A stretch of 28,823 bases of DNA from Candidatus Micrarchaeota archaeon (GTDB taxonomy: Archaea; B1Sed10-29; JAJRYS01), in contig JAZDJV010000088.1 in the NCBI GenBank assembly GCA_043803585.1, positions 1 through 28,823 of the forward strand. The letters run 5' to 3'. Position 1 is the stretch's first letter. The number at the start of each line of letters is the position of its first letter. The translations under genes were made by a program, and so were the position numbers. This document shows positions 1 to 28,823 of this stretch, piece after piece. The notes under the pieces were generated by a model. The model worked only from the letters and a program-made list of their open reading frames with translations, did not search any database and had not been told where the DNA came from.

Positions 1-281
1 GCCGGAAGCCTTACGAATCTGACGTGCGGCTCGACCGGGGTCTCGCTCGCGTTCACAAGGTTCAGAGATTTTATCGCGCTCTCAGCAGCCTCGATTATCG
101 AGTAGGGCTTTGTAATCAACTCGTCAGCCAGGTCAGTGTCAAACTGCTCAAGCTTGCCGTATTCGATTTCAAGCGTTTTTTTCTCAGGAAAGTGCTCCGC
201 TATCTTGTCAAGCTCGTTCTTGTAGACAGTGCTGAAGAACTCCTCGAATTTCTGCGTATAAGCTGTTGTGACGTCCGGCAT
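1..281 (-). CDS. mcm: MCM replicative helicase, N-terminal part (gene runs off the window edge)
   Basis: Absent from the ORF track because no stop is reached. Hand translation from the ATG at 281: MPDVTTAYTQKFEEFFSTVYKNELDKIAEHFPEKKTLEIEYGKLEQFDTDLADELITKPYSIIEAAESAIKSLNLVNASETPVEPHVRFVRLP. This fits the archaeal MCM N-terminal subdomain A pattern (F-e-e-F...yP...l.id..dL..fd.eLa..l...P...i..ae.Ai). A purine-rich RBS (GAGAAGGGG) lies upstream. Confidence 0.85.
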   Translation of the reverse strand, partial: MPDVTTAYTQKFEEFFSTVYKNELDKIAEHFPEKKTLEIEYGKLEQFDTDLADELITKPYSIIEAAESAIKSLNLVNASETPVEPHVRFVRLP

Positions 282-359
282 GAAATATTCGCCCCTTCTC
301 TGTTAGAATCAGCGGGTTATATTTGGGGGATTGGGGATATAAATTACTGCCGTCTGAAA

Positions 360-1790
360 TCATTTGAACTGGTATTTCGACCACGGGTCGTATGAAGAAG
401 AGCCCGTCTGCCCGGCTTTTTTGCTCGGAGAAGCTGGGAAAAGCTTCCCTTTGTACTTAAAGAGCACCAGAACGGCGATAAGGGCGATTGCGATGATTAC
501 ATAGGTCATGTTTATTCCGCCTGCGGGCTTGACCACCACCGGATCGCATAAACATGTGCTTGTGTTAAGTGCATAGCCCGAGTCGCAGGTTATGTCGCAT
601 CCTTCCGGGATGTAATTGGTTATTATTCCTTTTATTTCGTCTATCCCCGATTCAATGTCATCGTATTTCAGTTTGACCGCCAGGCATAGGGTCACGTTTT
701 TGTCGGCGTCGCAGTTCGACAGGCTCTGATTGATCAGATCCCAGAGCTCGTCCATTTTGCTTTTTATGCCAGAATAAGTATCTGGTATCTCTTTTTCTGT
801 TATGTTCTCCTGCAGAATGCCATACTGGCCAGAATAATTCATCAGTTTTATCTGTATGTCAGCCCTTTCCCGGGCATCTTCGCCGTTTTCAATTCTTTCA
901 ATAAGGGTAGAATAAAATTGGCTTACTTTTGTGTCAAGCCCGTCAAATATGCTGTCAACAATGACTTTGTTTGAATCCATTTCCGCGGACTTCACGTCCA
1001 CGCTGTTTTCCAGTGAAACAGAATCAAGAAAAACATTTATCAGGAGGCTTCTTTCGTCACTTGTAAGCTCGCCTGCGGCGTGCTTTTCATTGACCTCGGT
1101 TTTGAATTCTGTTGAAGCATCCGCGGCATATGATATAGACTCAAGGAGGCTGTTCTCGGATGAGAACATTGAACTGAAGCTGGAAGCAAGGGAGTCTATA
1201 TCAGATACGCTGGCCCCATCAATCGTTGTAATCAGAGTCAGCTTCAGCCGGATTTCCGACACCTTGTCCATCAGATTGTCCGCGTATTCAGAAGCGCTGT
1301 TTATTGTGCTTTCAAACGCGCCAAGCTTTGTAAATGAATCGTAAACAGTTTTGTTTACATACGGTTTTACGTCGCTGTTAAGCATTTCGAGTTTTCCGTT
1401 CAGGCTGTATTTTGTGCTGCTTGCAAAATCAGAAACAGCGCTTAAGACCTGGTCCAGGTTGTTTTCCTTGAAAAAGTTGGCCACATAATGGGTTTTTAGC
1501 GCGTCTTTCACGCTTTCGTCTGATTCAACCAGGCCCGTATCAACGTTCACAGGGATCATGGCCATCAGCTGGCCAACTCTTTTGATTTCAAACACCCAGT
1601 AAAGGCTTGAGCCGCCGTAAACCTGCATCTGGGGCGCCATGTTCGGCTGTTCGTTTATGAATATGTAAGGCCCCGCCGCAGTTTGGGCGTCGCTCACGCT
1701 CACTGCAGCGAAGCCTGAGGCGGCCGTAATCACGGCGAGGATGGCTGCTGCTATCCACGAAATAATCATCCGCATTCTGTCGCTTGCCAT
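360..1790 (-). CDS. Membrane-anchored surface protein of unknown function (signal peptide, long helical region, Cys-rich neck, C-terminal TM helix)
   Basis: 476-aa ORF with a hydrophobic N-terminus (IIISWIAAAILAVITAASGFAA), a Cys cluster CDITCDSGYALNTSTCLCDP, and TM helix YVIIAIALIAVLVLF followed by basic KYKGK. Confidence 0.8.
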   Translation of the reverse strand: MASDRMRMIISWIAAAILAVITAASGFAAVSVSDAQTAAGPYIFINEQPNMAPQMQVYGGSSLYWVFEIKRVGQLMAMIPVNVDTGLVESDESVKDALKTHYVANFFKENNLDQVLSAVSDFASSTKYSLNGKLEMLNSDVKPYVNKTVYDSFTKLGAFESTINSASEYADNLMDKVSEIRLKLTLITTIDGASVSDIDSLASSFSSMFSSENSLLESISYAADASTEFKTEVNEKHAAGELTSDERSLLINVFLDSVSLENSVDVKSAEMDSNKVIVDSIFDGLDTKVSQFYSTLIERIENGEDARERADIQIKLMNYSGQYGILQENITEKEIPDTYSGIKSKMDELWDLINQSLSNCDADKNVTLCLAVKLKYDDIESGIDEIKGIITNYIPEGCDITCDSGYALNTSTCLCDPVVVKPAGGINMTYVIIAIALIAVLVLFKYKGKLFPASPSKKAGQTGSSSYDPWSKYQFK

Positions 1791-1823
1791 GCTCCCAGCC
1801 TAATCAAAAAGAGAATATAAAGG

Positions 1824-1846
1824 TTCTGCGGTGGATGGCCGCAGAA
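1824..1846 (-). terminator. Intergenic hairpin followed by a T-rich tract; likely terminator of the lipoprotein gene
   Basis: Perfect 8-bp stem TTCTGCGG / CCGCAGAA with a 7-nt loop. On the minus strand it is followed by CCTTTATATTCTCTTTTT, which also contains a TATA-like box for the next gene. Confidence 0.45.
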
Positions 1847-1863
1847 GATTTGATTTGGATTTA

Positions 1864-3420
1864 TCAGCTCCCGTTTGTGCTGTGATTCATTCCACTTGTT
1901 GAAGTGCTGTTCCCTCCGCCGCCCCCACTGCTGCTGTTTGTGCTTGTGGCGTTTACAACTCCAGAATAATTTCCGCCAGCCCCGCCAGAGCTTGTTTCAT
2001 TTGTCGGCACAGAGGCGCCACCTCCGCCGCCAGAGCTGGAATTCATCGTCGGGCAGCCGTCGTCAGGCATGTCAACGCATCCGCTCCATTTGTAAATTGT
2101 TCCACTGCTTGACGTTGTCATTACACAGAATTTCATGCCTGTGCATCCCTGCGAGGTTGTGCACCAAGCTGTTGCGCCAGGTTCGCATTCTTCTGTTTGA
2201 TTTGTCAGGTATGAAACGCACGCGCCGTTTGCATCATGTGCATAACCATCAAAGCACACTGTTTTGACGCCGCATTTCCCGTTGCTTGCGTAGTATGTCG
2301 TCGATAAATTTTCATTTTGCTCGCAGTATGCAACATAATATCCATTCTGCGCAATTGTTGTGGGTATCGGGCACGCTTCGTATTCTGTTTTCCACTGTCC
2401 GTTTATACACACTGAGTATTTCAGCATGCCGCCTGAGCAGATTTTTTCAGTTATCGCCCCCTCTTCGCATGTGGTCTGCGATGGGCAAGCCGTTTTCGGA
2501 TTTTCAATGCACTTCAATTCGTCGCTGTCAGTGCAGATGCACCAGCTGACTTTGGTTCCGTCGCTGCACATAAAAGACGTCGGCTCGCAGCCAATCTGCC
2601 CCTGTTCTGTCGGACTGCCGCCGTCAAAAACGATAAAAGTCGCGTATTCAAAATTCTCATTTGCCTCCAAAAGGGTGATGACAGCCCTGCCTTCTGTTAC
2701 TGACTGTTCGTTTGTTATCGTGCGCTTGGTTTCCCAGTTGCCGTTTGCGGCATCGCTGTATTCAACCACGACTGTTACGACAGGTTGAGATGCGTCTGTC
2801 GAATCTGTGCTTGATTCCGCTTCTTCCCAAAACCCGGCAAGCCTTATTTTGTACGGATTTCCGTGGCTATCAAACAAATCAGTTATTTTGACCGGCTGGC
2901 CAAGCTTAAGCTGGAATTTCTGGCCGGTTGTTGCGTAAATTCCATACATGCTTTCTTCCACGCTTGTTTCGTTTGTGACAACACCAATCGGAGTTATAAT
3001 CCCGATTCCGTTGTTGTTTCCGCTTTCTTCACCGTACTCATAAATTCCCTTGGTCAGCGATTTAAGCATGTCGGCGAGCTCGCCCGTGCAGGAGTCCAGA
3101 AGCTCGATGGTTGTAAGGTCAGAGTCAAATGTTATCGCGTCTGTTGGTATGGCGCACGTCATTTCCTTTCCTTCAAACGCCGGAACGCTTTCAAATTCGT
3201 CAATCATTACGCTGATTTCGCAGGCATCATCCGTGCCCCCTTTGATTTCCAGGCTCGTTGTTATTCCAGAATCATTCAAAGTTGCTATTGCCGGCGAGCA
3301 GGTTTTTGCGTACAGGGCGAAACAAATAGGATCGTCGCCGCAATCTTTTACTCCGCCGCCCACGCAGCCGGTTAATCCGACTATAACAGTCAATAATACA
3401 ATTAGTATAGCATATTTCAT
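1864..3420 (-). CDS. Cys-rich lipoprotein / surface glycoprotein with a Gly/Ser/Asn low-complexity tail
   Basis: ATG at 3420 gives MKYAILIVLLTVIVGLTGC, a lipobox-like signal (the track starts at GTG 3429). Many Cys modules, repeated NSSSGGGGG, and many N-x-S/T sequons. Confidence 0.8.
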   Translation of the reverse strand: MKYAILIVLLTVIVGLTGCVGGGVKDCGDDPICFALYAKTCSPAIATLNDSGITTSLEIKGGTDDACEISVMIDEFESVPAFEGKEMTCAIPTDAITFDSDLTTIELLDSCTGELADMLKSLTKGIYEYGEESGNNNGIGIITPIGVVTNETSVEESMYGIYATTGQKFQLKLGQPVKITDLFDSHGNPYKIRLAGFWEEAESSTDSTDASQPVVTVVVEYSDAANGNWETKRTITNEQSVTEGRAVITLLEANENFEYATFIVFDGGSPTEQGQIGCEPTSFMCSDGTKVSWCICTDSDELKCIENPKTACPSQTTCEEGAITEKICSGGMLKYSVCINGQWKTEYEACPIPTTIAQNGYYVAYCEQNENLSTTYYASNGKCGVKTVCFDGYAHDANGACVSYLTNQTEECEPGATAWCTTSQGCTGMKFCVMTTSSSGTIYKWSGCVDMPDDGCPTMNSSSGGGGGASVPTNETSSGGAGGNYSGVVNATSTNSSSGGGGGNSTSTSGMNHSTNGS

Positions 3421-3488
3421 CAAAATCACCTTGATTACATTAGGCCGGACTGATATAAAAAGAATGAGTTTTGGTTAGGCGCAGGAAT

Positions 3489-6203
3489 CTAAGAATTCTC
3501 AATCGCTTCCATCATTTTCTTGACTGCCTGGTAAGCCTCTTCGGATTTGCCCTTGTCCGGGCCGCCGCCTTTCCACTCCATGTGGTCGTAAATCTTTGTT
3601 TCTCCGATTTTTCCGCCGAGGATTGAAGCGGCTTTTTCGGCCATAGCTTTTATGTTGTGCGGGCATTCGGTGCCCCTGACTGCGTAAACCATGCCCGTTG
3701 AAATGAGAACGACGCCCGCCTTGCTGTCCTCTTTGATGCGCTTTCTGCCGATTTCCTGCAGCATTTTCATGTCGGCGTGGCCTATGAACTCAACGTTGTC
3801 CTCAAGCTTGTATTCGCTTGCTTTTGAAATCGACTCTTTTCTGATCTTCTTGAACTCCTCTCTGTATATTCCGTCAAGCTCCCGCAGAGATTTGTCCCCG
3901 AGCCTGAGGTTTGAGTTCATTTCAAGTATTTTCTTCATCAGCGTCGCGGTTTTCTCATCTTCCTCTGTGTCTGAAAGCTCTTCGTAGTCCTTGATCGCTT
4001 CGTTTCCCGCGACAAATTCAATTCTTATCACGCCGTCCTGTATTTTCTTTGCGCGCAGAATTTTTATCCGCTCAACCTGGCCCGTGCTTGTGCAATGCGT
4101 TCCTCCGCAGGCCTCAACATCAAAGCCAGGTATCTCGACTATCCTCAGTTTTTTTGAAGGCACGGCTCCGCCCTGATAAATCCTGAAGCTGAATTTTTCC
4201 TCAGCCTCTTCCCTCGGAAGCACGTGCGTGTTAACAGGAATATCCCTCGAAATCTCCTCGTTTGCAGTTTTTTCAATCTCATCAAGCTGGGTCTGGCTCG
4301 GTATTTCATAGTGCGTGATGTCAAGCCTGGCTTTGTCGATTTTTTTCTCAGATCCAGCCTGCCAGATGTGCTTGCCCAGCACTTTCTGGCACGAACCGTT
4401 GATAATGTGCGTGCCTGTGTGGTGCCTCATCAGCTGTTTTCTGCGCTTTTCGTCAACCCTCCCGTGGACAAGCGTTCCCTTGACAAATTTGCCTTCTGTT
4501 TCGTGCAGTATTACGTCCTCTATTTTCTGCACGTCCTTTACTTTGAACCTGTCAATGTAGCCCAGATCATAATCCTGTCCGCCTGACTCTGGATAGAACG
4601 CCGTCTTGTCAAGCACAATATACTGCCTGTCTCCAAGATCAAAGCATTCAAGCACGTAAGCCTTGAAGTCGTAGACGCCGTCACTATAATACAGCTTCTC
4701 AGTTTTCGGGAAGTTTGTCACGTCAAAGACGTGCTTCTCCTTTTTCTGCCTTGCAGGCTTGTGAAGCTCTGTGAGCCTGCCGTAGAAATCTTCCGGCAGA
4801 TTAACCTCAACTTTCATCCCCTTTGCGATTTCGTGCACCAGCTCGGGCGTTATTCCGTCTGAATCGTAAAGCGTGAGCATTTTCTCAATTGTCAAATCCT
4901 CAGGATTTTCAAGCTCTTTCTCAACAATGGCCTTGGCTCTTTTCATCGTCTCCCTGTACTTCATCTCTTCGTTCGCGATTATGTCGCGCGTGTCTGTGAT
5001 TGTTTTCATGAATTCGGGGAACAAGGGCTCGAGATATTTGGCGTGCATTTCGGCGATTTCGCCGAGGTCAACATTCCATTTGTACTGGTCAATGAATCCG
5101 AAAGCCCTGCGCGCAATCACCCTCAGGTTGTGCCCCCCGCCTGCGTTTGACGGCAGCATGCCGTCTGAAATGGCGAACAGAAGAGCCCGCGCGTGGTCTG
5201 CGACAGCGTAAAGGGCCTGCACTGGCTCGATTTTTTCCATCAGCTCCTGCTTTGTCACGCCGAGCTGTTTCGCGACTTCGTCCCTTTTCTGGCTCAGATC
5301 GCCGACGTCAATGTCAAGAGCGCCCGCGACTTTGGCGTACCCGTCAAAAAATTCGCGGTCATACTGGACGCCTGTTTTGTCAAACAGCTTTCCCATCACG
5401 TCGCCGAAAGCTGTCTCATAGGCAGTCGGCGTGCCGTTCATGTACCAGCACAGCCTTTCAAGGCCCCAGCCCACGTCAATAACTTTCAGGGGGAGCTCCT
5501 GTTCTTTTCCGTCAGCGTCAAGCGTGAACTGCATGAACACGTTCGTGGTCACTTCAAGCCCGTCGACCATCGTCTCCACGCACGGCCCATAAACAGACAT
5601 GTCAGGCATGGCCCACACGCCTTCAATATAGGTTATTTTCTTGGGCTCGATTTCAAGAACCTGCGTAAGAAAATCGTAGCTCAGATGCAGGCACTCGTCA
5701 ATCCAGTAGTCGCCGAAAGCGTGCTGCCCGGGCATCATAAATCCCGTCAGGTGCCTGCCTGTCACGCCGACATTGGCGATGTCGTTGAATCTAAGGCACA
5801 GCTGGGGCACAATCAGCTTTTTGTTCGGATATTCGAACACGACTTTGTCAGACTCGATTCTCTGAAAATCGACAATAGAAGCGATTGTAAAATCAAGATT
5901 GGGAATCCACCTGCATACCACAGGGTATCTTTTCACTGACTTGTGTCCGCGCGAAACAAAAAACTCCTCGATTTTTCTCCACGTCTTCAGGTAGTCCCAG
6001 TCTTTTTTCTTTTCGCCTATGAATGTGTACTGGTCGCACGGAGGGTCTCCGCAGGTCGTTCTTTCGGGGTCAGCTGACCAGTAGAATTTTCCGCATTTTG
6101 AGCACTGCCTGCGCTCAAATCCTTTCTCCTTGAAGAGCGGCACTTCATAGTACTTCTTCCAGTTCTTCTGGAACTTTTCCCCTACTTCCGACTTTGTGAC
6201 CAT
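3489..6203 (-). CDS. alaS: Alanine--tRNA ligase (archaeal type)
   Basis: Archaeal N-terminal Zn motif CSKCGKFYW...CGDPPC, FTIASIVDFQ, CLRFND, DVGWGLER, ADHARALLFAISDG, editing-domain HHTGTH and CGGTH, and a C-terminal GGG motif. SD GAGGT upstream of the ATG. Confidence 0.98.
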   Translation of the reverse strand: MVTKSEVGEKFQKNWKKYYEVPLFKEKGFERRQCSKCGKFYWSADPERTTCGDPPCDQYTFIGEKKKDWDYLKTWRKIEEFFVSRGHKSVKRYPVVCRWIPNLDFTIASIVDFQRIESDKVVFEYPNKKLIVPQLCLRFNDIANVGVTGRHLTGFMMPGQHAFGDYWIDECLHLSYDFLTQVLEIEPKKITYIEGVWAMPDMSVYGPCVETMVDGLEVTTNVFMQFTLDADGKEQELPLKVIDVGWGLERLCWYMNGTPTAYETAFGDVMGKLFDKTGVQYDREFFDGYAKVAGALDIDVGDLSQKRDEVAKQLGVTKQELMEKIEPVQALYAVADHARALLFAISDGMLPSNAGGGHNLRVIARRAFGFIDQYKWNVDLGEIAEMHAKYLEPLFPEFMKTITDTRDIIANEEMKYRETMKRAKAIVEKELENPEDLTIEKMLTLYDSDGITPELVHEIAKGMKVEVNLPEDFYGRLTELHKPARQKKEKHVFDVTNFPKTEKLYYSDGVYDFKAYVLECFDLGDRQYIVLDKTAFYPESGGQDYDLGYIDRFKVKDVQKIEDVILHETEGKFVKGTLVHGRVDEKRRKQLMRHHTGTHIINGSCQKVLGKHIWQAGSEKKIDKARLDITHYEIPSQTQLDEIEKTANEEISRDIPVNTHVLPREEAEEKFSFRIYQGGAVPSKKLRIVEIPGFDVEACGGTHCTSTGQVERIKILRAKKIQDGVIRIEFVAGNEAIKDYEELSDTEEDEKTATLMKKILEMNSNLRLGDKSLRELDGIYREEFKKIRKESISKASEYKLEDNVEFIGHADMKMLQEIGRKRIKEDSKAGVVLISTGMVYAVRGTECPHNIKAMAEKAASILGGKIGETKIYDHMEWKGGGPDKGKSEEAYQAVKKMMEAIENS

Positions 6204-6208
6204 TTTTT

Positions 6209-6826
6209 TTACCTCATCTTGCCCCTCTTTCTGAAAATCTGCGTGGCCAGTTTTTGTCCTCTTTTTGAAAGATGAATTCTGTAAAATTCTGATGATTCAT
6301 TACCAGTTCTAATAAGACTCTTGGAAGCTTTAAACGCCTGCTCTTTAGTCATCCCTTTTTCTTTCAGCGATTCGTAAATGTCAGCCATTGAAAGCAGCTG
6401 TTTTCCCCTTTTCAAATGCTTTTTTCTAAGGTCCATCCTTCTTCCCTTTTCAGTTCGCGAATAAGTGCGGTGTGCCTCTTTTGCTTTTTCAGATCGGCTG
6501 TATCTTTCACGTGTTTCTTTTCCTTTTTCAGACTGATCGTATTTTTGCCGTGCTGCTTTCCCTTTCTCAGACCAGTTGTATACCGTTTGGTAAGTCGGCT
6601 CCAGCCCAAACGCAATGTTCAGATTTTTTGTCAGGCTTTTTCCTGCCCTTGTATCCACTTTTTCTGCCTCTTCTTTAAGTCTTTGTAAGAAATCAAGCTC
6701 TTCATTCTCGGTTCTTTTAGCGGTGGTTTGAAAATAATGAAAAATGCGATTAATGCCAAATTGTCTATTTTTTTCCAACTCTCTGATTATGTGATTCATC
6801 TGCTCTTTGTCTTCAGCCGTGGTCAT
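6209..6826 (-). CDS. Basic hypothetical protein with a 13-aa tandem repeat
   Basis: 205-aa Lys/Arg-rich ORF filling the HD-alaS gap in the same orientation. AT-richer than its neighbours (21/60 GC in the line at 6241 versus 38/60 at 5161). Confidence 0.7.
   Translation of the reverse strand: MTTAEDKEQMNHIIRELEKNRQFGINRIFHYFQTTAKRTENEELDFLQRLKEEAEKVDTRAGKSLTKNLNIAFGLEPTYQTVYNWSEKGKAARQKYDQSEKGKETRERYSRSEKAKEAHRTYSRTEKGRRMDLRKKHLKRGKQLLSMADIYESLKEKGMTKEQAFKASKSLIRTGNESSEFYRIHLSKRGQKLATQIFRKRGKMR
6437..6580 (-). repeat. About four degenerate 39-nt (13-aa) coding repeats, YxxSEKGK-type
   Basis: YNWSEKGKAARQK / YDQSEKGKETRER / YSRSEKAKEAHRT / YSRTEKGRR, with Tyr at residues 83, 96, 109 and 122. 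Confidence 0.8.
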
Positions 6827-6840
6827 AAAATCAGTTATCC

Positions 6841-8058
6841 TTACGGGTTATTTAAGTATTTCTCCGCCGCTTTTCGGACCTTTTCCTTGTCCTCGGCCCT
6901 GCAGTACACGGAGAAAAGCTCGCTTGTGCCCGTTCTCTTCGAGAGGGCGCGGGCCACGGAAGAAAGCGAATAGAGATTCTCGATCTCGCCGTTTTTCCTG
7001 AGGATGTTTATCGAAGTCTGCTTGAACCTCGGCTCTGACACGTTCAGCGCGTGCGCAGGCAGGCTGACAAGCACGTACCCTTCTTCGATTCCGGCCTTCT
7101 GGCACAGCGATTCCTGTATTCTGTCCTGCCCTATCTCAATGAGCTTGTTTATCCTCTGCACGTCTTCGTTCCTCACTTTCAGCGAGCTTATCTCGTAGGC
7201 TCTTTTGAAAAGTTTTCTGTAGATTATTCTGTCAACAATGTCCGAGCAGTATTTGCCCTGCTCTTTCAGCTTCTGGAGAAGCATGCCGTCTGTCATGAAA
7301 TAAAAGTCAGGAATCTCCTTCAGCGCCCGTTTCATCGCCGACTCAAGCATCCTTTCGGCGATCTGCGCAGTGTGGTGCACGTAAACAGTGGCGTACATGT
7401 GCTCGCGCGCAATCAGGAAAGATTCAAGCGAGCTTATGCCCTTTTCCAGGAAAACCATTTCGTTGTTGAGCACTTTCATTACGTTTATCGTCCTTTCAAT
7501 GTCAATCAGGCCGTATGAAGTGCCCGAGTAGTAGGCGTCTCTTGCCAGATAGTCCATCTGGTCGGCGTCAATCTCGCCGAAAATCATTTTCTGGACAGAT
7601 TTTTTTCCGCCGTACCTTTTGCACACAAGGTCAGCCACGTCCTTCGGATTCAGCCCGTTCTTTTCAAGAATTTCCGGAATCTGGCCCGCGCCCATGTACG
7701 GCGCCTTCTCTTTCCCTGTTATCAGATTGGCTGTGAATTCCATGTGGTCTTTTTCAAAAAGAGGCTCAAGGGTGTGCGAAAACGGGGTGTGCCCCAAATC
7801 ATGAAGCAGTCCGGCTGCCTGCACGAGATTTTTCTCTTGTTCAGGCACTTCAAGCTTCTCTGCTATCTGCGTCGCTACAGTCGAGACGCCGAGCGAATGC
7901 TCAAGCCTCGTGTGATTCGCGCCGGGATAAACGAGCTTTGTCAGGCCCAGCTGAAGAACCCAGGCCAGTCTCTGCACTTCGGGCTGCTCGATTAGCTGCT
8001 CCTGAAGTCCGCTCAATACAAGATGCCCGTGCACAGGGTCGTTGATTGATTTTCCCAT
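6841..8058 (-). CDS. HD-superfamily phosphohydrolase (COG1078 / SAMHD1-like dNTPase family)
   Basis: Motifs INDPVHG, QRLAWVLQLGL, HTRLEHSLGV, AGLLHDLGHTPFSH, IDADQMDYLARDAYYSG and VYVHH. Confidence 0.92.
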   Translation of the reverse strand: MGKSINDPVHGHLVLSGLQEQLIEQPEVQRLAWVLQLGLTKLVYPGANHTRLEHSLGVSTVATQIAEKLEVPEQEKNLVQAAGLLHDLGHTPFSHTLEPLFEKDHMEFTANLITGKEKAPYMGAGQIPEILEKNGLNPKDVADLVCKRYGGKKSVQKMIFGEIDADQMDYLARDAYYSGTSYGLIDIERTINVMKVLNNEMVFLEKGISSLESFLIAREHMYATVYVHHTAQIAERMLESAMKRALKEIPDFYFMTDGMLLQKLKEQGKYCSDIVDRIIYRKLFKRAYEISSLKVRNEDVQRINKLIEIGQDRIQESLCQKAGIEEGYVLVSLPAHALNVSEPRFKQTSINILRKNGEIENLYSLSSVARALSKRTGTSELFSVYCRAEDKEKVRKAAEKYLNNP

Positions 8059-8079
8059 GCCTTATTTGTTGAAATTATG

Positions 8080-8088
8080 TTTAATAAA
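8080..8088. promoter_or_regulatory. Putative shared bidirectional TATA box for the HD gene and rio1
   Basis: TTTAATAAA (+) / TTTATTAAA (-) sits centrally in a 52-bp gap, 31 nt from the rio1 ATG (8111) and 30 nt from the HD ATG (8058). Confidence 0.5.
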
Positions 8089-8110
8089 GACGGCGGTGTA
8101 CATCTTTTTC

Positions 8111-8827
8111 ATGACATTAAAAGAGCAGGGCCTGCTCAAGATTTACCAGCGCGTGTTCGACGAGTACACGCTGCGCGAGCTTGTGAAACTGTCGACAAAA
8201 GGTCATTTCCAGTCCCTGGACTTTCCGATTTCAACCGGGAAAGAGGCCGATGTCTACCGCGCGACAAAGCGCGGGGGCGGGTACATCGCGATAAAGATTT
8301 ACAGAATTGAAATGTCAAACTTCAGAGCCATGCAGAACTATATGATAGGCGACCCGCGCTTCAGAAAAACCGCCATGGACAAAAGAAGCATTGTCACCCA
8401 GTGGTGCCAGAAGGAGTACAGGAACCTACTTGACGCGCGCAAGGCCGGCGTGAGGGTGCCGAAGCCGATAAAGGCTGTTAACAACATTCTTCTTATGGAG
8501 TTTCTCGGCGACAGCAACGGCTGTCCAGCTCCTCTGCTCAGAAGAGTGGCCAAAATTGACGACAAAAAAATCGTGAGCGAGTGGATTCGATACATTGGGC
8601 TCTTATGGAAAAAAGCAGGTATTGTGCACGGCGATTTGAACGAGTATAACACGGTGATCAAGGGAAGAACTCCTTATCTTATAGATATCGGACAGGCAAT
8701 GTCAGTCGAGCATCCGACTGCCAAGGATTTGCTGAAAAGGGACCTGCTGAATGTCAGCAAGTACGCGAAGAAGCACGGCGTGAAGTTCGACGCTGAAAAG
8801 GAGTTCGAGAAGCTGGCGGGACAGTAA
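8111..8827 (+). CDS. rio1: RIO1-family serine/threonine kinase / ATPase
   Basis: ISTGKEADVY, AIKIYR, IGDPRF, W..KEY.NL, catalytic loop IVHGDLNEYN and metal-binding IDIGQA. Start moved from the track's 8042 (which overlaps the HD gene) to the ATG at 8111. Confidence 0.95.
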   Translation: MTLKEQGLLKIYQRVFDEYTLRELVKLSTKGHFQSLDFPISTGKEADVYRATKRGGGYIAIKIYRIEMSNFRAMQNYMIGDPRFRKTAMDKRSIVTQWCQKEYRNLLDARKAGVRVPKPIKAVNNILLMEFLGDSNGCPAPLLRRVAKIDDKKIVSEWIRYIGLLWKKAGIVHGDLNEYNTVIKGRTPYLIDIGQAMSVEHPTAKDLLKRDLLNVSKYAKKHGVKFDAEKEFEKLAGQ

Positions 8828-8838
8828 AAAAGGAAAGC

Positions 8839-8879
8839 TATATAAACAAAAGTTAACATATCTTAATTATATTTAACAT
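8839..8879 (+). promoter_or_regulatory. TATA box plus candidate operator for the MNT/HEPN pair
   Basis: TATATAAA at 8839-8846 after a purine-rich BRE-like AGGAAAG. Downstream are TTAACAT direct repeats at 8853 and 8873 (20-bp spacing) that also form an imperfect inverted repeat. The region is AT-rich, so chance is possible. Confidence 0.35.
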
Positions 8880-8905
8880 GAAATTTCAGTTGGCGGCTGA
8901 TAGCC

Positions 8906-9454
8906 ATGATAATACATAACTCCATTGAAGGCGTGCTGGCCACCCCCTCAAAAGCGAAGGTGGCGCGCTTTCTGCTCAGAAGCAAAAAAGAGGAGCAGAC
9001 GAGCTCCGAGATAGCAAGGGCTGTCAGCCTGTCAGTTCCTCAGTCAATAAAGTCGCTCAGAGCGCTTGAAGAAGACGGCGTCGTCACTTACAGGACCATT
9101 GGGAAAGCAATGGTGTGGAAGCTTAATTCTGATAGTTTTATGCTGAAAAAATTGAAAAGCGTCTTTCAGGATCCGATTGACATTATCAAGAAAAAGCTGA
9201 AGGCGCTGAAAAAACACTGTTACAAGGTGATAATATTCGGCAGTGTCGCGAGGAAAGAGGAGACAAAGAAAAGCGATCTGGACCTCTGCCTTGTTGCTGA
9301 CAATCAGAAGTACAAAAAAGAGCTTGATGAGCTTAGGTATGAAATTTTGAAGGAGTTCGGAATCGTCGTGTCTGTTGTAACCTTCAAAAAGAGCGAGTTT
9401 GAAAGCAAGAAAAGCAAACTGCTTGATGAAATAAGGGAGGGGACTGAGCTGTGA
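8906..9454 (+). CDS. wHTH-fused minimal nucleotidyltransferase (MNT antitoxin)
   Basis: N-terminal HTH (TSSEIARAVSLSVPQSIKSLRALEEDGVV) and MNT motif IIFGSVARKEETKKSDLDL. Its stop overlaps the next gene's start (GTGA). Confidence 0.9.
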   Translation: MIIHNSIEGVLATPSKAKVARFLLRSKKEEQTSSEIARAVSLSVPQSIKSLRALEEDGVVTYRTIGKAMVWKLNSDSFMLKKLKSVFQDPIDIIKKKLKALKKHCYKVIIFGSVARKEETKKSDLDLCLVADNQKYKKELDELRYEILKEFGIVVSVVTFKKSEFESKKSKLLDEIREGTEL

Positions 9455-9864
9455 AAGCGCGCCCAGTTGAAAAATTCAAGTACGCAAACTTTGAGAAAAA
9501 GGCTGACGAGTTTTACGCTTCAATGCAGGAAGCGCTGCAAAAAAGAAGATGGAACGCAGTCGGATTAACCGGAATCCACTGCGCGATAAGCTGTTGCGAC
9601 GCCTTAACCGCTTACTTTTTGGGCAAGCGCAGCGCCGGCGAAAGGCACGAAGAAGTTGTTGAACTGCTTAAAGAAATAAAATCAATCGATGAAAGCGAAA
9701 AAAAGGCGAGGATAACCCAGATTTTGAACATCTTAAAGCCGAAAACAAAAGTTTCTTATGACAGCGAAATTTTCAGGGAAAATGAGGCGCTTGATCTGGC
9801 GAAAAGAGTTGAAAGATTTTATGAATGGGTTAAATCAATCCTGCAAAAGGAGAGAGGACTGTGA
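9451..9864 (+). CDS. HEPN domain protein (partner of the MNT)
   Basis: 137-aa helical protein: KADEFY..M..AL....WNAV...GIH.AIS..DAL...LG.RS.GE.H..V..LL and K..K..V.Y. Directly follows the MNT gene. Confidence 0.85.
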   Translation: MKARPVEKFKYANFEKKADEFYASMQEALQKRRWNAVGLTGIHCAISCCDALTAYFLGKRSAGERHEEVVELLKEIKSIDESEKKARITQILNILKPKTKVSYDSEIFRENEALDLAKRVERFYEWVKSILQKERGL

Positions 9865-10511
9865 ATAAAGCAAAAATCAAAGCCTTTTTGTTCGACGTCG
9901 ACGGCACGCTTGTGTCAGCAGACGCCGTGATTCACGCGGCTCAGGTCACGATGAAAGAATTCGGACTGAGAGTGCTGACGAAAAAAGAGATTTACGAAAA
10001 GCTGATGGGCGGCGTGATTCCGAGGGCTTTTCCCGAAATTTACGGCATCAGCGTTGAGAAAGCGCTTGAAGTTGAAAAAAAGTACATTAAGAATTACAAC
10101 AAAATGCACGAACAGCATGTAATTCCGCATGCTGTGGAAGTTCTGCGTGCGCTTAAGAAAAGAGGCATGAAAATCGGCATTGTCACGACAAAAAGCAGGG
10201 CCACGGCTGAAACAGCCCTCAAGTCCTGCGGGCTTGATTACGACGAGCTTGTGAGCGCCGACGACGTGAAGCCTGACGAAATAAAGCCGAGCCCGATTCC
10301 AATAATAAAAATCTGCAGAATGCTGAAGATTGAAGCGGAAAATGCAGTTATGGTCGGCGACATGGACGTTGACGTGATCGCAGGCAAAAGAGCAGGCTGC
10401 GCAATGGCAGTCGGCATCACCACCGGCGTCCACGACAGAAAGAAACTTAAACAGGCAGGCGCTGATTATATTATAGATGACTTAAAAGAGATTTTGGAAT
10501 TGGTGAAATGA
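9861..10511 (+). CDS. HAD-superfamily hydrolase (phosphoglycolate phosphatase-like)
   Basis: Motif I FDVDGTL, motif II VTT, motif III KPSP, motif IV MVGDMDVD. The GTG start overlaps the HEPN stop. Confidence 0.92.
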   Translation: MNKAKIKAFLFDVDGTLVSADAVIHAAQVTMKEFGLRVLTKKEIYEKLMGGVIPRAFPEIYGISVEKALEVEKKYIKNYNKMHEQHVIPHAVEVLRALKKRGMKIGIVTTKSRATAETALKSCGLDYDELVSADDVKPDEIKPSPIPIIKICRMLKIEAENAVMVGDMDVDVIAGKRAGCAMAVGITTGVHDRKKLKQAGADYIIDDLKEILELVK

Positions 10512-11056
10512 AAATGAAAAAAAAACTGAAAACCACCGACACAACCATTGACGAACTGCTCATTCCGAAAGAAAGAGTGGGCGTGCTCATCGGAAAGAAG
10601 GGCGAAGTGAAAAGAAAGATTGAAAGAGAGTGCGGCGTGAAGCTTGAGATTGACTCCGAGGAGGGCGAAGTGATGATTGAGCGCCCCTCAGAGGGCAGCC
10701 AGGCGCTTGACGGGCTCAAAGGGCTTGACATAATCAGGGCGATTGCACGCGGTTTTGCCCCTGCAAAAGCTTTTAAACTTTTGAAACCAAATATATGCAT
10801 TGACATAATTGACCTGACAGACTATGTCTCGAAGAAATCCATGCGCAGGGTTAAGTCAAGGCTGATCGGCGCGCACGGCAAATCAAGGTCATACACTTCA
10901 AGGCTTACAAAAACAGAAATTGTTATATATGGCAAGACAGTATCACTCATCGGTGAGCTGGAGAACGTAGAAATCGCAAAAAGAGGTCTGATGAAGCTGG
11001 TGAAAGGAAGTTCGCACAGCTCGGTATTCACGTTCTTGGAAAGAAACAGGCTGTAA
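10508..11056 (+). CDS. KH-domain rRNA-processing protein (Dim2/Pno1-like)
   Basis: Two KH GxxG loops (LIGKKG, LIGAHG), IARGF and IVIYGKTVSLIG. Sits directly before top6B, its usual archaeal context. Confidence 0.92.
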   Translation: MKMKKKLKTTDTTIDELLIPKERVGVLIGKKGEVKRKIERECGVKLEIDSEEGEVMIERPSEGSQALDGLKGLDIIRAIARGFAPAKAFKLLKPNICIDIIDLTDYVSKKSMRRVKSRLIGAHGKSRSYTSRLTKTEIVIYGKTVSLIGELENVEIAKRGLMKLVKGSSHSSVFTFLERNRL

Positions 11057-11112
11057 TATAACGATATTGAGAGAACAAGCCTTACAAATTATGATAAGAT
11101 AAGGGATAGACT

Positions 11113-12774
11113 ATGGCTGACGTAAACATTCACAAGGATTTTCAGGAGCACAGCATCGCTGAGTTCTTCAAGAAAAACAGGCAGATGCTTGGCTATTCGG
11201 GCAAGATAAAATCACTGACAACTGTCGTGCACGAATATGTCACGAACTCTGTCGACGCCTGCGAAGAGGCGGGCATACTGCCTGAAATTTATGTCAAGCT
11301 TGAGAGGCACGGGCCCGAGCATTTTAAAGTCATTGTCGAGGACAACGGCCCCGGCATGTCAAAGAATATCGTTCCGAAAGCCTTCGGCACAATGCTGGCC
11401 GGAACAAAGTTCCACAGGTTCCAGCAGGCGAGGGGGCAGCAGGGCATAGGAGGCTCAGGCTGCATCATGTTTTCCCAGGTCACGACAGGAAAGCCGACCA
11501 AAGTCATAACTTCGCAGGGCAAAGGCACTGTTTATGAATGCAACCTGTCAATTGACGTCAAGGCAAATGCTGCGCAAATTCAGGATCCGAAAGAGTATTC
11601 CGGGCACATGAAAGGCACAAGGCTTGAGTCTGAGATAAAGGATGTCAAATACCAGAAAGGCGAATATTCTGTTGACGAATACCTCAGAAGGACGGCACTC
11701 GCAAATCCGCACGTCAAAATAACTTACATTGACCCTGAGAATCTGACCACTGTTTACGACAGGGCGGTCGGCGTTATACCAAAAAAAGCCAAGCCGACCC
11801 AGCCGCACCCGAAGGGCGTGGGCGTTGACGACATCATGTCGCTTTCGTCTGCCACAAAAGCCAGAACAGTGTCGTCATTTTTGACAACCGAACTTACGAG
11901 GTTCAGCTCGCATAAGGCAAAAGAAATGCAGGGCATGATTACGTTTGACATTAACAAAAGGCCGCAGGATCTGAGATGGAACGAGGCCGAGGAGATAGTC
12001 AAGGCGTTTGAGAAAATGTCTTTTATTGCCCCGCCCACGGACTGCCTGATTCCGATCGGCGAGAAGCACCTTGAGAAGGCCCTTGACAATATCCTGAAGC
12101 CTGATTTCAAGACAATCCTTGAAAGACCGGCTTCAATCTACAGGGGTGGAGTGCCGTTCATAATTGAAGTGGCTCTTGCATACGGCGGAAAGTCAGGAAA
12201 ACTCACTGAAGAAGAGGCGACAGGCAAAAGCAAAACAGACATAGTTGAAGACGGGCTCGGAATTGAGCCTACAAACCAGATCGAAATAATGAGGTTTTCA
12301 AATAGGGTTCCGCTTCTGTTTGACGCAGGCGGATGCGCCATAACGAAGGCAGTCAATTCTGTTGAATGGAAAAGATACAAGTTAAATGAAGGGTCTCCGA
12401 TGTCGATTCTCATTAATTTTACTTCTGTCCACGTGCCGTACACGGGCGCCGGAAAGGAGTCAATTGCGGACGACGAAGAAGTGACAAAAGAAATCAGGCT
12501 TGCGCTGATGGACGCGGGCAGAAGGCTCGGCCAGTTTGTTTCTGGCCAGAGGAAACAGTATGAAAGAACCCAGAAAATACAGACTCTGCTCGTTTATATC
12601 CAGCCTGTTGCTGAGGCCCTGGCGAAAATCACGGGCGAAAAAGAGGATATTCTGATTAAAAAAATGAAAGCAATTGTCGAAACAAAATACACCGGCTCGG
12701 AGGACGAGGACGGCGAGTCAGAAGAGGGCGCCGGTGAAGAAGAGAACGGCGAAGAAAACGGCGATGATGAGTGA
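11113..12774 (+). CDS. top6B: DNA topoisomerase VI subunit B
   Basis: SIAEFFKKN, GHKL motifs HEYVTNSVDA, EDNGPG, RGQQGIG, transducer RFSNRVPLL, and an acidic C-terminal tail. Confidence 0.98.
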   Translation: MADVNIHKDFQEHSIAEFFKKNRQMLGYSGKIKSLTTVVHEYVTNSVDACEEAGILPEIYVKLERHGPEHFKVIVEDNGPGMSKNIVPKAFGTMLAGTKFHRFQQARGQQGIGGSGCIMFSQVTTGKPTKVITSQGKGTVYECNLSIDVKANAAQIQDPKEYSGHMKGTRLESEIKDVKYQKGEYSVDEYLRRTALANPHVKITYIDPENLTTVYDRAVGVIPKKAKPTQPHPKGVGVDDIMSLSSATKARTVSSFLTTELTRFSSHKAKEMQGMITFDINKRPQDLRWNEAEEIVKAFEKMSFIAPPTDCLIPIGEKHLEKALDNILKPDFKTILERPASIYRGGVPFIIEVALAYGGKSGKLTEEEATGKSKTDIVEDGLGIEPTNQIEIMRFSNRVPLLFDAGGCAITKAVNSVEWKRYKLNEGSPMSILINFTSVHVPYTGAGKESIADDEEVTKEIRLALMDAGRRLGQFVSGQRKQYERTQKIQTLLVYIQPVAEALAKITGEKEDILIKKMKAIVETKYTGSEDEDGESEEGAGEEENGEENGDDE

Positions 12775-12793
12775 TCTTTGGAGATGAAAGGGA

Positions 12794-13924
12794 ATGGCCA
12801 AAAAAATCAAAAGAATGGAATTTGAAAAGCACAAGTCAACAGAAAGCGAGAAAGAATGCATGAAAAAGATTGAAGACCTCGCAGCAGGCCTTATCCGCTC
12901 CATCAAAAAAGACGAGTCTCCTGAGATGTACATCCCCATCAGAGGCCTGGCGAACACCAATTTTGACGCAAAGCAGCAGATGCTTCAGCTCGGCGACAAA
13001 AAGTCAACAAGAAAATACATGAACACGGCCCACACGAGAAAATTCATGCAGACAATGCTTGTCGCCGAATTCTGCTACAACCACCTGCTGAAAGAGGGCG
13101 TGCACACTTCAATCAGGGACATGTATTACGGCTTATTGAGGACGCTCCCCAATTCAAAGATAAACACGCTGAATGACCAGACAGAATCAAACCAATGCGC
13201 AGAGGACGTGGAAATTTCGCTTGACCTGATAAGAGAAAATTTGAATCTGATTGCAACGCCGAAAGGCAGGGTTGTCGGAAACGCCGTGATTGAAGACATC
13301 GGCGACACCATTGACTGGAGCAAAATGGGCTCGGGCGGATGGGCCATCCCTTCAAACGTTGATGACATAAAATTCAAGGAAGTTTCTGCTGATTATATTT
13401 TAGTGATAGAAAAATACGCCGCATTTGCCCGTCTTAACGAGGACAAGTTCTGGAAAAAACAGAACTGCGTGCTTTTCACGCCGGAGGGTCAGTCGTCAAG
13501 AGGGCTTAAAAGAATTGTGCAGAGGCTCTCCACGGAAAAAAAGCTTCCGGTTTATGTCTGCACTGACGGCGACGGATACGGCTGGTATATTTACTCAACT
13601 TTGAAATACGGCTCAATGGCCCTTGCCCACACTTCATCCAGGCTGGCCACGCCGAAAGCCCAGTTCATGGGCCTGACAATGGACGACATCAAGAATTATG
13701 ATCTTGAGAAATACACAATCAGGGCCGAGACAGTCGACCTGAAAAGAGCGAAGGAGATAAAAGCATACCCCTGGTTCCAGAAAAAAGAGTGGCAGAGGCA
13801 GCTTGACATGGCGCTGTCGTCGCAGAAAAAGGCTGAGATAGAGTCCCTGACCTCAAAAGGCATCAGGTTCCTGACCACAGACTACCTGCCTGATAAGATT
13901 GAGAACAAGGATTTCTTACCGTAA
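12794..13924 (+). CDS. top6A: DNA topoisomerase VI subunit A
   Basis: Catalytic-Tyr motif SIRDMYY, TOPRIM IEK and DGDGYG, GSGGWAIP and KAEIESL. Confidence 0.98.
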   Translation: MAKKIKRMEFEKHKSTESEKECMKKIEDLAAGLIRSIKKDESPEMYIPIRGLANTNFDAKQQMLQLGDKKSTRKYMNTAHTRKFMQTMLVAEFCYNHLLKEGVHTSIRDMYYGLLRTLPNSKINTLNDQTESNQCAEDVEISLDLIRENLNLIATPKGRVVGNAVIEDIGDTIDWSKMGSGGWAIPSNVDDIKFKEVSADYILVIEKYAAFARLNEDKFWKKQNCVLFTPEGQSSRGLKRIVQRLSTEKKLPVYVCTDGDGYGWYIYSTLKYGSMALAHTSSRLATPKAQFMGLTMDDIKNYDLEKYTIRAETVDLKRAKEIKAYPWFQKKEWQRQLDMALSSQKKAEIESLTSKGIRFLTTDYLPDKIENKDFLP

Positions 13925-14021
13925 TTGATTAAAAGGATGAAAAAGTAATATTATTGCACGAATTATAATGCAAGATGTGAAATAATACGAACAAAGATGA
14001 AAATCAAAAGGAGAACATCAA

Positions 14022-14450
14022 ATGAAGATTTTAACAGCGCAGTCAAAGCTGAGCCTTTTTGAGGAAGTCCAGTCGGTGAAATCTGGCGAAAAAGAGGTTT
14101 ACGTTTCTCTGAGGCCGACTATGGAAATAGTCAACAAGATCCTTGAGCGCTCCCCGTCGTTGAAAACAGTTTCGTGCCCGAAATCGCTTTACCTGCAGGT
14201 GTCGCGCAAGGTTTTCAAGAGCCTCGCCGACAAGGGAATACAGATTAACGCGGGCGAATGGAAGGCTGGAAGGCCGATGAAGCACGACATTGAGCTGATA
14301 AAAGAAGTGATAAAGCAGCGCGCGGACGGCAAAGGGGCGAAGAAAATCGCCGAGGACATAAACATCCCCCTGCGCACGGTTTATTTCTACCTGAGAAACG
14401 GCGTGCCCGAAACAAAAACATCGCCCGGCTCAGGCGCAGAGGTTTTTTAA
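14022..14450 (+). CDS. DUF1699-like protein with a C-terminal helix-turn-helix
   Basis: VYVSLRPT, PKSLY..VS and GRP resemble DUF1699/COG1710. C-terminal GAKKIAEDINIPLRTVYFYL is an HTH. SD GGAG upstream. Confidence 0.7.
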   Translation: MKILTAQSKLSLFEEVQSVKSGEKEVYVSLRPTMEIVNKILERSPSLKTVSCPKSLYLQVSRKVFKSLADKGIQINAGEWKAGRPMKHDIELIKEVIKQRADGKGAKKIAEDINIPLRTVYFYLRNGVPETKTSPGSGAEVF

Positions 14451-14478
14451 ACATCATTTTCTCAAATTATCCCCGCAT

Positions 14479-14551
14479 GCCTCGGTAGCTCAGCCGGTGG
14501 AGCATCCGACTGTTAATCGGAAGGCCGTGAGTTCAAATCTCACCCGAGGCG
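14479..14551 (+). tRNA. tRNA-Asn (GTT), no intron, CCA not encoded
   Basis: Cloverleaf folded by hand: acceptor GCCTCGG/CCGAGGC, D stem GCTC/GAGC, anticodon arm TCCGA-CTGTTAA-TCGGA, T arm GTGAG-TTCAAAT-CTCAC, discriminator G. G15 is present. Confidence 0.97.
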
Positions 14552-14556
14552 CTCTC

Positions 14557-14578
14557 CCTTTTTTTCAAAAAGAAAAGG
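14557..14578 (+). terminator. T-tract / weak hairpin directly after tRNA-Asn
   Basis: CCTTTTTTTCAAAAAGAAAAGG: a T7 run typical of archaeal terminators that can also fold back on itself. Confidence 0.5.
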
Positions 14579-14711
14579 TAAGGTTTGCAATGCACAGTAA
14601 AGAAAGTATGTGTGCATTGAAACCTCAAAGCAGCGAAGCTGCTTTGCAGGTATCAAAAGAAATTTACAGAACGTATCAATGCATCTAATTTTATCAAATG
14701 CAGCTTGAAAA

Positions 14712-15347
14712 TCAGCAGAAATCCTGCGTTATGTAAACTGTTTCGTTTTCAGCGATTGCAACGCCTATTCCTTCTGTTTCCCATTCAGGCTTGAGCAGGT
14801 TGTCCCTGTGCGCCGCGCTGTCCATCCACCCCTGCACAGTTGACTGCGCGAGGTCCTCGAATGTTTTGTAGTCAGAGTGGTCGTACGTTCCGTTGACGTA
14901 ATAGTTCATTGACACCAGGTAGTTTCTGTACAAATTTTCCCCGCCTGTCAGGAAAGTGCTTGTTCCGATGCTGATATAGCATGAGAAATTAAGCTCGTCG
15001 TATCTCGATTTTGGAGTTGAGCCGTCCAGCCCAATGTGGTCAAAGAAACCTTCTACTGCCATGTAATTGCTGTATTTGCGGGCAACAGCCTGCAGATGCT
15101 TGTTGAATTCCAGCTCGCCTGCTCCATATTCAACTCTTAGTTCGTTCACAATCTCGTGGATGCGCAGCTCAAGGGCGTTGATGTCAATCCCGTTGCTCTC
15201 GTTCGGCCCGAACAGCGAAGGCTCGGGAACGTAATCAACAATTGTATTGTCCCCGTTTCCGTTGTAGCAGCTGCTGCATCCATTGCAGCCGCTGAGAAAT
15301 AGCATGACGCTGATTGAAAGCAAGGCAATAACTTTTTCATTTTTCAT
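14712..15347 (-). CDS. CAP (SCP/PR-1) domain lipoprotein
   Basis: Lipobox-like LFLSGC; CAP motifs IHEIVNELR, VARKYSNYMA..GFFDH, GGENLY, QGWMDSAAHRDNLL and GIGVA...YITQDFC. Confidence 0.92.
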   Translation of the reverse strand: MKNEKVIALLSISVMLFLSGCNGCSSCYNGNGDNTIVDYVPEPSLFGPNESNGIDINALELRIHEIVNELRVEYGAGELEFNKHLQAVARKYSNYMAVEGFFDHIGLDGSTPKSRYDELNFSCYISIGTSTFLTGGENLYRNYLVSMNYYVNGTYDHSDYKTFEDLAQSTVQGWMDSAAHRDNLLKPEWETEGIGVAIAENETVYITQDFC

Positions 15348-16654
15348 AATTTCAAGTCCGCCAGATTCCTGCGCAGGGAGGCCAGCGCTTCGACGCGCGC
15401 GACAGGATTTTTTTCAGCCTTAATCTGCTCGTAGGTATCTACATCAAGCAGGTTTTTTAATGCGATGCCGAGCTCTTCGCAGGCCTGCGAAACAGCTTTG
15501 TAAGTGTCAGAGTCAGGCTTCAGATAGCAGTAAACATGCTTGTAGTGGTTTTTGTGCGCTTTCAGATAAGCGAACACTCTTTTCATTGTGACTTCCGTGT
15601 ATTCTTTCCTGATTTCAGGCGTTTCCTCCCACTCGGGCCAGTCATAGGCGCTGAAAGGGTAGTGGCCGTTGAACTCCATAGGGATTACGCCGGGCGTTGA
15701 AACCACGACGCTGTGCATCTGTTTTGCGGCCCCCGTCTGTTTCAAAACCCTGAAAATTTCCATGTGCGTCTGCGACCTTGAATAGGGCTTGCGCGCAGAG
15801 CAGGGCAGAAACAGAAGGAATTTCTTGTCCGCAGGGGGCTTGTAAAATCTTTCGAAATAGTCCTGCCACACGTTGAAAAACGGATGATTAAGAATTTCGG
15901 AAGTCGCCCCTTTCAGCAGTTTCTTCTGCTCATTTGGAAATTTCGGCAAAAACATGTAGTTCTGCGCGTCTGTCTCAATATGCGGTTTGTGCTTGTATTT
16001 CTGGACAAGCTTGTTGAATTCATCCTCGCTGATAGGCTTCCATTTTCCGCTTATCCAAAGGTCAAACAGCTTCGCCTTCGAGTGCGGAAAAGTGTTGATG
16101 AGCACGATTGAATCGCTGTATTTGTCAGCGAATTCGACACTTGGGTCAAGGTTCTCTGGTTTTGAAAACGGCATGTTTACCATCAGATAAGTGCGCACTT
16201 TGTGCCCTCTTTCGTGGAGAAGCTCGGCTGCTTTTGCAAAATCTTCTTTTGTGAACCCCTTTCCGTAATTTTTGAGGACAGTGTTGTCAGCGCACTCAAG
16301 TCCTATCGCCACATTGAGCTCAAGCCCTGTGAAATCCTTGAGGCTGTCGTCTGTCACAAATTCAGGCCTGCTTTCAATTGTCAGCTTTTTGACTCCCTTT
16401 TCGCGGACATAGTCAGCGAACCATTTCCTGAATTCAGGGCTGAACTGCTTGTTGTCAAGGAAAGAGCCTGAAGCGAATATCTTCAGCTCGTCAGTTCTGC
16501 CTATGTCAGCTGCCTGCACCTTTCTCTTGCACGCTTCCATGTCAAACGGCGCCTCAAGCTGGCCCCATCCGCACGCAAAGCACTTGCCCCAGCTGCATTT
16601 TCCGCTTGACAGAATGAGAGTTTTTACGGTCATTTTGATTTGCCTCTTAGTCAT
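15344..16654 (-). CDS. Fusion of a RaSEA-like radical SAM domain and an ArcS-like (DUF5591) domain; putative archaeosine synthase
   Basis: Residues 1-240: GKCSWGKCFACG, KIFASGSFLD, TIESRPEFV, VAIGLE, LWISGKWKP (COG1244/RaSEA-like). Residues 250-436: YKPP...FLLFLPCSARKPYSRSQTH...VVVSTPGVIP.E...YPF..YD (ArcS catalytic-domain motifs). Confidence 0.85.
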   Translation of the reverse strand: MTKRQIKMTVKTLILSSGKCSWGKCFACGWGQLEAPFDMEACKRKVQAADIGRTDELKIFASGSFLDNKQFSPEFRKWFADYVREKGVKKLTIESRPEFVTDDSLKDFTGLELNVAIGLECADNTVLKNYGKGFTKEDFAKAAELLHERGHKVRTYLMVNMPFSKPENLDPSVEFADKYSDSIVLINTFPHSKAKLFDLWISGKWKPISEDEFNKLVQKYKHKPHIETDAQNYMFLPKFPNEQKKLLKGATSEILNHPFFNVWQDYFERFYKPPADKKFLLFLPCSARKPYSRSQTHMEIFRVLKQTGAAKQMHSVVVSTPGVIPMEFNGHYPFSAYDWPEWEETPEIRKEYTEVTMKRVFAYLKAHKNHYKHVYCYLKPDSDTYKAVSQACEELGIALKNLLDVDTYEQIKAEKNPVARVEALASLRRNLADLKL

Positions 16655-17307
16655 TTCAAATTCTTTTTGAAATTATTATAAGCAACGTCATCAACAATTA
16701 TTTTTCCATCAATTCTTTTATTGTGCAAATGGTCGAATAATTCTGTTGCAGTTAATACTGAATAAACAGGCAAATCTTTCCCTTCCATTTCTTTAACTGC
16801 ATTCATTCCCGTTTTCCCCCCTTCCTGCCTGTCGAATAGAACCACAAGACCAATAATTTTAATATTTTTTCCTGTCGCCTTTATTTTTGCAAGCATATCC
16901 AGTTTGGTCCCGCCGTCTGTTATTACATCATCAAGTATTATCGCTCTGTCATCATCATTCAAGTCGCCAACAAATAGCCTGTCTTTTTCATCGTCATAAT
17001 TCTTAGACTCTTTTCTGTCATACACAAATCTCACGTTTTTTCCGCGCCTTGCTAGCTCTTCTGCAGCTGAAATTGCAAGCGGGATGCCGGCATAGGACGG
17101 GCCTATTATCACTTCAAACTTTAGGCTATTTTTTTCAATAACATCTGCGTAATATTTGCCGATTTCAATCATCGCATTTCCATCGTTCAGCCTTCTTGTA
17201 TTGTAAAAATACGAACTCTTTCTGCCGGATTTCAGTGTGAATTTCCCAAATTTGAGAACTTCATTTTTCAAAAGAAGGGAGATAACACTTTTGTCCGTTT
17301 CCACCAC
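16651..17307 (-). CDS. pyrE: Orotate phosphoribosyltransferase
   Basis: LKFGKFTLKSGRKSSYFYN, GPSYAGIPLA, DRKE and PRPP motif IILDDVITDGGT. Its stop overlaps the next gene's start (ATGA). Confidence 0.95.
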   Translation of the reverse strand: MVETDKSVISLLLKNEVLKFGKFTLKSGRKSSYFYNTRRLNDGNAMIEIGKYYADVIEKNSLKFEVIIGPSYAGIPLAISAAEELARRGKNVRFVYDRKESKNYDDEKDRLFVGDLNDDDRAIILDDVITDGGTKLDMLAKIKATGKNIKIIGLVVLFDRQEGGKTGMNAVKEMEGKDLPVYSVLTATELFDHLHNKRIDGKIIVDDVAYNNFKKNLK

Positions 17308-17355
17308 CCCGTTGCGGCCATGATTATATATTGCGCAGGTGCGTATATATTAGCT

Positions 17356-18135
17356 ATGGTAAGAAAAGAAAACCGCACAAGAATGCAGCGTTTCAGAGAC
17401 TGGCGCATAAGAGCGGATGATGAAGTAAGCAGAAGGGACGCCGAAAACATTGATTATCTCGCCGGCCAGGTCAAAGATTATGTCAGCAAGGGCGCCGTGA
17501 TTCTCGGAGTTGACAACAGCGCCCGCATGACTGTTTTCGGCCTCAAGGAGGCACTGAAATTGAGGGGAGTGAACTCCGGCAGGCAGCATTTCATAAATTA
17601 CAGCAGATATAAGCTGGGAGCCGAAGGCAGAATCCTAGCAAAGCCTGTTGAAACAGGAGAGCACATTGGCCACCTTGTGAAAAGGCTGAAAAAAGATTAC
17701 AAAGACATTCTGGGAAACAAACCGAAAATTCTGGTTGTTGACTCGCTTGCTTACGGCGGGGGCTCGATTTCAAACGTAAAAAAGGCCCTGGAAATCGCCT
17801 TTCCAAAAGCGCAGATTAAAACAGCTGTCCTTGAAATCGCCGGAAACGCGGAGAACAGGGCGGCGGTGGATTTTGCGGCCGCTAAGACAAAATCAATAAT
17901 GGATTTTGGAAAATTGTCGGCGCCCATCACAGACAAAGTGGTGGAATACAGAAAAAACGGGGAAAAGCGCTATTATACAGTCACTGAAAAAATGCCCCAA
18001 AATTATTCGTTTATGAAGGGAATCCCTGGATACGCTTTCAGCAGGGAAGAATACTCAAGAAAAAGGAAAAACCTGCTTGCGGGGCTCAGATGGCTGCACT
18101 CTGCGCGAAAAGGGACTCAATATCGGCACCTGTGA
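17356..18135 (+). CDS. Hypothetical basic protein with a degenerate type I phosphoribosyltransferase-like fold
   Basis: VILGVDNSAR and ILVVDSLAYGGGSISNVKKAL...IKTAVL mimic the PRTase core. Start set at ATG 17356, downstream of a TATA-like box at 17324. The 3' end overlaps ksgA by 50 nt (convergent). Confidence 0.6.
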   Translation: MVRKENRTRMQRFRDWRIRADDEVSRRDAENIDYLAGQVKDYVSKGAVILGVDNSARMTVFGLKEALKLRGVNSGRQHFINYSRYKLGAEGRILAKPVETGEHIGHLVKRLKKDYKDILGNKPKILVVDSLAYGGGSISNVKKALEIAFPKAQIKTAVLEIAGNAENRAAVDFAAAKTKSIMDFGKLSAPITDKVVEYRKNGEKRYYTVTEKMPQNYSFMKGIPGYAFSREEYSRKRKNLLAGLRWLHSARKGTQYRHL

Positions 18136-18862
18136 GCGAGTCAACCTTTCTCTCGTCGCTGATTTCCTTCCCGAAAGCAAGCTTGTACGCGTTTCTGACT
18201 GACTTGTTCTTGTACCTGAAAATCTCGCGGACAAAATCGTCGAACCTTTTGTCCTGCGCCACGCCCGTCTTCTTTTTCAAAACCACGATGCAGGAGTCCA
18301 TTTTCGGCTGCGGGTAGAAATTTACCCTGTTCAGCACTTCCTTCATCTCAATGTCGAAATAATGCTGGACCATCACGCTCAGTCTGCCGTACTCCTTTGT
18401 GCCCGGCTTTGAAAGCATTTTCTCGCCGAACTCCTTCTGGAAAAACAGCACTGCGCAGCTGAAATCGTGCCTCAGCAATTTGAACAGGATGGGCGCGGAC
18501 GCCGAATAGGGGATGTTCGAGACTATTTTGTTGAATCCCGAAATATCAGTGAAAAGAAAATCATTGAATACAAACTCCACGTTCGGATAAGCAGAGAATT
18601 CGCCTGTTAGCACTGGCTTAAGCTTCACGTCCTTCTCGACTGCTATCACTTTTTGGCAGGTCTTTGCGAGCATTTCAGTGATAAAGCCCAGTCCTGGCCC
18701 GATTTCAAGAACAGTGTCCTTGTCGTTCAGCTCGGCGTATCTTCCGAGCCGCTCGATTGCGGCGCTGTTCACCAGAAAGTACTGGTCAAGCATCGGGCTT
18801 GCCCTGAATTTGTATTTTTTATACAGCTCGCTGACCTTGTTTTTCAGCTCGTTGCTAGCGAT
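18086..18862 (-). CDS. rsmA: 16S rRNA m6,2A dimethyltransferase (KsgA/RsmA/Dim1)
   Basis: DQYFLV, VLEIGPGLG, IAVEKD, KIVSNIPYS, FQKEF, YGRLSV and FYPQPKMDS. First ATG is at 18793, but the open, family-like frame extends to an ATC at 18862 (see findings), so the start is uncertain. Confidence 0.93.
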   Translation of the reverse strand: MASNELKNKVSELYKKYKFRASPMLDQYFLVNSAAIERLGRYAELNDKDTVLEIGPGLGFITEMLAKTCQKVIAVEKDVKLKPVLTGEFSAYPNVEFVFNDFLFTDISGFNKIVSNIPYSASAPILFKLLRHDFSCAVLFFQKEFGEKMLSKPGTKEYGRLSVMVQHYFDIEMKEVLNRVNFYPQPKMDSCIVVLKKKTGVAQDKRFDDFVREIFRYKNKSVRNAYKLAFGKEISDERKVDSLTGADIESLFAQSAAI

Positions 18863-19433
18863 ATCTACCGCCTCGTTTTGTCACTGCGTTTTTCGGCAGC
18901 GACTTGATAAATAAGTAGTGCTTTTCGTAGCCCTGAAGCTCCTCGATTATTCTCTCGACTATGACCCTCTTCGGGTCTGGCATGAGCTTCACCCTGTCTG
19001 CGATGTCTTTGTAGCTTTCAAAAGGCTTTTTCTCCCTCTCGTTGATTATGTCCCACATGTGCTTTTTGCCAATGTTGGGAATCAGCTCAAGCGTGTGCTG
19101 CCTGACTGTGACTGATCCGGCTTTGTTGAAGAAATTCACGAATTCAGCCTCTCTTTCAGCCACAATGACGTCAAGAATATCCTTCAGCTCGTTTCGCGCA
19201 GTCGCTGTCAGGGTCCTGTATTCGAGTTTGCCCTTGATGAACTGCACCTGCTCTCTTTTCTCGGCGCCTATGTAAATTTTGTCCCCCAGGTTGATTGAAA
19301 TGCCCGGCCTTGCCACAAGTTCAAGAAGCGAAAAGTATTTCTCGCCCAAAGCTTGCACTACCGGCTCCTTTTTGAAGGAGCTTGCATAGCCGTTTGGCAA
19401 GTAATCAAGCACTATTGCGTAATCTTCTCTCAA
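18855..19433 (-). CDS. DUF655 (COG1491) predicted RNA-binding protein
   Basis: EDYAIVLDYLP, QALGEKYFSLLE, HTLELIPNIGKK and PFESYKDI. TTG start at 19433 after SD GGAG/AGGA. Conserved position between rpo4 and ksgA. Confidence 0.93.
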   Translation of the reverse strand: MREDYAIVLDYLPNGYASSFKKEPVVQALGEKYFSLLELVARPGISINLGDKIYIGAEKREQVQFIKGKLEYRTLTATARNELKDILDVIVAEREAEFVNFFNKAGSVTVRQHTLELIPNIGKKHMWDIINEREKKPFESYKDIADRVKLMPDPKRVIVERIIEELQGYEKHYLFIKSLPKNAVTKRGGRYR

Positions 19434-19440
19434 GAAAATC

Positions 19441-19773
19441 CTACTCCAGCCCGGCAACTATGTCAATTATTTTCTTTGCTGCGGCTTCGTCTATTGTGGT
19501 CCGACTCTTTTCAAGTATAAGCATGATCTGTTCAAGGACTGTCGGCCTGGCATTGACGATGTTGACTGCCAGCGCAATGCCAACCCCGAGCTCCATGATG
19601 CTTTTGACTGCCGCGTCGCACTTTGCTTTCCCGCCTTTGCCGAATTCCTTCACGTATTCGTAAGCAGCATTCTGCTCGTAAGTCAGCTCTCCGTCCTTCT
19701 TTCTGTCCTGGATTATCTCTTTGACTTCTGAAAGCGTGATCGGCTTTTCAGATATCAGCTGTTTTCCTATCAT
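19441..19773 (-). CDS. rpo4: DNA-directed RNA polymerase subunit F (Rpo4)
   Basis: MIGKQLISEKPITLSEVKEII, ELTYEQ..AYEY..F. ATG at 19773 after SD AGGTGA. Follows rpl21e. Confidence 0.92.
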   Translation of the reverse strand: MIGKQLISEKPITLSEVKEIIQDRKKDGELTYEQNAAYEYVKEFGKGGKAKCDAAVKSIMELGVGIALAVNIVNARPTVLEQIMLILEKSRTTIDEAAAKKIIDIVAGLE

Positions 19774-19787
19774 ATCTTCACCTGTTA

Positions 19788-20078
19788 TTATGATGTCAAA
19801 TGCACGGGATGGATTATAATCTCTTTGCAAGCATTCATGTCCTTGATTTTAACCTTGTAGCATTTGCCCTGCATTCCGGTCACGACGCCGGTTTTCCCAT
19901 TGAATCTTCTGTGCGGCATCGCGCTGTGAATGGACGAGTTTATGCATATATACACTGTCTGCCCCTTGGAAAACTTCTTGAGCATCTTGTTGACAGAAGG
20001 CTTTCCCCTGTCCCTCATGTTCTTTTTCGTTTTGTATCTTGATTTGCTCCTTAATCCCTTGTGCTTACAATGTACCAT
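19788..20078 (-). CDS. rpl21e: 50S ribosomal protein L21e
   Basis: KG.RSKSR, F..GQ.V.I.IN.S.H..MPH.RF.GKTG.V and IHPVHL. Confidence 0.96.
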   Translation of the reverse strand: MVHCKHKGLRSKSRYKTKKNMRDRGKPSVNKMLKKFSKGQTVYICINSSIHSAMPHRRFNGKTGVVTGMQGKCYKVKIKDMNACKEIIIHPVHLTS

Positions 20079-20237
20079 AGCCGTCTGTCTCCGTTATTGT
20101 GCGCACTGCACAACAGTTGCTGGCTATATTGTGAGATACGTGGTTTATAAATGAAATAGATTATTGCGGACAAAAGAGCCGGAAGGCTGTTTCATCCAGA
20201 AGTTTTTTATATTGTAACCATCAGAAAGTTACGACAA

Positions 20238-20546
20238 GTGATTTTGATGGACGACAACAGTTTTCTTGAAACAGCGCTTATAATTATTCTGGCCCTGTTC
20301 TTTTTCAGGATGGTGATGCCAGGCTCTGAAACTGGGGGAATCATCATGATTTTCGCGGCCATAGCAGGCGCCCTGCTTGTCATCTACGGCGTTTTCGAGT
20401 TCTTCATAAACCAGTCTTCAAGGCACATTGCAATGGGCGCGGCAATCTGCATCGCCCTGATTGTGCTTTTCAACGGAACCGGGCTTGTCACAGAAGTGTT
20501 CAGCGGAATATTCAGGGCAGCGGCGAACGCGTTTGCCGCGGCTTGA
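20238..20546 (+). CDS. Small integral membrane protein (about 3 TM helices), unknown function
   Basis: Three hydrophobic stretches, core-like codon usage, and a TATA-like TTTTTATAT about 30 nt upstream. The start may be ATG 20247. Confidence 0.7.
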   Translation: MILMDDNSFLETALIIILALFFFRMVMPGSETGGIIMIFAAIAGALLVIYGVFEFFINQSSRHIAMGAAICIALIVLFNGTGLVTEVFSGIFRAAANAFAAA

Positions 20547-20605
20547 ATAAGCGCTTCAGCGCAATGTTCAGCATCTTTTTTAAGCTTTGAACGAGCAACC
20601 TTAGC

Positions 20606-21379
20606 ATGGCGGAAAAGCTGGTCAAAAGAAACGTTCTTTTTGTATATGGCACTGGTTATGAGGGGCGGTATGCCGATGGAAAAGAATTCAATAAAGAAAC
20701 TGGCTTTCCAAAAAACAAAAAAGATTTTGAAAATCAGAAAGAAATCCTTGAAAAGGCCGGTTACCCCAAGGAATTCATAAATTCAATGAAGCACCCGGTT
20801 GAACTACATTATGATTCAATCGCCCGCACCATAAAAACCGCCCAGGAAAAAGGAATAATCGTTATAATTCAGTCTAAGTCCACTCCTTTTTACAGAAGAC
20901 TGCGCAGAGGAAAGGGCGTTTTTGCAGGCATTGACCCTAAAAAAATCAGAAGTCTTGACGAAATAAGGACTTATTCAGATTTAAGAAAAAGGGGCGTTGA
21001 AATCGGGGATGTTTTTCATGCCGGGCACTGGAGGGATGTCTGTGTAAGCGGGATGATAAAATTTACCAGAGATTATAACATCCTTGTTAAAAAGGATCAT
21101 AACAAGCCGGTATATTATTTTACTGCGCCAGGAACAATCGCGCGCCCCGGCGGTGCGGGATCATTAAGCGCAATGAATAAGGAACTTAAGACCGGCAGGA
21201 GTGCCTGGGATATTACGTCATGGTTTGAGAAAGAAAAAGCAGAGAAAACAAAATTCTTAGCTCTTGATTTGAATCTCTTCAAAAAATTCGGCGAAAAGGG
21301 CTGGCAAAAGAAAGTTGAAAGAGTGAATGAAGCACATCTTAGCTGGCTGAAAAAACACCAGCGCAGACGTCGCGCCTAA
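20606..21379 (+). CDS. Hypothetical basic protein, possibly a divergent isochorismatase/nicotinamidase-like cysteine hydrolase fold
   Basis: DLRKRGV...V..AGHWRDVCV...Y.ILVKKD resembles the cysteine hydrolase L..rGi..vvv.G..tdvCV...gy.v.v..D segment. AT-rich (20/60 GC at line 20701), with its own TATA-like box at 20577. Confidence 0.6.
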   Translation: MAEKLVKRNVLFVYGTGYEGRYADGKEFNKETGFPKNKKDFENQKEILEKAGYPKEFINSMKHPVELHYDSIARTIKTAQEKGIIVIIQSKSTPFYRRLRRGKGVFAGIDPKKIRSLDEIRTYSDLRKRGVEIGDVFHAGHWRDVCVSGMIKFTRDYNILVKKDHNKPVYYFTAPGTIARPGGAGSLSAMNKELKTGRSAWDITSWFEKEKAEKTKFLALDLNLFKKFGEKGWQKKVERVNEAHLSWLKKHQRRRRA

Positions 21380-21383
21380 AGAA

Positions 21384-21776
21384 TTATTTCGCCCTCATTA
21401 TCATTCTTTTGTCCATCACGTTCTGGACTTCGAGCTCCGCGCCCGACTGGAGGTCTTTGTATTCGTTCTCAACGCTGATTTCGTATGTCTCGAACGAAGC
21501 CAGGTCCATGAGCTGGAGCCTGTTCCCGCCGAGGTTGGCTATCACCTGCGCGGTTTCCTTTTTCATGACAGGAACTTCGCAGTCAGTGTCAACTCCGCCG
21601 AGCAGGGTTTTCTTGTTCCCCGTGAAAAGCGAGACGCCCTCAACGCGGGCCTTTGCAGCCCCGTGCTTGCCGGGCTTTGATTTTTGGATTGACACGATCC
21701 TGCACGGCTCGCCGTCAATCACAGCGCATTTTCCTTCCTTCAAGTCCTTTATTTTTGCCCTTTCCGTTTCCCCCAT
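21384..21776 (-). CDS. eif5a: Translation initiation/elongation factor 5A (aIF-5A)
   Basis: Hypusine motif SKPGKHGAAKAR, IDGEPC and QLMDL..FET. Confidence 0.97.
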   Translation of the reverse strand: MGETERAKIKDLKEGKCAVIDGEPCRIVSIQKSKPGKHGAAKARVEGVSLFTGNKKTLLGGVDTDCEVPVMKKETAQVIANLGGNRLQLMDLASFETYEISVENEYKDLQSGAELEVQNVMDKRMIMRAK

Positions 21777-22788
21777 CTATATCTGCTCCTTTTCCCAGTT
21801 TAAGGCCGAGATAGGACGTTGCGCCCAATCCCAGAATCGTAAGCAGCCAGAATGAAAACAGCCTGTCAATGATTGTAGCCATTCCTGCCGCGACTAGTGT
21901 AATGCCAGAACTATTATAAATGATTATCATCACCGGCTCCATAATTCCGAGCCCGCCCGGCAGCAGAGGGAGTGTGCCTGCCAGCAGCGAAATTATCAGC
22001 ACGACAAGAATTGTGGACGGATCAACCGCAAAACCCAGCGCAAGGAAAATGAAATAAATCCTCGCGACGTCGCAGAGCCAAATAAGCAGCGAGAATAGGG
22101 CGCCCTTCAGCCAGAGCGATTTTCTGCGCAGAAGCTTCGCCATGTTCTCAGAATATTCAACCATGTCGCGCAGTATTTTGTCCTTTGTTTTCTCAGACTT
22201 CACTGCAAAAGAGAACTTGCGCAGGAACCAGCGCATCATTCTTCTGCCTGCATCGGGCTTTATCGAGATGTAAATCGCGAGAATCATCAGCGAAAGAATC
22301 ATCAGCAGCGACAAGAACACGAGACCGAGGGCCCATACGGGCACGGCCATCTGCTTCACTGCAATGCCTATTGCAATTATTGAAATCAGGCAGAAAATAG
22401 CGGCATCAAACACCTTTTCAGTCACAATTGTCGCAAGCGAAGACCTTGTGTGCACTTTCGCATGCTTGTTTATGAAATAAGCCCTTATCGGCTCCCCGCC
22501 GAATCTGGCAGAGGGCGTCAGATTGCTGAATGCTATGCCAGACAATGAAATTAGGAACAGTTTTAGGCCCGAAATCTTAATTCCGGCGTCATTGACAACG
22601 ACGCGCCACCGCAGATTCGTGGCAATTACTGAAAGCATCGTAAAGCCAAGCGCTATTCCCATATACAGATAATTTGTCTGCTTCAAAACCTGCCAGATGT
22701 TTTCAAGGCCCACGCCGAGCATTACTGCAAATGAAATTGCAAAGCCGGCTATGACAGCTATCAGCAGGTACTTGAATGTTTTCTGCAT
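21715..22788 (-). CDS. Flippase-like / lysylphosphatidylglycerol synthase TM-domain protein (UPF0104, AglD2-like)
   Basis: Polytopic membrane protein with RW, NLTPSARFGGEP.R, EK.FD, LPGGLG..E and DRL.SFW. Start moved from 22869 to ATG 22788. Confidence 0.9.
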   Translation of the reverse strand: MQKTFKYLLIAVIAGFAISFAVMLGVGLENIWQVLKQTNYLYMGIALGFTMLSVIATNLRWRVVVNDAGIKISGLKLFLISLSGIAFSNLTPSARFGGEPIRAYFINKHAKVHTRSSLATIVTEKVFDAAIFCLISIIAIGIAVKQMAVPVWALGLVFLSLLMILSLMILAIYISIKPDAGRRMMRWFLRKFSFAVKSEKTKDKILRDMVEYSENMAKLLRRKSLWLKGALFSLLIWLCDVARIYFIFLALGFAVDPSTILVVLIISLLAGTLPLLPGGLGIMEPVMIIIYNSSGITLVAAGMATIIDRLFSFWLLTILGLGATSYLGLKLGKGADIDGGNGKGKNKGLEGRKMRCD

Positions 22789-22807
22789 GCATGGATTAAG
22801 AAACAGG

Positions 22808-22817
22808 TATTTAAATA
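22808..22817. promoter_or_regulatory. Palindromic bidirectional TATA box
   Basis: Perfect palindrome TATTTAAATA in a 48-bp divergent gap. TTTAAATA begins 27 nt from each ATG (22788 and 22837). Confidence 0.55.
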
Positions 22818-22836
22818 TCAAGCGCGTAAGCAGGTT

Positions 22837-24582
22837 ATGAAATTTACCAGCACGGGCGCTTCCGCGCATTATTCAGTTCTGGCTTCTGCGGTGGTCTTCA
22901 TTTTCGCAGCGGCAGTCATGACGCAGGTTGGCGCAGCTTACAGCGTGACTGTATTCAACAGCTCGGCAACAGCAGTCAACTTTACGTTCACAACAGCTTC
23001 AAGCAACGCCACGCTTGGCGTTGTCCTGCCGAAGAACGCGACGATTTCGTCGTCGACGGTGATGGTGACGGGATATAATTCGTCTTGGAACAGCTCGGCG
23101 AATGCGACGATGACGGGTGGATCAATAGAGCGTCTTGGTTGGCCAGCGGCTTCTGCGGGAGACGTAAATAATGATGGATATAGCGATGTGATTGTCGGCG
23201 CTTATTATTACTCAAGCAATAAAGGGAAAGCGTATGTATACTACGGATCTTCTACAGGGATAAATAATGCCTCTGCTAATGTGACTATGATCGGAGAAGC
23301 AGCAAACGATTATTTTGGAGTTTCTACAAAATCTCTAGGAGATGTAGATAATGACGGATATAGTGATGTAATTGTTGGTGCTTATGGGTTTTCAAGTTAC
23401 AAAGGAAAAACTTATTTTTATTCCACAAAACCTGTCTCAGTCGCCAACTCCACTCTGCTTGTCAGCAACACTGAGAGTTGGGGCGCAACAAGCTATTCTG
23501 GGAGCACAGCGCTCACCAATCTCACTTCTTCATTCCACGGAAACCTGTCTGCCTGCACCCAGGACGACAGCGCGAACTGCACAGTGGCCCTGAATGTCAC
23601 AGGCCAGACAGGCACAGTCCAGTTGAGCGCCCTGAACATCACTTACGGCACTCAACCAGCTGGCATGAACACGACTTATTATCATTACAACACGACTGAA
23701 CGCGCTAATTTGTCTGCGAGCGTGCAGACAAATGATACCACGCTGTACATCTGGAACGCCACAAGCTCTCGCGCGATTATGATGGTGAACACCACGTTCG
23801 CCTCCCAGCCGAACTACACTGGCTGGGTTGGGCAGGAAGGCGTGAATTCAACTGACAGCAGGGCTTATGTGATCACAAGCACCCTACTTGCTGATGCGCA
23901 GAACACTTCGCAGAAGGTTCTGCTTCTGAGAGCGAGCAACACTTCATTCACAAGCGTGTGCAAGATTGATTCAGCTGTTTCTGCGGCCACGCTTATGGCG
24001 ATTGTGAACCAAACTCAGTGCACTACAGCAGGAGGCACTGCCTCAACTGCTGACACTGTTGAGATTGCAGGCGCGACTTACTTTATGATAACTGGAATGA
24101 CCAGCTCAGGCGCAGTGCAGATAAACAACACCAATGGAAACGCTCCGATTATTACGGGCGTGAGCGCATCGCCTACCACAGGAAACGTGGAAACAAATTT
24201 CGCTTTTTCCGCCACGGTCGTGGATCCTGACAATGACGCTATGAGTTATGTCAGAGTGTATCTGAACGGAAATCAGTGGACATTGGGCGAGACAGACCCG
24301 ACAGATACAACTACAAGCGACGGAAAATCTTATTCAGCTGTCACACAGCTGCAGACAGGAAGCTATTCATATTACTTCAAGGCGTCTGACGGAACGAACA
24401 CGGCGACGACCACGACTTACACAGGGCTGCTCGTGACCGGCAGGCCGACGCAGATTGTCGTGAACACCTCTGAGTTCGACGTTACTGAACTTGTGATCAT
24501 GTTCGCGCTTGCAGTAGTTATTTTGATAGTCTTTAAAAACAAAAGAATCCGCACTAAAAAGACGTCCCAGAAAAAGAAGTAA
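22837..24582 (+). CDS. Secreted, C-terminally anchored surface glycoprotein with two FG-GAP repeats and an Ig-like C-terminal module
   Basis: Signal peptide, many N-x-S/T sequons, two GDV(N/D)NDGYSDVIVGAY repeats, APIIT...DPDND...Y.YYF.ASDG, and TM helix LVIMFALAVVILIVF followed by a basic tail. Confidence 0.85.
   Translation: MKFTSTGASAHYSVLASAVVFIFAAAVMTQVGAAYSVTVFNSSATAVNFTFTTASSNATLGVVLPKNATISSSTVMVTGYNSSWNSSANATMTGGSIERLGWPAASAGDVNNDGYSDVIVGAYYYSSNKGKAYVYYGSSTGINNASANVTMIGEAANDYFGVSTKSLGDVDNDGYSDVIVGAYGFSSYKGKTYFYSTKPVSVANSTLLVSNTESWGATSYSGSTALTNLTSSFHGNLSACTQDDSANCTVALNVTGQTGTVQLSALNITYGTQPAGMNTTYYHYNTTERANLSASVQTNDTTLYIWNATSSRAIMMVNTTFASQPNYTGWVGQEGVNSTDSRAYVITSTLLADAQNTSQKVLLLRASNTSFTSVCKIDSAVSAATLMAIVNQTQCTTAGGTASTADTVEIAGATYFMITGMTSSGAVQINNTNGNAPIITGVSASPTTGNVETNFAFSATVVDPDNDAMSYVRVYLNGNQWTLGETDPTDTTTSDGKSYSAVTQLQTGSYSYYFKASDGTNTATTTTYTGLLVTGRPTQIVVNTSEFDVTELVIMFALAVVILIVFKNKRIRTKKTSQKKK
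23158..23421 (+). repeat. Two FG-GAP / integrin-alpha-type Ca-binding repeats, 180-nt period
   Basis: GDVNNDGYSDVIVGAY..SSNKGKAYVY at 23158 and GDVDNDGYSDVIVGAY..SSYKGKTYFY at 23338. Confidence 0.9.
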
Positions 24583-24594
24583 GGGTGAATTATT

Positions 24595-25350
24595 TTGATT
24601 GACACCCACGCGCACATTGACGACAAACAGTTCAATCCCGACCGCGCGGAGGTTCTTGAAAGGGCGAAGCAGAGCGAAGTCAGAGCTGTGATAAATCCTG
24701 CGTCATCTTTTTCTTCAAATGAGCGGGCGCTTGAGCTTTCAAAACAGTACAAAGGTTATTTGTTTGCAATGGCAGGCCTGTTTCCCACGGCTTACCTGAA
24801 GGAGCCCGAGAAACTTCCGCTGGTCGAGCAGTTCATAGAAAAGCATAAAAAAGAAATCATTGCGATAGGCGAAGTCGGACTTGACTATTTCTGGTCAAAA
24901 ACCGGGCCTGAAAGAGAGAAACAGAAGGCGTGTTTTGCGCGCTTTATTGAAATCGCCAACGAAACAAATTTTCCGATTGTGATTCACGCGCGCGACTCGA
25001 TTGACGACTGCCTGCAGATGCTCGCCAAAGCTGGGCACACTGTCATAATGCACTGCTTCACCGGAAACAGGGAGCAGGCGAAGCAGTGCGTTGACCGCGG
25101 ATACTGGGTGACAATGGACACAAACTGCTGCTTTTCAAGCAAAAACAAAAGCTTAATTAAGCATGTTTCCTTAGATTACCTGCTGGCGGAAACCGATTCC
25201 CCCTACAACCATCCGGAGCGGAAAGGGAGGAACGAGCCGGCTAACATCAGGCAGCTTTATGAGCTGATTGCCAAAGAGCAGGGCGTCGAGTTCAGCGAGA
25301 TTGAAAGCCGGCTCGACAAAAATGCGGCAAAAGCGTTTAAATTGTGGTGA
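24595..25350 (+). CDS. tatD: TatD-family deoxyribonuclease
   Basis: IDTHAH, IGEVGLDY, VIHAR, MHCF and AETDSP. TTG start after SD GGTGA. Confidence 0.95.
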   Translation: MIDTHAHIDDKQFNPDRAEVLERAKQSEVRAVINPASSFSSNERALELSKQYKGYLFAMAGLFPTAYLKEPEKLPLVEQFIEKHKKEIIAIGEVGLDYFWSKTGPEREKQKACFARFIEIANETNFPIVIHARDSIDDCLQMLAKAGHTVIMHCFTGNREQAKQCVDRGYWVTMDTNCCFSSKNKSLIKHVSLDYLLAETDSPYNHPERKGRNEPANIRQLYELIAKEQGVEFSEIESRLDKNAAKAFKLW

Positions 25351-25847
25351 TATTTGTGTCAGTTTTGGGAAGGCTCAAAAAAGAGAAAAAATCAAAGAAA
25401 CGGATGGCTTTTTTTGTCGACGGCCCGAACATGCTCAGAAGGGAGTTTGACATCGACCTTGCGGTCGTCAAGAAGCAGCTTGAGCAGTTCGGAAACCTGT
25501 CAATCGCCAAGATATTTCTCAACCAGTTCGCGCCCGACAAACTTATTGAGGCCGTAATAAACCAGGGCTTCCAGCCCGTGATGGTCACATCAGACGACGT
25601 TGACGCTCCGATGGCCGCAGAGGCAATGGAAGCTGTTTTCAACAACAACATAGACATCATTGCCCTGATGACAAGGGATTCTGATTTTCAGACCGTGCTT
25701 ACAAAAGCGAAGAAATACGGCAAAGAGACGATTGTGGTCGGTTCAGAGCCGTTTGCAGTCGCCCTGAAGAACACGGCAGACCACGTCATAATAATAAAGA
25801 CGAAAAGATCTTCAAAAGAAAAAGGATTCACAGCGCCGGCAGTGTGA
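25344..25847 (+). CDS. NYN-domain protein (LabA/DUF88, archaeal TIGR00288-like)
   Basis: FVDGPNMLR, LNQFA.DKLIEAV.NQGF, DVDA.MA and TRDSDF..V...AK..GKET. Start uncertain (GTG 25344 or 25347, overlapping the tatD stop). Confidence 0.9.
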   Translation: MVIFVSVLGRLKKEKKSKKRMAFFVDGPNMLRREFDIDLAVVKKQLEQFGNLSIAKIFLNQFAPDKLIEAVINQGFQPVMVTSDDVDAPMAAEAMEAVFNNNIDIIALMTRDSDFQTVLTKAKKYGKETIVVGSEPFAVALKNTADHVIIIKTKRSSKEKGFTAPAV

Positions 25848-25856
25848 GGAATTAAA

Positions 25857-26468
25857 ATGGACATTGCGCTCGGAAAACCAGTTGAAACAGGCAGCTACAC
25901 AGACCAGCTGGACGCCAGAAGGTTCATTGAAAAGCTGAAAAGCCAGAATTTCACGGGCTATGTTTCTGTCGTCATAAACGAAAGCGCGGGCATAGAAGAG
26001 GGCACAATTATTTTTTACAACGGCGGTGCAGCCTGCGCTGACTACGAGTACTACAAGTACAACGAAGTTTTCAGGGGCAACACCGGGCTTGAAAGGTGCC
26101 TCAACGCCTTTCTTGCAAGAAACGGCGTTGTCGACACTTTTTCATTAACTTCTTACCAGCTGCAGCTCATCACCACTTTGAACGAGGAGTCTGCTGTTTC
26201 CCTTGGAGACGGCGACATTTCAGCGATGATTCCAGACTCTTTTTCAGAGAGATACTCGGCCCAAATGGTCTCAAAATACGGCACAGGCGAGGCCACAAAG
26301 CAGGAAGTGTACAAAAAACTGGGCATAAGCAGGAAGACGGCGAAGAACAGCACAAGGGACCAGCTGATTGAAAGGGTGAGCGAAGGGCAAAAACAAACCA
26401 TTAAAAAACCTGAAAGCGTAAATGAAGACAGAACAGACAGGCTGGCGAAACTTCTTAAGAAAGGGTGA
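25857..26468 (+). CDS. DUF2226-like (PATAN/DUF4388-related) protein
   Basis: FTGYVSVVI...GIEEGTIIFYNG, G..DTFSL...QLQL...LNE match my recollection of DUF2226. Called by eye. Confidence 0.65.
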   Translation: MDIALGKPVETGSYTDQLDARRFIEKLKSQNFTGYVSVVINESAGIEEGTIIFYNGGAACADYEYYKYNEVFRGNTGLERCLNAFLARNGVVDTFSLTSYQLQLITTLNEESAVSLGDGDISAMIPDSFSERYSAQMVSKYGTGEATKQEVYKKLGISRKTAKNSTRDQLIERVSEGQKQTIKKPESVNEDRTDRLAKLLKKG

Positions 26469-26500
26469 CTTCAACTGACTTTGTTTTTTGGCGATGTTTT

Positions 26501-26947
26501 ATGGGTCTGAAGAAACTGGTTTACAGGGCAATCAATAAAAAAACTCCGGAGGAAAAGCTGAAGCGCAGGATTGAAATAATCCAGGAGCTTATAGCCCAGC
26601 ACGCGCTGCCCGAGCCGAAGGAGCCCAAGCAGTACGCGAAGAACCTCGCGACGAATTTTTATCTTGACTCAATCGTCGTTTCGAAAAAAGACGGCACAAT
26701 CGTGATGTCGACTGACGGAAACTCGTTCGACAAGGCTGTAAAGGCCACTTCATTCTGCGAATACGTGAAGACGAACTATCCGGGCACGAAGTTCATGACA
26801 ATGAAGGGCAACGGCAAGTATGATGTTTTATATAATGACGGCGATTTAGTATTCATGTTCAGATCTCCGGGCGACATCTCGATCAGCGAGACGAAAAGAA
26901 TCGCCGAGCAGGTCAGGACAGGCATGGAGAAATACGCGATAAAATGA
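26501..26947 (+). CDS. Hypothetical protein with a possible roadblock/LC7 (profilin-like) fold
   Basis: LDSIVVSKKDGTIVMS resembles the roadblock beta1-DG-beta2 motif, followed by a helix, short strands and a terminal helix. Start set at ATG 26501. Confidence 0.55.
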   Translation: MGLKKLVYRAINKKTPEEKLKRRIEIIQELIAQHALPEPKEPKQYAKNLATNFYLDSIVVSKKDGTIVMSTDGNSFDKAVKATSFCEYVKTNYPGTKFMTMKGNGKYDVLYNDGDLVFMFRSPGDISISETKRIAEQVRTGMEKYAIK

Positions 26948-26962
26948 TTAGAAGGTTGAATT

Positions 26963-27736
26963 ATGGGAAGAATAATTTCAGTTTCAAGCGGAAAGGGGGG
27001 GGTGGGAAAGACCACTGTCGCGGCGAATCTGGCATACGCGCTTTCAAAATACGGGAAAAAAGTCGTTGCAATTGACGCTGATCTGGACATGGCCAATCTC
27101 GAGCTGGCTTTCGGAATGGAGGGCAGGCCGATAACCCTGCAGGACGTGCTCAACGGCGAAGCCCACCTGGAGGACGCCACCTACGAAGTTGACAATAATG
27201 TTTACATGGTGCCTGCGGGCATATCCCCTTCGCAGTTCAAAAGGGTTGATCCCGAGAAATTCGCGGACATAGTCAGGCAGGCTGCCGAGAACAGCGACTT
27301 CGTGATTCTTGACTGCCCCGCCGGCATAGGAAAGGACACGACAGCGTGCTTCTCAGCGTCAAAAGAAGTCATAATCGTTATGACTCCGGAGCCGATGAGC
27401 GCCACAGACGCGTACAAAACTCTGCTTGTCGCCGAGAAAATGGGCAATGACGTGGTAGGCGTCGTGCTCAACATGGTCAGAGGCGTCAAAAACGAATTGA
27501 ATTCGAAGGAAGTCACCTCGCTTCTCAATCTTACGATAATCGGAACAATAACAGAGGACAGCGAAGTCAAGCAGAGCGTGCTGAGCGGAAAGCTGCTGAT
27601 GAAAAATAATCCGCAGAACGCGTCGGCAATAGAAATAAAAAGAGTGGCGGCAAGGCTTGCAGGGGCGAAGTTCGTTGAAGAGCAGCCCAAAAAGAGTTTC
27701 CTCTCCGGTTTATTTGGCATTTTCAAGAGGAGGTAG
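26963..27736 (+). CDS. minD: MinD-family ATPase (archaeal type)
   Basis: Deviant Walker A SGKGGVGKTT, IDADLDMANL, LDCPAG, TPEP and a C-terminal amphipathic membrane-targeting helix KKSFLSGLFGIFKRR. Confidence 0.95.
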   Translation: MGRIISVSSGKGGVGKTTVAANLAYALSKYGKKVVAIDADLDMANLELAFGMEGRPITLQDVLNGEAHLEDATYEVDNNVYMVPAGISPSQFKRVDPEKFADIVRQAAENSDFVILDCPAGIGKDTTACFSASKEVIIVMTPEPMSATDAYKTLLVAEKMGNDVVGVVLNMVRGVKNELNSKEVTSLLNLTIIGTITEDSEVKQSVLSGKLLMKNNPQNASAIEIKRVAARLAGAKFVEEQPKKSFLSGLFGIFKRR

Positions 27737-27742
27737 TTGTAA

Positions 27743-27967
27743 ATGACAGAAATAACAAGGCCGTTTGACCTGCTGAACAGCATAATGAACGAGCAGGTGC
27801 TTGTCAGGCTGAAGGGCACAAGACAGCTCAGGGGCAAGCTGAGGGCGTTTGACCAGCACATGAACTTGGTTCTTGACGAGGCTGAGGAGCTTGAGGACGA
27901 CCAGCTGAAGTCAAAGCTGGGCAAGGTAATCGTGCGCGGGGACAACATTCTGTATGTTTCCCCTTAA
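27743..27967 (+). CDS. Sm-like archaeal protein (SmAP1/Lsm)
   Basis: RPFDLL, V.V.LKG....G.L..FDQHMNLVLD.AEE and IVRGDNI.YVSP. SD GGAGGT overlaps the minD stop. Confidence 0.96.
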   Translation: MTEITRPFDLLNSIMNEQVLVRLKGTRQLRGKLRAFDQHMNLVLDEAEELEDDQLKSKLGKVIVRGDNILYVSP

Positions 27968-28008
27968 CCAACTTTACTCTTTAAAAGCTGGTTACCCATA
28001 AACTAATC

Positions 28009-28823
28009 ATGGGAATGAAAGGAATTGCCCGATTATTTTCAAAAAAAGGGAGGCTTGAGAAGAAAGCTGAAAAGCTTCCCACGCAGTATGTACGGCTTTT
28101 TGAAGAGGCTAAAAAAACCGGCGACATAGCTAAAATGAAAGAAGTTTTAACAGCTGTGAAATCTGGAAAACTTAAGATAAAGTCCATACCAATCCCAAAC
28201 CTAATTTTTAGCGCTACAACAAATGCTGGATTAGTTAAGATTGCGGGCTTGAAAAGAACGATCCCAAATGTGCACAAAAGGACGATGAGAGGGGGGGGAA
28301 TTTTTTTTTGGGGCCCAGAAAGCATAGACAAAAAATACCTTGTTAAACTGAAAGGCGAAGAGGAGCATAAAAAATTCTGGCATAGAGGGGATACAACCAG
28401 CGCATTAAAATCGACTGCAAAGCATCTTGACGAGAGGATGTACCCTTTAAATCCATTAAATAAATCAGCACAGTATGTAACTGCAAAAAGGATGCGTGAT
28501 TTTAAATTTGGTTCCTTTGGAATACTCAGTAATCCGGGTGTAATCGCAGTTGACTTGGAAAAGATGTATAAGAGAGGCTACAGGATTGCGATTGACCCTG
28601 AAATCGGTCGTGGTTCATACATAGTAACAGATAAAGAAGGCTATTCTGTAGAAAATTTGAACCCAAAACATTTTGAATTTGTGGCTGATGTCGACGCTGA
28701 AAAGATTAAAGAGATAGAAACAGCCGCTAAAAGAGAGGTTGAAGAAGAAGGGAATCTTCCGCCTGAAAAAAAGCCGCAAAAAAGGTATAGGACACCTGAC
28801 GGCCGAATTCCCGTTATTCATGC
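28009..28823 (+). CDS. Basic hypothetical protein, possibly ADP-ribosyltransferase/Tpt1-like fold (3' truncated by the window edge)
   Basis: Absent from the track because no stop is reached. The frame is open from ATG 28009 to the end: MGMKGIARLFSKK...FWHRGDTTSA...QYVT...PGVIAVDLEKMYKRGYRI...GSYIVT...LNPKHFEFV. TATA-like TTTAAAAG at 27980. Confidence 0.7.
   Translation, partial: MGMKGIARLFSKKGRLEKKAEKLPTQYVRLFEEAKKTGDIAKMKEVLTAVKSGKLKIKSIPIPNLIFSATTNAGLVKIAGLKRTIPNVHKRTMRGGGIFFWGPESIDKKYLVKLKGEEEHKKFWHRGDTTSALKSTAKHLDERMYPLNPLNKSAQYVTAKRMRDFKFGSFGILSNPGVIAVDLEKMYKRGYRIAIDPEIGRGSYIVTDKEGYSVENLNPKHFEFVADVDAEKIKEIETAAKREVEEEGNLPPEKKPQKRYRTPDGRIPVIH

Follow-up and report, generated by a model that had tools for sequence, protein, structure and literature searches.

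The archaeosine synthase of Thermococcus kodakarensis is reportedly a complex of the two proteins ArcS and RaSEA, described by Yokogawa and co-workers in 2019 (cited in PMC11298593). Sequence and fold searches of the PDB did not return any structure of an ArcS-RaSEA enzyme, and structural studies of the complex together with tRNA are still called for by its research group (PMC11298593). ArcS is active only when complexed with RaSEA and transfers lysine even onto the preQ0 nucleoside, not needing the L-shaped tRNA, whilst ArcTGT from T. kodakarensis shows no binding to ArcS (PMC11298593). For ArcS from M. jannaschii, NH4+, Gln, or Asn have been reported as donors (PMC11298593). Shorter relatives are known from viruses, i.e., the ArcS2 proteins of Vibrio phage nt-1 and Sulfolobus virus STSV-2, which consist of the DUF5591 core only and act together with DpdA on DNA (PMC10516641). 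Phage ArcS2 expressed in E. coli leads to dG+ without RaSEA, and the virus STSV-2 carries dCDG and not dG+ (PMC10516641).

Architecture of the fused reading frame

The window, i.e., the whole stretch of 28,823 nucleotides analyzed here (contig JAZDJV010000088.1 from a Candidatus Micrarchaeota archaeon, a tiny member of the DPANN), contains on its reverse strand an open frame of 436 codons plus stop (15344..16654, -) with zero internal stops. A sequence-only reading had described this frame as a single uninterrupted ORF joining the catalytic cores of RaSEA and ArcS, and both points stand, as the families that it named are the best matches for the respective halves; all motifs that it quoted are found at the residues given below, and the codon for C285 at 15800-15802 agrees with a count from position 16654. 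Translation probably starts at M8, the ATG of which (16633) lies 9 nt downstream of a GAGG, yielding a protein of 429 aa. Homologues in an alignment of 47 sequences start at this same position, and the database gene call for the ORF is of 429 aa as well. With this start, the residue numbers used here, which refer to the 436-codon frame, fall by 7. In databases, 355 proteins of about 420-440 aa possess both domains in the same order, and 47 of these can be aligned over their full length; 45 columns are invariant, including C28, C285, K289, P290, Y291, and S294. Given this common domain order and these alignments, the frame has arisen neither by chance nor by a misjoined assembly, and the fusion genuinely exists and is frequent among uncultured archaea.

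The N-terminal half consists of a RaSEA-type radical SAM core folded as a partial TIM barrel (residues 9-224; 15983..16630, -), as assigned from TIGR01210, the fold of Elp3, and the phylogenetic tree. NCBIfam model TIGR01210 for RaSEA matches residues 10-188 (E 9e-28; 97.4 bits; model positions 15-210 of 313) and Pfam Radical_SAM matches residues 38-175 (E 4e-9). As the next radical SAM families, Elp3 and MnmL, reach 40 (39.8) and 34 bits, respectively, RaSEA is, judged by sequence, by far the best family for this half. Its score stays below the equivalog cut-off of 212 bits, and the stand-alone proteins P0174, P0189, and P0195 score 336-355 bits on the same model. By fold as well as by sequence, the nearest solved structure is that of Elp3.

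The predicted [4Fe-4S]/SAM cluster motif C20-X4-C25-X2-C28 (16571..16597, -), recognized by its conservation in homologues, has its cysteines embedded in K-C-SWGK-C-FA-C-G. Among 47 homologues C28 is invariant and C20 and C25 are conserved to at least 90%, and in 118 of 120 homologues four residues separate the first two cysteines. Further motifs are SGSFLD (62-67), ESRPEF (94-99), and AIGLE (116-120), and the parts of them that were examined together with the three-Cys motif as marks of a radical SAM core, i.e., SGSF (62-65), ESRPE (94-98), and GLE (118-120), are conserved in the fusion. The CX4CX2C spacing had been called non-canonical, which is correct with regard to the general CX3CX2C, but it is a trait of this clade, is common to Elp3, and also occurs in 6 of 44 stand-alone relatives (280-420 aa, motif found). 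Most stand-alone RaSEA proteins show CX7CX2C, and the cluster loop of the fusion is three residues shorter. The C-terminal Cys-rich module of RaSEA (HNCxxC ... CxC) is absent; in its place lies an inter-domain segment (residues 225-262; 15869..15982, -), defined by alignment, with invariant F235 and P237 and a pLDDT of at least 83, through which the chain passes into DUF5591. The cores had been considered minimized because domains of ArcS are gone, and this holds, but the loss of the Cys-rich module of RaSEA had escaped attention.

The C-terminal half comprises the ArcS catalytic core (C1 or DUF5591; residues 263-412; 15419..15868, -), as assigned from PF17884, NF040592, and PDB entry 2q07 (AF0587), which matches this half by sequence and by fold. 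The DUF5591 model PF17884 covers residues 263-397 (E 6e-19) with 68.8 bits versus a cut-off of 26, and the ArcS model NF040592 covers residues 228-394 (E 7e-22; 77.7 bits; model positions 246-403 of 575). A further ArcS model, NF053620, gives 69.6 bits, and neither score reaches the ArcS equivalog cut-offs of 440 or 600 bits. The ArcS signature P284-C285-X3-K289-P-Y-X2-S294-X2-H297 (15764..15805, -), again recognized by conservation, reads P284-C285-SAR-K289-P-Y-S-R-S-Q-T-H297, and H314 is followed by SVVVSTPGVIPMEFNGHYPFSAYD. C285, K289, P290, Y291, and S294 are invariant in 47 homologues, and P284 and H297 are conserved in at least 90% of them. The motif PC-X3-KPY-X2-S-X2-H as defined for this family (PMC10516641) is exact in the fusion and common to the bona fide ArcS P0215. 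Searches with Pfam and NCBIfam and alignment with P0215, P0204, and P0229 gave no match to TGT-like, C2, or PUA domains, in line with the earlier statement that a TGT-like N-terminal region and PUA are missing, and the fusion does not show the four-domain architecture of ArcS (TGT-like Nt, C1, C2, PUA). At its C-terminus, the predicted model and the alignment with ArcS place a helical tail (residues 413-436; 15347..15418, -) where canonical ArcS goes on into C2 and PUA. The AlphaFold model of the single chain is compact (pLDDT 94.5, pTM 0.89); its N half matches Elp3 and other radical SAM enzymes, and its C half matches AF0587.

Distribution, phylogeny, and genomic context

The RaSEA-ArcS fusion is a conserved family with relatives in at least 573 species genomes from DPANN phyla, some Thermoproteota, and one Asgard genome, diverging down to about 45% identity. 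Among the 31 genomes of its own phylum, 26 encode the fusion, 26 encode TgtA, 24 encode both, and 3, all from one genus, encode neither; the fusion is a near-universal single-copy core gene there, and canonical ArcS, stand-alone RaSEA, or a second DUF5591 gene were found in none of the 31. Similarly, five distant genomes (Thermodiscus, Asgard, Methanomethylicia, Altiarchaeota, and Culexmicrobium) show no RaSEA-type domain besides that of the fusion. Additional DUF5591 matches of 533-544 aa in TACK/Asgard genomes were considered as second DUF5591 genes; the one that was checked is TgtA, the C1 domain of which is homologous to DUF5591, and as the others have the same length they are read as TgtA, too. 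In other lineages, tgtA is situated within 6 kb of the fusion gene in 16 of 79 loci and directly divergent in 5 of them, and an independent fusion with the two domains in reverse order begins 16 nt after a TGT gene. A split relative is encoded in a gene cluster resembling those for nucleoside modification.

N-terminal domains of the fusions group in one clade (SH-aLRT 98), which additionally includes P0144, the radical SAM gene of a split form, and is nested among stand-alone RaSEA relatives when Elp3 serves as outgroup, with the root on a long branch that leaves the direction uncertain. In the tree of DUF5591 domains, the C half of the fusion falls among short proteins that consist of the core only, and the branch separating these from long ArcS has a support of 100; this tree is without any known viral sequence and says nothing on kinship with ArcS2.

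The genome to which the window belongs encodes one bona fide TgtA with PUA (494 bits versus a cut-off of 350), which is its sole TGT homologue and for which the DpdA model gives 36 bits versus a cut-off of 200; the presence of arcTGT, one of the checks proposed in the sequence-only reading, is thus confirmed. A stand-alone arcS or raSEA, another of them, does not exist in this genome, the fusion ORF containing its sole DUF5591 and RaSEA-like domains. Fusion and TgtA are encoded together, as would be expected if ArcS chemistry takes place downstream of ArcTGT, and all 18 alignable tRNAs (18/18) have G15. A pairing of a core-only DUF5591 protein with DpdA, as in ArcS2/Dpd-type systems, is not encountered in this genome, nor were a QueF-like gene, a GAT-QueC archaeosine synthase, or a preQ0 importer found there. 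From queCDE, the remaining check proposed, QueC and QueD were searched for in the genome and neither was found, suggesting that preQ0 is salvaged. Three PP-loop ORFs were considered as QueC and rejected, as they score below the equivalog cut-off and look like ThiI-type, NcsA/TtcA-type, and Dph6-type sequences. A separate Elp3-like ORF of 564 codons is located on another contig (C92). Within the window, the neighbors of the fusion gene are pyrE and a gene for a CAP-domain lipoprotein and not tgtA, and the housekeeping surroundings include pyrE, ksgA, topoisomerase VI, and rpoF; the idea that the fusion gene forms a conserved operon with one of its two neighbors was rejected, as neither of them was found in any of 79 related loci.

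Proposed function and alternative explanations

From its sequence, the gene quite probably encodes a one-polypeptide archaeosine synthase in which ArcS (alpha) and RaSEA (beta) are joined and cut to their catalytic cores. The cell would take up preQ0, as QueC, QueD, and QueF were not found, and TgtA with its PUA domain would, according to its family assignment, exchange G15 of tRNA for preQ0. By homology to ArcS of T. kodakarensis, the DUF5591 core with Cys285, Lys289, Tyr291, Ser294, and His297 would attach lysine through its amino group to the nitrile, forming preQ0-Lys15, lysine being assumed as nitrogen donor by analogy. The radical SAM core, if it functions like RaSEA, would bind a [4Fe-4S] cluster through C20, C25, and C28 and cleave SAM, and the 5'-deoxyadenosyl radical would break the C-N bond of lysine, leaving the amidine of G+15. 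Covalent joining would turn the ArcS-RaSEA contact, without which the two-protein enzyme does not work, into a permanent one, and a loss of RNA-binding domains might be tolerable because ArcS chemistry requires the preQ0 nucleoside only. Substrate channelling and a different mode of tRNA recognition, as proposed in the sequence-only reading, may also be features of the fusion. A predicted complex with the tRNA-Asn of the window scored 0.05 (best control 0.07), and a predicted complex with TgtA, modeled on the idea that the fusion borrows the PUA of TgtA, scored 0.00, equal to the controls.

Several observations speak against a synthase. Both halves are far below the equivalog cut-offs, the Cys-rich module of RaSEA is absent, the cluster loop is shorter, the C half falls outside the long-ArcS clade, there is no local tgtA, a preQ0 importer was not found, and core-only viral DUF5591 proteins are linked to DNA products. 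For a synthase speak the co-occurrence of fusion and TgtA, the linkage to tgtA elsewhere, and the TGT gene beside the reverse-order fusion.

Some of these same observations would also fit an enzyme with the same fold and partners and another chemistry, producing a non-archaeosine preQ0 derivative in tRNA or forming G+ with lysine replaced by another donor. The grouping of the DUF5591 half with short core-only proteins and not with long ArcS, the dCDG instead of dG+ in STSV-2, which encodes such a core-only protein, the missing Cys-rich tail and shortened cluster loop, and the scores under the equivalog cut-offs of both halves might indicate such a divergence. We nevertheless regard it as rather unlikely, since conservation covers the complete ArcS motif as well as the radical SAM triad, no other radical SAM family comes nearly as close as RaSEA, and TgtA, for which archaeosine is the only known purpose, is retained in these genomes although they lack any further G+ synthase. 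A role in the modification of DNA or free nucleosides instead of tRNA, in the manner of ArcS2 or Dpd systems, seems very unlikely: even if the fusion lacks PUA or any other RNA-binding domain, ArcS accepts nucleosides, viral core-only DUF5591 proteins act with DpdA on DNA, and the split relative has its nucleoside-modification-like neighbors, the only TGT of the genome is an equivalog-level tRNA TgtA with PUA (36 versus 200 bits for DpdA), and the fusion, near-universal and single-copy in its phylum, is a core gene in a housekeeping context and not an island gene.

The radical SAM half might also be a catalytically dead structural activator of the ArcS core, with G+ arising by direct amidation, for which one could invoke that free ArcS depends on RaSEA for its activity, that the Cys-rich tail is gone, and that phage ArcS2 produces dG+ without RaSEA. 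Even with identities within the family down to about 45%, however, the cluster cysteines as well as SGSF, ESRPE, and GLE have remained invariant or nearly so, which points to selection on catalysis and makes a dead domain highly improbable. Split forms that occur elsewhere might raise the suspicion that the long ORF is due to an assembly or frameshift artefact joining two adjacent genes, an explanation with practically no weight given the same in-frame architecture in hundreds of independent assemblies, the conserved linker with its invariant residues, and the confident single-chain model. If the fusion is the archaeosine synthase proposed above, one may tentatively ask whether archaeosine outside Euryarchaeota, i.e., in DPANN, Asgard, and parts of Thermoproteota, is mainly made by this minimal enzyme, which has neither its own RNA-binding domain nor the Cys-rich module of RaSEA, and not by the pair of four-domain ArcS and RaSEA, and whether its clade includes short stand-alone DUF5591 genes and possibly viral ArcS2.

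Comparison with known systems

The RaSEA-ArcS fusion is unmentioned in the full-text literature searched, to which Yokogawa 2019 and Phillips 2010/2012 did not belong. It would extend the ArcS/RaSEA route to lineages in which arcS was thought to be rare or absent, and hundreds of genes annotated as "DUF5591 domain-containing protein" could be named. In genomes of about 0.7 Mb, the final two steps of archaeosine formation seem to be retained without preQ0 synthesis, which implies a precursor from the host or the environment. Also, a single chain of 430 residues with both predicted active sites is a simpler target for work on structure and mechanism, such as the identity of the lysine-binding residues, the transfer of the intermediate from one site to the other, and the purpose of the Cys-rich tail of RaSEA.

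Elp3, the radical SAM/acetyltransferase for cm5 at U34 of tRNA, is the nearest solved radical SAM enzyme and has the same CX4CX2C spacing; in contrast to Elp3, the fusion has no GNAT/KAT domain and scores 39.8 bits on TIGR01211 versus a cut-off of 350. With ArcS2, the fusion has in common that the C1 core of ArcS occurs alone, but ArcS2 stands by itself and works with DpdA, whereas the fusion possesses a radical SAM domain and is accompanied by a tRNA TgtA as only TGT. QueF-like and GAT-QueC from Crenarchaeota carry out the same step from preQ0-tRNA to G+-tRNA with unrelated folds and chemistry. The closest counterpart is the euryarchaeal ArcS-RaSEA of T. kodakarensis, which has the same DUF5591 motif and a three-Cys radical SAM core of the TIGR01210 type; in both cases TgtA is upstream and the two activities are obligatorily associated. 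However, the fusion is a single chain of about 430 aa, compared with about 575 and 330 aa for the two separate proteins; it lacks the TGT-like N domain, C2, and PUA of ArcS as well as the N-terminal extension and the C-terminal CxxC...CxC module of RaSEA, and it shows CX4CX2C where RaSEA mostly has CX7CX2C. The complex is found in Euryarchaeota, and the fusion in DPANN, some Thermoproteota, and an Asgard genome.

Domain identity and gene structure of the fusion

The ORF at 15344..16654 (-) runs for 436 codons without interruption, as the sequence-only reading had described, and profile searches bear out the two families to which its halves had been assigned. In the N-terminal half, Pfam Radical_SAM matches residues 38-175 (E 4e-9) and the NCBIfam RaSEA model TIGR01210 (model positions 15-210 of 313) matches residues 10-188 with 97 bits, RaSEA being by a wide margin the top match among radical SAM families. 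The C-terminal half matches Pfam DUF5591 (residues 263-397, E 6e-19, 68.8 bits, cut-off 26) and the NCBIfam ArcS model NF040592 (model positions 246-403 of 575, residues 228-394, 78 bits). Both halves stay well under the equivalog cut-offs of 212 bits for RaSEA and 440 bits for ArcS, because large parts of both models are without counterpart in the fusion. The motifs cited earlier are each located at the residues given for them, i.e., C20-X4-C25-X2-C28, SGSFLD (62-67), ESRPEF (94-99), and AIGLE (116-120) in the N-terminal half, and P284-C285-SAR-K289-PY-SR-S-QT-H297 and H314 ... PGVIP ... YP ... YD in the C-terminal half.

Sequence searches of the PDB match Elp3 to the N-terminal half and AF0587 (2q07), the C-terminal part of an ArcS homologue from A. 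fulgidus, to the C-terminal half. An AlphaFold2 model obtained with 47 homologues is compact and confident (pLDDT 94.5, pTM 0.89), and Foldseek searches with it find the same two kinds of structure; no solved ArcS-RaSEA complex is among the matches.

The true start is probably M8 (ATG at 16633), giving a protein of 429 aa; a GAGG lies 9 nt before this ATG, homologues start at the same position, and the database gene call is also 429 aa. The ATG at 16654 shares 4 nt with the stop of the upstream gene for orotate phosphoribosyltransferase (pyrE, 16651-17307 (-), 126 bits), and the stop of the fusion shares 4 nt with the start of the downstream gene for a CAP-domain protein whose N-terminus resembles that of a lipoprotein (14712-15347 (-)). 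With a 4-nt overlap on each side, the fusion and both neighbors look co-transcribed. In none of 79 related loci are these neighbors found. Elsewhere in the window, ORFs of 271 aa (17320-18135 (+), without Pfam or NCBIfam match) and 257 aa (20606-21379 (+), without Pfam match) are surrounded by housekeeping genes, i.e., ksgA, DUF655, rpoF-like, and topoisomerase VI A and B.

Association with archaeosine synthesis genes

The window's genome (686 kb, 80% complete) encodes the ArcTGT that the proposed function presupposes, since its sole TGT homologue scores at equivalog level as TgtA (494 bits against a cut-off of 350) and has a PUA domain at its C-terminus. Stand-alone arcS or raSEA genes, for which the earlier reading had suggested a search, are not found in it, as its one DUF5591 and its one RaSEA-like domain both reside in the fusion. 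G15 is present in 18 of 18 alignable tRNAs of this genome, including tRNA-Asn(GTT) at 14479-14552 (+), which is flanked by a DUF1699-like gene and the CAP-domain gene. Plain aragorn counts 12 tRNAs and its intron mode 19, several with long predicted introns, so many tRNA genes are probably interrupted or unassembled.

Across 31 genomes of the phylum, the fusion and TgtA each occur in 26, and 24 possess both. Two genomes (61-62% complete) have the fusion without TgtA, two have TgtA without the fusion, and the three with neither all belong to one genus and therefore represent one event. A second DUF5591 gene occurs in none of the 31. In five distant genomes (Thermodiscus, Asgardarchaeum, Methanomethylicia, Altiarchaeota, and Culexmicrobium), the RaSEA-type domain of the fusion is likewise the only one. 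Also, tgtA is divergent to the fusion and at most 6 kb away in 16 of the 79 loci, directly adjacent in 5.

Three of the five distant genomes have extra DUF5591 matches in ORFs of 533-544 aa. The one in Culexmicrobium (contig C4, L093:1372-2985) is TgtA (536 bits on TIGR00432) and matches Pfam DUF5591 at 47 bits via its C1 domain. Comparably long ORFs from the Asgard and Methanomethylicia genomes, at about 26 bits on the same family, are read as probable TgtAs as well; the TgtA of the window's genome does not match Pfam DUF5591. Such TgtA matches can pass wrongly for a second ArcS.

Regarding the supply of preQ0, QueC and QueD, two of the queCDE products named in the earlier reading, were looked for in the window's genome and neither was found, nor was a YhhQ-type transporter, QueF, or a QueF-like gene. 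Of the 31 phylum genomes, only 1 has a QueC at or above the family cut-off, a pattern that indicates preQ0 salvage even allowing for 80% completeness.

Distribution and origin of the fusion

A word-indexed search finds 355 relatives; among the 120 listed, nearly all have 420-440 aa and both Pfam domains, and those with a name are mostly called "DUF5591 domain-containing protein". Across 47 homologues, 45 columns are invariant, including C28, C285, K289, P290, Y291, and S294 as well as residues of the inter-domain segment. With each species represented by a single genome, at least 573 genomes carry a relative. Among the 79 loci examined, the closest are from Micrarchaeota (57-62% identity); other labels are Aenigmatarchaeota, Iainarchaeota, Altiarchaeota, Nanoarchaeota, Woesearchaeota, Parvarchaeota, Nanohaloarchaea, several Thermoproteota (Thermodiscus, Culexmicrobium, Methanomethylicia), and an Asgardarchaeum.

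The 20 fusions sampled for a maximum-likelihood tree built on the radical SAM core all group, together with P0144 from a split form, in one clade (SH-aLRT 98) nested within stand-alone RaSEA relatives, although the direction of change is tentative because the tree is rooted by a single, very long Elp3 branch. Both of the stand-alone proteins closest to this clade have CX4CX2C; P0223, from a Nanoarchaeota MAG and named RaSEA by NCBI, retains the Cys-rich tail, which is not seen in P0168. In the DUF5591 core tree, a branch of length 1.07 (support 100) sets long ArcS apart from a group made up of the fusions and short stand-alone DUF5591 proteins, and within this group the two forms are mixed with poor resolution. 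Sequences for both trees were picked for their similarity to the query, a source of sampling bias, and fragments below 195 aa (C-terminal tree) or 280 aa (N-terminal tree) were excluded.

Two other arrangements were encountered. In the split form (L089:2364-4627), P0144 (544 aa), an endonuclease-III-like extension followed by a RaSEA-like core, ends 2 nt before P0147 (208 aa), a stand-alone DUF5591; the cluster also contains radical SAM/SPASM, amidohydrolase, methyltransferase, nucleoside deoxyribosyltransferase-like, and NUDIX genes. P0150 (680 aa, L090:2855-6043) is a fusion in reverse order, with DUF5591 preceding a fuller RaSEA that has CX3CX2C and a Cys-rich tail; it starts 16 nt downstream of a 376-aa TGT gene with an RND efflux gene close by, in what looks like a bacterial context. 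In the tree, the radical SAM domain of P0150 does not group with those of the N-C fusions, which means that the two domains have been joined on at least two occasions.

Proposed mechanism and comparison with known enzymes

ArcS attaches lysine to preQ0-15, after which RaSEA turns preQ0-Lys into G+; ArcS requires the complex with RaSEA for activity, accepts the bare preQ0 nucleoside as substrate, and does not bind ArcTGT (PMC11298593). The fusion, with its architecture and conserved catalytic residues, co-occurs with TgtA, and alternative G+ synthases are absent. It would carry out both steps on the product of TgtA, the fusion possibly replacing the obligatory subunit contact and the missing RNA-binding domains presumably being dispensable; channelling between its two putative sites is plausible.

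Compared with bona fide stand-alone RaSEAs from an exhaustive search (P0174, P0189, and P0195; 336-355 bits), the fusion retains the cluster triad, SGSF, ESRPE, and GLE but lacks the N-terminal 20-40 residues and the C-terminal module of about 90 residues (HNCxxC ... CxC). Of 120 fusion homologues, 118 have CX4CX2C spacing. In the 44 stand-alone relatives (280-420 aa) for which a motif was found, the gap between the first two cysteines is 7 residues in 26 proteins, 9 in 7, 4 in 6, 8 in 3, and 3 in 2. The X4 spacing is shared with Elp3. Alignment with P0215, a bona fide ArcS from the exhaustive search (491 bits), reveals a common PCSARKPYSxSxTH motif, whereas the fusion has no TGT-like N domain, C2, or PUA, in agreement with the earlier reading regarding the first and last of these. 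Full-text literature searches found no paper mentioning such a fusion, although Yokogawa (2019) and Phillips (2010, 2012) may yet mention it. The chemistry and the parts of the fusion are known, whereas its single-chain, stripped-down form and its wide range outside the Euryarchaeota are, as far as could be checked, undescribed.

Follow-up and report, generated by a model that had tools for sequence, protein, structure and literature searches.

The genome of a Candidatus Micrarchaeota archaeon carries, in the 28,823-nucleotide stretch of DNA that was analysed (the window), three adjoining genes for a DUF2226 protein, a small protein that we call X and an archaeal MinD, and our analysis led us to propose X and DUF2226 as candidate partners of this MinD, probably in cell division. 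The three genes occupy positions 25857-27736 on the forward strand and are tightly packed in the order DUF2226, X, minD according to the ORF listing (Table 1). DUF2226 begins 9 nt after the end of the NYN gene, X follows after a gap of 32 nt, or with an overlap of 4 nt if its alternative GTG start at 26465 is used, 15 nt separate X from minD, and the Sm gene starts 6 nt behind minD. A large FG-GAP surface protein gene lies 1.3 kb upstream. An earlier note on this DNA had described a co-oriented trio ending in a MinD with an intact membrane-targeting helix and a window lacking MinC, MinE and archaellum genes. Open reading frames and motif alignments agree with the former, and among the scanned ORFs of the window, all 100 aa or longer, several of which had no Pfam match at all, none matched a MinC, MinE, archaellum or pilus family.

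Table 1. Features of the DUF2226-X-minD locus and its immediate neighbours (positions of the window).
Feature	Position	Strand	Basis or remark
NYN-domain protein (TIGR00288 family)	25344..25847	+	Pfam NYN E 1e-22; TIGR00288 201 bits
DUF2226 protein, 203 aa, PATAN-related	25857..26468	+	PF09987 E 7e-8
DUF2226 C-terminal tail, residues 190-203	26424..26465	+	basic, amphipathic; motif D-R-L-x-K-L-L-K-K
Protein X, 148 aa, predicted divergent Roadblock/LC7/MglB fold with N-terminal helix extension	26501..26947	+	AF2, Foldseek
X N-terminal helix, residues 16-33	26546..26599	+	DSSP on model, alignment, interface list
Archaeal MinD, 257 aa	26963..27736	+	TIGR01969 267 bits
MinD deviant Walker A, residues 9-17	26987..27013	+	signature lysine K11, K16
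MinD C-terminal amphipathic helix of membrane-targeting type (by sequence), residues 243-257	27689..27733	+	alignment with known MTS
Sm-like (LSM) protein	27743..27967	+	Pfam LSM E 1.7e-25

The MinD matches minD_arch (NCBIfam TIGR01969) with 267.4 bits against a cut-off of 201.75, far above its scores with ParA models, and is the single MinD match in the genome. The Walker A motif SGKGGVGKT (S9-T17, with K11 and K16) and the aspartates tested for Walker A' and Walker B (D38/D40 and D117), aligned with E. coli-type MinD, are invariant in 24 of 24 orthologues. In an alignment with enterobacterial and Bacillus-type MinDs, residues 243-257 fall on the MTS, the core of this helix has a hydrophobic moment of 0.44, and a K-K-x-hydrophobic pattern at the C-terminus is kept among orthologues; judged from its sequence, the C-terminal helix is of the membrane-targeting type. 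In a homologue search with the MinD alignment, bacterial MinDs predominated among the matches listed.

Protein X matched no Pfam family, including Robl_LC7 (PF03259) at E<=1, and PF03259 found no match in the whole genome. Its AF2 model (pLDDT 85), nevertheless, has the topology a-b-b-a-b-b-b-a, that is, the alpha-beta-beta-alpha-beta-beta-beta arrangement of Roadblock proteins followed by a C-terminal helix. A Foldseek search of this model against the PDB yielded 98 matches at E<1e-3, led by MglB (6hjm, the closest structural match), LAMTOR2/p14, an Asgard Roadblock protein and dynein LC7; the top matches have E 2e-5 and a target-normalised TM of 0.5-0.65. At the profile level, one distant member of the X family reaches PF03259 at E 0.038, comparison by hhalign with five archaeal Roadblock neighbours of DUF2226 gave E 0.0046 at a probability of 7.6%, a G053 Roadblock protein matches X by BLASTP at 1e-5, and a profile search against PDB sequences returned nothing significant. 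X homologues are represented by only 68 clusters among 1.84 billion proteins. A conserved (G/N)-K-K-T-x-E-E motif stands immediately N-terminal of helix 16-33.

The DUF2226 protein matches Pfam PF09987 with 32.7 bits (gathering threshold 22; model positions 7-177 of 252), as do 29 of 29 aligned relatives. Residues 1-145 form an alpha/beta domain, followed by a conserved 'KK(Y/L)G(L/I)' helix motif at about 148-158 and then by a C-terminal tail that is basic and amphipathic; AF2 modelled the protein with a pLDDT of 84 overall and above 90 across residues 1-140. The tail recurs in approximately half of the aligned orthologues, has a hydrophobic moment of 0.62 and is possibly a membrane-binding or partner-binding peptide. 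The Pfam model of PATAN/PatA_N (PF14332, DUF4388) does not match the DUF2226 of the window; it cross-matches 4 of the 29 relatives, the best with E 2.6e-5 and 24.7 bits, just below the cut-off of 25. When the N-terminal domain was compared by hhalign with 16 cyanobacterial and delta-proteobacterial PATAN domains, a probability of 85.7% (P 5.5e-6) over 93 columns was obtained, and a structure search of the ESM Atlas gave TM 0.70-0.72 to PatA_N clusters, one Myxococcota cluster among the results bearing both Pfam labels. Foldseek with the DUF2226 model found no match in the PDB, which holds no PATAN structure, and hence the PATAN relationship rests on profiles and not on solved structures; a profile search against PDB sequences gave nothing significant, and a word-indexed homologue search found only the protein itself. 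The C-terminal domain of the long DUF2226 proteins of Methanobacteria was considered as a fused Roadblock or X domain, which was ruled out by hhalign (E 0.26 and 0.068). We conclude that DUF2226 is PATAN-related and that X, as its model and the Foldseek matches indicate, is a protein of Roadblock/MglB fold, so that both fold calls of the earlier note (PATAN-like and Roadblock-like) hold.

Modelling of the complex suggests how X might engage MinD. X reached an ipSAE of 0.71 with the MinD dimer against 0.00 for the best control. In the tool's calibration, 58 of 80 solved complexes attain the ipSAE mark, as do 2 of 110 mismatched pairs; our job, with custom alignments and ATP, lies outside that calibration. 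With DUF2226 present and MinD exchanged, X scored 0.00. The predicted X interface spans both MinD copies, across the dimer interface, and places X on the helix 7 site occupied by MinC and MinE in bacteria, with contacts between MinD R94/D96 plus helix 7 and the N-terminal helix of X, of which the C-terminal half (residues 23-33) is involved, plus a G124-E130-K132 edge. Run 2 shared no contact with runs 1 and 3, a discrepancy that may merely reflect swapped MinD copies.

Co-variation points in the same direction. Where X-bearing MinDs are conserved to at least 70%, the consensus residue is retained by X-less MinDs at 44% of 21 interface positions versus 75% of 98 other positions (permutation p 5e-5; 0 of 246 circular shifts as low); the comparison involves four X-less MinDs of two lineages and does not separate surface from core positions. 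Judging from these alignments, the predicted surface seems to be conserved solely where MinD is accompanied by X. Direct binding of X to MinD, as modelled, is supported. The earlier note had taken both neighbours for the missing regulators of MinD; for X this is supported as far as binding goes, through the complex model with its clean controls and the lineage-specific surface conservation, and for DUF2226 the complex model gave no support for binding to MinD or X (score 0.01), which is not evidence against binding.

The gene order itself is widely kept. NYN-DUF2226-X-MinD-Sm was found in 29 of 31 genomes of the small-genome (DPANN-type) class, so that the arrangement of the trio is not due to chance, and the two genomes without the module are 61-62% complete and have neither DUF2226 nor MinD. 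NYN upstream of DUF2226 and Sm downstream of minD are present at nearly all loci of the class. Distant X relatives likewise sit between DUF2226 and minD, and at the loci inspected no X homologue was found at any other position. X is absent from two lineages of the class and from Methanobacteria, so that the DUF2226-MinD pair can exist without it. Methanobacteria have SepF-DUF2226-MinD in about 24 loci of four families, where sepF lies directly upstream of DUF2226-minD and is the sole sepF of the genome; the flanking genes there are DUF1611, SepF and PfkB, without NYN or Sm. The linkage with minD that the earlier note wished to see conserved is thus found in both groups. At the loci inspected, sepF alone among genes outside the housekeeping set recurred in linkage with DUF2226-minD. 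In other archaea, DUF2226-Roadblock gene pairs occur without minD nearby. One Methanobacterium MAG locus (L039) has an orthologous MinD without DUF2226 or SepF upstream, where over 2 kb no ORF reaches 90 aa. In a quick tree the MinDs linked to DUF2226, from both classes, grouped together and apart from one Natrialbaceae MinD and three unlinked MinDs of Woesearchaeota type; it was not relied on, its key branch having only 94% SH-aLRT, several branches being long and the automatic linkage label being wrong for one locus (L035).

The class has the division machinery on which such a module could act. FtsZ is present in 30 of 31 class genomes, and the genome studied here has one FtsZ match and one SepF besides its one MinD. 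MinC (PF03775; six bacterial controls positive), MinE (PF03776; four bacterial controls positive) and OapB, which is DipB/ArcoB (PF09846), were found in 0 of 31 class genomes, this genome included, and OapC, which is DipC/ArcoC (PF09845), was not found in this genome. No small Ras-like GTPase was detected among the 31 genomes, the only Ras-family matches being weak ones within ORFs that, at 390-870 aa, have the usual length of translation GTPases; X consequently has no such partner that it could otherwise serve.

Going beyond genes, folds and synteny, we infer, with about an even chance of being right, that the trio constitutes a MinD-type positioning system with partners other than MinC and MinE, in which X acts on the MinD dimer and DUF2226 leads to FtsZ/SepF. 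MinD would bind ATP, dimerise and attach to the membrane via its C-terminal amphipathic helix, since its motifs are intact and the biochemistry of MinD is established. Because of the complex model and the co-variation, we picture X binding the ATP-bound dimer across the interface, at the helix-7/switch-II surface, via its N-terminal helix and Roadblock edge; bound X might either stimulate ATP hydrolysis and membrane release, in a MinE-like or MglB-like manner, or compete with cargo. DUF2226 would be the older and more constant companion of MinD and might, as an adaptor or effector, couple it to the FtsZ/SepF machinery in a MinC-like role, since the only sepF of Methanobacteria is transcriptionally joined to DUF2226-minD. 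In the DPANN-type class, which has FtsZ and SepF and in which no MinC, MinE or Dip/Arco protein (OapB) was found, the module would help with the placement or timing of the Z ring. Such a role in division does not account for the constant neighbours NYN and Sm.

The earlier note had left division site, pili and host-attachment site side by side as possible targets. The module might indeed position or regulate a surface machine (type IV pili, adhesion or a host-attachment site), like FlhG/FleN-type MinD relatives or Haloferax MinD2/MinD4, with the PATAN protein contacting the pilus motor. For such a contact there is a cyanobacterial precedent, PATAN response regulators reportedly interacting with the type IV pilus motor, with PilB1 named. 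Archaeal FleN/MinD ATPases (arCOG00589) and Roadblock proteins (arCOG02603) were reported near type IV pilus loci (PMC4858521), the Haloferax MinDs act in motility and not in division (PMC13228585; PMC11588486), and the FG-GAP gene upstream would fit as well. We nevertheless consider a surface machine unlikely, as pilus or archaellum genes are found neither in the window nor in the approximately 60 related loci, the genome holds a single MinD, and sepF as the one recurrent non-housekeeping partner, directly upstream of DUF2226-minD, points to FtsZ/SepF division rather than to pili. Placement of the division site is thus favoured by the SepF-DUF2226-MinD operon of Methanobacteria, and nothing specific to pili or a host-attachment site was found.

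That the adjacency is mere housekeeping synteny, with X and DUF2226 serving the NYN nuclease, Sm or something else and MinD acting alone or with unlinked partners, would agree with NYN and Sm flanking the trio throughout the class, with the missing predicted contact of DUF2226 with MinD or X and with the DUF2226-Roadblock pairs that lack minD. It is improbable in view of Methanobacteria, which keep DUF2226 next to minD among wholly different flanks without NYN and Sm, and of the predicted X-MinD binding with its clean controls, the MinD surface that appears conserved only where X exists and the restriction of X homologues to the DUF2226-minD interval. Less probable still is a ParA-like ATPase for segregation of the chromosome or another cargo, to which X and DUF2226 would be adaptors for DNA or cytoplasmic cargo: MinD does belong to the ParA/MinD superfamily and the small genome has no other MinD, but the minD_arch score far above ParA models, the MinD-type membrane-targeting helix and the lack of a recognisable DNA-binding domain (Pfam) in both X and DUF2226 argue against it.

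Read as a positioning system for division, the trio invites comparison with known systems. In the bacterial Min system, MinD is the ATPase, MinE its activator and MinC the FtsZ inhibitor. Shared with MinCDE are a deviant-Walker-A MinD with a C-terminal amphipathic helix of membrane-targeting type, whose gene forms a compact operon with those of two dedicated small proteins, the dimer-interface helix-7 surface as predicted site of X, and a genomic tie to the FtsZ machinery, here through SepF in Methanobacteria. X and DUF2226, however, are not homologous to MinC and MinE, some lineages do without the Roadblock partner, and the module is known from genes and models. In bacteria, Myxococcus among them, PATAN proteins neighbour the MglA/MglB polarity module (Makarova et al., 2006, cited in PMC4316618). 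There, too, Roadblock and PATAN-type genes adjoin a P-loop NTPase switch, whereas here the NTPase is a SIMIBI-class MinD ATPase instead of a Ras-like GTPase and X has an extra N-terminal helix forming part of the predicted interface.

The Dip/Arco oscillator consists of the GTPase DipA/ArcoA, the SepF-like DipB/ArcoB and the FtsZ1 antagonist DipC/ArcoC. It is an unrelated, known archaeal divisome positioner that Methanobacteria have as well (PMC13228585; 10.64898/2026.07.23.738820), so that Dip/Arco and DUF2226-MinD appear to coexist there. Both are three-protein archaeal systems with a membrane-binding NTPase, limited to FtsZ-using archaea and tied to SepF-type proteins, yet they share no homology, the folds here being MinD, Roadblock and PATAN. 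Haloferax has four MinD paralogues that function in motility and not in division (PMC13228585); in Haloferax volcanii, MinD2 and MinD4 affect archaella, chemosensory arrays and cell shape, HVO_0596 has no phenotype, and no validated partner is described (PMC11588486). Like the MinD studied here, MinD2 and MinD4 are archaeal MinDs with membrane-targeting sequences and without MinC or MinE; no DUF2226 was detected in a Haloferax control genome, nor near one Natrialbaceae MinD locus. It is conceivable, and we put it forward only tentatively, that DUF2226-MinD is an ancient ATPase-based divisome positioner of FtsZ archaea parallel to Dip/Arco, the PATAN-like protein acting in a MinC-like way via SepF/FtsZ, to which DPANN-type archaea recruited a Roadblock protein as MinE- or MglB-like activator.

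In the literature we found no description of a DUF2226-X-MinD module, nothing on DUF2226 and nothing relevant linking PATAN with MinD; the SepF-DUF2226-MinD operon link in Methanobacteria is new in the present analysis. We know of no archaeal MinD with a validated partner or a tie to cell division, and to our knowledge Dip/Arco (2026 preprints) is the only known archaeal divisome positioner. The module supplies two concrete partner candidates for an archaeal MinD together with a specific predicted interface, and the SepF link, which falls in cultivable, genetically tractable Methanobacteria, puts the question within reach of bench work. Should X prove to regulate MinD, the role of the Roadblock family as NTPase regulators would widen from Ras-like GTPases to SIMIBI ATPases, and X would be the first Roadblock protein to regulate an ATPase instead of a GTPase.

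The three genes of the cluster were described in the earlier note as tightly packed and co-oriented, and the ORFs recovered between 25857 and 27736 of the window agree with this: all lie on the forward strand in one direction, with intergenic gaps of at most 32 nt, and encode a DUF2226 protein, the unannotated protein X and MinD. They are flanked by a NYN-domain gene, which is preceded by a TatD gene, and by an Sm-like gene. The remainder of the window consists of housekeeping genes (AlaRS, topoisomerase VI A and B, RIO kinase, KsgA, aIF5A and others). No match to any pilus, archaellum, MinC or MinE family was found among the scanned window ORFs, so that the reported lack of MinC, MinE and archaellum genes in the window also stands. 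The window genome (686 kb in 106 contigs, 80% complete) has one MinD, one FtsZ match and one SepF.

Features of the cluster and of other genes in the window
Feature	Position	Strand	Remarks
NTP_transf_2 nucleotidyltransferase and HEPN genes	8906-9864	+	adjoining, amid housekeeping genes; layout resembles a minimal MNT-HEPN toxin-antitoxin-like module
Predicted surface protein, 581 aa	22837-24582	+	FG-GAP repeats, very many N-x-S/T sequons, hydrophobic C-terminal anchor followed by a lysine-rich tail; candidate glycosylated adhesin of a small-genome archaeon
NYN-domain gene	25344-25847	+	ends 9 nt 5' of the DUF2226 gene
DUF2226 protein, 203 aa	25857-26468	+	Pfam DUF2226 E 7e-8, above cut-off
Protein X, 148 aa	ATG 26501 or GTG 26465, to 26947	+	no Pfam match
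MinD, 257 aa	26963-27736	+	NCBIfam minD_arch 267 bits vs cut-off 202
Sm-like gene	27743-27967	+	begins 6 nt 3' of minD
Open frame, at least 271 codons	28009-28823	+	directly 3' of the Sm gene, leaves the window; no Pfam family

The linkage with minD is conserved. Among 31 species genomes of the GTDB class of the window genome (0.3-1.3 Mb; nearest Atlas clusters labelled Micrarchaeota (Microcaldota) and Iainarchaeota), the DUF2226 gene adjoins minD in 28, the cluster is split over two contig ends in a 29th, and the remaining two, 61-62% complete, are without both genes. The genes usually run (TatD)-NYN-DUF2226-X-MinD-Sm; two lineages (loci L021 and L023) have no X, and DUF2226 there directly abuts minD, and in two others (L019 and L034) X is strongly diverged. 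Metagenomic relatives of X, with 44-50% identity or far more distant, all lie between DUF2226 and minD. A distant homologue in a NYN-DUF2226-X-MinD context on a Logan SRR17220974 contig (L036:2433-2912) agrees with the protein on record only when TGA is translated as Trp, which may reflect recoding, another gene-calling table or a sequencing error.

Both fold assignments that had been made by eye hold. The AlphaFold2 model of X, built from a 23-sequence alignment (pLDDT 85), begins with a pair of N-terminal helices and continues as alpha-beta-beta-alpha-beta-beta-beta-alpha, and Foldseek against the PDB gave 98 matches with E<1e-3, the top 50 listed being almost all of Roadblock type. The best match is Myxococcus MglB (6hjm, E 2.2e-5); LAMTOR2/p14-MP1, Asgard Roadblocks and dynein LC7 were also found. 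The sequence evidence is weak but agrees with this fold: BLASTP links X at 1e-5 to a 188-aa Roadblock protein (Robl_LC7 above cut-off) whose gene adjoins one for DUF2226 in an unrelated archaeon, and hhalign aligns the X family with five Roadblock neighbours of DUF2226 over 91 columns (E 0.0046). The X family is narrow: among 1.84 billion cluster representatives, a profile search found 68. The DUF2226 model, with pLDDT above 90 over residues 1-140, gave no structural match in the PDB. A profile of its N-terminal domain aligned with 16 bona fide PATAN domains (PatA_N/DUF4388) from cyanobacteria and delta-proteobacteria with 85.7% probability (P 5.5e-6), four of 29 DUF2226 relatives show DUF4388/PatA_N cross-matches, and an ESM Atlas structure search placed PatA_N clusters at TM 0.70-0.72, with both Pfam labels on one of them; these three lines show DUF2226 to be PATAN-related. 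In all DUF2226 proteins of the alignment, whether MinD-linked, SepF-linked or Roadblock-linked, the PATAN-like domain is followed by a short helix motif, (L/V)-(L/M)-K-K-Y-G-(L/I), apparently a docking or peptide-binding element of the whole family. Outside the class, DUF2226 lies beside a canonical Roadblock gene in five of eight sampled loci, matching the PATAN-MglB neighbourhood for which PMC4316618 credits Makarova et al. 2006.

In MinD, Walker A with K11 and K16, D38/D40 and D117 are unchanged across 24 orthologues, and the final 15 residues can be aligned with the membrane-targeting helix known from MinD of enterobacteria and Bacillus; this helix, as noted earlier, appears intact. Complex modelling of a MinD dimer with two ATP, DUF2226 and X, with X as the tested partner, gave ipSAE 0.70-0.71 in three runs vs 0.00 in three controls; in calibration, 58 of 80 solved complexes reached the ipSAE mark, as did 2 of 110 mismatched pairs, but this model falls outside the calibration by its custom alignments and ligand. 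Run 2 had zero contacts in common with runs 1 and 3, possibly owing to swapped MinD copies. In the best run, X contributes residues 23-33 (N-terminal helix), 52-55, 102-107 and 122-133, one MinD copy residues 97-98, 123-131, 144-161 and 179-187, and the other 53-54, 63-64, 87-99 and 209. Alignment with an Escherichia MinD places residues 144-161 at E. coli 147-164, a stretch that we take to be the helix-7/switch-II surface of the dimer interface, the binding site of MinC and MinE. When MinD was replaced and DUF2226 kept, the score was 0.00, and the model thus sees no contact between X and DUF2226. Of the earlier proposal that both proteins act with MinD, the model supports binding of X to MinD; DUF2226 as tested partner scored 0.01, which is neither support for binding nor evidence against it.

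At positions at least 70% conserved among 20 X-bearing MinDs, X-less MinDs (only four, two from the class and two from Methanobacteria, surface and core positions not being separable) keep the consensus at 44% of 21 predicted interface positions vs 75% of 98 others (permutation p 5e-5; when the interface set was shifted circularly, none of 246 shifts was as low), and the effect is visible separately in both X-less lineages. In MinD, R94 and D96 of the loop motif Q-F-R-R-V-D-P-E-K never vary where X is present and are altered where it is absent. X itself has four invariant columns, and two of them (G124, E130) fall in the predicted interface. The model and the co-variation lend moderate support to the view that X docks on the dimeric, ATP-bound form of MinD, at its canonical partner site.

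FtsZ was found in 30 of the 31 class genomes, mostly in two copies, whereas MinC, MinE and OapB (DipB/ArcoB of the recently described Dip/Arco positioner) were found in none, which implies that these cells divide with FtsZ and without a known positioning system. OapC (DipC/ArcoC) was not found in the window genome. Six genomes of family f9 (G018, G023-G026, G028) have three FtsZ/tubulin-family matches vs the usual two. No small Ras-like GTPase was found in the 31 genomes: the only Ras-family matches were weak and lay within ORFs of 390-870 aa, sizes like those of translation GTPases. The Roadblock protein X thus has no GTPase to serve.

A second class keeps DUF1611-SepF-DUF2226-MinD in about 24 loci of four families; it is identified as Methanobacteria from the tree, in which the MinD of a named Methanobacterium nests within it. 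Here DUF2226 has a longer form (270-450 aa) and X is absent. Of five genomes checked, four have the gene directly 5' of DUF2226 as their sole genome-wide SepF match; the fifth (G079) has no SepF Pfam match, yet phmmer finds a SepF-like ORF at this place. The sole exception to the SepF-DUF2226-MinD operon is Methanobacterium sp. UBA44 (DACV01000007.1), where the 2 kb before the MinD orthologue (L039:925-2950) are without Ns and without an ORF of at least 90 aa, and tblastn found no trace of SepF or DUF2226 in this region. Eight Methanobacteriaceae loci (L127, L131-L133, L135, L136, L138, L140) carry a more divergent second MinD paralogue directly 3' of the DUF2226-linked minD as a tandem pair. 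SepF is the archaeal membrane anchor of FtsZ, and its genomic context has been called variable, the SepF-DUF2226-MinD operon being unmentioned (PMC8178401).

The main rival reading is that the module positions pili or an attachment site, as analogy with FlhG and Haloferax MinD2/4 would suggest; PATAN proteins are also reported to interact with the pilus motor. However, no pilus gene lies beside the module in any inspected locus. Our literature search retrieved nothing on DUF2226 and, for PATAN, Roadblock, MinD, SepF and DPANN combined, no description of a MinD-Roadblock-PATAN module. From its genomic context, we infer that DUF2226 may couple MinD to SepF/FtsZ, and that the module would act in division-site placement.
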